64,000 bases of DNA from Paragordius varius (GCA_964247055.1 OZ176057.1:3720001-3784000); one strand, 5' to 3'. Positions 1 to 64,000 are shown, counted from the stretch's first letter. Notes: generated from the letters alone by a model not told the origin. Numbers and translations are program-made.

Positions 1-3000
1 AGTGACTCACATGACAAAAGCAAAATCTCAGCCTTTAATTTTAACAGTCAATCTTTGGGTGCAAAACGAGCAATCTCTGATGACGCACGGAATCAAAATT
101 TGGAATCAGAGCCAGAAACTTCGTTTAAATATGCCTTAAACAAAGCTCAAATAAATGCCGGTACTAATATTGTTGGGAAACTCATACCAGTTGAGGATAA
201 TGGAAGAAATTCTTTGCAATCGGGCGAAAAAGGGGTAGAAAAGCCCAAATCTGGGACTTTACAAATGTTCTATGGTGCTAAGCGAAAGAAAATAAAGTTA
301 CCACCCCCATCCAAAAAACGGATAAAAATTAAAAAAGTTATTGTTAAAAAGGTAGGTCAGTGACACGGTTATTTTATCTTAATCCATATAAATGGAAAAA
401 AATTATTTTGACATTAAGTTAAGTTGTACCTCTTTTTTAGCGCAATATCTACTCGCAATTTCGTAATATTGTATGCATGCTAATAATCTTCTATAGCTAC
501 TGTAGGTCACAACACACTGATTTAAAAATTATATATTGCAAACATATATGATTTTGCCATTTGTTTTACAGGTTAGGGTCAAAAAAGTGCGTGTCAAACC
601 GGTTAAAGTTGTCGTGTTTAAGCCAAAGAAATTACCTCCCCCCAAAAAAGTACGATTTGCTCCAATCGTGGTTAAGAAACCGCCACCACCCATAAAAATC
701 CGAAAAATTCCGGTGATCAAAAAACGACCCCCGCCCAAAAAGAAGAAAGCAATATTGGTTCGACCACCCATTAAACATTTTGTGGAAGGAAATGACCAAG
801 GAGAGACATTAGATACCGAAATATCGGGCCTTAAAAATTCCGAAAATCATAAAACAGTTTTGATCGAGGAGAAGAAGGATTCAGAACTCGAGAAAGATTC
901 TGAAAGTATGCATCAAAGTAGGAAACGAAGGCATATATATTTGAGAGATTTAGTTCAAAGGCTTCAACAAACTAACGAAAACTCATCAACCAACTCTGTC
1001 CATGGAGATAACAAATTTGCCAAAATATACCAAGATAATCATGATAATGCATATGAAATGTTACCCGAAAATGATATAAGTGTTGCTAAAACAAATGAAA
1101 AAAGTAACAATATGATACTATACAGCCAGGAAAAATCTGTCCATTGTAACGTGAATGGATTAAAAATGTGTGCTCGAAATTTCGTTTATGACATAGTTAA
1201 TGCCACTAATATTACCAGATATCAATTCTGTCGGTATACACAAATATTGTATGTTAAAACAGGGGTGTCCAACACAAATGGTCAAGGGGGCGGCAGTTTA
1301 GCCTCCAAAATCTCCCACGGGTCGCATTTAAAAAATATATGGGCATTAACAAAATTTTAAACATAACACAGTAAAAAAATTTACAAATCCAATAAAACTA
1401 CCACCATTTATAAAAACAGTTTTTGTTACTTCATTGCCAAAATATGTTTAAGACATATCAAATTAACATAGATTTTTTGTATATTAACGTTTTTTAATTT
1501 CTCAAATTTTGTATTTGGTATATTTTTTAAATTTCCCCCAGGCTTCCGAGATATATTTTGAATGATCGCTTGTTGGACACCTCTCCTGCATTAAAATCAA
1601 AAAAGAATTTTGTAAAAATTTGTTATAAACCTTTTATTTCGTGTACATCTTAGTGGCTACGATAATTTAAAAGAATGTATGCAGGAACAAGTCAGCAAAT
1701 GTGGGGAGAAAGCGATGAAGGCTTACAAACGAAAATTGGAAGAAAAATTGCATTATGACTTTGAATGTGCAACGTATAAGGCTGGAAAAACGTAATTTTG
1801 TTTAGCTAATATGGATTTGGTTCTTGTAAACCAAAAAAATCCTATTTATAAAAATACACGTTTTTTTAAGTTGGCGCATTTTTTATGCGGATAATAGAAA
1901 AATGTTTTTTATGCCACCTTTAATGTTGACTATGTTAGTATTTAAACATTACAAAAAGTATCAATTTTTACGGCATAACAGTATTTATAACCTAATTTTT
2001 AGCATATATCCATTTACAGTTTAAACCTTGAGCAATTCGAATTCATTGAAGAATTCAAATTCACCCTAAAATAAAAAAGTGTTTTTTAAGTTTAAAAATT
2101 ACCTTTATTTTTTAATGTCTTTAAAATGTGAAATTTAAAATTAATATAATGCTGAAAAAATAATAAACTATGTGGTAAAATTTTTTTCACATTAATGATG
2201 AGTTATATTAGCCCGAAAACAGAATTTGAATTCGCGGGTGAATTTTAATTGTTCAAGTGTAAATTTGAATTGTATATATTATATATATATATATAATATA
2301 TATAAATATCATTTTGCACTAATTTCACAGTGGACATAACAATCTCTAAAATAATAAATACATTATATTTTATTTTCAAATTCCAAATTGATTTATTAAC
2401 ATGTACATCTTTTTTCATACATACACATGTAGGGACACGAATGCAAAATGCCATTTAGCCGCCATATTTTGTAGTTATCGATATCACATTCACAATTACC
2501 TTAAAAGCTTTTTATCCTGGGAACATAAACCCCTTTCTTGCGCGTAAAATTCCTAAAATTTTATTGATTAATGATAAAACTGTAGAAAAGACTGATATTT
2601 TCCATAAAAAACCATGCCATTAATTTTCTACTTATCGCTGCGGGAATAGAGTGATGTAAATTGGTTGGATAAAATTCAATTTCATTTCACATTTGTAATA
2701 TTTTAGATGATTATTTTTTTATCACAAGGGCTAAAAAAACATTCTATTCTTTATGAATATAATGTTTTAACTTATACTTTTTTATTATAAACACAAATTT
2801 GCGAACGTTTACAAAAACATTAATTATATAATAATTAGGGCTTGGACAAACTATGCAAGATGCCTTAAGAACACCGCCCAAACATTTTGTAGAGATAAGG
2901 CAGTTCCCACGTTCAACGCGTACGCCAGGAAAGCTTTAAAAAAAGTTGGTTTTTATTTACTTACCCTACTTTGAAATACTTTTTGAATCAATTATTGCTG

Positions 3001-3927
3001 AAAGATATTAACTAATAGTTTTTAATCGAAAAATACGACGGGCCGCATTTGCGAAATATATTGGAATTAACAAATTTTTTTATAAGATTTAAAACAGGAG
3101 AATGTAAACACTACAATTTATTTAGACATATTTTACTAGTTCATTGTCTAAATTTGGAAGGACGTATTCAGATAATTTCTTTAAGAAAATCATTTTTACT
3201 TAACTTTTATAAAATTTTGTATTTGAAAATCTAGCGAGCCGAAAAATATTTTAGAGAACCGCGTGTTGGAGACCCCTGGTTTACAGTATCCATAAATGCT
3301 GCATTTTTTTTTGTTTTTTGCGTTTAAAAAAAACTTAGAGATGGGTCGTGAGTGAGATTTAGTATCCTTAAAATCCCCTCATTTTTAAATTTCTGCACAT
3401 TAATATTGGACGATTCGCATTATTGGTCAGTAGCGTATGAGATAAAACGTATTTTGTCCTAATTAAATAAACATATTAAATGTTGTAAGATGGGAGAATT
3501 GCAATTTTAACATTTTATGTTTTTTTACCCATACGTTACTGTATGGCTAATTGGACAAAAATAAATGTGTATTGACCAACACATTAATGTGCACTCTATA
3601 TATAGTAAAAATTGTTATACGGACAAAACGTAAAAAACAATAATTTTTCAAAAGGCAACTATACTTTTTTAAACCTTAATTTTTCCTCTCATCATTAATT
3701 ACAATGGTAAAATACATAATTGATTGTGTTACCAAACAATAAAAAGTTATATAAAAAAACAAGTATTAAAAGTATGATTGTCTTTTAATAAAATTTTATT
3801 TTTGCATTTTGTCCATATAATTTTAATTTTTACTGGATATTTTTAAACATTTTTAACACCATATTATTCCTAATGATATTTTTATTTTTAGGCCAAAAGA
3901 ACCTGTGAAAGTGCTTATAAAATTTGA
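1..3927 (+). CDS. 5'-truncated multi-exon gene: Lys/Pro/Val-rich low-complexity region plus two tandem 6-Cys domains (probably a secreted or structural protein)
   Basis: Frame is open from base 1. Model join(<1..351,572..1233,1654..1791,2433..2543,2839..2944,3892..3927): all introns are GT-AG and phases match (0,2,2,2,0). Repeat 1 is HC-x7-C-x19-C(R|G)YDNLKEC-x7-C-x21-C; repeat 2 is KC-x6-C-x22-C(A|A)WTNYARC-x8-C-x22-C, ending AKRTCESAYKI*. An alternative phase-2 donor exists at 1249, but 1234 preserves the C3-C4 spacing of 8. Confidence 0.75.
1260..1588. mobile_element. hAT-type MITE (CAGGGGTGTCCAAC termini) in intron of gene 1
   Basis: Left end caggggtgtccaacac, right end tgttggacacctctcctg; flanks tgttaaaa / cattaaaa form a degenerate 8-bp TSD. 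Related ends occur at ~3030-3278, ~12153, 35195 and 58421-58670. Confidence 0.7.
2005..2276. mobile_element. MITE family A copy (21-bp ACAATTCAAATTCACCCTTGA subterminal repeats)
   Basis: Starts atatccatttacag and shares the family core and inverted GGGTGAATTTGAATTG repeats. Confidence 0.65.
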
Positions 3928-5103
3928 AAGAGAATTTGTCCACAAATTAATTTAATGTTTATATGTATATATAAATAAATCAATAAATTTGCTATAATTT
4001 TCTGACAATTATATAATTAATGATAGATTATTTTATCAAAAATATTTTAAAAAATTTAACAACTTAATTACGAATTGATTTGTGTTTATTAAATTAAAAT
4101 TATCTCAAACACCGGTAACTGCATTGTTTTTGGAAAAATTTGTGATATAAAACTTCTCACTTCATGCAGCAAAAATATCTTATAAAATTTAAATAATATT
4201 TCATTTTGGAGTGTTTTTAAGAGGGGTAAAATTGTTTTTAAAAATAAAAAATTATTTTGATTAAACATATAAATGTCAGACATTTTTTAAGTAAACAAAA
4301 ACAATTTTTAGACCATTAGAATCACAGTTTAACATTTATAAAAAATTAAATCCATTTTTTAATTATAAGCTTTCATGTTTTAAAGGAATACCAAAAAAAA
4401 TTAATGAAAAATAAAACGATTTTTTATTCCATTTTTAAAAATATATTTTGAATAATGCACCTCTATTTAAATATGAATATGTATCTGTTTTATCAGACCT
4501 AGGATCCGAACATTTTCAAGGTATTATATTATCGAATTCCAATAAAGTTTTTGTAGCCCTGCAATAACGCGATTCAATTAATATTTTGAAGAAATTAAAA
4601 AATTTAAAAGTTATTATTAAAATTAGGTTTCTGTAACACCACAATAAACAATTTATCCTTAAAATGTAGTCTCTGAGTAAAAAGCTTGGTAAAATTCCCG
4701 AATTATGTCGTCATTCATTATAGTATCGAGTTCACTTAACAGTATGTCATTTACTTTGGGATAATATATATATATATATATATATAATTATTAAATACAA
4801 TGAAATCCAAAAATATTTTCTAAAAATCTGAGAACTAACATCAAAGCTTTTTTGCATAATTCCTGGATACGATAGTGTTTGTGATATATATATGTATTGC
4901 ATTGGCACATAGAATTTAAGTAAATATCGGATGAAAAATACTTCATGAAAATATTCGAATACAAATCTAAATGAAACTGTTCACGAATTCGGATTTATAC
5001 AATTGTACCGCAAAAACTCGCATAGGGCTAAACTAAAGATAACCTGCCCAACGCATATAATTTACTAACGAGCTTTATCGTTTTAGCGGATGTATGTATG
5101 ATG

Positions 5104-8100
5104 CTAATTTTGGAATCGTTTATCGAAATATATTGTCACCAAAACGATTAACATGAAAAATATGATTTCTAGCGTCGGACAAGCCTCAATCAAGACATCC
5201 ACATTGATTCGGGCATGTGACCTTATGTTTTCTAGGTGCTGTCGCAAAGTAATCACTATGATACAGGGTATTTGGCACGAGACATATATCACAAAATAAA
5301 TGAGAGATTGTACGTTTCGCAATGTATCTTCATCGATAAACATTCTATGGTCAAAATATAGATATACAAGAAAAAATGTGTTTCCATTATTTAATAGACC
5401 ATATATAAAATAAAACGACCTACCGGTCATAGTTTGTAATTTTTATCCTAATCTATCCATGGGTTCGCTTTGAAAATGAGTTTTTACCTACGGGACTTAC
5501 CTAAGTCATTTAATTAAGGGGAAAATTTTCTATCCTACACTTATAAAGATTAATTTCTAGTCAATTAATTATTGTTTACATCAACCAAAAGCTATGTTTT
5601 TTAAATTTAATTACAATTCCACACAAAAAATTTCGTGAATATATATATAGAGATATATATATAAATTTTGATAGATATAGGTATTACCGATCTCATTTTT
5701 CCTCGCTAAAATGTATCATAACATAAATTATATATTAGAGAAGCAAGACGATATTTTAAAATTTTAAGTTTTATATGTGTACCCTCTAAAAGTCTTAGTT
5801 TACAGACCTGATTGAGTTTGGTAAAACTTTTTGAAGAAAGCGCTTAAATACCGATATGCGTGATAAACTTTCAAATAAATGTTAACGATTGAAATCGTAA
5901 AAACTTCTTTTCTGAAAGCGTATGTCTAAAATATTTAATAGACCATTTAATTCAAATACATCCTTAAACAATTCAAATTCACTCTCGTATAATTCAAATT
6001 CACCCTCGAACAATTCAAATTCACCCTAAAAATTAATTATATGTTTTTGGGCTAATATAACTCATCTTTAAATGAAATATATCTTAATGGCATTGTTTAT
6101 TATTTTTTCAGTATTTTAATTTTAAAAACAATTTCATTTTTTAAAGAATATAAAAATATAAGTAATCGACACTTGATTTTTTTAGGGTGGGAATTTGAAT
6201 TTTTCAAGGGTTAATTTCAATTGTTCAAGGGTGACTTTGAACTGTAAATGGTATATATGACAAATTTTGATGATGCGACTTTTATGTACTATTTTGAAGC
6301 ATGGTCGATGGAAACGGTATATAAATACGCTTTAGGGTATTATAGATACAATTTTTCTTAATATGTCGATGAAGCTAAACAGCTTCTATCACCTCAGATT
6401 TTATTTTAATTTTGGGCGAGTTCTTGTGAAAAAAACATTAATATTTTACATAAATTTAAAAACCAAAATATATTTTAATCAAAATCCTTAGGTAACACAA
6501 ATGTTCAGTATGAATTATGTGGATAAAAGTTATAATTATATTTAAATGGCATATTTATCATTTTCCATCATTCCTCATAATGGTTTGAATCCGCTTAAGC
6601 GAAAATTAAATAAAAATTAATTAAGGGCAAAATATCCATTTATTCGGAAAAAACTTTCTTAATGTCAAAATTTAACATATTTATAAAATTTTTATCCTCA
6701 ATCCCGGCCCTTTTGCTTTATTTTGAGAATTGCCTATTTTGCATGGATTCAAAATTTCAGACTGTATTGGCGCTGATGTAAAATTCAACTTTATTGAAAA
6801 AAAATGTTTTACATTTTATATGTTGTTTATGATATATTTGTATTTTTTAAAATCAAGCATTATTACCAAAAAAATATATTTAATAAAATGTGCGTAAATT
6901 TTGCCATTTTCTGATATGGAGCAGTTACCACAAAAGCCATATTAACTTTCTTATATCCCTCGTAGGCAACCAAAGCATCATGATAATACTGATACATTTT
7001 TCTATCAGAATATATATTAATCAAGATATCTTTTTATACCCCCCGATTTCGAACGCAATGTTATGCTAGATTGTGATATCCAAAAAAATTATTTTTGAAA
7101 AAATGATATTTTATATATATTTAATTATTAGTGAAATTTTGTTGGATCGAACTTTATGCTATCTTTAAACAGAATGGAAACGGTATAAAATCCCTTAATA
7201 TAGAAGCTTTTTCCATATAATTCCAGGTTGCTAAACATTATTATTATCGGAGAAGTTTAATTTAAATGTTGGTTTGATATCAAAAACGAATCTGATGTAA
7301 AACAAATTTACACTAAAATAAATTTGAAGGCGATCGATCAAATTTTTAATGTTTTGAGGTGAGAGAAATGATCAACATTGAATGATATAGTATTTTAATA
7401 CATCCTAAAGGCTGTATGCGCTTTCCATCCAGTCAAAACATGAAGTATGCTTCAGAGAAATATTATTGAAAGAAATTATGCAATTTTTACATTTTTGTAT
7501 GTCATAAGCAAGCATATGTTAAAAAAAATATCGCGAAAACTCGGCATTTATTTGAAAAGAACCCAAAGGGCTAACATTCGACTTTCGGAGGCCAATCTAA
7601 AAATAAATATTTTATTAAAATATTGTTTTTCTATTAAGATATAGTATATCATATATTTTCATGATATATTATAAAGAATCAGTGCATATAGTTTTATCTA
7701 TTTCTTAAAATCAAAAGCATCTAACCTGAGGATTCTGATACATTTATATTTCAGAATAATATATATATCGCCCATGTGGTGCACAGACACGTTTAATGGT
7801 CATAAGAGTCTTAAGTTTCCACATAGAGTATAATTAAACAAAAAGTATCAACACTTTTTGGTAATGAGTTCTATGGACATAAGACTCTAGCAGAGCTGGG
7901 ATGTGTTTTCAATTAATATTTGAGCATGTATATGTCTAAAAATAAATTTATCCTGTTTCTAATACTCTTACGAAGTAATTGCTTCCTACTAATATTTTTG
8001 GTCAATTTTGCCATAAAAAAAGAATTAGTTCTGAGACATAAGTTATAGATCGTTATGGCGCATTTATAAGACAATAAAAATATTTTTTTTGAATGGATCA

Positions 8101-8236
8101 AAATAGATTTAATTAATACAATATCTTTTGAGTGAATATTACCAAATATGTGTCTCGAACACATTAACAATGGTTTTTAAAACATAAGGTTTTTACCTAC
8201 TTTTAATTTACGATAAGCCTAATAGTTGCCCTTAAA

Positions 8237-8293
<57 letters not shown>

Positions 8294-9433
8294 AATATAC
8301 CTTATCCTAAACGAGCGCCAAGTATAGTTAGTTTGAGGAGATGTTTGACCGACGCTTTCACAGTTATTTGATGATAAAGGTTCAGCCCTATTATAATATA
8401 CTGAGCCCGATTGCTTATTTGAGTTACGCATTTTATAACTTTGTTGCTTTTGTTGTTTACCCGAGAGTGTGCGAACGAAACTTCGATTACGGTGAAACCG
8501 TAGGAGTCCATTTGTTATGTAAATCGATAATACCAATATTCCAATGCCAGGAATTACGGATAAAAGTATTTCACGTATAATGTCATAGTAGTAGAGTTGT
8601 AGGGATTCATGCAATTTATATTTGTAATACACGGTTGTATAAGAACAAGTCGAGACACTCACATTGGGAAAGGATTTCGCTTTAACATTCGTTGGTTGAT
8701 TGAAAGAATATTGTTTGCAGGATCTGACTTCATACCAAAAATAACTGGAAAAACTTATGAGCAGAGCTGTACCCCAATACAAAAGTGGTAGGTGAATCCC
8801 ACGTTTTTGATATTCGGCATCACGATAACGTAAAGGATACTTCAATGATTGATAACGGTTTAGGAGAAGTAAGAGAAGAGAAAATGCCCCAGTTTTTGCA
8901 GAAGCGAGCATAAATATGAGTTGAAATCGAGATGTCCACGTTATCCAATGTCGATTTGGGCTAAAAGGACTAACTTGAAAGCTTATAATTTTATCAGCCA
9001 CATACAATCCATAAAACAAAGTGGTGATGAAACCAAACGCAATTATATACATCAAGTACATATTGTACTTTAGGTTAGTAGGCGAAGAAAACTTCAGTTT
9101 TACGGGTATCAAAATGTTTGATGTATTTATAGCACGCTGGAGTTTTGGAATTAATGGATTGCTCGTTATTGAGTCTGTTGTTTCCGAATTTTTTCCACGA
9201 TCCGTAAATTTAATATTTGATGTACCTGCCCGATTATTTCTATAATTTTTTTGACTGTATAGGAGGAAGATCCAGGCTATGTGTAAGCTAACACTCAAAA
9301 CGAATGTAAAGGTATATATTGTAAGTAAGGATATAGTCTTGTAATTGTATCTATGAACTATGTATCGCCTCAAATATTTGTGCTGTTCAAGTATACTCGA
9401 ACAATTGGGCAACATATCATCAATAGTTGCCAT
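5104..9433 (-). CDS. Divergent class A (rhodopsin-like) orphan GPCR, 2 exons, ~457 aa
   Basis: complement(join(5104..5344,8301..9433)) with a phase-2 GT-AG intron: ag|gtatat at 8300 and ccatag| at 5345. Exon 1 carries five hydrophobic segments, with TM3 ending LLLLNRYQSLKYP (DRY-like). Exon 2 supplies TM6 (LIYFVIYVSCQIP, CWxP-like) and TM7 plus FDKRFQN*. Confidence 0.8.
5939..6255. mobile_element. MITE family A copy in GPCR intron
   Basis: Tandem acaattcaaattcacc units at left, inverted units at right, terminal ctgtaaatggtata. Confidence 0.75.
8244..8289. repeat. (TA)n microsatellite
   Basis: About 23 TA units starting ~10 nt inside the GPCR intron; this explains the YIYIYI tail of the raw ORF. 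Confidence 0.95.
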
Positions 9434-10446
9434 TATGTTTTACGGCGTGATATAATTTATTAAAGAAAAGGTGAAACCTATAAATTTTTAAATTTGAAGG
9501 TGATATAATAGGAGGTTATTGTTTATAGAAATTAAAAATTATTTATATATTTATATACATAATGTAAAGAAACGAAAAAACAATATAGAAAAATTAATTT
9601 AAAATCAATAAAATTTGAAACATACATATTTAGTATTTTTTATACGGTATCGTCTTTGATGTTTACATTTTTACCCATTTAATAATTCATAAGATCTCCC
9701 CACAATACTATTATTATAAATAATATAAATCAATCACCTCATAGATACTCTTTAACTTGGAACTTTTAGGTAAAAGCTTTAAAGTTAATGATTTTTATGC
9801 TGTGAATATAAAATAAAAACCGTAAAAAAATTAAACGCTCTCATTAATATTAATTTTGTGGATAAATATTTTAAATAATATTAATAATAATAAGTATTAA
9901 ATCTAAATTTGCATCATTCAATTGTTAAAGAGATTAAAAATATTTATAATTAAAATTTACATTCCAATGTATGCCGAAACAGTTTTTTAAAATCCTTGGG
10001 CGTTTTATAAAAATTATATGTAAACTATAAGCAATCTAATCATGCCAAAATTTGAAATAAAGCACAAACTTTTAAACATTTTGAGGTGGGGTCTAAACAA
10101 AAAAAGCTTGTATAGTCTGATTTTTATGGATATAATTTTCTGGCTCCGATAGAAATTTATTAAATCTCTGCATTATGAAGAATATGCCAGGAAATATTGG
10201 ATTGAATTTATTAATGCCTAATAAATATCATAAAAAAGATTGGTTGTTTTCATATTGTAAAATTAATTAGCTCATACCCATGGGATAATATTATTTATAT
10301 ATGCAAGGTTATTGCAAACTTTCTTAATTACACATTTGCTGTCATATTTTTAAAGAATAACAGTATCAATGGTATTGTGTAAAATTTGTATTAAAATTTA
10401 TATAAATTAAAATTTATCAAACAAGGGCATGCAAAATAAATGGTTT

Positions 10447-10481
<35 letters not shown>

Positions 10482-10620
10482 TAACAATGGATGTCGCGAT
10501 TTTTTGCAAATTACATATGCATATGTATGATGAAATTTAAAATGTTAATTAACACACCTCAGTTAATCCTTTACGATTTTCGTACTGTTATTGGCTTACT
10601 TACAAGTTCAATATATTATA

Positions 10621-10801
10621 TACAGTATGCATAAATGATTGATTATTTCACACTATAGTAGGGCACTTTACAACACAGGACTGTTTGAAAAAAAGAGAAG
10701 AAATAATTGTTTATTCAACATTTTGTTGTTTTTTCCATACACTCCTATGTTGCGATTGCCCTACGATTGCGTGAAAAAAGCAACCATTAAAATGCATACT
10801 G
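10621..10801. mobile_element. Palindromic MITE family C (ACAGTATGCAT...ATGCATACTGT)
   Basis: Long imperfect inverted arms including ctatagtagggca / tgccctac. Related copies at ~18680-18730, 49155-49290, and a split copy at 59612-59679 plus 63803-63912. Confidence 0.7.
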
Positions 10802-11460
10802 TTGTAATATTATAAATGATGTTTCCTACTCCTTAAAATATTTCAGCCTCAATGTCACATTGTTTCAAAATTATACTTGGTGATATGATAAAGTTATTGT
10901 TTACATAGAGTGTATATATTTTAGATTTTAAAATATAATCTATTCCATACTTAGACCATATATTGACAAAGTATAATAAATATGGGTGTTATCTAAATAT
11001 TTATATAAGAAATTGGCTAAATTTTAAATTTTAGGTTATTCTTATTATGATCGATAAACCATGGATGGGGGAAGGTGGAGGTACTTTATTACACTTATTT
11101 ACAAATTTTGAAATACTATGGTTTATTTTTATTTTTGCAGTAAAAATTGAAATTCTACGGACAAAACGTAAAAATACAAAGACAATATTTTTTTCTAAAA
11201 GACAACCATACTTTTTATATCTTTATTTTTATTATATAACTGATTGTTTTGAACAGTATAAATAGAGTTGAAATTGGTAACAAATCAATTATGTATTCTA
11301 CATAAATGATTTTTATACGATTTAAAAGTATGGTTGTCGTTTTCTACATTTTTTGTCTTTTATTATTAAATTTTGTCAATAAAATTTTAATTTTTACTGA
11401 AAAAGTAAAAGTTATAGACAAAAAATAAAAAAAACAGAAGTTAGTATATATAAATATATA

Positions 11461-11465
11461 CATAC

Positions 11466-11520
<55 letters not shown>
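11461..11520. repeat. (CATA)n/(TA)n microsatellite
   Basis: Directly visible; abuts the element starting at 11521. Confidence 0.95.
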
Positions 11521-11521
<1 letters not shown>

Positions 11522-11905
11522 TAGCGTAAATTTTGTGCTGCTACGCAGCCCAAGGAAATCATTCGGGCTTCTGGGGGAGGGGGGGGGTTGAAAAAGGGAC
11601 AATAAAATGATTCATTGAAAAAGCGAGACGACTATGTTCGGCGCAATCGAAAATAAGTAAAAATCAAATTTGAAATCGATGGTCCAACACGTTCTTCGGA
11701 AAATTGTCTCAAAGACACGATTTTTATGGACTTCAGTTTTCAAAAAAAACCGTTTTTTACACTGGGTGGGCCCGAACTGGGGGCCAAAAAAGGGCGAAGC
11801 GATTGTCGGGGCATTCATTAATGATTATATTTTTTAGATATTTGGATTTGAATGGGTTTACCGGTTTTCCGGAAACAGATCACTAAGCCAGCATTTTCCA
11901 TTTTT
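11521..11905 (+). mobile_element. Non-autonomous dispersed repeat, possibly Helitron-like
   Basis: Begins CTAGCGTAAAT after a TA run; 11570-11905 is the reverse-complement homologue of 60352-60690. No TIR or TSD seen, so the Helitron assignment is inference only. Confidence 0.5.
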
Positions 11906-14489
11906 ATTAATATATGGATTCAATAAACAAATTTTAAACTTGGCATATTCTTTAGACTCTATAACAACAGGTACTTAACCGCGACCTTAAAATGTCTTTT
12001 GATGATTTAAATTATTTTTACTAAATTTTTGGATACACTTTTTTGCAAGTATAAATATCTGTACATTTTTATAGTCTTAGATGGTATATCGTTGTAAATA
12101 AAAATAGTTTTTAGGCCCTTTAAAAAATTTTAATGCGTTCCATTGGCCCCTACCAGATGTGTTCAACATGAATGCTTTCGCGGGCCGCATTTTCTCAAAA
12201 ATAGGCGGGTCGGTCCGTATGGAAAAATTACTAATTTTCCATCTTGGAATTGTAAAAAAATACGGTCACGATATAACTAATTTTGTTAATTTTTGTTTAT
12301 TTCGTTGGGAAAATTGCAAAAGATATATTGATTGACGCTACATTCTTGAAAATAAATCGACAAGTTATTATGCTTATCTTTAAAATTAATCTCGATGTTA
12401 TCTATACCATATATAGTAAATTATATTACCTGGCAATTTCTTAAATTATAAAATCTAATATTTATTATTTTTTTCTATTTTGGGGGCTGTAAAAAGATTT
12501 TTGAGGCCCGCATGATGCTGACCTATACGATTAAAAATATGGAACATATTAAATATATTACGTCATATATTACGAATACAAATCACTCCCTTTATTTCAC
12601 GCAAAACGATAAAATTTTAAATAAAAATTGGTTGTGTTTATAAGATATTCATAGTTTTTCTAGTGGTTTTGGTTCATATTTTAACTGCAGTTTTGAAAAA
12701 TGCGAATAAATAATTTATGAAAGAAGCGTGTCCATAATATATATATATATATAAATTAATTTTGCTTCTGGTTCAAGGACTCTTTAATATAAATTCTTAT
12801 AATGTTTGCAAATTTAATGTTAAATGGTGTAAAAGTTAAAGATCACCCTTGAATGATATCCGAAATCCCAAACTTAACGTTATTTATTTTGATAAATGTA
12901 GGCCTAATCGTGTTCGTACGCTGTTAAAACGAACTTCAAATATGAACTAATGGTTTCAATACAAAATTTACAAAAGTGCTGAAATAGTAATTGTTGTTAA
13001 ATAAGTATTTGATCATATTTGATAAACGAATTTTTATCATAAAATTACATAAATTGAAGTATTATTCAAATCCAAATTTAATAAAATATATTCCAATATC
13101 AAGTGTGAAAACGTCAAAGTTTTGTTAACCAGACAATCAAATGGACCCAAAAAATAATGATACGGTACTTAAACCTCTGCCCATTGGCCGCATGCGGTAC
13201 TAAAAGTGCTTTTTATGGCCCTGAACTATGTAAAAACTTTTTTGTGTATTTGTTTTGAGTATAAATATCTGCAAATAGGTCAAACAGAGCTATGAAATAT
13301 TTATTGATAAATATATGGTGCAAAGCCCTCGAGACAATATAAAAATTTTAAACAAGCAAATCAATAAATTGGGTAGCATTCTCGCTTGTTTAGACGTTCA
13401 TCAAATGTTTCATATGAATTTTTTATTCACGAACCACGTGTAATATTTTTAATAAAATAAATATTCTGATGATGTGTATAAGAATGGTTTTACCGTTCAA
13501 ATATGAATTTAACAAATTAAATATTTTTATATATTTTATCATCGGGCAGGTATGATTTCAATATATTGTTATTACAAACTATTTGATTCAATCGGGCCTC
13601 GGGCATATTCCAATTTTTTACTATAAAGGTTTTAATATTATTTTGAGTCTTGTTTTATGCGAAAAAAGCAATCTTTGATATAAAAATTTAACCGTTTATG
13701 CTCTGAAAATACAAAAATATCCTAAAATTTAATCGTCTACAAAAAGATGATGGAATGTTTAGTACAGTACAATGACTAAAATTGTGGTTATATATATTTT
13801 TAGATTATATTTATTACATATTAAATATATGAATGACCTCTGATAAATGCGTAGCATGGATATGGTTATTTTTATATAATATATATTTATTTTAAATTTT
13901 TGTTGTTTTAATGTTTTTATATATTTTTATATCGCTACATTGTTGGTTAATTGGAATAAATTGTAGAGTGTATGAAGGTATAATAACGCTGTTTAATTTT
14001 AATTAAGTTTTTTTTAAATCATAATTTATTTAAATATACCGGTTCCCATTTAAAAGTGCAATAATTTTAAAATACAATTTTTGTTTTGTTGTCATCAGTA
14101 CAAAATAATTGGTGATATTTATTTATTTCATATAGAAATCAAATAAAAGAACGGATCCTCTTTTTAAATATTATTTTTGAAATCTGTGATTACAATTAAT
14201 TATATGATACTATGATATGCCCAAGTATTTGATATGTAAAAATTTTGTAAAGAATATGGAAACCTCGTGTCTCAAATTTCTGTTGTCTTTTTTAAAATCA
14301 TAAAAATCAAAACTTTTATGTTTAAAGAAGAACTAGTGTTGACTGGTCAAAAATAGCCACACGATTTATATAAATAAAATAAAACAATAAAAGCACCACA
14401 AATATTCAATTGATTAGTCAACCACACTTTCCTTTTCAAATTAAATTGTTTAAACTTTATTCACACTTGTGTCTTTAATCCCTTTAAAC

Positions 14490-15267
14490 CACGGGAACCA
14501 CCCCGGTACCGATTCCAAAATTTCAGGAACCACCTTTGTTCTATATATACACTTTTAGGAATCAACCCGGTTCCGGTTCCACCCCCTTAATTACTGGTTC
14601 CCATATGATTTATCTTACAAAAATTTTATTTTATTATTTATATTTGATTGTGCCACTATATATTACATACGTCAAACTTTAAACCTAAAACTCTGAATTT
14701 TGGACGATTCAACTGTTCTAAAACTAATAATCATAAATCGAGTTTGTTTATAACTCATATGTTCGTATACATAGGTCTCCGTTGAAAGAAGTTTTTTCAC
14801 CCTTAATTTTCTAATTTCAGACTTGAGAAGCAGTTTGATCAGCGAATCGCTTGGTCCTATAAATTTTTAAAGTTAAATAAAGATTTTTATAGACTTAATT
14901 TAACACTCATTATATACCTTTGTACTTAGATATTCTATTATATTTTTATAATTTGTTTCATTTATTATGCTGCACTCTATTTTTCCTTCGCTATACATTT
15001 GTTTATAATAATTTATTTAATTTATAATTATTGTTAATATTTTGATTGTATTATTTTAATAATAATTTTGTAAATCATTTAATCAAAAGTCAGGAACCAA
15101 AATTGGAGCCGGTTTTAAATGTAAAGAACCGGTTCCGGAACCGCTAAATTTTCAAGAAACCCCCGGTTTCGGTTCCAAAATTTCAGGAACCCCCCGGCTC
15201 TATTTTTATATTCATAGGAACCAACTGAGTTTCGGTTTCACTTTTTTTGAACCGGTTCCAAGCCCTG
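14490..15267. mobile_element. hAT-type MITE with GGAACCGGTTCC subterminal repeats
   Basis: Right end ggttccaagccctg, degenerate left end cacgggaacc; flanks ctttaaac / cttttaac (7/8 TSD). Two internal clusters of ggaacc/ggttcc are homologous to each other. Confidence 0.6.
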
Positions 15268-16120
15268 CTTTTAACTCTGAATGAAAAGTTATTATTGAAA
15301 AATTAAAATTAAAAATTGTCTTTTGAAAAAATATTTATCTTTTTGTTTTTATGTTTTTGTTTAAATTCATTTTTACTGTTTGTTCTACCTAGCTAAATAA
15401 AATATCTAATTAACGTGCATTTTAAATATATTGGCAAAAAAGTAATCCATGAAATTTTATAAATGTGTAATTTGTTAACTTAATTTTAAATGCGACTGGA
15501 TATTTAAGCGCTCACCGAATGGTGAATGTGATGCATTCGGAGTCAATTAAACCCAAAACTTAAATTAAAAGCTATAGGTTAGTAATAATAAAATCTATGC
15601 CCGAAGCAATTAGCTTGCGATCTTTGTGACTTAATTACAACACAATTTCACAAATAATTATCAATAAAATTCTTGTAGGTGCCCCATCTGAATGTGCCCG
15701 CTTTAATAAGCAACCTGTGAGAAATTTTGAAATTTTAATTTGCAAAAACTAAACTCATAAAATCTTAGTAAAAATGATACTTTTTAAACATCAATAAAGG
15801 TCAATAAAATTGGGAACGAACTAAATAGTTATATATTGTGTTATCATTTTAAAGGAAATCAATTACTTATTTATGCCTATATTTATTTCATATGAGCCCT
15901 GCAAAGCCGTTTGTTGAGTCACACACCTGGTTTAAACAGTTAAAATGACTTATGCTAAAAATCTAGACGGGCAACGCCACTATTTTTATGAAAGAAATTT
16001 TAAAAATGTGAAAATATGGGATAAAGTTGCTAATATATTTAGCAGTTTAAAGGTTCAATTGTCATCATTTTAATAAAGTGTTATAAAATGAAATAAAATA
16101 TACCGTATATACCATGTTAG

Positions 16121-19100
16121 AGAATCTACATTCCAACACTGTACTGTATGCCAGATATCAAGGAAATGGAGAATGGTTTTTTTGTTGGTCGCACATGGTA
16201 CCAGGCATTGAGTATATATTGCATACCCACACAATTTCAAACGACCCCAATGTCTCTTTAGCCTCAAACGAAGGGGTAAGAAATAAAAAACATTTAATAT
16301 CCAGAGTGCAAATTTAGAATGCTTATATTGTTAAAAACTAATTTTTTTTAAATGCATAATAATTTCTTTAGGGATTCGACTTAATATTTTTGGTGTTAAA
16401 CGCCACATAAGACAAATGAATGCAAAGAAAATAAAATGTAAGCAACTAATTAACATGAATGTTTTGGCATTAAATATTTTTGCTCGTTTTACTGTAAAAA
16501 TACAATACAGATGTTTGGTTAATTTTCATAAGTTTCGATGAATATCAATAATTTTATTATAGGCCTAGACTTTATCTGTAATTAAGATTTATTAATTATT
16601 ATATTGTAATTAACTATGGAAATGGTACTTAATTAAAATCCTTCCAAAATTTATTTTTTATTTAGCAGACTAGCTAAATTTTTTAGTTTATTTCCAATTA
16701 TATATGCTGCAAATGTTATACGGCTTCTAACAAAATAATTTAACAATAACACTGGGCATAAAATCGAGGGACATAAAAATATCCAATTGAAATAAATATA
16801 TTCGGATAGATATATTAGGATTCTGATGGTGCTTTTAGTTTTAGGCTTACGATTATTTTGCGATTTCGCAAAATTATAATTAGTTTACCTTATTAAAAAT
16901 TTTTTTGATAAAGGCTTAATGCTTATTCCAATCATTTAAATATAAGAAAATATATTTAGAAGAGCCCACCTATTGTCATAAATTTTAGATTTGTGCTCCA
17001 TTCCTAAATTTTTGTACGCTCTTTATAAACTGATCTTCTTAAAAGGAACCAAAAATGCCGAGAATTTGCGATACACCTTTTATAAATATGCTATATTAAC
17101 GAATCTTTAAATCGATTCTCAGGTGACGTTTAGAATAATCGATTATAAAAGTGTATATACAATATCTTAAGCGTTTTAATAACATTTCCACTATGGTTCA
17201 AAATACCATAAAACGCACTTCGCCAAATTGCTATGTTTCTCAGAAAGCATGACCTACAAATTATTACACAATCTTCGCCTTTTCTGGGTCAGAAAATTTG
17301 GGACTTTCGGAGGCATTTTAAATTTAAAAATTATAAAAATAGTGTTTTGCTTGGTGTGTATTTAATGATAATGTGGCACTGTTTTTCGCATTGTAGTACT
17401 ACGTCGAAAAAAAATTGCGACCTTTTTATTCGTATACAAAAAATTGAATTTGCTAAAATACATTCAGTTAAAATAACGCCTATAATGGTTAGTTTTGCAA
17501 AAAACTAGGATTGGCATATTTTTAATTTGTTAATATTTTAATTCTGCTCGAATTATACATAGATTTGGGTTTTTGACCAATCGGACCACTTATGAATGCA
17601 GAAATTGGCGCAGTGGTATAAACAAAATACTAAGATTTTACATTAGGCTAATCGTCCTTTCACTCAGAGCTTCAGCAAAAGAGGCCTATCAAAATTAAGT
17701 CCAAGAATATATTTTAATAAAAAATATGATCTATAAAAAGCTTTGTTTCATTTAAGTTTCAGCTAATTTAATTGTAGGATATGTTTTATTGTTATATAAG
17801 CTTGTGTAAGTATAATATAATCATTCAATATACCACACCAAAAATTTGGTGTGATAAATAAGCAACTATGTTTTGATTTTGTATTGCGTCAGTGTTAAAA
17901 AATTTGGATATATTAATGTATGAGGTATTAGGGATGTGTTTTAGAATTAAAAATTTTATTTTACAAATTGAATTTTACAATTTTCTAATATGGAGCAATT
18001 GTTACAAAATTGTAACTTTATAATAGCACTCCCAAGGTTTTTAAAAAGCACTGGTAGTCCTAATATTACATATCAGAGTGTATGTATTTCATTGGGATAT
18101 TTTTATCATGCCATTTAAATCAGTGTTAAGCGTATTCCTTGTTTTAATGGATGTAAAATATTTCTACTATTAATGAATAAAACATATTTAAGACACAATA
18201 TAGAATGTGTTTTTGGAGGAAATTTATGCATGAACCAGCTCATTATAAAATTCGAATCATACCTATACAATCGGAACAACTCAAATCACCTACTCTTAAC
18301 TTAACCATTGGTAATTAAGTATAATATTGTAATTTCTAGAAGCGATATTATACCGTTTTCACAATTACCATGAATAGTTCCAACAAAATTTTGCTAAAAT
18401 GTATTATAAAGCAAATTATGAATTTTCATATTTTTGGATGTCATCATTTTTGTCTTTATAATAAATAAAGAACATTTTACGGGAATCCAAAAATTTGAGA
18501 TTTTCATAGTTTACTTGAATTTTTAATCAATAAATTTGGTTTTTACTATTAAATTATAATTTTGATATATTATAAAGATAATTTTTAGCAGTTAGTTAAC
18601 ATCAAAAATTTTTTGGGTTTATTATGCTATCTTTCTATATGGATAAATTAATACAAATGCTGAGTAAACAATATGTCTTTAAAATTGCCCTACTATAGTT
18701 TCAAATAAGAAACCATTAAAATGCATACTTTATATAAAATATACGAAATGGTGTTTTAAAACTACATTTATTTTACCAAATACAAAGAAAGACACATTAA
18801 ATGTTTCTTATAATTGACCACCAAATAAAAAAAATCACAATTTTAAATTTACAAAATGCATATTTTCAATATATATAATTTAAATTTTAGGGTATTGTGA
18901 AAATTGGCAGTCCATTTGTAAGCACAATGAGTGCTCTTATGTTGTCTGTATAGCCGCATTAATAAATACATATGGTTATACAATGCTTTGTCCAAGTTGT
19001 CACAATCATGCATTAATCCCGACCGTTCTGATAGATTTTAAACGTAGTATTATTATCAATATTTTTTCGTAAAAAATTTAAAAAACCATTTGACTTGCTA

Positions 19101-20236
19101 TGAAACTTACAATTTGGATTAATTTTAAGAATATTTTAGAGTTAAATATATTATATATGTATTTAACAAAATTAGCAAGCAATATCAAATGGGTTACTTT
19201 TAAGCGAGTGATGGCACAAGCCTTTTTCAAACTTGATAAAACGTTGCTGTTAAGCCAGTTTAAAGAAACAATCATTACCGCAAACGCAATAACGATTGTG
19301 GAAAATACATGGGATATTTATGTGAGTTAGTTCATATTCCCAAATTCGATATTGTAACCAAGTCTTAAATGAATTACATTTTATTTGGTTTAATTCATTT
19401 TTTACAATATAAAAAGAGTATATGATCAAATATTTCGGTGTCGAAAATATTTTCAAAAAAATATTTTAGCTGCTGATTAGCTATTATGTTAAAAAATAAA
19501 TCTCTCATCAAATGTAGATGGTGCGGCATTCCGTTATCGGTTAACATATATACATTTTGGAGGAGTTTTGCTATCATATCATATCAAAGTTTGCATTTTA
19601 ATTTTTTTAACTTAATTTGGAAAACGATAGATATAGATTAATTACAAATAAAGTTTTGTTTCTTAAAATAAGGCATAGAGATGTAAATAGGTAACATACT
19701 CACTAATGCAATTAATTTTACTGGAAAAGTTTAGGTACATTGAGATAAAAAAGTTTGATTGTCTTCATTTTACTCTTTGTCCGCACAATATAAATTTTTA
19801 TTTTATTTTATAATGATTAAAGAAATTGAAAATATTTGATGTGTTAGTGTACCACAATACCATTCATTGCTATGCTTTTGGAGTTAATCCGATGTTCATA
19901 ACCTCATACAATTATAAGTTTTGTTACGTCTTTGTAAAAAGTATATATTTATAATATTCGTTAATTTTTTTTACTTATATTAGAAAACACCCTTAATCTA
20001 ATTATTTTACTTTTTTGGCAGATAAACAGTATCTAAATTGGGTCTATGGTCAATCTAGAAATCTAAGGATTGATAATGTTATAGGCCTACATTATATTTG
20101 TGCTCATTGTTACATAAACCCCGAGGGGAATGCTAACTTGCATAGATGTTATTTATGTGCAGAAATCGAGATACAGAATGAAGCAGAACATAATATAACT
20201 AAAATATTATCAAAAATTAAAATATACCATATATAA
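16121..20236 (+). CDS. Multi-exon gene with Ig/FN3-like beta-sandwich repeats, no recognisable ortholog (5' part unresolved)
   Basis: Phase-consistent chain 18204..18310, 18891..19043, 19176..19321, 19823..19940, 20022..20236 (GT-AG; donors gtaatt, gtagta, gtgagt, gtatat) gives ~245 stop-free codons. Recurring motifs: LKIFDV...HCYAFGVN, LRIDNV..HYICAHCYINPEG, YVVCIAALINTYG. Probable upstream exons at 16121..16275 (PGIEYILH, donor gtaaga) and 17763..17805. Confidence 0.6.
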
Positions 20237-21479
20237 ATTGTGTCTAATAATATGTTACAATATAATTTTTTCATTGATTTATAAATTGAGGTTACATAAT
20301 TTTATTTTATACTCGATAAAAGGTATATAAAGGCAAAAAAATACAATTATTTAAAAAAGTTCTTACGTGTACAAAATCGGACGCCATGAAAGAATATCTT
20401 GATGAAACAAATATTTTCTGATTGAAAAATATAAATAATCTCATGGTGCTTTTGGTTTTGAGGTTTACAACTGTTTTAAGAAAGTTATTTACACTTTTTT
20501 TAGTAAGTACTTCACATCTGGAAATGGCAAAATTTGCGCAAAATAAAACAATATTTGTTGTTACTCGTTTTTCATAACATCATTCATATGATTACAATAT
20601 ATATAATTGCGTGTAATAGGCTTTAACTAAAATTTAGATATATGGTTATAGATGGTTAAAAATGTTTTTGTTCGGATATGTTTTTCGTTTTGTCTATAAA
20701 ATTTTAATTTTTACCATTATATACAATAAAATCTATACACTTGATAATTAAGCAATTATATATGACATCCATCAGTAGGGTTACCCGATCTTTGCTTTAT
20801 ATAGCATTCAGTTTCATTTTCCAAATATTACCGTTTGACATCGTGCAAACTATATTTAAGACGGTGAATGTTATGTTTGTGGCTATATTTTGGCAAATGT
20901 AACTTAAAAATTTGTAGTTAATAAAATAAACGCTAAGACTTTTAAAAAAAATGCCATTTCAATCGAGTGTTTTCAAAAAAATATATTAACATTTTTTCCA
21001 AGTTGGTTTAAAAGAGAGACATTAATGAAATATATCCAAAAGTTTATTTAATATTTCAAAGTTAGCCCCTTGATGTAAAATTATTTTTTGCAAATGAATT
21101 TTATATTTTGAATCATTGATACCATTACCATAAATATTCAAGATTGTCAAACGAATTCTATATCGATTTGCGCAAAATAAATCTTATAAAACTAAATTTT
21201 TAACTTTTTTTTCATGCTAAGAATTGGTTAAGGCTATTTACTGATCACCGTATTGAGTGTTTCAAACTTCTTGTTTTGGATCTTCGATTTTCTATTTTTT
21301 GGAAATAGTAAAATATAAGATTAAGTGTGTCACCAATACTGTGAAAGTCATAATGACCCAGTTTATATCCATAATTTTTTATTTAAAAAATAAAAATCGG
21401 TGTTTTTTATCCATTGTTTTTTTCAATTAACTTTAAATATATAGTGTGCAAAAAATTTTTAACAAAAATTTTTTTTGAC

Positions 21480-22525
21480 ATATCTTATGACCAGTGAATT
21501 CATTTGCCGTAAAAATTATAATTTGTTTACGACCTAATTTTTGAGATATTGGGAGAAAAATAAAATCGAAATAGTGAAAATAAGGATAATTAAGGATAAT
21601 TCAAAAAATAATGATAAAAGTTGAGATATTAGGGTTGATTATCATTTTAGGAGATATTTTTAAATATAAATAGCCTAAAATTATGCTCATAGGTTTTCTA
21701 TAATCTCAGTTCAAAAGGCGTTTATAACAGACTTAAAAGTCAAAAAATATGAAACTATATTGAAATCTATTAAAAAAATTAAGCCGAAATGCGTACAAAT
21801 ATAAAAAATATATATTTGTACGCATTTCAGCTTAATTTTTTTAATAAATTTCATAATTATAATGCGTAATTGCCTCAACTTTAATATATTGAAATCATTT
21901 TTTTTATTTACCTGAACTCACTACTAAAATTTTATTCATATTTTATTCGGCAAAGAATTAAATCAAATTAAAACTAAAAATTATTGTTTTTTATTTTTTA
22001 TTTTTTGTCATCTGGTTGACGGTATAAAAAATTTACTTGATATTCCAATACTTTTAATATTTTGCATAAATACTTTATAAATCCCACTCATGTAAGATTT
22101 TAAAATAAAACAGCATAAATTATTTAAACACTCATAAACCAGATGACAAAAAATGAAAAAATAAGAACAGTATTTTCAACTTTATTTTGATATATGATTT
22201 TACTGAATAAAATATGAATGTTAAGATTTTAATAGTGAGTTTAGCCAATAAATAATTGAAAAAAATTATTATATTTAAGTTTCATAAAAATTTGTTTGTC
22301 TTTTAAGTGTATTAAAAGAAAAACATCTATTGACCTGAGATTTTATAGAAACCCTAACTATATGATTTTAGGCTATTTATAAATTTATAATATCTCCTAA
22401 AATGATAATAAACCATAATATCTCAATTATCATTATTTTTTGAATATCCTAATTTTCACTTTTTGCCCGATTTCAATTTTCTCTTAATATTTGAAATACT
22501 AGGTCGTCAACGAGTACTGTTTTTG
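21480..22525. mobile_element. Foldback-like element with long inverted arms
   Basis: 21510-21720 is an inverted homologue of 22330-22525, and an inner pair 21950-22030 / 22130-22270 is also inverted. Related copies at ~24435-24660 and ~25460-26200. Confidence 0.65.
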
Positions 22526-23407
22526 AAACTAACCCTCTTTTTTGCATACAGTATATATATATATATATATATTAAAATTCAAAAAATATATAAAATTCGA
22601 AAAGATCAAAATTAGAATGAACTAAATGTAAAACGTTAAAAAAATTATTATTTATAACGAATTAATTTACTCAATTTATATTTTCAATACGTTAAACATA
22701 TTTCGTAGCATGAAAAATTTTGAATTATTATGAATATATATACTCTTTATGGTAAATAGTATGAAGTAAATGAAAAAACTGATAAATACTACTTTTGGAT
22801 TTTCCTAAATTTTATTCAACGGACCTCACTATTATATAAACAGTTTTTTATTCATTACAATATTATTGAAACTATAAACAAGGTTGGGCGAGTAGATTGA
22901 TTTTTTTTGATTTAATAAATAGCCCGTAAATGCCAGAAAAGACCTAGCATGATTGTTTTAAAGGGTATTGCTTTTGAACAGAGGGGGCTTAAATAATCCA
23001 AAATAACGAATTAAGCGTAATATACAAGTTAGGCTCGATGATTGGCGCCTTTACAAAAAAATTTACCCACACATATGATAATATGGGACGATTTCGAAAA
23101 GTGTTTATTGATAAATTTTGAGCCAAGCATTGTTTTTTTTCAATATAATATGTAAACTTTACTAAAAGATAACGTTTTTAGCAAAAAGTTGTTATATAAT
23201 GCAAATATTGACAAATTGCAAAACTAACTCACGGACATATTTTTTTATTGACCTTGGTTCAAAAATAGTTCAATAACATTTTTTAAAGACCATTAAAGGG
23301 TGTCAAAAAGAGAAAATAGTTTTTTTCAGAATATACATTATATAAAGTCTTCAAAAGTATAATAAAATTATTTTGTTTTTTTGGGGGAGAAAATATATAC
23401 TTTCCTA

Positions 23408-23705
23408 ATGTTTCTACCAGCAATTATACTGATCTGTGCGAGCCATATGGCTATTACACAGCCCATGAAAAAAGATATCAAGCTCCAGTTTCGCAATAGG
23501 TTTTTTTACGATCAACTCATTGATCGATTTGAGGGCAGAGCTAATATGACTGTCAATTTTGCTTTTGCTACATTTTCCTACTTTAATATGACATATACCC
23601 AATTTATTGGCCAAGGAATTATTCCTAAACTAAACTTAGTTGATGGACCTTACTCAATATTACAAAATGGAGTTGCAATAAGGCATGGAAAAATTTCTTT
23701 ACAGG
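23408..23705 (+). CDS. Probable first coding exon of a secreted protein of unknown function
   Basis: ATG followed by a signal-peptide-like MFLPAIILICASHMAITQP, open for ~99 codons, GC-richer than the flanks, with donor cagg|gtaaat at 23706. Downstream exons are not resolved. Confidence 0.5.
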
Positions 23706-26486
23706 GTAAATTATTTAATATTAAATACTAACTCTATTTGATTCAAATTGGGGTATCTAAATTTCCCAGAAAAATTTAAATCTATATTTTTAAAAAAACT
23801 ATCGAGGAAACCCCAATTTAAATTTATATTCTATACGAACAAAATTATATAATAAAAATATCTAGATAGAACTTTTTGAAAAAAAAAAGTTCCATAAACT
23901 ACTAACGCCATTTTTTTTACAATTTTTTTTAAATATAGGTTCCTTTAAATTTAAAGGTAACATTAAAGCTAATTTTTTATTTAAATTAACCTAACATTCA
24001 TAGAAACAAAAATGAGGTATTTTGTATTGTTTTTCATTTTAGCCAATGCACACATGTTAAGTTGACTAAATTTTTAATTTGGGTTTTACATATAAATAAG
24101 TAGCATTAAGTTTTTTGATTAAATTTTTAATATATTTCGGTGTAGTTATATTATATAAAAGCAAACTTTTGCCATGGTTTTAATTCCTTCTATATTTTTT
24201 AAAGTATTTAATGCCGGGAGTATCCAACTAACCCAATTTGAAAAGAAGGACTAAAATGAATGTGATGTATCCAAATGTTAATTCAATTGTTAATGTCAGA
24301 AATATTTAATTTATTTTGTAATAACTTTTGAAACAAACTCCTATTCGAATAATTCACAAAACTTTTTTACATTTACACTGGCAAAAAGGAGGTTTAATTT
24401 TTTTACCAAAACAAATATTTTTTCATGAAATAGTCTTATGACCATTGAATTTTGCCGCAAAATTTTTTAATGTTGACCTTGTTTTATATTGAGAGAAAAT
24501 CGAAATTGCACAAGAAGTGAAAATTAAGGATAATTAAAAAATATAGATAAATATAATAACATATATTATCATTTTATCAGATAATTTTAATATATAAATA
24601 ACCTAAAATCGTATAGATGGGGTTTTAATAAAACTCAGAAGAAAAAATCGTGTTAATTAACATACTTAATGCTACGAATTTGTCAAAGTTTTTAGACACA
24701 AGCTAAAAAAATTTTTACTTGTATATATTATGAGATTTAGCCATTTTTCATAAATTAATTATATAGCGCAAATATTCTGGATTACAATCCTTAAACAGTT
24801 TCTTGTATTCTCTATATGAAGGTGATAAATCTGTCTTTCCAAAAAAATTATTATAATTTGGAACACAATGATATATCTTTTTCTTAGCCAATTTAAACAC
24901 TTTTTAATGATTGTATTTAAATATTCACATTTTCTATCAAACATAACACTTTTATCGTCGAAATCAATTTAATTCAAAACTAAACACTTATATATAAATA
25001 TTTTTTAAAAAAATGCAGTAAATACTGAAATTTTAGGGACAAAAACTAAAAATTTAAGGAATATATCTCATAAAATACAATCCTTTTATAAACCTTAATT
25101 TTTCTCATATATTTTTAAAAATGAAGTTTAAAAAAGTATGGATGTCTTTTAGTAAAAAATATTTTTCTTTATATTTTTAGGTTTTGTCCTTAATAATTTC
25201 AATTTTAACTGTAATATAAAAATTCTAGATGTTAGCATGATATCTTAATTTCCGTATTTTTTTGATACCTATTTATCTATTTGATAAGAATTTTTTTAAG
25301 GGTACATGTCCCTAAAGTTATCGCTTACTAACTAGACAACTGCACTTTAACAAATTAAATTTTATCTAAATCAAGGTCGAATTATTAATGTTTAGATTTA
25401 ATTCAAATAAAAAATTTAATTTGGGTTGAGTATAATACTGTGTGCAATAATTTTTAATTTTCATATGTTGCCGCAAACATTTTTATTTGTTCGACTTAAG
25501 TATTTATATTGGGAGAAAATTGAAATCGGATAAGTTAATGCATACACTCATAGTTTGATAATGAATTGCTTTTAGAGGATTCGAACTAGTCACCGTGTAA
25601 AATTTTGATATTCTATTCCAATAAATATATTTTTAATATATTTTCATATCAGCAAAAAAAACTATTTTATTTAATGAGATATCAAGATTTATCATTTTAG
25701 ATAGTTGCAAAATTGAATAGCCTAAAATTATATAGTTAGTAGGGTTTTTATAAAAATTCAGACATAAAATCGTGTTTTTAACACAAAATTTTATTTTGAT
25801 ATAAATAATTTACTTAATAGCTTAACTGGCCAATGATAGCTTAACCATAAAAATAACTTAAAATTGTTTTTTATTTTTTGTCATGTGGTTTATGAGTGTA
25901 TAATAAATTTACTCTTTAATTTTGGAATCTTACTTAAGCGGGAATTACAGTTTATAAATTTAAACAAATATGATTTCATTGGAATATCAACTAAAAATCT
26001 ATACCAATTCCAATAAAAATATTAATATGTCGTTAATAATCCAGCACTTGTAAATCCTTTTTTATACAAATTTATATAAGTTGTTCCCGCTCATTTTGGA
26101 TTCCAAAATAAAACAGTAATTTATTATATACTAATAAACTAGATGACAAAAAAATGAAAAATTAAACCAATATTCTATTAACTTTTTTTGATAAATAGGT
26201 TAAATTAGAATTCTTCCTGATGCCAAGCATAGAAAAGACTCCCATATATTTCTATCAGATGAAAATGACTATGATAAAAGTTTGAATAATGGGCATTTGG
26301 TGATTATAACACAAAATTAAATGAGGATTTATTCAAAGGATAATAAAAAACATAGCTTTAAAATATGAATTAATTTTAAGACGTTTTACAAATCAACCAA
26401 AAAAATATCAGATGCTCGGCTTTGGCTTTTGTCTTATTTTGCCCATAAATTTGTATCTCCAAAGGCGAAAAATAAAAAAAAATTCA

Positions 26487-26864
26487 TATACCATTTACAG
26501 TTCAAATTCACCTTTAAACAATTCAAATTCACCCTTGAACAATTCAAATTCACCCTCGAACAATTCAAATTCACCCTAAAAATAAATTATGAAATTTCGG
26601 TCTAATATAACCCATCATTTTAATTAAACATATTTTTATGGCAAAGTTTATTATTTTTTCAGTATTATTTTGATTACATACAAAGTTTCTTTTTTAAAAA
26701 ATATAAAAAAATATAGGTAATTTTCAATCTTAAAAAACACATAATTTATTTTAGGGTGAATTTGAATTGTACGAAGGTGAATTTGAATTGTTCAAGGGTG
26801 AATTTGAATTGTTTAAGGGTGAACTTGAATTGTTTAAGGGTGAATTTGAACTGTAAATGGTATA
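26487..26864. mobile_element. MITE family A, best-preserved copy (TA-targeting, Tc1/mariner-like)
   Basis: TIR TATACCATTTACAG...CTGTAAATGGTATA with four 21-bp ACAATTCAAATTCACCC units per arm in inverted orientation. The terminal TA is consistent with a TA TSD. Confidence 0.85.
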
Positions 26865-27563
26865 TTTATAAAATACTTATATACATGCGAAACGCAAAAC
26901 ACCTTTGTAATATATACAATTATATATGATCAATTAACATTCTTATTCACTTAATTTATCAATGCTAATAAAAAAACTTATTTTCTTAGAAATTTCGGTA
27001 TTCAGAGGTGGTAATATAAACATCGGATTGCTTGAGTCGTAATGTTTGGTTTTCCATTCTCACGCATTCAAATAAGTTAAAGGCCTAACTTTGAAAGCTA
27101 AAAGTATGTCATTTGTTAAAATGATTGCCTATTTGATTGGTATAATGAAATCGCTTATCAATAGGGAACTGATTCTCTACATAACAAAGGTTGGCTTTTA
27201 GTTTAGTATATAATTAAAGGTTTTTTAACAGTTACAACACCTTATCTATGATAATAACGGTAGTTCTCATATAGCCTCAATATTGATTGTATGTGTAAAA
27301 CAGGTATAAAACAAACATTTCAAAACTTTATGTTTTGAAAAGCGATTAAAATGCCTGAAAAATTGTACTATAACGATATTTTCATGGTTGTTTTATCACT
27401 GGTAGTATTATGAATCAAAAATATTTACCTATTTTACTGATTAAATTTGTTTAGCTAAAATATTATTGATAAAAATATGACCTTTAAATGGTTATTATCA
27501 TATATAAGTATGCATTTAATTTAATTTTATTTACAAGTTTTATTAAAAAGATTAAAATTTTAG

Positions 27564-28004
27564 ATGTACATTAATGAATCGGCTCTTAAAAAGTTTAAAT
27601 TGGGTAAAATATTGTTGATTTTATTTCCATTTTTCATATACGTCATACAACAAGTGCATGGAGGTATAAAAGTTTTACATTTATTTTATATTATTAAAAA
27701 TCTTTTACATTCTCAGGATTTCCAAAAACCAATTGCTATCCTCAACAATCTACAATTTTGAACGATATATCAACTTTAAACAGGTAAATAACTAACAAAT
27801 TAACTTTGGCCTTTGATTTAAGAGCCAAAATTTAGCATTTAAACTCAAAACTTTTTATTGAAAAACAGATTGAATCTAAATTACTATGTGGAATATTTTA
27901 ACCAAAGCGTCTTATATGTTATACCTGTTAATTTATCCACTTATCTTTCAACCTTTATCAAATTACCTGTTCATAATTTTACGCAAGCCCTTTTACGAGC
28001 CCGA
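27564..28004 (+). CDS. Cluster of probable coding exons, unknown product
   Basis: Donor gga g|gtataa at 27664, exon 27717..27783 (FPKTNCYPQQSTILNDISTLN, donor cag|gtaaat), exon 27869..28004 (LNLNYYVEYFNQSVLYVIP..., donor gtaaat). Phases 1 and 2 match without stops. Confidence 0.4.
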
Positions 28005-30294
28005 GTAAATTTATTTTTTATTCATTTATATATAAATGTTTCTATTTTATTATATAATTTGTTATATCAAAAAAGTTTGATGGATTACGAACAAACCAAA
28101 AAGTATATTATTTTTATGTTCTATTATAAAAAATGCTTTTATGGGCCATTTCAATATTGAAAATGGCTATAAATGGTTTTAATTTAATAGTCAGTTGCCT
28201 TGTCTTATACCATTTGCACTTCAAGAGTGTTCTTGAACACTTTAAGTTGGCCTTGAACATTTTAAGTAAACTATTTATCACTTTGGTCCTTAAAATTTTT
28301 AAAGTTTTGCATTAATTTTTTTATTTTTATTATTTTTTAACCTTTACCTATTTATTATATATTTTTTCAAATATAAATTTTTTTAATTAAAAACCACTTG
28401 TTTCGAACTAATTTTTCCAATTTAAAAAAATAATTGATATATAAAGATTTTAATAAAAAATTGTATTAATTAATAACTCAGAATTCATATACCATCTTAA
28501 TTACGTGTTTAATCTTATAAAAATACAAAATTAATTAAGAAAATTAATAAAGATATGCGGTTTTTAAATTAAAAATTGATATTGATTAATTTATGATAAA
28601 AACAGAAAATAGCTTAAAACTGATAAAATATATAAATGACACAATTTGGTTGATAAAAGTCAAAAAAATAACAAAAAAAGTTAAAGGGTTAAGTTGAAGT
28701 ATTCAAGGGCCAACTTGAAATGTTCAAGGACCATATTTCATTTTATCTGTTACATATTTTGTTTAACACTTTATTTTTTCTCCGCAGTTTTAAAAAATGT
28801 AACCAATAAAAACGAAATATCATATCTACATGGCTACTTAGCCATTTAAGATACTTTAATAACCTATAATGTTGCCTACAGTATATCAGACGCGTAACTC
28901 GAGAAGGGGAAAGGGGACCGATGAAGCAAGCGCTCCAATAAGGGCGTTTGATTTTCTAAAATTTTAATATTCTTACAAAAAAATAGGTATATCAAAGTTT
29001 TTGTTTTACATTAAAAAATCACTTATTTATGAGTGGTGAGAAGACCACGGTTTGAATTTGATTATTTTTTAAATGCAAGTAGAAATGCAAGCTACCCTCT
29101 GCTGTATTTTATGATCAAAAATTTTGAATCCACCTGAATGAAATTTAAATGGATTTTGAAATTCAAACAAATATTGATTTGTCTTATAGTAAACGAATTA
29201 AATGTATACAACTTTTGACGTATTCAGTTAAAATTGAAATACAAATAAAACGTAAAAACATAAAGAAAAATATTTTATTTTTAAAAAAAGACATTCATAA
29301 CTTTTAAAACCTTAGTTTTTCAATATAAAACATTTAATTACAATTTTTAAATGCAAATAATTGTGCTACCAATATAATCTCTAATTCATGCCTACTAATT
29401 TAATAACAATGAGTTAGTTATATTTTTAAAAATCAAATTTAAAGTACAGCAGTTTAAAAAAATTGTCTTTATATTTTTAAGTTTTGTCCGTATAATTTTA
29501 ATTTTCATTGTATTTATCTAGCTAATATATACATATATAAATCCGTTGAACAAAAACGGTTCTGATTCTTGATATTCTTTTGTAAAATATTACGAAATTA
29601 CATAATCTATTATAAATATAATAATATAATAATAAAATAATAAATATTAAACAATGGTTGCCGCAATCTTTTTTTTGCACATAAAAGATGACTTTAAAAT
29701 TGTTTAAAATATTTATATATTCTTAATTTGTTTATTTAATCTTTTAAATGTAATAATACGTCATTTTATAAACAGTATCAATTTTTATTCTAACGATATA
29801 ATGTGCAATTTCCTTCCAGAAAAGATTTTTTGTTATATTACGGAAAATATTTTTTTATACGGACAAAACCTAAAAATATAAAGACCAATGTTTTTTTCTA
29901 AAAGATAACAATACTTTTTTTGAATTTCATTTTTGAAAAGATAACTATTGTTTTAACTTGCAAAATATATAAAATTAATAGGTATATTGGTTACACAATC
30001 AATTTTATATTTTACAATTGTAATTAAATAATCTTTATGAAAAAATTAAGGTTTATAAAAGTATGGTTGTCTTTTAGAAAAAATATTTGTCTTTATATTT
30101 TTTTGTCGTCTTATTTCAGTTTTTACTGTAATATCGGCACTTTTAACATATAATTCAATGTTTTGAATGTAAAATCGTGGAAATTTTTATATTTTGGTTC
30201 CTTGGATTCATAAAATTATTTAACCAAACTTTTGTTCATAATTGATATATTTTAAATTTTCGCTCCACAAAAAGAAACCCTCTACTCTGTTATA

Positions 30295-30329
<35 letters not shown>

Positions 30330-31349
30330 TAATAAGGTGCCCAAAATCCAAAAAAAATCCTGAGAAAATAAATATAAATTCTGATGTATAAATGTCTTAG
30401 GATTCTCATGAAGCTAATAGAGCTTACGACCACAATTTAAATAAATTGAACCTTTTGTGAAATCGCTTTATATCAAAATCTAGCGCACATTAGGCTATTC
30501 GGTTTTTTAGGCAAAAGCTGGATGCATAAACTGCATTTAAAAGTTCAAACATTATTTAATATTTAAATGTTGGCAGGCTCCGAAAGTCCCACACTTTTGG
30601 ACTCCTCTAAAATGGGCCAGATTTGTTTTAAGTAAAAATACCTGCATGATTTTAAATGTAGTAAATTTTGAAGCGCATTGTATGATGTAGTGTAGCATGT
30701 TAGAAACGTTATGAAAACACCCAATTTATTGAAAAAACATTTTTGGAAGCTAAATTATAATACCTCTGCTTTATAAAATATTGTTCAGATTTAAATTAAT
30801 TTAAGGCAAATCAAACAATTTAATACCGCGGTTGAGAACAACTGATCTAGCCTTATTTAGAAAAACTGTTAATTCTTAATTTGAACTTTCGTTTATTTCA
30901 AGAAAAACTAGCTCATAAATATGACTATAATACAAAATTAAATTTTAATAAAAATATTGATGTTTTTTTATGATATATTTTTAATATTTTTTGGAATGAG
31001 GCGTTTAGTTTTCACATTTAGCATAATTTGCGTTAATCATATTATTTGATATGGAGCAATTAGCACAAAACTGTAAATATTTATATATCATTTGTAAGCA
31101 TTTTAACCAAAAGCTGCAAATTCTGATACATTTATCTATAAAAATATTTTTTTCTGTGATCTGTCAATAATATGATCGGGTAAACAGTATATATATAGGG
31201 TAAAATATTTAACTAACGAGTAAGCTAATGAAGTCTAGGTTAGAGTTACAAGTTTGGCAATGCTATTATTACGCCCTATCGCGTATGCAAGCCATATTGA
31301 ATCCATCGCTTTTATGCACGGATTTGAAACATTCTGATAATATTACATA

Positions 31350-31683
31350 TATACCATTTACAGTTCAAATTTACCCTAAAACAATTCAAGTTCACCCTTG
31401 AACAATTTATATTCACCTTCAGACAATTCAAATTCACCCTAAAATAAATTATGTGTATTTAAGATTAAAATTTACCTATATTTTTTTATATTTTTAAAAA
31501 AGAAACTTTGTATGTAATCCAAATAATACTGAAAAAATAATAAACTTTGCCATAAAAATATATTTAATTATAATGATGAGTTATATTAGACCGAAATTTC
31601 ATAAATTATTTTTAGGGTCGATTCGAATTGTTTGAGGGTGAATTTGAATTGTATAAAGGGGAATTTGAATTGTAAATGGTATA
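31350..31683. mobile_element. MITE family A copy
   Basis: Both TIRs are present (tataccatttacag ... tgtaaatggtata). Confidence 0.85.
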
Positions 31684-31697
31684 TATACATACATTAG

Positions 31698-34345
31698 ATA
31701 ATCGCAACTCATTTGGGCAACTATTCATTTAGGATCTTAACAAATTTTGGAACACATTATCTTGTAGATATATTACGGCCCAGAGATAGGACAGATGAGT
31801 ATTCTTGGGTAAAAACAGGGTTTAACAATTCATTTTTAAACGATGTTTTTGAGCTGGTATTGGTGCGATCAGGACAAAATCATCCCCGACAAGGTTTATA
31901 TATATCATTTACACTTATAATTCACCCCTGAACAACTCAAATTCCTAAAATGAATTTTATTTTTAAGATTGATAATTACTTACATTTTTCATATTCAAAT
32001 AATGAAATTTTGTTTACAATTTATAATAATATTGAAAAAATATTAAACAAAGCCATAAAGATATATTTCATATTAATTATGATTCATATTAACCCAAAAA
32101 CACTTAATTTATTTATAGGGTGAATTAAATAGTTCGAGGGCTGATTTGAATTGTTTAATGAATTCGAAGAAGAAAGATATAATATACCAAAATTAAAAAA
32201 AAGACTGTATTTATTTTGATATGTAACTCATAGTAAAATCGGGAGTAGAAGAATAATTTAGCTTTAGTAAAAATATACTGTCGTAAATAAATAAATATAA
32301 TTAAAAAAATGATTTAAAATAACATTTTAACATTTAAATTTAATTTCTAAATATGAATTTTTAATGCCTTTAGGATATTGTGATCATACAAAATTAAATC
32401 TTACAACGTCCCTCATTTTCAACTATGATAAAATTTGCGATCTCCATTTGCTCGATGGTATCTATAATATGTACAAGGATTCTCAAACTCATCAGTAAAA
32501 ACTATTTTAAAAATGACAGTTTTTGCAATATGACTGTTAAATTTGAAATACGGTCAAACCTAAAAATATAAAGACAAATGTTTTTTTAAAAGCAACCAAC
32601 TATCCTTTTTTAAACTTTATTTTTAAATAAATTATTGGTTTTAAATTGCAAAGTAAAAAATTAATATGTATATTGGTGACACAATCAATTATATATTTTA
32701 CATTGTAATTATATAATTTTTATGAGAAAAATTAAGGTTTATAAAAGTATGGTTGTCTTATAGAAAAAAATATTTGTCTTAATATTTTTACTTTTTGTCC
32801 GTATAATTTCAGTTTTTACTGTATATCAATATTTTAAATGTTTAAAAATAGTTTTGCCTTTTTGTAAGCAGAATTGGTAAGACCCACAACAAATAATCAA
32901 TTGTAATAAAATACTATACTATATTAAAAAATATGTTAAACATAATAATTTACGCGATGACATATTATATTACGCGATGACATTCTAAGGTTATTTTTGA
33001 CGCCAAGCTTTAAGTAGTAAACTGATTACTGTTTTAAAAGTTGTTTGAACCCATTCTTCCTGTATTTAATTAAAAAACTTAAAATTTTTACAGCTCTTTT
33101 CTATCATTCCATATACCAAAACACAATTGAATCAAACAGCTAATATTATATCGTGAAATAAGAAATATTTGCTGGTAAATTGTGTTTTGAAATTTTTGAA
33201 ATTATTTAATTAATTTTTCAAGCATAATATACTTTTTGCTCGTTGTTTGCAATAAAGAATTAAAAATGGCGGCGAAAAAGTTTGAGATGAGGATTGTTTT
33301 ACAATTTAACATGTAAAAAAATTTGCTGTATACCCCTAAAAGTCTAAAGAAAGGATGTTTTTAAATTTGGCCCAATGCTATTGAATTTTTTAAGACAATT
33401 GAATATAGCCTTTGAATTAATGTTCATATCGGTTAAACAAAAAAACTGAACGATTTTAAGATTATAACCCAATAGTTATATATGATTTTTAAAGTTTTTA
33501 TGTAAAAGCATTTAAAATTATTCAATTCGATTGAGGGGATCTAAGATTTTCGATAGTAATTGCTGTACGGTATGTTTTGGGGATAAAGCATTAAAATATA
33601 AAAATTTACTTACAAATTTTATAGAGATGTACTTGTTCAAAGTCAAGCGAATCAAACTTATCGAATAACAATGCGTTTGAATGAAACAATCCATTTTGAA
33701 ATAATTCAATGTCCACAGTGAACACTTACCTGAAACATTTTTATATTATTTTTTAAATTAGTAGAGCCATATTTAATATTAGAAACAAAAATGTGATTTT
33801 AAAAAAACAAAATTCATATTCCAAATCATACCAAATAGTGCTTTTTATTTATTTATTATATATTTAAAAAATATTAAAAAATCCAATATTTTAAAATTCA
33901 TACCCAAATATGTTGTCATGTTAAACATAGAAATGTCCAAATAGCTTTGCGGTTTGCATTTTCGGATCAAATAATTTAACGGGTCGCACTCGATAAACAT
34001 ATATAAGCTAAACGAATCTTTTATAGATTTTAAACAAAAGACTGTAAATTACTGTTTATTTTATCGATTTTTGTTAGTTCGTTGTCAAAATTCGGAATGA
34101 TTCAGGAATGTATTTAGAAAGTTAATTTTACGAGATTTTTAATGTTGCTTGATTTTCTCTTGGGCTGCAAAGGGTTTACGCATACTACTTATCGTGGTTT
34201 TAATACATTTCTAAAGTTTTTGCATTTAAATTTTCTAGTAATACTTTCCAGTCATTTTGATGAAGGATACATGCACATAGTTGTATGTCCAATCATAATT
34301 ATTACAAATGAAATTATACCAACAAAATTAAAACATAATAATTAA
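31698..34345 (+). CDS. Probable coding exons of an unidentified gene with a repeated Y-x-I...H motif
   Basis: Exons 31698..31893, 32374..32494 and 33625..33717 join in phase (1 then 2) with GT-AG ends; a further open segment lies at 34118..34345. A competing minus-strand reading exists over 33518-34042, so the strand of the 3' part is uncertain. Confidence 0.35.
32533..32822. mobile_element. MITE family B exemplar (TACAGTAAAAA...TTTTTACTGTA; core AAAAGACAACCATACTTTT)
   Basis: The same TIR and core recur at ~3600-3835, 11138-11399, 25016-25213, 29250-29510, 29838-30130, 35406-35541, 37020-37291, 43030-43285 and 49620-49795. Confidence 0.75.
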
Positions 34346-34677
34346 TTTTCAAAAGACAACTATACTTTTTCAAACCCTTATTTACCTATACAAATTATTC
34401 AATTCTGATTGTAAAATATATAATTGATTGGGCAACTACTATACATTTCTATTGCATTTTGCAATACTCAAAGTTAATTCTAAAATCAAGTGTGTAAAAA
34501 AGTAATTTGTCTTTATGTATTAACATTTTGTCCCTATATTATTTTTTCTGAATATTTAGATCTTAAATTTTCTGATTAACCAAAAATGCTGCATATAGAC
34601 CCTATATCAATTTGATAATAATTTTTTCGATGCCTATTTAAATTTATAAACTTTTCATGACGAATGATATTGATCAA

Positions 34678-34930
34678 TATACCATTTACACTTCAAATTC
34701 ACCCTAAAATAAATTGTGTTTTTTAAAAATTAAAAACAATATTTTTTATATTTGAAAAAAAAAGAAAACATTTTAAATATACTGAAAAAATAATGAACTA
34801 TGCTATGAAATATATTTTTTATTTTAGCCCGAAAAAACATATTTTTAGGGTGAATTCGATTTGTTCAAGGGTCAATTAAGTTGTTCGAGGGTGAATTTTT
34901 ATTGTTCGGGGGGTGAATTTGATTGTTTAA
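34678..34930. mobile_element. MITE family A copy, right end degenerate
   Basis: Left TIR tataccatttacac followed by the family core. Confidence 0.7.
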
Positions 34931-35878
34931 ATCCTATTATTTTGCGGCATTTAACGCATGGCAAAACATATTTGTTTAAAAAATATTCACCTTAAACTCT
35001 CTTTTGTCGATTCCATTTACGGTTTATGTAAATTCCCAAATTATCTTTGCCAATAAAAACTTATTTTTAGTTAAAACTAATATCAATAACTTTACAAATA
35101 TTTACATACATGATAAAAACTAAGTGCTTATACTAAAAATAGTAAATTTTTATCAAATTTGACGTTATTTTTACAATTATGGTATTATTCAGATCAGGGG
35201 TGTCCAACACACTTGGCTTGGCCGCATTCGAAAACTACATATGGGCATTAAAAATATATTTTCTTAGAGTTTATTATTTTAGACTGTTAAACTACCATCT
35301 ATTTTAACATTTTTTGCTTTTTCATTGCCAACATATGGAAAGATTAATTCAAAAAGTTTGTTTAAACAAATCAATTTATCTTTAATTTCGTAATATTTTA
35401 TGATTTACAGTAAAAAACTGAAATTAAACGGACAAAATGTAAAATATAAAGATTGCAAAATATATAAATCAGTGTGCAACCAATCTACATATTAAAAAAC
35501 ATTTGCCTCCATATTTTTAGGTTTTGTCAATTTTTACTGTAAATTTCTATAGGCCACAGATATCGCAGTTAAACAATAGGTGCTTAATAACTGCATTTAA
35601 GATTAGGTCGGCCAGTTTAAAAAACCAAATTTTAAATGTTTGGTTAGAATATCATATGTACTCATATATTTTATAAAAATAGTTTACAGATACGCTTTTT
35701 TTCGTTTAATAAAGGTTAACCAAATATAATTGCATAAAATGTTTTATTCATAAACATATATTTGATAAAAAAATATAAAAAAAACATGAAAAAAAGGCGT
35801 AATTTTGATTAGTACAGTAATAGTTTTCAAGAGATATCCATGATGAAAATTATAGTGAAATATGTTTGTAAAAAAATT

Positions 35879-36106
35879 TTATTTTTTTAAATCCTTCTCA
35901 TAACCACCAACTAAAGATCCCAAATTCATGAGCAAATTGCTTGAATCCAAATAAGCCTGATTTTTCGAGTTGGCCACCTAAATACAAATTCAAATATTTC
36001 AAATTTTTTAGCAAAAATAAATGTTTTAAACAATACAAAAATAGAAATATATTTCTATATTTTTCCGGTTAACAAATATAAAGCAAATAAAATATTCTGG
36101 ATATGA

Positions 36107-36140
<34 letters not shown>

Positions 36141-39100
36141 TTACCGTTCGAGCAATATTTTGAGCAGCAGTTATTTTTCGAAGTTTCAAGTAAGCCGGAT
36201 TCTTGGAAACAGCTTCTCCAATGTATAATCAAACATATAATTTTGAGTTAAGGTTTTTATTTTTATCATAGTTTTTTTCCCTGGTAAAGGAGTTATAAAA
36301 TTTCTTGTTAAAACAATTAAATTATATACAAAAAATAAGAATATAGAGATTATATAGCATAAACACCTAGAACCATATCAATGTGAATATTCTCAAAGAA
36401 ATATAGTTGTTAGTTTCTATTTATATATAGCTAAGCACTTTAACACACACAGCAAATATATTGATAGCACATTAAAAGATAGTAAAAAGTTAAAAAACAT
36501 TTAACTAAATGTACTATCAGGCAATATTTAATATAAAATTAGCAATGTAGACTTATTCATTTGTATTATGTAAAAAGAGTTGATTAAAAGTTTTAACTCA
36601 AGAAAAAATAAACCCATTTAAAACAATCGAACCATATTTTAAATCCCTTTACATCTTATAATTGTTAATTACTAGGTTAAGAGTTTCTAATATAAAAAAA
36701 ACATAAGTTAACATCCTAATCGTTTTAACAACCATATAAACAAATTTTTTTACCGGAAAATGTATGTAAAAAACCCTAAAAAGTTTTAAAACTTATATTA
36801 TATGTAAAAATATAAAATTTATGTCTTAGGTTCCCAAATTTTTTTGGCATAAATGTTAGATTTTTTTGATAAAAAAGGATATCAATTTCCCAGCCTCGGC
36901 CTCACCCTCAGCCTGCACAATTTTTTGCTGTTTCTCTTGAATGGCTCTTTCCACGACAAAAGCTGCACGTTGGGCTTCTTGTTGAGCAACCTATGTGTAG
37001 GATATGTAAATGGAATTGTTCATAAAGATAAAACGTAAAAATATATAAAGACAAATATTTTTTCTAAAAGACAACCATTTAGTTGATTTATTTCAATATA
37101 ACTCCTTGTTTCAAATGGCAAAGTGTGAAATAAAGATATATATTACTAACACAATCAATCCTATATTTACAATTAAAACTACGTAGCCTTTATAGGAAAA
37201 ATTAAGGTTTTAAAAGTATGGTTTGTTGTCTTTTATAAAAACATATCTGTCTTTTAAAAAATCTTCCTCCATATAATTTCATTTTTACTGTACCTGTAAA
37301 TTTATAAAATCGAACCAAAATAATTCGCTAAAACAAATCATAAACTATTAGTTATTATTGTTATTATGGATAAAACCAAACCTTAAAGCGCTCGAAACTA
37401 TGAAACAAAGCTATTTTTCGGTGGACAAAAACACCTGAATTATAGAATCAAAAGGCGAATCTTATATTCAATCCAATATTCATCAGTAAAAGATATACCT
37501 GTTTAGCTTCAACTGCGGCCGTATATTGTGGGCTAAAACTCAGCTCTGTTATACTAACATCATCGAGTACAATGTTAAAATCACGAGCCCGATCTTCAAG
37601 TGCTTTGCGAATGAGTAAACTTACTTGCTGTCTTTGCGTTATCAGTTGAGAGGCATTAAATTTGGCCACTACACTTTTAAGGGTCTATATATATATATAT
37701 ATATATTATTCAAATTCATCCTAAAATAAATTATGCGCTTTTTTAGATTAAACATTATCTATATTATATATATATATACTATTCAAATTCACCCTAAAAT
37801 AAATTTTGTGTTTTTTTAGATTAAACATTATCTATATTTTATATATATAAATAATAATGAAATTTAAATAATACCTAAAAAATAATAAACTATGTGCCAA
37901 AAAAGATATACATTGGTATATTATACAACCCAAAAACACATAATTTATTTTTAGTGTAAATATAAATTGTTCAGAAGGGGGGGTGGATTTGAATTGTAAA
38001 TGGCATATATGAAGTGTGGTTGAGTAATTAACTATACAATGCTACTTTTTCATATTTAATACTGCCCAAAAGCATATATTACAGTAAAAATACGGGTAAA
38101 TAGAAAGAAAAGAGACAAAAAATAAGATTTGTAATCAAAAATATTGATCTTTACTTATAATATCTAACAATCTTAAATGTTTACCTATTGTCTATATTTC
38201 TACTTTATATGAGTTGCTAGTTGTTTATAAAAAATATTTTGTTTTTTTTTCATATAAAGAAAGCCATTCTTGATTTGTTTTAATATAACATGAATAATAA
38301 CACTCTACGTGACATTTCTATTGCGCATATTGCAACGACAAGTTACATTTTTAAAAAAGGTTTTAAAAAATATGTAATCTAGTTATACTTCTTACTTTTG
38401 ATCTTATAACTTTAATTTTTACTGTATCCCGCCCCATACCCAACATAAAAAGTATTTGAATAGGCTCATATATATTTATATATAATAAACATCACTACAC
38501 CTCTTCAAAATGAATTTTTTTTCAAAATGCATATTACTTATAACCCTAAAAACTCATGTTGTCAACCATTCCATTTTTTTTCTGCCAATGTGTTTTAGTC
38601 ATAAAATTTGATCTATTGTTTTCGAGTTTAAAAATGCATAGTTTTTTCATTTTTTAAAATAAAAAACAGAGCAACGTATGAATTAACCTCATTAACGATT
38701 GAAGGTAAAACTCTTTCTTCATATTCCTGACCCAAAACTCTGTACATAGTGGGCAATCGCAATTGATCTGGACGAGTCAATACTCGTAAGGTTATATTGA
38801 CCATTTGTAAATCTAAAAAAAATGTGAAATATTATGGTATCAATAGCAAAGCCATACACCATTTAAATATTTGCAAATAATTATTAAATAATCAAAACGC
38901 AATCATACTTTGTAAATTGGATATAAAAAATGGAAAAAAATAAAAAAATAGAATTATTACTCGTAAGGAACAAAGTAATAGAGTTACAATCATAAAATTG
39001 TTCAATTTACATTATAAAATCGTTCTGTAGTTTCAAAAAAAATTATAATTTTATTTTCGGGTTTGTTTTAATGATTTAAAAGTTGAGATATCGGTTCACT

Positions 39101-40410
39101 TTTTTAGGGTAATATATATTATTTCGATGAGACAAAAATATGGGTAAATGAACCATTAAATTTGTTATATACTATATTTTAAATAAACTAGAAACTTTAT
39201 TTATTTATATAATAGCTAATGTAATAAAATCGTTTGCCTTATATGTTTTATTTTTAAAATGTAAATAATATATATTTAATAAAAATTAATTGGAATTCGT
39301 TTATTCAAAAACGAATCAACTAAAAATTTTAATACAAAATCCTGGTAAAAACTTAAAAGATATTTAAACTTTTTAAGCAAAGCCTTACCTTTACTTCCTG
39401 TAGGTGAGGAGATTTTCCTAGGTTTAGCTCTGATATCATAAATTATTGGATATTGAAACCATGGGATTCTAACAAAAAATAGGATAAGCTTTATGAATAT
39501 TAAACTAATATATGTAATTAGTATATTAATTACATATAAGACTTATTTCATATAATAAATCAAATTTTAGGATTAAGAACTATGAATTCGTATTTCCATA
39601 TATAATTGAGTAACAATTTACATCTCTATTGCTGTATTTTGCAAAAAATAAAAACGATAGGATCCTAGAGTTTTTAACATATTATTTCAATTTTTATGTT
39701 GCATCCATAAATCCATATCAAAAATTTATTAAGGTATAGTTGACGCCCATTGAAAAGCTTTGGTTTTAAACATTTTTATTATGAAAAGTAATGACAATAA
39801 ATATTATCATATACTGGTTTTTTTAAAATGAAATGGTTCCAGTTAGCAAACACCCTTAAATGTTAAAAAATATTAGTAATTTCAAAAAAAAATCAAAAGA
39901 CCTAAAATGAATTCCTTCGCTGTAAACTTCATTTTGCACTCCGGTTAAACGACTGAATATGATGGCACGGTGTCCAGCTTCCACTATTGGTATCAAAAGA
40001 TATGAGTAATATTACAGTAAAAATCATATGTTTAAACAAATTTGATTAATAAAGTCGTTTGCGGTTGCCAAATAAGAAATTTCAATAAAAATTGATCTCA
40101 AATTTTAAACAAACTAAAATAGCTATAAAAAAAACTCAAAAAATCAAATAGTTATAAAAATATAGTATTCTTTTGTTTCCATATAAATGTTAAATTTAAA
40201 AAGATTGAAGAAAAATTATAAACAACCTACACATAATTATCTCAAAATTTATAGAAATACGATATTTATTTAATAAATATAACCTTGATAAACTGAATGA
40301 AAAGCGGCATAACCCAAAGCAGCCGCACCAATCAAAAATTTTGAAGCTGGTCCAACGCCTTTAGGATTTGATGCAAATCGAGCAAATGTTTCTGTAATTT
40401 TACTTTGCAT
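35879..40410 (-). CDS. PHB2: Prohibitin-2, 8 exons, 294 aa
   Basis: complement(join(35879..35977,36145..36222,36883..36990,37499..37684,38688..38812,39389..39468,39902..39983,40284..40410)) = 885 nt with no internal stops. Contains [66 protein letters not shown] and [16 protein letters not shown], all characteristic of PHB2. Confidence 0.97.
36223..36882 (-). other. U12-type (minor spliceosome) AT-AC intron, PHB2 intron 6
   Basis: 5' site TTG|ATATCCTTTT (36882-36873), branch motif CCTTAAC (36253-36247), 3' end TAC|ATTGGA. Removal restores EAEAGKL|IGEAVSKNP in frame. Confidence 0.93.
37708..38008. mobile_element. Degenerate MITE family A copy with ~68-bp tandem duplication, PHB2 intron 4
   Basis: attcaaattca(t/c)cctaaaataaatt...acattatctata occurs twice; right end gaattgtaaatggcata. 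Confidence 0.6.
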
Positions 40411-40548
40411 TCTATATTATTATAAAGTTTATCTATATTAAATTATAATTACTAAGGGCCTGAAAGTGGAAATCACGTTTTTTTCCAATGTGGGACCTAA
40501 CAATCAATTATGATTATCTGTTTTTGTAATATATGTGATTAGAATTTT
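40411..40548. promoter_or_regulatory. Inferred bidirectional promoter shared by PHB2 and TAX1BP3
   Basis: Only 138 bp separate the two divergent start codons, and this must hold both promoters and both 5' UTRs unless there are non-coding exons. Confidence 0.65.
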
Positions 40549-41483
40549 ATGCAACATTTGAAAGAAAAGATAGACGATCATTATGAATTTGGTGAACCGT
40601 TTGAATGTCCTAGTGTAGTTTTTAACTCTTTATTTTAGTTAATTTTTATTGTTCAAAAAGAAATGGTTGGTTCGAATAACCATCTTAGTGCTGGTTTTAG
40701 TATAGGAGGAGGTATTGATCAAGATCCTAAACTTTCGCCCATAAAGTATCCAGATAACGTATGAAAGAGTTTTGGCATCTAAAATAGGGAATATATATAA
40801 CTAATATAATGGACCATGGTCCAGCACACAAATCCGGACTCCGTATACATGACAAAATTTTGGAGGTTTTTTAAAATTATATAAATGATGTTAAGTTTTT
40901 ATAAAAATGTTGTAAATTAATAACACATTGGTTTTTAAATATTATTTTGATTTAAACAGTACTTTGACAACATTATTTGTTATAATTGTTTTAATTTTAA
41001 ATTAAAAGTTTAATATTTTAAGTTTTTTAAAAGCCGGTAAAAAAATTAGCCGATGTAGTATATACTTAATTTGCATCAAAGTTATTAAGCTATCTGTAAA
41101 TTTTAAAAGATAGAAAGTATTAGAATTTGTTTAAAAATGTCTTAGAAACTTTTTAAATCACTTTGAACTAAGGTTATATTGTTTGTAAATTCTTAAATTC
41201 AACTGAAGAGTCAAATTAATAACTAAAACTAGATTTCATATTATTTCCTGAAAAATCTACCAATATTTACAATCAACAATTTATTATAATTATATATAAA
41301 CTTGCATCATCAAAATTACCTTATATTATTTATTTTACATTTTTTTCGTTATTCAAGGTTAATGGTTATGACGTAACGCTAGTTACTCACAAGAAAGCTG
41401 TGGAATATATCAAAAAGTTTAATCCACTTAAGCTCACCATTTATCGAAACGATTTGATTATATCAAAAGACATTTTGGTGTAA
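40549..41483 (+). CDS. TAX1BP3: Tax1-binding protein 3 / TIP-1 single-PDZ protein, 4 exons, 129 aa
   Basis: join(40549..40614,40639..40758,40788..40865,41358..41483), all phase 0. Contains GFSIGGGIDQD, DN|GIYIT, GLRIHDKILE|VNGYDVTLVTHKKAVEYIKK, matching the TIP-1 family. Confidence 0.9.
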
Positions 41484-41606
41484 AGAAAATTTATAAAAAA
41501 ATTTTCATATATCAATAATGATAATATATTTATTTGTTGTAAAAAACAAATGATTATATTAAAAAATTGATTTGGATATTCATGGTAACAGACGAGACTA
41601 GATACA

Positions 41607-41838
41607 TATACCATTTATAGTTGAAATTACCCTTCGAATTCATCCTAAAATAAATTATGTGTTATTTAAGATTAGAAATTACCTATATATATAAATAAAA
41701 TAATTCCTTTAAAATTTATATAATACTGAAAAAATAATGAATTATATCATAAGAATAATTTCTTATAAATGATGAATTATATTAGCCCTAAAAACACATA
41801 ATTTATTTTTAGGGTGAATTCGAATTGTAAATGGTATA
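41607..41838. mobile_element. MITE family A copy
   Basis: Both TIRs are recognisable (tataccatttatag ... tgtaaatggtata). Confidence 0.8.
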
Positions 41839-41919
41839 TTTCAAATCATAGCTATTAACTTTTAGTTAAATTAAATATATAATTAAATATTGCCAACAGT
41901 AGCTTTAGGAAACTTATCT

Positions 41920-42160
41920 ATACACAATTCAAATTCACCCCAAAAATAAATTATGTGTTGGGCTAATATTACTCATTATTAATATTATTATATGGACTAT
42001 ATCTTTATGGCTTAGTTTATTATTTTAATTTTAAACTAAATTTTATTATTTAAAAATATAAAATAGCTAATTTTTAATCTTAAACACACACAATTTATTT
42101 TAGGGTAAATTTGAATTATTTAGAGGTTAATCGAATTCAAGGGTGAATTTGAAGTGTAAA

Positions 42161-42166
<6 letters not shown>
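41920..42166. mobile_element. MITE family A copy, left end truncated
   Basis: Family core plus right end gaagtgtaaatgatata. Confidence 0.7.
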
Positions 42167-42196
<30 letters not shown>

Positions 42197-44381
42197 AAAG
42201 CGTAAAATGATTTTTTATTCTCCTAACCTTTCTGTAACGAATTCGTTTTATAATCAAATTGTAAGATTTAATTTACGAGAATTAAAAGTTATTTTGTTCT
42301 GAAGGGGGCTGAACAATATTATTCACTACGTTTAGTTACTAATCAGAGATCAAATTTTATTTGAATTTTCTTAAAAAAGGAAGGACGATCTAACACCCCT
42401 TATAAAAACATATGAAAACAATTTGATTTTAACTAACGCCCCAAATGTTTCAGGATATTTTTGTTTAAGCCTTAAAAATTGATTTTTATTATTAAAAAAT
42501 AATTTTAAAGTTATTATTGAGTTATGCAAATATTTAATAATCAATTATTAAAATCTATTTGTTGGAATTTGTTTTTTGCACGAGTATTTAAATTATTAAA
42601 GGTACAAGTTTAAAGACTTCTATATATATATATATATATATATATTGAATTTGTTACAATAATTACCTAAAATTATTGTAAACAAAATTATTATTATTTT
42701 AGTATATAAAATTTTTGAAATATATTTTTTATATTAAAATAACTTAAAACAATTTAAAACTAGTAATTTATAGAAAAAAAATCAATAATATATTTTATTG
42801 TATATAAAAAATGGCTAAAATAGTTAAAAATAAATATAGTTAAATAATATCATTAGTTTTTTAATATGGCAAGTTTATTAATATTTTATTTAATTCGACA
42901 AATTTTAGATAGAAAACTAAATATAATATGAAACAAATTTCGTATGTCATTTTTTAAATTAACAGTATAGGATTTTTTATAGCTTAATATTTTTCGAAAA
43001 TAACTATTCTACAAACGTTCTGTAAAAAATTATATTATACGGAAGGTAAAAATATAAAGACAATTTTTTTTTCAAAAAACCAAATTTTTTAAACAACCCA
43101 TATATAACCTATAAAAATCATTTAAATACATCGTAAAATACATGCTTGATTTTGTTTTACTCCCCTATTTAAACATTGCAATTTAAACCTAAAACAATAA
43201 AGATGTAAAAAGTATGGTTGTCTTTTAGGATAAAATATTTATCTTTATATTTTTACGTTTTGTCCGTATAATTTCAATTTTTATGTATATAGATGTGCAA
43301 AAATATACGGTATCCTTGAATATTACCTCTATTGATTAAATTTCTGACCCTAGTCGGCACGTTAATTATAAGCAAAAGCGACATAATTATTATAATAAAA
43401 TTCAACAATGCTAGACAAAATTTTTATAGATATTTTTGGGTTTTCCTGTCAAAATTGAAGGTTGCTGTTAAATGGATAATGTTAAATTATATAAAAAACA
43501 TATTATAATGGACAAACTTTTAGTCAGAAATTTAAGATACCGTTTAATAAGGTAATAGAGCGTGTTACTTAACAATTAATTACACTCCAAAAATAATTTA
43601 AGAAATCGGTATTTTAATTGATTGATGGAAATTTAAAGTTTTAAGACGGCTAAAATTTTTTTGTTTAAAGAGTGTAACTTTTAAAAAATATATTTTGGCT
43701 TCTAGAGTTAATGCATAATAAATTTAACTGGTATAATTTCTTTTTATAAGAAATCTAATAATTACTACCATATGTGGCATAAAGTCTTATGGTTAAAAAT
43801 AGTATGCAGAAATAATGGAAATAAAATGAATATTAGCAATGAAATTATTTCGCCTAGAGTAATATCTGATTGTTATATAAATATTTACAGTATATTAACA
43901 AATTTTCATGGTTTAAAGACGCCAATGTGATTTTTCGCTTATAATATTTTCTGAGACCCTCCTAAAAAATGTCAAATTTCTATCGATAGTATTTTGCGTT
44001 TGGATTTATTGTGCTATTTTAAAACAAATAAAAATTAGTTGACGCGTTTCATATATTGTATTTAATTTTATTTGACCTGATATGCAAAAAAATACGATAT
44101 TTTGATTTTGGTTATTATTAGAAAATTTAAATTTTTTTCTATTATTTTAACTGCATGTACCATTTTGATACTCATAAGTTAAACTATTGAATGTATATGA
44201 TTTATTTATTATATAAGAGAGATTAATAACGTTTAAAATAAAATCATTTCACGACTAAGCATGCGTGTTTATAGAAAAGACATATATCCACTTCTAAATA
44301 AAAACATGCATAGATGGACGGCCATATGAAGCTTATATCTTATCTACTCAGTTATAGATTCGGAATAACAAATTAGTTTAG

Positions 44382-45146
44382 GTGGAATCCCAAAATTTTT
44401 ACTTGGGAATGGATGATTAAAGTCGCTTTGCGAAGAAATGCAACTTTTCACATAATGATACAAGGTTAAACTGCTTCTGTTGACCAAAAATATTATGCAT
44501 CGTCCAAGCTAAAGTATACTAAGCTGTTTATAGGTTTAATACCGTAATATTAATAAAAAGAACGATTTTTTAAATTTTAATGCGCCTGGGGCGAAAATGA
44601 TTAAACCACTGATTATTATTAAAACAATTCCACCATTTCTTATTAATATTTTTAATGTTAATTTTATGGTATCAAGTTAAGGATAACCAAATCGCTATTT
44701 AAAACCTGATTCTCGATGGTTTTGTCCCAAATTTCAAAACATATTTGGCAGATATGAGTTTGCCTTTTTAGGTTTTATTGAAAGTATGACAATGCGCCTG
44801 TCCTGAGATGCTACACCTCCATTTATTAATACGTTTGATTGTTGTCAACAATAAAAAGTTATTGTTTATATTTTGATTGCTAAAAAATTATTTGATTGTC
44901 AAAAATATATGGATTCTTGGCTACTAACAGGCGAATTCAACTTCTAGGCCAGGGGATAATAGAATCTTTTTCAACACATTAAAAAAATATTTGTTTTTAA
45001 TATATTTTAGGCAGAATTTGATATTATAAAAGTTTAAATGTTTGGAAAAAGAATACGACCCAGGATTCTTTCCATCATTTAAAGGAAGCTATATATTTAG
45101 TCAAACAAATGCAAGTTCTATATGGCCGGAACGCATAGTTTCATAA
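44382..45146 (+). pseudogene. Possible disrupted gene fragment, loosely NTR/TIMP-like
   Basis: GC-richer islands: 44382..44464 joins 44677 in phase, then a 1-nt frameshift at ~44699 is needed to reach KPDSRWFCPKFQNIFGRYEFAFLG, with TGA at 44804. A separate open segment lies at 45033..45146. Confidence 0.25.
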
Positions 45147-48100
45147 CGGTGTGAATAGCATTTGATTTTCAAAGAAACTCAAATATAAACAACATATTTT
45201 AGAAGAAGAGAGTTAACGTTAAATTTTTGGAAGTCATTAATGATAATAACGGATTATCATCTAAGAACATTTGTAAATGAAGAGATTATTTTTGAAAATT
45301 GATAATAATTTTATAAGAGATTTATTTTGCAAAAATGCTCTCTTTAAGGACTTATATAGACTCTCAACAGTTTGTAAAGAACGCAATATAAATATTAATA
45401 AGAAATTATCCTATATATAATATTCAAAACCAAATAGATTTAATAGATATATATATTGGGGTAGTTTTATTCAAAGTTCAATCTTGTAAATAAAGCTATA
45501 ACAGTTTTGAACGTCATTTTAATAATAATTTATATATCAAACATTTTTTTCATATATAAGATAAAAAATACTTATATTTTTTACAGCTTGGTGACTTTTA
45601 GAGGCTAAAATTAGGACAGCTCCAAAACACGATCGAAGCGAAAAGCTGATATATCAAAATATATCAAGTTTTTGCTGGTAAAATGTCTCCTAAAAGCTTT
45701 TTAAAGTTAATTATTTAAATATAAATTTGCCTGTTGCATTAGCAATTTTAAAAAATTTACAGAAATGGCGGCGACAAGTGTGGGTGGATTTATTACAATT
45801 TTAATTATCTAAATTTTTTTAAATGCGCCTAAAAGACTAAAGATAGCATATGTTCAAATTGGGCTCGATACCTTAAATATTTGTTATTTAATTTTCAAAT
45901 AGTTTTAGGATATAAAACTAAAGGTTAGGCCTAAACTTAAACAATAAACTTGATTTTTTGAGAACACCACCTATAAAAATTTATACTAATTTTATTGCTA
46001 TAAAACCAAATCTGAAATATTGTTGATCTTTACAATAAAATTTTTACGTAATTTTGGATTTTTTGATTTTTAAAAAACAAGTAAATAGACCATTATTTAC
46101 AACCAAGAATAAAAATTTAATATCAAATTATAATCTAATTTAGCGATCTATTAAATTCATGCACAATAAAATCAGAAAAGAATAGATATGAGGTATAAAT
46201 AGAAATTTATGGGTTTTTTATTTATTAACTTCGTAGATAATTTCAAAGTATTTTTGGTTATTTTTTAGAGTTAAGAGTATTTTTATATTGTAAATACCCC
46301 AAAAAACTACTTTATTTCCTCGTGGATGGTTTTTATTGTTGAATTTGAATAAAGTGTATGTATACGGTAATTTTCTGATTTTAAACATAGGATCTTATAA
46401 ATATGGTAAATGCTATAAATCTTATAAATACCTTAAACATTAAAGAATGTGAAGATAATAAAGCTCTTACAACTCGTTAAATTAAACATTCTTTATTTTA
46501 TACATTAGTAAGAACACTATAACATATATAAAGATTTAAAAAAAATTGATTCTATGACGACTTCATAGAAATCATCTATCATCCGATCTTTTTTTGCAGT
46601 TTATAATACTCAGCATTTGCGTATACCATAAAAAATTACACCTCTTAAACTTTAGATTAAAAAGAGTTTTGGATCAATTATTGTTAAAATATTTACTTTG
46701 TTATAGAGTTTTAACGCTCTATCAAGATATATGTTTTGTATATAAATTTTATGTTACGTTATAAAAAAATACATCTAAATTTATATTAGTTTTTGGGAAA
46801 AAGGTAAAAAAAATTAAAAAATCTAGTTGGGAAAGTTTTTTTTGGTTTTAGCTTTACTAAAGCATTGGTTAACAGACGCATAGGGGTGATAAAAAACCTT
46901 GTCAGGTGTAATTGAATGTATTAATCAATCGTTTAATCTAATAAGATGTGGCAGCGTGTCACTCGCCTGTAATCCCTATATGTTATAAGGAAAGCTTTTA
47001 TTGTAGATTTCTTTTTCGCAAAATTTTTTGCATTTTCGCTGGCGATCAATAAAAATTGACCATATGTTGGAAAAATTATGACTTTTTTATTTTTTTGTGC
47101 GATATGTTGCTAAAGAATTAATCCTACATTAACAGCTAAATTTGATTTTAAAACTCATTCTATATACATAATTTAACATTGGAATCAAAATTCTAATCAA
47201 TATGAACATTTATTAATTGGTAGAAAATTTTTTGGCTTTACAAGAGATATCAGCAGCGGTCACGTGCTGTTCAATTTCGCGAGTGTTGTTTCCTCTGCGA
47301 ATAAAAAAGTAGCCATATTGACCCCAATTTGGGCCCCACGAATTCGCTACTCTCTAAAGAAAGGGCGTTTAACATATACAGTGTGAGTAAGTATTTGCTT
47401 GAAAGTTAATAATTTTTGCCAAATAGGATATGTAGGAAAGAAAATTATTATTGGATAATCACAGTAAAAAAGTGAAAAAATTACTATAAGCCAATAATAC
47501 TGCCCTTTGTTGTATATACTATTTGGCAATTAATAACTTTTTAATGTATACTAATTCATACTGTAATTAAGTTATATTATAGTTTTATTTTAGACATAAT
47601 GAAACAGAATACATGGTAAAAATTATAATTAGGACAAATACGACATAAGTTGTTTTATTAAGACAGTAAATACAAATTTTCCTTTAAAATATCCCTTTCC
47701 TATGCATTTTACTTGACCGGAAGTATTTTTTAACGTTTTTATTACCAAACCTCGATTCCAGACAGTTGTAAGCAAAGCAACATTCAAATAAGATTAATTT
47801 TTTTTGCCTATCTTGTGTTTAAGTTAATGGAAAAGATAAACAATATAACACAACCAACCCCTTTTTCAACAAAACCATTTATTTGCATTGTAAAAATTCT
47901 GTGTAAAAGACTAACCCATGGAACGGGATCAAAATATTTTTGTGAGAATATTTAATTAATTTCAATTACATATTTTTTGATAAGATTAATTACAAAACTC
48001 CCCATTTTTAGATGATGTACCTATTTATTCAAATGTCGAAAATATAAAATATAAAACTGAACTTATCACATACCCAGTACGGAATTCCAGTTTTGGTGAC

Positions 48101-48444
48101 ACCCCATCTATGATAAATATAATTTTATCAGCAAGCAGGGCCATTTTTAACATTTAACATCAAACTTTAAGAATAATTAATTATAAATCACCCAAAAAGT
48201 ATACGATATTTTTTAGTCCTTTATATTTATGAGTTTTAAATGATTACATTTATAAAATATAAAGTTATGTTTAACAATTTCAGGATATCCAACGCGTGGA
48301 TCGCGAAAAATCAGAAAATGTATAATTTGTAAAAATATTCTCACAAAATCCTAAAAAAATTAATATTCTATAACAATGTTTTAAAATAATCTATTTAATT
48401 GGCAGGATCTAGAAAAATTGCTATACTGTGTTTGGATTTTACAG

Positions 48445-48908
48445 TCTTTTGTTTGGAATTTAAGAAAAATTAATATGAATGTTTATGAAACTTTCGAACA
48501 AATCCATTTGAGTTGGAGACCCGTCATTTCGATATATATCCTTTCTTACGACCCAAAACAAGTTTTGCATAATAATGAAAACAAAGTTGTCAAAATATGC
48601 TTTTATAATATTGTTTAAAAAAAACGATGACCGTTTATAAATTTTTAATTTACCCAACGATTCTGACAGCATGATAACGACCAGTTCGATTTCCTTTATA
48701 TATGTCATTCAACGAGCAATCATAGATGCCTGAGAAGTACGAAAAAAAATCTGGATACACAACCATAACCGCTAATATATTTAAGAAAATAAAATTTGAA
48801 AATACCAAAAGGTTTATTTGTCAAAAGTTAATTAATCCTTACCCAAAACAGATTTCTGAGAGTAAATATTTTCCATTATGGCCTTATCCTAAAAACACAA
48901 AAATATGA
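48445..48908 (+). CDS. Unresolved exon cluster, FN3/Ig-like
   Basis: Acceptor ttacag| then ...EQIHLSWRPVISIYILSYDP (FN3-like xSWxP/YxLxY). Nearby frames give LYICHSTSNHRC and RFICQKLINPY, resembling the 18-20 kb gene. I could not join the frames unambiguously. Confidence 0.3.
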
Positions 48909-51521
48909 GTAAATATTAACTATAGTAATGAATTAAATATTGATGCCAGATAGCATTTACAGTAGTAGAGAGTAAATTTATTGGCTAAAAGAAAAAATTA
49001 AGCGAAAATAATTTATTATTCTTTTTTGTGCCAAATTCAAACCATACAACTGTATTTGCAAAGTAGTAATAATTAATTAAGAAATTATGGATATATACTA
49101 GCCCTGTAAAAACATTAAATTTTTACTGTAAAAATGCGTTTCAAACAGTAATATACAGTATGCATTTTTATGGTTATGTGGAAAAAACAACAAAATGTTA
49201 AAACATTCTATTCGTTTTGTTTTCCAACTACTGTGTTGCAAATTGCCCAATTATAATGAAAAATAAGCAACCATTAAAATGCATACTGTAAACAAAAATG
49301 GCTCTTTAAAACAATGTAATTTGGGTGTAATAACATGATAAGAATAAACTGTATCTCAATTTTTTTGTTTTAAGCTTGTTTACGGAATTTCTTAAATATT
49401 AATGTTGTCCCTATTAAATTTTACATTACCTTTGATTAAAAACATATTTTTCATTATACATTGTTTAATGTTAAATGCAGTGTCCAAAAATGATATTTGT
49501 ATCCAATTAAGGCTTGATAGGCAAATATTTTTCCATCATTTAAAAGTTTATTTTGTAGATATTTTTTTTCTTTTTTTTGTGCCCAAACAGGAAAATACAC
49601 TTAAAATTATACAGAAAAATATTAAAGTTAAAATAAAAATTTTTACGACAACCATTTTTCGAACTTTCTGCTTTTCTCAATCATCTTACAATTATATTAT
49701 TAATTAAACGTTTTACACATCTATTGTATATATGAAAAATCAAAGTTATTATGTCTTTGAGACGTTTTGTCGGTATAATTTCATTCTCCACTGTAATATT
49801 CCAGAGTAGTCTTGAATTTTCGGATCGCAAATAAAAGAAATAACTTAGTTAGAAACTGCTTTCTTTCCCTGACATTAAAAGAATTTTAAAATAAGTATTT
49901 ATTAATCAAGCTGCTTTTGGTATTTATATTATAACATAAAAGCATACGTTAAAATGCTTTTTTTATAACTGGTCGCACCTATGATTAGGCCATTTTAAAT
50001 AATGAAGCAAAAAACTTTTACCCAATACCCTAATTTAATAATTGGGGATACTTATATCTGTTATGATATACTATTTACATAAAATTAAGCATTTTGAATT
50101 CACTCTTAAACATTTGAAATTAAACCTAAGAATTAAGTATGGGTTATGGACTAATCTAACTTATTATTTTAATAAAAAATATTTCTTAATGGCATAGTTT
50201 ATCATTTTTGTCTGTATTGTGTTAATTTTTATTAAGTTTTAGGTAATTTTTAAAAAACATAATTTACTTTTAGAAATGAAAATGAAATGTTCAAATATTG
50301 CAATTGAGGTGTCCGAGAGCAAGTTTAGAATGTTTAAAGGTAGATTTGAATTAGTTAATTATACAAGCATTACTTTAACATCAATGTTAGTTAAATATAT
50401 ACCTCTTTCTTTAGTTTATATGCTGGCTCAAACCTAATCCCTTCGTGGTGTTCTTTAACAATTCTATAATTATCCAAAAATATATTTAGTATTAGGATTT
50501 TTAATCATATAAAAACAATTTTTCAACAATAAAATATCGAGTGAGCTAAAGTTTAAAGGTTATCACAATTCTTTACTTAAAGGTTATCAAATCATAAATA
50601 TGAATTTTAAAATTTAAAAAGTTTTAAGTTGATTAAAAATATATTTTATGAAAGGTAATTATTTAACGTATAATAATACCAACCAATTTTTAACGGGGTA
50701 TCTATTTCTTAAATCATATTATATTATTGCGTTCTTCGGTCAAACTTAACATGGGTCAAATTTTTCTTTAAGTTATAACATTTCAAACTAATTTATTTCA
50801 AATTGTATTAAAATAATTGGGCTAGCCAAAATTATGGCAAAAAGTAGCTTAAAAACCATTTGTCCAAAAGCAAAGATGCGGCAACCTGTCAGAATAAAAA
50901 ATATTTCTTGGAATCGAAACTATGAGTGGTAGGAACCGGTTCTTTTAAAATAAATGTGGATTGGTTTGTGGTTATAAAGTAAAACATTCAACAGGAGAGT
51001 GAGCAAAAATTAATGTATAATTAGTATCCTGAAAAAAAATTAATTACATTTACGCATATTCTTTTCGACTTAACCCGCTTTGCAAGTTGTTTCATAGTGT
51101 GGCTGTTTATTATATAAACTAGGGGTGTGCCCCGTGGGCAGCCTGAGATATTAAGTGCGCCAGCGATGGAAAATTATAAATACGAATTATAAATTGAAAA
51201 ATATGCTCACAAAATCTTGATAAAATTAATAGTTTTTAAGCAAATTGCTGGATAAGTTTTGTTAATTGTTAAGGAACTAGTAAAAAATGGTCGTTTTTTA
51301 TCATTTTTTACTGTCTTGTGCTTTTAATAATTTCTTTATCATTTTTCGAATGCGACCCGCGAAGCCATTTGTGTGTAACAGCGATGGTGTAAAGTTTTCG
51401 TCATTATAACGTTTAAATTTATTTTTTTTGATATAATGAATGTTAAAGTTATATTTTTTATAAAATTAATATATATTTCAGAAATTGTTTCTGTGATATT
51501 TAATAACTCTCTTATAAATTC

Positions 51522-51719
51522 ATGACTAGAGCAGATTATTCATTTGGGCGCTACTGTAATAATCCATTTACCCCTGAAAGCTTTTTAAAATATATATTAT
51601 TAGTCAAGGGTTCAATTTCAACAATTCAAATAAAAATTAGTGTATACTTCTTCATTTTCGACCAAGATACATCTCCTTCTATATCCGATGACCTTAATTC
51701 ATCTCTAATTTTTGAATAA
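51522..51719 (+). CDS. Possible exon with a CUB-like C-terminal pattern
   Basis: FGRYCNNPFTP...VYFFIFDQDTS loosely resembles the CUB GxYCG...VxFxSD segment; splice partners were not established. Confidence 0.25.
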   Translation: MTRADYSFGRYCNNPFTPESFLKYILLVKGSISTIQIKISVYFFIFDQDTSPSISDDLNSSLIFE

Positions 51720-52068
51720 AGTTTGTGGGTAACGTTAAATGTTGGACATCTATCCATGAAAACGTCTAATGAAATTTATTATACCATGTACATGTAATTT
51801 AACACCTAAAAATTTTATTATTGTTTAAAATGAATGTTTTAATGTTATTAGGGTCGTTGTGTTCAACTTGTTATAAAAGCCAAAGTTACGGTGATCTCTA
51901 TTATCAACAAATTAGACAAAACTTTACAACACTTTTTAATCTGGTGACATAGAGTGATGGAAAAAGTTTAATTTCAGAAAATTTATAAAAAAAATTGCAG
52001 ATGATTACAATAATTACTTGGGGCCAAAAACAATCTTTATTTAATGTGTTGATACATAAGGTCCATAT

Positions 52069-52261
52069 ATTACAGTTTAGAGTCTCTTTTTTCCTTTTTT
52101 ATTAAAGGGTAAGGACTTAAATTGTATCCGGACTTGTGAAGGCTTTAACACTCGCCTGCCCAGGGCTGACAGTGATGATGGAAAAAATGCGTAGTTTCGG
52201 GGATCGAACTCAGGCACGCAGTGTGAGAGTCCGGCGCCCTATCTACTATACCATCACGCCT
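52069..52261 (-). mobile_element. tRNA-Glu(CTC)-derived SINE-like insertion with 17-bp TSD
   Basis: Direct repeat atacataaggtccatat at 52052-52068 and 52262-52278. Minus strand 52259-52188 is tRNA-like, with A box TGGTATAGTAG, loop ACTCTCAC and B box GTTCGATCC, but imperfect stems. The 3' part has AATAAA and an A-rich stretch. Confidence 0.8.
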
Positions 52262-52639
52262 ATACATAAGGTCCATATGTAACAATAAAATCAAAATAAA
52301 CCATAAAAATTTTAAATTGCATCCATTTCAAACTAAAGGTCAAGCATTTAACAACTTATATTTTATGTATATAATATTTGATATATATATGTGTGTATGT
52401 TACATAAAAATTTATTTTAATTGAAATGAAAAAATTTACCAGTTTTATTTATAGGTCATTACCGGTTTAACAAAAAGAAAGGATATGAGCGAAAAGTACG
52501 CAGACGATAAATTGGTTCAGACACCATTTTGTTCATTCATCTCACATTAATTTATACAACATACACAATAAGAGTTCGACAAACGATAGCGTCTTATTGT
52601 GTCTAAATGCGGCACGCATTACTTTTTAGGAGAAAAAGG

Positions 52640-53420
52640 CAGTTAAAAATTACGGATTGTCAGTAAAAACATTTACATGCAAAACCTGAAAAAAATTATT
52701 TCAATGTGAAGAGAGTGGGCGCTTTCGTAAACCAAACCACTGGGAAGCATAAGAGTTATTGGAGAATGACATAAATCACACTTAATGGCCATTGGCAGAA
52801 GCAATACATTTATAACAAAAAGCAATGAGAACACGTCTCCGAGCATTAAATATCAATAACTTTAGCTTATGGGTCCCACAAAATTTGAATGAACGTTAAA
52901 CCAAAAATCGCAGAGTGACTTGAGAAATCCTGCTTTAACGTCATGGAAGGAAATTATTTTTACATCGAATCGTGACGGAGGGATGAGGAATGTCCTTAAT
53001 TTGAAAATTCAAATTATAATAATCATAATCCCAATAAGATGCTCCATCAACACTTATTCAAATTCATTTCGGTAAGATACCATGCTTTGTGTTTAGTCGT
53101 TGAATGGTATTGTCTATTACTTACTTTTGAGGTGAATCCGATAGATAACTTGTTGCCAATTACAAATTTTAAGCATGCATTCGAAGAACACTTATGGGCC
53201 AACAGCTTTTTTAAAGTGTTTTTCTTCATGTAAATTATTTACTACTACAATAATATCAGGGAGACCTTGAAATCGCTTCGATGGGAAATTCTACCCATCC
53301 GCCGGACTGACCTGGCACGATTGACTATTACATCTTTGTATCAATGGGACACACCAATTCAATGATTTCGTCACGTTAATAACTGGCTTGACGAAGCCGA
53401 TGGGCAAGAATAAAACCTTG
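52640..53420 (+). pseudogene. Decayed mariner (Mos1-like) transposase
   Basis: Fragments WVPQNLNER (WVPHEL motif, ~52867), FLHRIVT, FGKDTMLCV, and TLKSLRWEILP...DLA..DYY (YSPDL region, ~53270-53345), with many stops and frameshifts. Confidence 0.8.
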
Positions 53421-53739
53421 AAAATCGTGTTCTTTTACCACCTCGGTGGAGACTTATTTATTACACATGGAAGCCAAATGAGTGCTTAAAAAGGTTATTT
53501 TAATATAACATTTTGCATTTTCTGCTTTGAAATAGATAAAAATATTTTTTAATAATATAATTTTTTGTAAAATATTCATGCGACCCGGTCCTATCTCCCG
53601 CATAAAAAGAGGTTCGATGGTTTTCTGAAATATTTTTATGAAAAATATTTTTGTTTTGGTCTTTAATATTCAAAATATTTTACTGATATTTAATTTAAAT
53701 TTTCTTTTACCATTTTGGCAAAAATGCAAATGTTTCTTG

Positions 53740-54257
53740 CTAGGCTTCTAGGGCATAGTACAATTTCAAAAACCCTAATTTGGCATCATATGGTGATAAT
53801 ATATAATCAATAATCTGGAAAAAGCCATTCCTAAAAATAGTTTTGGGCTGAAATGTTGACCCAAATGTAGTTTATTCTATAATTATATTCACTATATTCA
53901 TGCTTATAGTAATCAACACAGATATTTAAAATGACTTTTGTTATATTAAATATGATGAAAATAATTTAAAATAAACCTAACATGGCTACCCACCAGGAAT
54001 TATTGATCTTTAAGCTATATTGATTTCTTATTTTGATCTTAGTTTCAAAAGTATAGTTTTTAGGCAATGTTATATTCTTTGCCTTAAGAGAATGATTGCT
54101 TAATTTAGATATTGAATTGTTCCCAACATATATGTCATAAACCTCTGTTAAACTCATATTTTTAAATAGTTCATGTCTGTAGGCTTTCCAATTCGCTTCA
54201 TGAAGATAAATAACGAAAAAATCATCATCATATACATTGTTGTTGTCAAAGGTTTGC
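53740..54257 (-). CDS. Last two exons of a divergent fasciclin (FAS1)-like protein
   Basis: complement(join(53740..53830,53994..54257)), with a phase-2 intron tg|gtgggt...ttttag|g. The spliced end INNSWNGFFQIIDYILSP resembles the FAS1 H2 motif NGVIHxIDxVLxP; upstream exons were not found. Confidence 0.5.
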
Positions 54258-55183
54258 CTAGATATTAAACTTTTTTGTAAAATAAATTTGCAATCCAATC
54301 AAAAAATTTCTAAATATACAGTATGATATATGCCATAAGTACCTTCTATTTTATGAAATATATTTTTTTAACACCTATAAACTGATTAATTAGCTTATGT
54401 AATTATAAAGTCATAATCGTTCAAAATTAAAACGATTGCCTATAAATTTACAAGTAATTATATTCCAAATACATTAGATAAAAACCAGGTAAAACACAGT
54501 AAAGACGAAACTACGAGTTATAACTTTTATGGTATTGCTTTGTTTTAAAAAATGGTTTTTATAATTTTTTATTCAATATATAAATATCATAACGGATTAT
54601 TTGCTTAAGTATTTTTAAAAGCCGTTTCTTTTGTGTGCAAAAACTTACGTGATTTTACCGCTTATAATATTTTATTTATATTTATTAAATAATTATGTGT
54701 TTTTACTAAAAATCATTATAATGATCATATTTTTCATTAGTATTAATATCATTTAAAAATATAAAATACCAGATTTTTTCCCGAGCTAAAAAATATAATT
54801 TGATAAATATATATATAGTTGAGTTCTATATATGCAATATTATTTATGGCATACAGTGAAAATTGAAATTATAGACAAGCAAAAACCAAAAGACTAATAT
54901 AAACAGACAATTTTATCGTTTTAAACCTTGATTTTTAGATATAACATACGGTTTTGGTTGAGAAATAATAGAAACGTAAATGAATAGCATTTCAATTATA
55001 AATTTTAAATTACCGTTAGAGTTATATAATTTAAATGTAAAAAATATGTCTGTATGTTAACGAAAAAATTTATTATTATTTTTTACTGCATAAAAATTAT
55101 AAATTTAAAATGATTTTACCAATAAATTAATAAATTGTAGTTTCAAGGGATTAATTTGACAAGAATATTGCACATATAAACAA

Positions 55184-55485
55184 TATACCATACTTTAATT
55201 TACCCCTTAAACAATTCAATACCCTTGAATTCACCCTTGAACAATTTAATTTCACCCTAAATAAAATTTGTTTTTTAAGAACTATCACCTATATTTTTAA
55301 ATAATTAAAAAAATTAAATTTTGTTTAAAATTAAAATAATATTCAAAAATAATAATGCCATAAAGATATAATCTATATAATGATGAGTTTTGTTAGCTCG
55401 AATATTCAATATTTATTTGAGGGTCAATTTGAATTGTTTAAGGGTGAATTTGAATTGGGGTGAATTTGAATTGTTCACGAGTGAA
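55184..55485. mobile_element. Degenerate MITE family A copy
   Basis: ttcacccttgaacaatt units at left, gggtgaatttgaattg units at right. Confidence 0.65.
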
Positions 55486-55936
55486 TAAAAAAATATTTTT
55501 CAAATATATCATTATTTTATCTTTGGCAAATATTTAATAGTAATCCAAGAGTTAAATAGCTAATAGCCTTTTTTAATTACGGATTGATTATAAACGGATT
55601 ATAGAATTATATACCTACAGAATTGACCGTGGAGCATAAAAAAATCCAATACAGAATAAACATATTTAAAAAATAAATTATATTATAAAGAGAAAAATAA
55701 CGTATATATTTATGTATTTATTTATGTTATGTTTTATTTACGTATTTTCTAAATTATATAGAAATAAACATGGTAATAATTATATTTAATGAACATCAAA
55801 TACGTTTTTCCATAAAATCGTTTATAAAAATAAATTGAGCTACTATAATTGCAAACCATATATATGTGTGTGTATCTAAAGGGGGTTAGATTACATGTCT
55901 GTTGCCACGCATGTGATTTTTTATTTTATTAGTTAC

Positions 55937-56138
55937 CTTCGAAAATTGTGGAAAATAAATACAGTGTTAAATTAAATAAGCAACGAATAAAATGAATTTT
56001 TTTTACATGGCAAAAGACATAATGTAAGTTAAGCCCCTTCTTGGCCAAATAAATCCGGTATGATAGAAAATATCTTTCTATAGTGTTTGGTAAACAATTT
56101 TCCCCAATTAATTTAATATTCAATAATATTTGCGATGG
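55937..56138 (-). CDS. Probable isolated internal exon, unknown gene
   Basis: Acceptor atatag|, 67 open codons (PSQILLNIKLIGENCLP...LHYVFCHV...), donor gaa g|gtaact. Confidence 0.35.
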
Positions 56139-57956
56139 CTATATGAATTGAACGATACAGAATTGAGTCAAAACTAACTTTATTAGCAAATATGTGAGCA
56201 TATGAAAATGTCTATAAAAAATTGTGGGATAGGTTCACATACGATAAAATAAAACAGCTATTTTTTAAACATCAGCCTTTTAAAATAATAGATACTTTAA
56301 ACCAATCCTTTTTCAGTATATTATTGGAAACAATTTCAAGACATTATAGCGCTTTATGTATTCTTTTGTATCTACATAACTAACTTTTTCTAGCTATATT
56401 TTAGATTTTGCCGAGAAAAGCAGACACTAATTATCTGTCATATGTACTTATTAAAAATCATGAAAAATACATATTTCGAAATGAAACCACTGATTAAAAA
56501 AAGGAAACACATGCAAAAAGTAATGAAACTGAAAATCAATTTCGCAAGAAACATTGAACGAAACTATTTTTTATCACCACAACTCTTTGGTATCGTATTT
56601 TATTAAATATGTGAAACCGGAAGCAGACCGGAAACGAAAAACGGTTTCAAATCCAATCTCTAATTTTTTTGTGAAAAAGTAATTTTTTAACACTTGGATT
56701 CAGCATATTCATTTTAGTCCTTCGATTCAAATTGGGGTAGTTAGATACCCCAGGCCTGTTAAAATTAAATAATTTAAAAATTATGGAATGAATAGGAACC
56801 ATAGCAAAATTTTGCACTTATATAACATCATTAATCCGGAATATATAAAAAAGTTTTTTCAAATATACTTGATATGTCTTATCTATAAAACCCAAAGGTA
56901 AAAATTTAGTCAACGTGACATGTGTGCATTGGCTAAATAAAAAAAATACAAAATAAACACTTTTTTATTTATATCAATGTTGGATGTGATTTTAATAAAA
57001 AATTAGCTTTAATTGTACCTTAAAAAATAAATGAACACGATATTTTGCAAAATAAAAATGGCGTCCAGGTAGTTTGATATGAAATTTTTTTAACGAAATT
57101 TTATTAAGATATTTTAGCTTATTATATAATTTTTATTGGTATAGAAGCATAAATTAAAATTAGGACCGTTTCCTTCAGTAATTTTTTAAAATTTTATAAT
57201 TCAATTTGGGGTATTTAGATACTCCAAATTGAATTAAGTGTTAATATTAAAAAAAGGTCCTTTAGTATTTCAACGAAATCTTATTTGTTAAAATTTTTGC
57301 GAGTGTTTAACCCACTCAAATAATATAATGAAAAATAATGATAAACTGCATTTTTAACTGTATATTTGTACTATCGAAATTACTAATAACCCCATGTTTA
57401 AATAAAAATATTAATGAAAAGCAATCTTTTATATGAGAATTCTAACCCTATATAAAAAAGCATAACCCTAGTTGATTGCACAGGATAAAATGCTTGGTGT
57501 TATATATCCCATGTTTATAAACAGATAATAAATAAGTGCTATTGTTTTAACTATCAAATTATATAAAAAAATTATTGTCACAATACAAATTTATTAAAAC
57601 ATTTAACTATAAAACTAATTAATGAATACTCAGATTTTGCATGCAGGAAATGCCACATTTCAACACAGCAAAATATAAATAATAAAAAATTAAATTTTTT
57701 GCAAAAATTATTCAAAACTAAACTGATTCAAAATTTTTGAGACATGGTTTACTAGCTTTTTCAGTAAATTAAATATTTCTATGTTGATCAAAATTTGGTT
57801 ATGATATTAGGGAATAGAATAATATTGTTATAAAATATTCGTTCTCATAACAATAAAATGATACGTGAAATTTAAAATATATATATATATATAAATATAT
57901 ATGTATGGTGTTTTGTATTTAAAAACGGCCATTTTTTCTTTTCGTTCACATTAGAA

Positions 57957-58977
57957 TCAGTCGTTTTTATGAATGCCCGTATTTACATCTGTTGTCTTAT
58001 AACGAGCAGCTGATGCGAGTCTTGACGTTAGACCACGTTTTATCATATGGCCCAAAGTTTCAGGGGCGAAAAAATTAATTATGCGTGAAATTAAGCCAAC
58101 ACAAGCATGGGGCCAATACCCAAAAGTAACGGTTTGAATACCCGCCATCTGCAACGCATTCCAAACATATGTTTCGGGATCTGGGTGTAAGAAGCTGGCC
58201 TAAACGGAATAATATATAAAAGGTAGCGGATATCACATAAAACATAAGTGAAATCATATTTATCTATATGTATGTATGTATATACGCGTTTTAATTTTGT
58301 CATTTTGGTTACTACGAAATAGGGGATAACGGTTTGAACCCAGAGTTTAGGACCTAAAATCAAAAACAAATAAAATGTATAAAAATAATGTTATTATACA
58401 TTTTGAAAATAATTTTAGATCAGGCGTGTCTAACACAAATGGCTTCACGGGCCGCATTTAAAAAAATATGTGCGAGAATTCATAAATGATTTATTAGATT
58501 TCAAACATAGGACTTTAAAATGTAAACGGAATGTAACAATTATTCATCGTTCTTGCTATCGGATGAACTTATTTGAAAAAAAATTTGTCTTGGAAATATC
58601 AATTTTACCAAAATTTTATGAGTGCATGTTTTTGCAAATTATGGATTCCATAATAGATTAGCCAACCCTGCTTTAGATCCTAAATTATGTACTATAATAA
58701 AAAATCATGACTACAAGTAATAATAAAAAGGTAAAAAAGAGAAAATCACCTTTATTGCTATTATTGGTGGAAGCTGGGCCAGTTTGTGGGGAAAAAAGTG
58801 TCCCATATTCCCCCTGTAAACAATTGCTAAAATGCCAAATAAAAGCTTTGCTAGCGGCATAAACCGCAAGACAGGGCGTAGATTGCAGCGCGGAAAAAGA
58901 TGCCAAATTTATTACAATGGCCCGGCTTGATTTATCTTTCAACAAGAAATGATAAGAATAAAAAATGATAATTCGGT
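57957..58977 (-). CDS. HSD17B12: 3' three exons of an HSD17B12-like SDR (very-long-chain 3-oxoacyl-CoA reductase / 17-beta-HSD family)
   Basis: complement(join(57957..58199,58286..58353,58750..58977)), phases match. Contains IVINLASFSA, catalytic YAASK, VQTVIPYFVVTKM, PDPETYV and TFGYWPHA. The NAD(P)-binding 5' exons are not in the window; the exact paralog (HSD17B12/HSDL1/HSD17B3) is uncertain. Confidence 0.8.
58421..58670. mobile_element. hAT-type MITE in HSD17B12-like intron
   Basis: Ends caggcgtgtctaac / gccaaccctg; TSD ttttagat / ctttagat (7/8). Confidence 0.75.
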
Positions 58978-59061
58978 CTAGTTTTTTTTAATAAATTTAA
59001 CAGGGGGTTTGTTTATAGGTGATTTTATGGACAAATAGTCAATAATTTTTTATTAATTTAT

Positions 59062-59284
59062 AGTCATCTATCCTTTATTTTATCAAATTTGTTTTTTTTC
59101 GTTAAATAAGTAGAAATATTTGGTAAAGAATGGAAAAAACAAGAGCTCTATGGTTTTTATATTTTTTTGATAAATATGATATTGTAAACACCACAGAGCT
59201 CTTGTTTTTTCATTATTTACCAAATATTTACACCCATTTAACGAAAGAAAATAAATTTTTGATAAAATAAAGGATACATGACTG
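59062..59284. repeat. Palindromic element (~100-bp imperfect arms), probable MITE
   Basis: tagtcatctatcctttattttatcaaa...aaacaagagctct is mirrored by agagctcttgtttt...ttgataaaataaaggatacatgact. Confidence 0.75.
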
Positions 59285-60349
59285 TAATTGAAATGTAGTA
59301 CAATGTGAGTTTAGTATATTTTAGTATTTAAATATTATTAATAGATATCACATTAAGTTGTATAAAAAATAAGTATATTAATTTATTTTGATCTACATTG
59401 TAATTGCTATTTGGCTATATTTGCAAAAAAACTAGCAATATATATTTACTGTGTGAATTTAAACTAATTGAAAAAACTATATAAATAGCTATTTTGTGTT
59501 ACAATCACTATTATTAAACATTTAAGTGTTTTAAATTGGCTATTTGCATGTCTGTTGTTAATATAGAATTTATTTGTTATTATATTTAAATTATTGCTAA
59601 CATAACTACAATATGCATTTTAATGGTTGCTTATTCCACACTATAGTAGGGAAATTTGCAACAAACAGTAGTGTATGGATAAGGTGACCAGATTTTTTGA
59701 AGGAAAAAGCGGGACAAATCTAAGAAGGGGGCGGGAGGTCATTGGGGAGTATAACCAAAAAATTTTATACAAAAAATTTATTGTAATATTTATTTATTTT
59801 TAACACAAATACATTATAAATAAAAAAAATTTGTACCTTACAGGTTGTTTGTTAAATTTACATGTGCACGAACAAAGGGTGAAGTGATTGTAATATTCTA
59901 GAAAAAATAATAAAGACGAAATCACCACAAAATGCGCTGGGTGATGCAAGAAGCGGCACAAAAAATATTTTTAACAATTTAGCGAATAATCTTAATCAAA
60001 ACATTATTGGCAGATACACAACGCTATTCAAACAGCTACTGATTTGTTACCCCTGGATGTGGAAAATGTAGATGTTAAAATGCTTGGATATTGTAGAACT
60101 GTTGGTTAGCTCTTTTGCCAGAGATTGAACCTAGAATCCTATTTTTTATCATAGGACAAAGGTCAAAATTTCAAGTCAAAAAAGGTTAGAAAATAATTTT
60201 ATACCATTACCTAATCGCAATACTATAAAGCATCCAGAAAAACAAGGCTCAATGAATAGCCAGAATATAAAAATGTTTTATACAAACAGAAACGATTATT
60301 TGGAAGACAAGACGGTGCACAATGACACTTTTTTATGAAGTTTCATCTA

Positions 60350-60969
60350 TATATTTATAAAAATGGAAAATGCTGGCTTTGTGATCTGGTACCGGAAAAC
60401 CGGTAGACCCATTCAAATCCAAACTTCGAAAAAATATCATCATTAATCAATGGCCCGACAATAGCTTCGCCCTTTTTTTGAAATAGGCCCCCAGTTCGGG
60501 CCCACCCCGTGTGAAAAACGGTTTTTTTTTGAAAACAGAAGTCCACAAAACTTGTGTCTTTCAGACAATCTGGAGAACGTGTTGGACCATTCAATTTTAA
60601 ATATGATTTATGTTTATTTATTTTCGATTGCGCCGAACATAGTCGTCTCGCTTTTTTGATTTAGGTCTTCTTTTTACCCGCTCCCCCCGTAAAATGCCAT
60701 TTTTTTCAAAAAATAAAGTCCACAAAAATAATTTTTAAAATCTATTTTTCGCCCTAGGTATGAGACCGTAAAAATTCAATATGGATTCCACGTATTCCCT
60801 GTTAAAAGGCAAAAATTTTAGTCAAGCGTTTCTTAGATAATAGCTGCAAACGAAGGAGTATCTATCATATGTATAGGATGTTAAAAGATATATGGATAAT
60901 AAAACATTACTTATGGTAATCTATATATCTATAAATGGAAAAATAGCCCCCCCACGAGATTTACGCTAG
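60350..60969 (-). mobile_element. Second copy of the 11521 repeat family, nested inside the hAT element
   Basis: Reverse strand starts CTAGCGTAAAT at ~60968 and matches 11570-11905 over 60352-60690. Confidence 0.65.
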
Positions 60970-61087
60970 TTATTAAATAAATATATTGAATGAAAACTTA
61001 TATTATGGACAACAGAAAAAAATACGTAGGATAGAAATGGTAAAATCATTTTTAAACAAATTATGTTCCATACAATAATATTTTAAT

Positions 61088-61522
61088 TGTAGAATTTGCA
61101 TTATCTTTACCTGAACCACTGCTATTGAACGCGTTTTCCACAGTAAATTAAGTAAGGACACGGAATCAAATTTAAATGTTGAATAAAAGCCATTTTATGT
61201 GTTCAAATATAATTTGACAAATTATGAAGACTTATACAATATTTTAAGTAATTTTGTTTATTTTTTAACACAAAAACTTTAAAGAAAATATTTTATTCTT
61301 TGGTATATTTTTTGTTTGAGTGAATGCGTTTTAGCAGATTGTCATCATTTTTTTAAATGTAGAAGCTTAACAAGAATTTGTCAAATTATATTTGACAGAT
61401 AAAACGGCCTTTAAATTTTCAACATTTAAATTTGATTTTTCCGATGTCCACACCTGATTTACTGTGGAAAAAACGCGCTCAGTAGCAGCGATGGTTCCAG
61501 GTAAGTTAGTGCGAATTCCACA
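61088..61522. repeat. Palindromic MITE-like insert inside the hAT element
   Basis: 61088-61225 is an inverted homologue of 61370-61522 (ctgctattgaacgcgttttccacagtaaat / atttactgtggaaaaaacgcgctcagtagcag). Confidence 0.7.
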
Positions 61523-61599
61523 ATTTCCAAAATATTATTGTATGTAATTTCCAACCATTTCTTTTCTACTGTATACTTTTCTTAAGTTTTTCATTATTA

Positions 61600-63226
61600 A
61601 TATATCTTTTAACTAATGATTCTTAGGAAAAAAGATCATTTTCTGAAAGATAACTTTTTGAATTTTTGGGAACAGATATAATATGATTTTTGAACATCGC
61701 ACCAATTAAATGCTGATTTTAACGTTATCCAATGAAAATGATCAATTTCATTGAATTGTGTCGTCCAGTCTTCCAAATAATCTTTACAGTTTGTATAAAA
61801 CATTTTTATATGGTACAGGATATCTTGGCGATTGTATAAGCCTTGTTTTTCTAAATTATTTATTATATTGCGGATGGTTAATGGTATAAAATTATTTTCT
61901 AACCGTTCTTGACATTGGAATTTAGGTAACTAACTTCATTGGCTACTTCGATTGCCAAAATTTTGTCACCTTCTATAAATTTAATAACATTTTGAAAGAG
62001 AGAAGCTTGATTATGTAAGAATTCTAACCATATTTTTGAAGAATCACTTTCAAAAAACTTTTTTAAAGTTGTAGGACATTTGTCCAGTGATAAAAAAATG
62101 ATTTTAAAGGATCATACATTTTTAAAATTCTTTCGATAACTGGCATAAAAGCTAACCAACGAGTTTTACAATATCCAAGCATTTTTTGATATTGTTGCAT
62201 TTTCAGAGAATTCCTTAAGCGTTTCAACGCGTCCGTGTATATATTAACATAGGAATATATTTTAACAACTACATTTTTCACATCTAGGGGTAACAATCAG
62301 CAGTTGTTTGAATAGCGTTGTGTATTATATGCGCTGCACACCCAACGCCAATAATGTTTTGATTAAGATTATCTGTTAATTTATGATAAATATTTTTTGT
62401 TCCCCTCCTTGCTTTTCCACCAAAGTTCGTATTGGTGTTGTCAGCGCAATATGCGATAATTTTGTCTTTTTAAACTATTTTTTCTAGAATATGCATTATT
62501 GAAGTAAATATTATTTCGGAATTTTCACCGGGTAGAGAAATTAAATCTAAAATTTTAATTTTTACTCCCGTTTCTGAATCCAAATATCTTATTAAAGTGG
62601 GAAATAATTTTGTTTCATGGTGATTTGATACATCAGAGTATAGGGATAAGAAATTAATTTTCAGCAAATCTTTTTCTATTTCGGAAAATATGTGGTGAAA
62701 GGACATTGTATACAATCGCTTCACCCTTTGTTCGAGCACATGTAAATTTATAAGGTACGAATAACCTGAGATCAAGGATTAAAATATTTTATTATATTTA
62801 TAATGTATTTTTGTGAAAAATAAATATTAAAATAATTTTTTTTTATAAAAATTTTTGGTTGTAGCCCCCCCATTTATAGAATAACGTGCGAATAACTTGT
62901 GAGGTACAGTCCATAGATCTATAGGAATGATTGTGATAAACGGCGTGAAAAAATAAAACACCTTCGGCTAATGCCAAATTCTTTTCTTCCTTTCAAAAGC
63001 GGTTCGATAAAAATCGCTCATTCTGTAAGATGATGCCGCCATATCCAAACATTTTTTTATGTTTCTGTGTTTCCATATGCTTTGTAATATCATGCTTGCC
63101 GCCATGTTCTAGGGTGAATTCCCCCTCGCATAAAAAACATTTAACAAATGATTCAAACTTCGTTTTGATAAAAGGAAATTCTTTCATTAATTTATCGTTG
63201 AATTTAAAACCTCTTTTTGTACTCAT
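61600..63226 (-). pseudogene. Disrupted hAT transposase
   Basis: N-terminal zinc finger (VKCFLC...HDITKHMETQKH), KFTCARTKGEAI, first Asp in SLYSDVSNH, YCADNTNTNFGG, CxxH-like region and CKTRWLA, broken by frameshifts and stops; probable intron ~62770-63000. Confidence 0.85.
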
Positions 63227-64000
63227 ATTTATAAACTACTATTAGTATAATAAATATTATATTACCTTAATTTTCTGGAATAAACGTGTAAGGTACCGAT
63301 TTGTGGTATCATTTTGTCTTTTAAGCTACCGATTTGTGGTATTAATTTGGATTTTTAATAATGTTGGCAAGTAATAAACTAAAATATTAGTATAATAAAT
63401 ATTATATTACCTTAATATTCTGAAATAAACGTGTAAGCTACCGATTTGTGGTATTAATAAGTCTTTTAATCTAGAGATTTGTGGTATCAACTTGGCTTTT
63501 TGATAATGATGTCAGTAGTAGTAAAAAGCAGAGTGTATAATCATATGATATAAATTCGAAAAAAATAAATATTTTTAATTTAAAAATAAAAAATTTTAAT
63601 TTAAAATTGAATAGATTTTATATATATTTTATGATAAAAAATTTAAACGGATAAAAAAAATTTATTTGTATTAAAAAAAATTTTTTTTTCGATAATCGTG
63701 AAAAAGCGGGACATTTTTAAAACGTGGCGAGACGCGGGACAAAGTGTGAAAAAGCGGGACTGTCCCGCCAAAAGCGGGACGTCTGGTCACCTTATGTATG
63801 GAAAAAACAACAAAATGTTGAACAATCTTTTTCTTTCTTTTACCCATACACTCCTCTGAAGCAAATTGCCCTACTATAGTTGTGAAATAAGCAAACATTA
63901 AAATGCATTTTGTATTTGATCGCCAATGTATTTTTTTCTTTTCCACAATCACGATTAACACTTCGATTCAAATTGGGGTATCTAAATACCCCAGACTAAA

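Follow-up and report, generated by a model that had tools for sequence, protein, structure and literature searches.

The gene for prohibitin-2 (PHB2) carries a U12-type AT-AC intron in both fly and human; in the fly gene, CG15081 or l(2)03709, it is intron 3 of 5 (Lin et al., 2010, PMC2831892 Table 2). PHB2 is an essential gene, and in U6atac-mutant flies its expression is limited by the U12 intron; failure to splice l(2)03709/PHB2 in these flies has been argued to be primary and is the leading candidate for the cause of the mutant phenotype (Pessa et al., 2010, PMC2952598). An earlier note on the DNA described here, made from the sequence alone, had named prohibitin genes among the reported hosts of minor introns, and these two papers document this for PHB2 in both animals.

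We analyzed a window of 64,000 nucleotides (G000:C8:3720001-3784000) from a 110.6-Mb assembly of 44 contigs. The window is strongly AT-rich (G+C 22-33%), is not human, and contains a PHB2 gene whose sixth coding-region intron shares its host gene, AT-AC subtype, and signal class with the intron of Drosophila l(2)03709 (CG15081, Phb2) and human PHB2. It differs in the ~25 nt that separate its branch site from the 3′ splice site and in having a host of a different phylum. We conclude with high confidence that intron 6 is a U12-type AT-AC intron, that it is the same ancestral intron as that of fly l(2)03709 and human PHB2, and that the organism has kept the minor spliceosome. As a conserved U12 intron of the textbook kind, found here in a new host lineage, it adds a member to a known class, and for this reason the novelty implied by the earlier note was overstated.

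The PHB2 gene and the splice signals of intron 6

The gene lies on the minus strand, running from 40410 to 35879, and is intact, with eight coding exons and seven coding-region introns. Its exons of 127, 82, 80, 125, 186, 108, 78, and 99 nt make up an in-frame coding sequence of 885 nt, or 294 codons and a stop. Exon 1 (40284-40410) starts with the ATG at 40410 and ends in phase 1 at the donor CAAG/GTTATA. Exon 2 (39902-39983), whose translation ends in GIHF-R, is followed by exon 3 (39389-39468) and by exon 4 (38688-38812), which encodes DLQMVNITL...SIVNE. Exon 5 (37499-37684; 62 amino acids) contains the SPFH/Band 7 domain (Pfam PF01145, 36.7 bits) and is separated by a 508-nt U2-type GT-AG intron (intron 5, 36991-37498, GTATAT...ACATAG) from exon 6 (36883-36990), the 36 amino acids of which (VAQQ...EAEAGKL) correspond to residues 202-237 of human PHB2. 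Then come the U12-type AT-AC intron 6 (36223-36882; 660 nt, phase 0) and exon 7 (36145-36222), which encodes 26 amino acids (IGEAVSKNP...ART) corresponding to human residues 238-263. Intron 7 (35978-36144), of 167 nt, is again of the U2-type GT-AG class (GTAATG...ATTTAG) and starts with a (TA)n run, and exon 8 (35879-35977) ends in DLKK and includes the stop codon. All of these features are on the minus strand. Microsatellites of (TA)n lie within a few bases of PHB2 splice sites at 36103-36139 in intron 7 and at ~37688-37705 in intron 4, and exon 5 has as its acceptor the TAG that closes a (TA)n run.

Protein searches were carried out with the exons taken one at a time. The closest PDB relative of exons 6 and 7 was human PHB2 (E = 2.5e-9 to 5e-9 and 4.5e-8), well before PHB1 (human prohibitin 1, E = 2.4e-5), and this nearer relationship, together with the Band 7 domain, identifies the gene as prohibitin-2. 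A word-based protein search with exon 5 recovered PHB2 fragments of other species at up to 87% identity; several of the matches are named 'prohibitin 2' by JGI, and many are exon-sized ORF calls on long contigs. Within the genome, exon 5 gave a 100% self-match and one further locus, on contig C6, with 54% identity, which is presumably PHB1. PHB2 is single-copy in this genome, and the gene therefore depends on the removal of intron 6. That the gene might be a decaying pseudogene, with splice signals that are unused relics, is a reading with no specific point in its favor, and we regard it as vanishingly improbable: the eight exons all keep an open reading frame and have canonical junctions, exon 5 reaches the 87% identity to PHB2 fragments of other species just given, and the genome contains no other PHB2 locus.

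Read on the minus strand, the 5′ junction of intron 6 (36883/36882) is ...GCTGGGAAATTG / ATATCCTTTTTTATC... and the 3′ junction (36223/36222) is ...AAAAACCTTAACTCAAAATTATATGTTTGATTATAC / ATTGGAGAAG..., such that the intron begins ATATCCTTTTTT and closes with the AT-AC partner at its far end, AT occupying 36882-36881 and AC 36224-36223. The donor ATATCCTTTT starts at 36882, right behind the last codon of exon 6, and has ATATCCTT at the exon-intron junction. Its core, the U12-type 5′ splice site ATATCCTTT (36874-36882), is by our reading of the sequences complementary to both the U11 5′ end AAAAAGGG and the U6atac sequence AAAAAGGAGAGA. The branch-point sequence ACCTTAAC (36247-36254) agrees with the consensus TCCTTAAC at 7 of 8 positions, keeps the CCTTAAC core (36247-36253) whole, and can be read as complementary to the GUAAGGA of the U12 candidate described below. 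It is followed by 24 nt, terminal AC included, with no earlier AC or AG in this stretch. These signals, read on the minus strand, bear out the description in the earlier note of an AT-AC intron at 36223-36882 with a U12 donor and a CCTTAAC branch site ~25 nt from a terminal AC.

The same note held that PHB2 is restored in frame by removing this intron, and the alignments agree. Since the matches of exons 6 and 7 to human PHB2 are contiguous (202-237, then 238-263), with no gap and no overlap, cutting out exactly 660 nt restores a gapless PHB2.

We asked how much of this could arise by chance. As a bare motif, ATATCCTTT is present in 3 copies in the window versus 1.95 expected, and 35 of 100 shuffles contained at least 3. 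Taken by itself, the donor motif is no more frequent than expected by chance; it is the position of the motif that carries the case for the intron. What goes beyond chance is that the donor stands exactly at the exon end, that CCTTAAC falls within the last 31 nt, and that the next AC restores both the frame and the conserved protein. From base composition, we estimate the joint chance of the donor and branch site at fixed places to be ~1e-8 to 1e-7.

Judging from these signals, intron 6 is probably removed by the minor spliceosome in vivo. In such a pathway, U11 would pair with ATATCCTTTT, and U12 would pair with ACCTTAAC, leaving the branch adenosine bulged. The U4atac/U6atac.U5 tri-snRNP would join next, with U6atac taking the place of U11 at the 5′ splice site. 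The first AC past the branch site would then serve as the 3′ splice site, joining ...AGKL to IGEA... in phase 0.

Introns at the same position and a cryptic GT-AG pair

To compare the intron position with that of PHB2 orthologs, we used five long contigs of other eukaryotes found through the exon 5 matches, on which exons 5-8 were placed by tblastn. At the phase-0 KL/IG position, an intron is present in four of the five loci and absent from the fifth; all four introns are of the U12 type, two belonging to the AT-AC and two to the GT-AG subtype. The two GT-AG introns (loci L016 and L017) read GTATCCTTT ... (T/A)CCTTAAC ... AG, and the two AT-AC introns (L019 and L020) read ATATCCTT ... TTCCTTGAC ... 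AC. The comparator introns thus share with intron 6 the KL/IG position and phase, the donor RTATCCTT, and a branch site of CCTTAAC or CCTTGAC. They differ from intron 6 in the shorter spacing of ~11-12 nt between branch site and 3′ splice site, and two of the four have GT-AG ends. Since the orthology statement in PMC2831892 is joined here by four comparators that share KL/IG, the position of intron 6 is probably identical to that of the fly and human U12 intron.

In the fifth locus (L018), the exons are contiguous at KL/IG. Here the U12 intron of a PHB2 ortholog has been lost precisely, at 8998/8999, with an in-frame fusion of the exons and with the neighboring introns kept.

Intron 6 is also surrounded by a cryptic GT-AG pair on the minus strand, with the donor AGG/GTGAGG 23 nt upstream of the AT and the acceptor TTGGAG/ 7 nt downstream of the AC (window 36883-36906 and 36216-36222). 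The major spliceosome could in principle use this pair, giving a PHB2 product that lacks 10 residues. The pair is in frame, its donor is by reading a good U2-type consensus, and introns are known to convert through cryptic U2 sites that become active close to U12 sites (PMC3584512). However, this splice would take out 30 nt of coding sequence whose residues are conserved in all five comparators as well as in human PHB2, the acceptor GAG has a disfavored G at -3 and no pyrimidine tract, and the perfect U12 signals, donor and branch site alike, would have to be a coincidence without explanation. We consider use of this pair very unlikely and regard it as an annotation trap more than a likely splice. 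The warning in the earlier note that naive annotation will mis-splice PHB2 is therefore plausible: a gene predictor restricted to GT-AG introns would mis-model this essential mitochondrial gene, most likely through the cryptic pair, at the cost of 10 conserved residues.

Minor spliceosome components and further U12-type introns

We searched the genome for the minor spliceosomal snRNAs. With Rfam models, U6atac scored 66.3 bits (RF00619, cut-off 33) and U11 scored 62.7 bits (RF00548, cut-off 39). At 248 nt, the U11 candidate (G000:C5:11395495-11395742) exceeds the 134-position Rfam model, its first two stem-loops carrying large insertions. Fly U11 is enlarged in a similar way.

A U4atac candidate scored 50.7 bits, slightly short of the 53-bit cut-off (RF00618, E = 2.3e-6). 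The predicted U4atac-U6atac duplex consists of 12+5 bp with an energy of -29.8 kcal/mol, while shuffled sequences gave -13.1 ± 3.2 with a minimum of -22.6. Within this duplex, the U6atac helix reads GAAAAGGACGG where the Rfam consensus reads GACAAGGAuGG, and U4atac differs in a complementary manner (CCGUCCUUUUC), such that the pairs are kept. Since these changes are compensatory and the two genes lie on different contigs, they argue that both U4atac and U6atac are functional.

A direct genome search with the U12 model RF00007, in which 42 of ~10,000 candidates were scored, gave no match. The conserved 5′ 25-mer of U12, allowing up to 3 mismatches, had one match in the genome and 0 in the control. 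Against RF00007 this match was called as U12 with 34 bits (E = 0.001 on 12.5 kb), which does not reach the 53-bit cut-off. The candidate is on contig C5, and its 5′ end is GUGCCUAAAUCUAAUGAGUAAGGAAAAUAA; its first 30 nt are near-identical to the consensus, GUAAGGA included, and are followed downstream by an Sm-like site, AAUUUUUCGG, and then by 3′ hairpins. The four snRNA candidates (C2:4857045-4857187, C4:4407422-4407525, C5:11395495-11395742, and C5:10606515-10606665) have no upstream promoter element in common that we could recognize. Thus, the Rfam check proposed by the earlier note succeeded for U11 and U6atac, which exceed their cut-offs, whereas the U4atac and U12 candidates fall under theirs. 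Standard Rfam gathering thresholds would call half of the minor snRNAs of this genome missing; in other lineages, the same pattern has been interpreted as loss.

At least one protein specific to the U11/U12 particle is encoded as well. A 157-aa ORF gave 82-83 bits against PF18036, with the human U11/U12 25K protein as its top PDB match (E = 7.7e-15, covering residues 12-130 of 132), which identifies it as an SNRNP25 ortholog. Its identity comes from the PDB search; a word search with SNRNP25 found no match. A genome search for PDCD7 (59K) also found no match, and this search was uninformative, giving no response anywhere.

For further U12-type introns, a genome-wide pattern for short introns with both U12 signals gave 5 matches versus 2 in the control, without clear enrichment. 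At least two further AT-AC U12-type introns whose removal restores the reading frame are nonetheless convincing, one in HSBP1 and one in an SR-type RRM gene, both on the minus strand of their contigs. The HSBP1 intron (G000:C9:2495830-2495909) is 80 nt long and reads ATATCCTTTTT...TTCCTTAAC, then 18 nt ending in AC; its flanks encode positions 7-27 and 30-49 of the Pfam HSBP1 model, with one residue and a split codon between them. The intron of the SR-type RRM gene (G000:C1:7023201-7023261), of 61 nt, has the same ATATCCTTTTT...TTCCTTAAC arrangement, then 8 nt ending in AC, and its removal restores ...GFAYVQ/YLDWRDAEDA.... Searches identified this gene as SR-type RRM only; we take it to resemble SRSF10, a known minor-intron host. 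The number of nucleotides after the branch motif is 8 in the SR-type gene, 18 in HSBP1, and 24 in PHB2.

Two other loci, at G000:C3:4913332-4913382 and C6:5152318-5152359 (both plus strand), have a U12 donor and TCCTTAAC and adjoin open frames. The fifth pattern match, on C4, lies in G+C-rich sequence and appears to be due to chance.

Taken together, U6atac, U11, a U4atac partner, a U12 candidate, SNRNP25, and the further U12-type introns support, at the level of sequence, the proposal of the earlier note that this organism would have retained its minor spliceosome. They also bear on whether intron 6 could have kept its AT-AC ends while passing to the major spliceosome, as a U2-type AT-AC intron. 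In U12-type introns, the distance from the branch site to the 3′ splice site has an optimum of 11-13 nt and is a characteristic, not a defining, signal (PMC3584512). The ~25 nt between the branch A of intron 6 and the 3′ junction is about twice this published optimum and the ~11-12 nt of the comparator introns, and is nearer to U2-type than to U12-type spacing; the divergence of the U12 and U4atac candidates points the same way. The HSBP1 intron of this genome is also widely spaced, however, with its 18 nt. Against a change of spliceosome, intron 6 keeps all the marks of the U12 class (ATATCCTTT and CCTTAAC), ATATCC donors are absent from U2-type AT-AC introns (PMC3584512), and the minor machinery appears to be present in the genome. 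We therefore consider such a change highly improbable and favor removal of intron 6 by the minor spliceosome.

Lineage context and other observations in the genome

The source of this genome is probably a horsehair worm (Nematomorpha). In a pan-eukaryotic survey, the nematode clade is described as "broadly minor-intron-poor", minor introns of Trichinella were analyzed, and Priapulus is rich in minor introns (Larue and Roy, 2023, PMC10639083); since this is so, retention in a hairworm is expected. The survey, which also covers the minor-intron-poor Diptera, does not include Nematomorpha in its main text, and in the library that we searched, no paper links the minor spliceosome or U12 with Nematomorpha or hairworms. 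A U12 intron in PHB2 of a probable hairworm is compatible with a minor spliceosome in the common ancestor of Nematoda and Nematomorpha.

The probable hairworm is a further animal in which the U12 intron of PHB2 is kept; this intron is one of the few retained even in the minor-intron-poor Diptera. One more phylum would be added to those that keep the minor spliceosome, which will not surprise specialists. A broader statement, which we advance tentatively and lean slightly against in its full form, is that this is the first record of a working minor spliceosome in Nematomorpha, a phylum that is sister to the largely U12-less nematodes, and that this spliceosome is divergent (a U11 of 248 nt, with U12 and U4atac below threshold) and possibly tolerates branch sites unusually far from the 3′ splice site.

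Several other features of the genome were noted. On the mitochondrial contig, the region G000:C44:5980-10320 contains perfect palindromes without spacers, of 236 nt (66-301) and 188 nt (4067-4254). The 188-nt palindrome lies inside an open frame, in the invertebrate mitochondrial code, that starts with MMMNLFSSFD, which by eye we take to be an ATP6-type N terminus. A tandem array of 72-nt hairpin units occupies 773-1472 of the same region, just upstream of COX1, which is found at 7.5-8.8 kb on the long mitochondrial contig. Palindromes in mitochondrial coding genes are a signature described for Nematomorpha (PMC6649704). Two insects were considered as sources before the hairworm: the louse Pediculus was rejected, since COX1 is on this long contig instead of a minichromosome, and among chironomid midges, for which a loss of minor introns has been claimed, a haemoglobin-rich chironomine is unlikely, as globin searches of the genome gave only four matches.

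In quick genome searches, to which we give low weight, neither a (TTAGG)6 array nor a telomerase RBD domain was found. An exact-sequence look-up of a 396-aa open frame of the window (8243-9433, minus strand) returned no record; the frame encodes an apparent multi-pass membrane protein and has a (TA)n run at its end.
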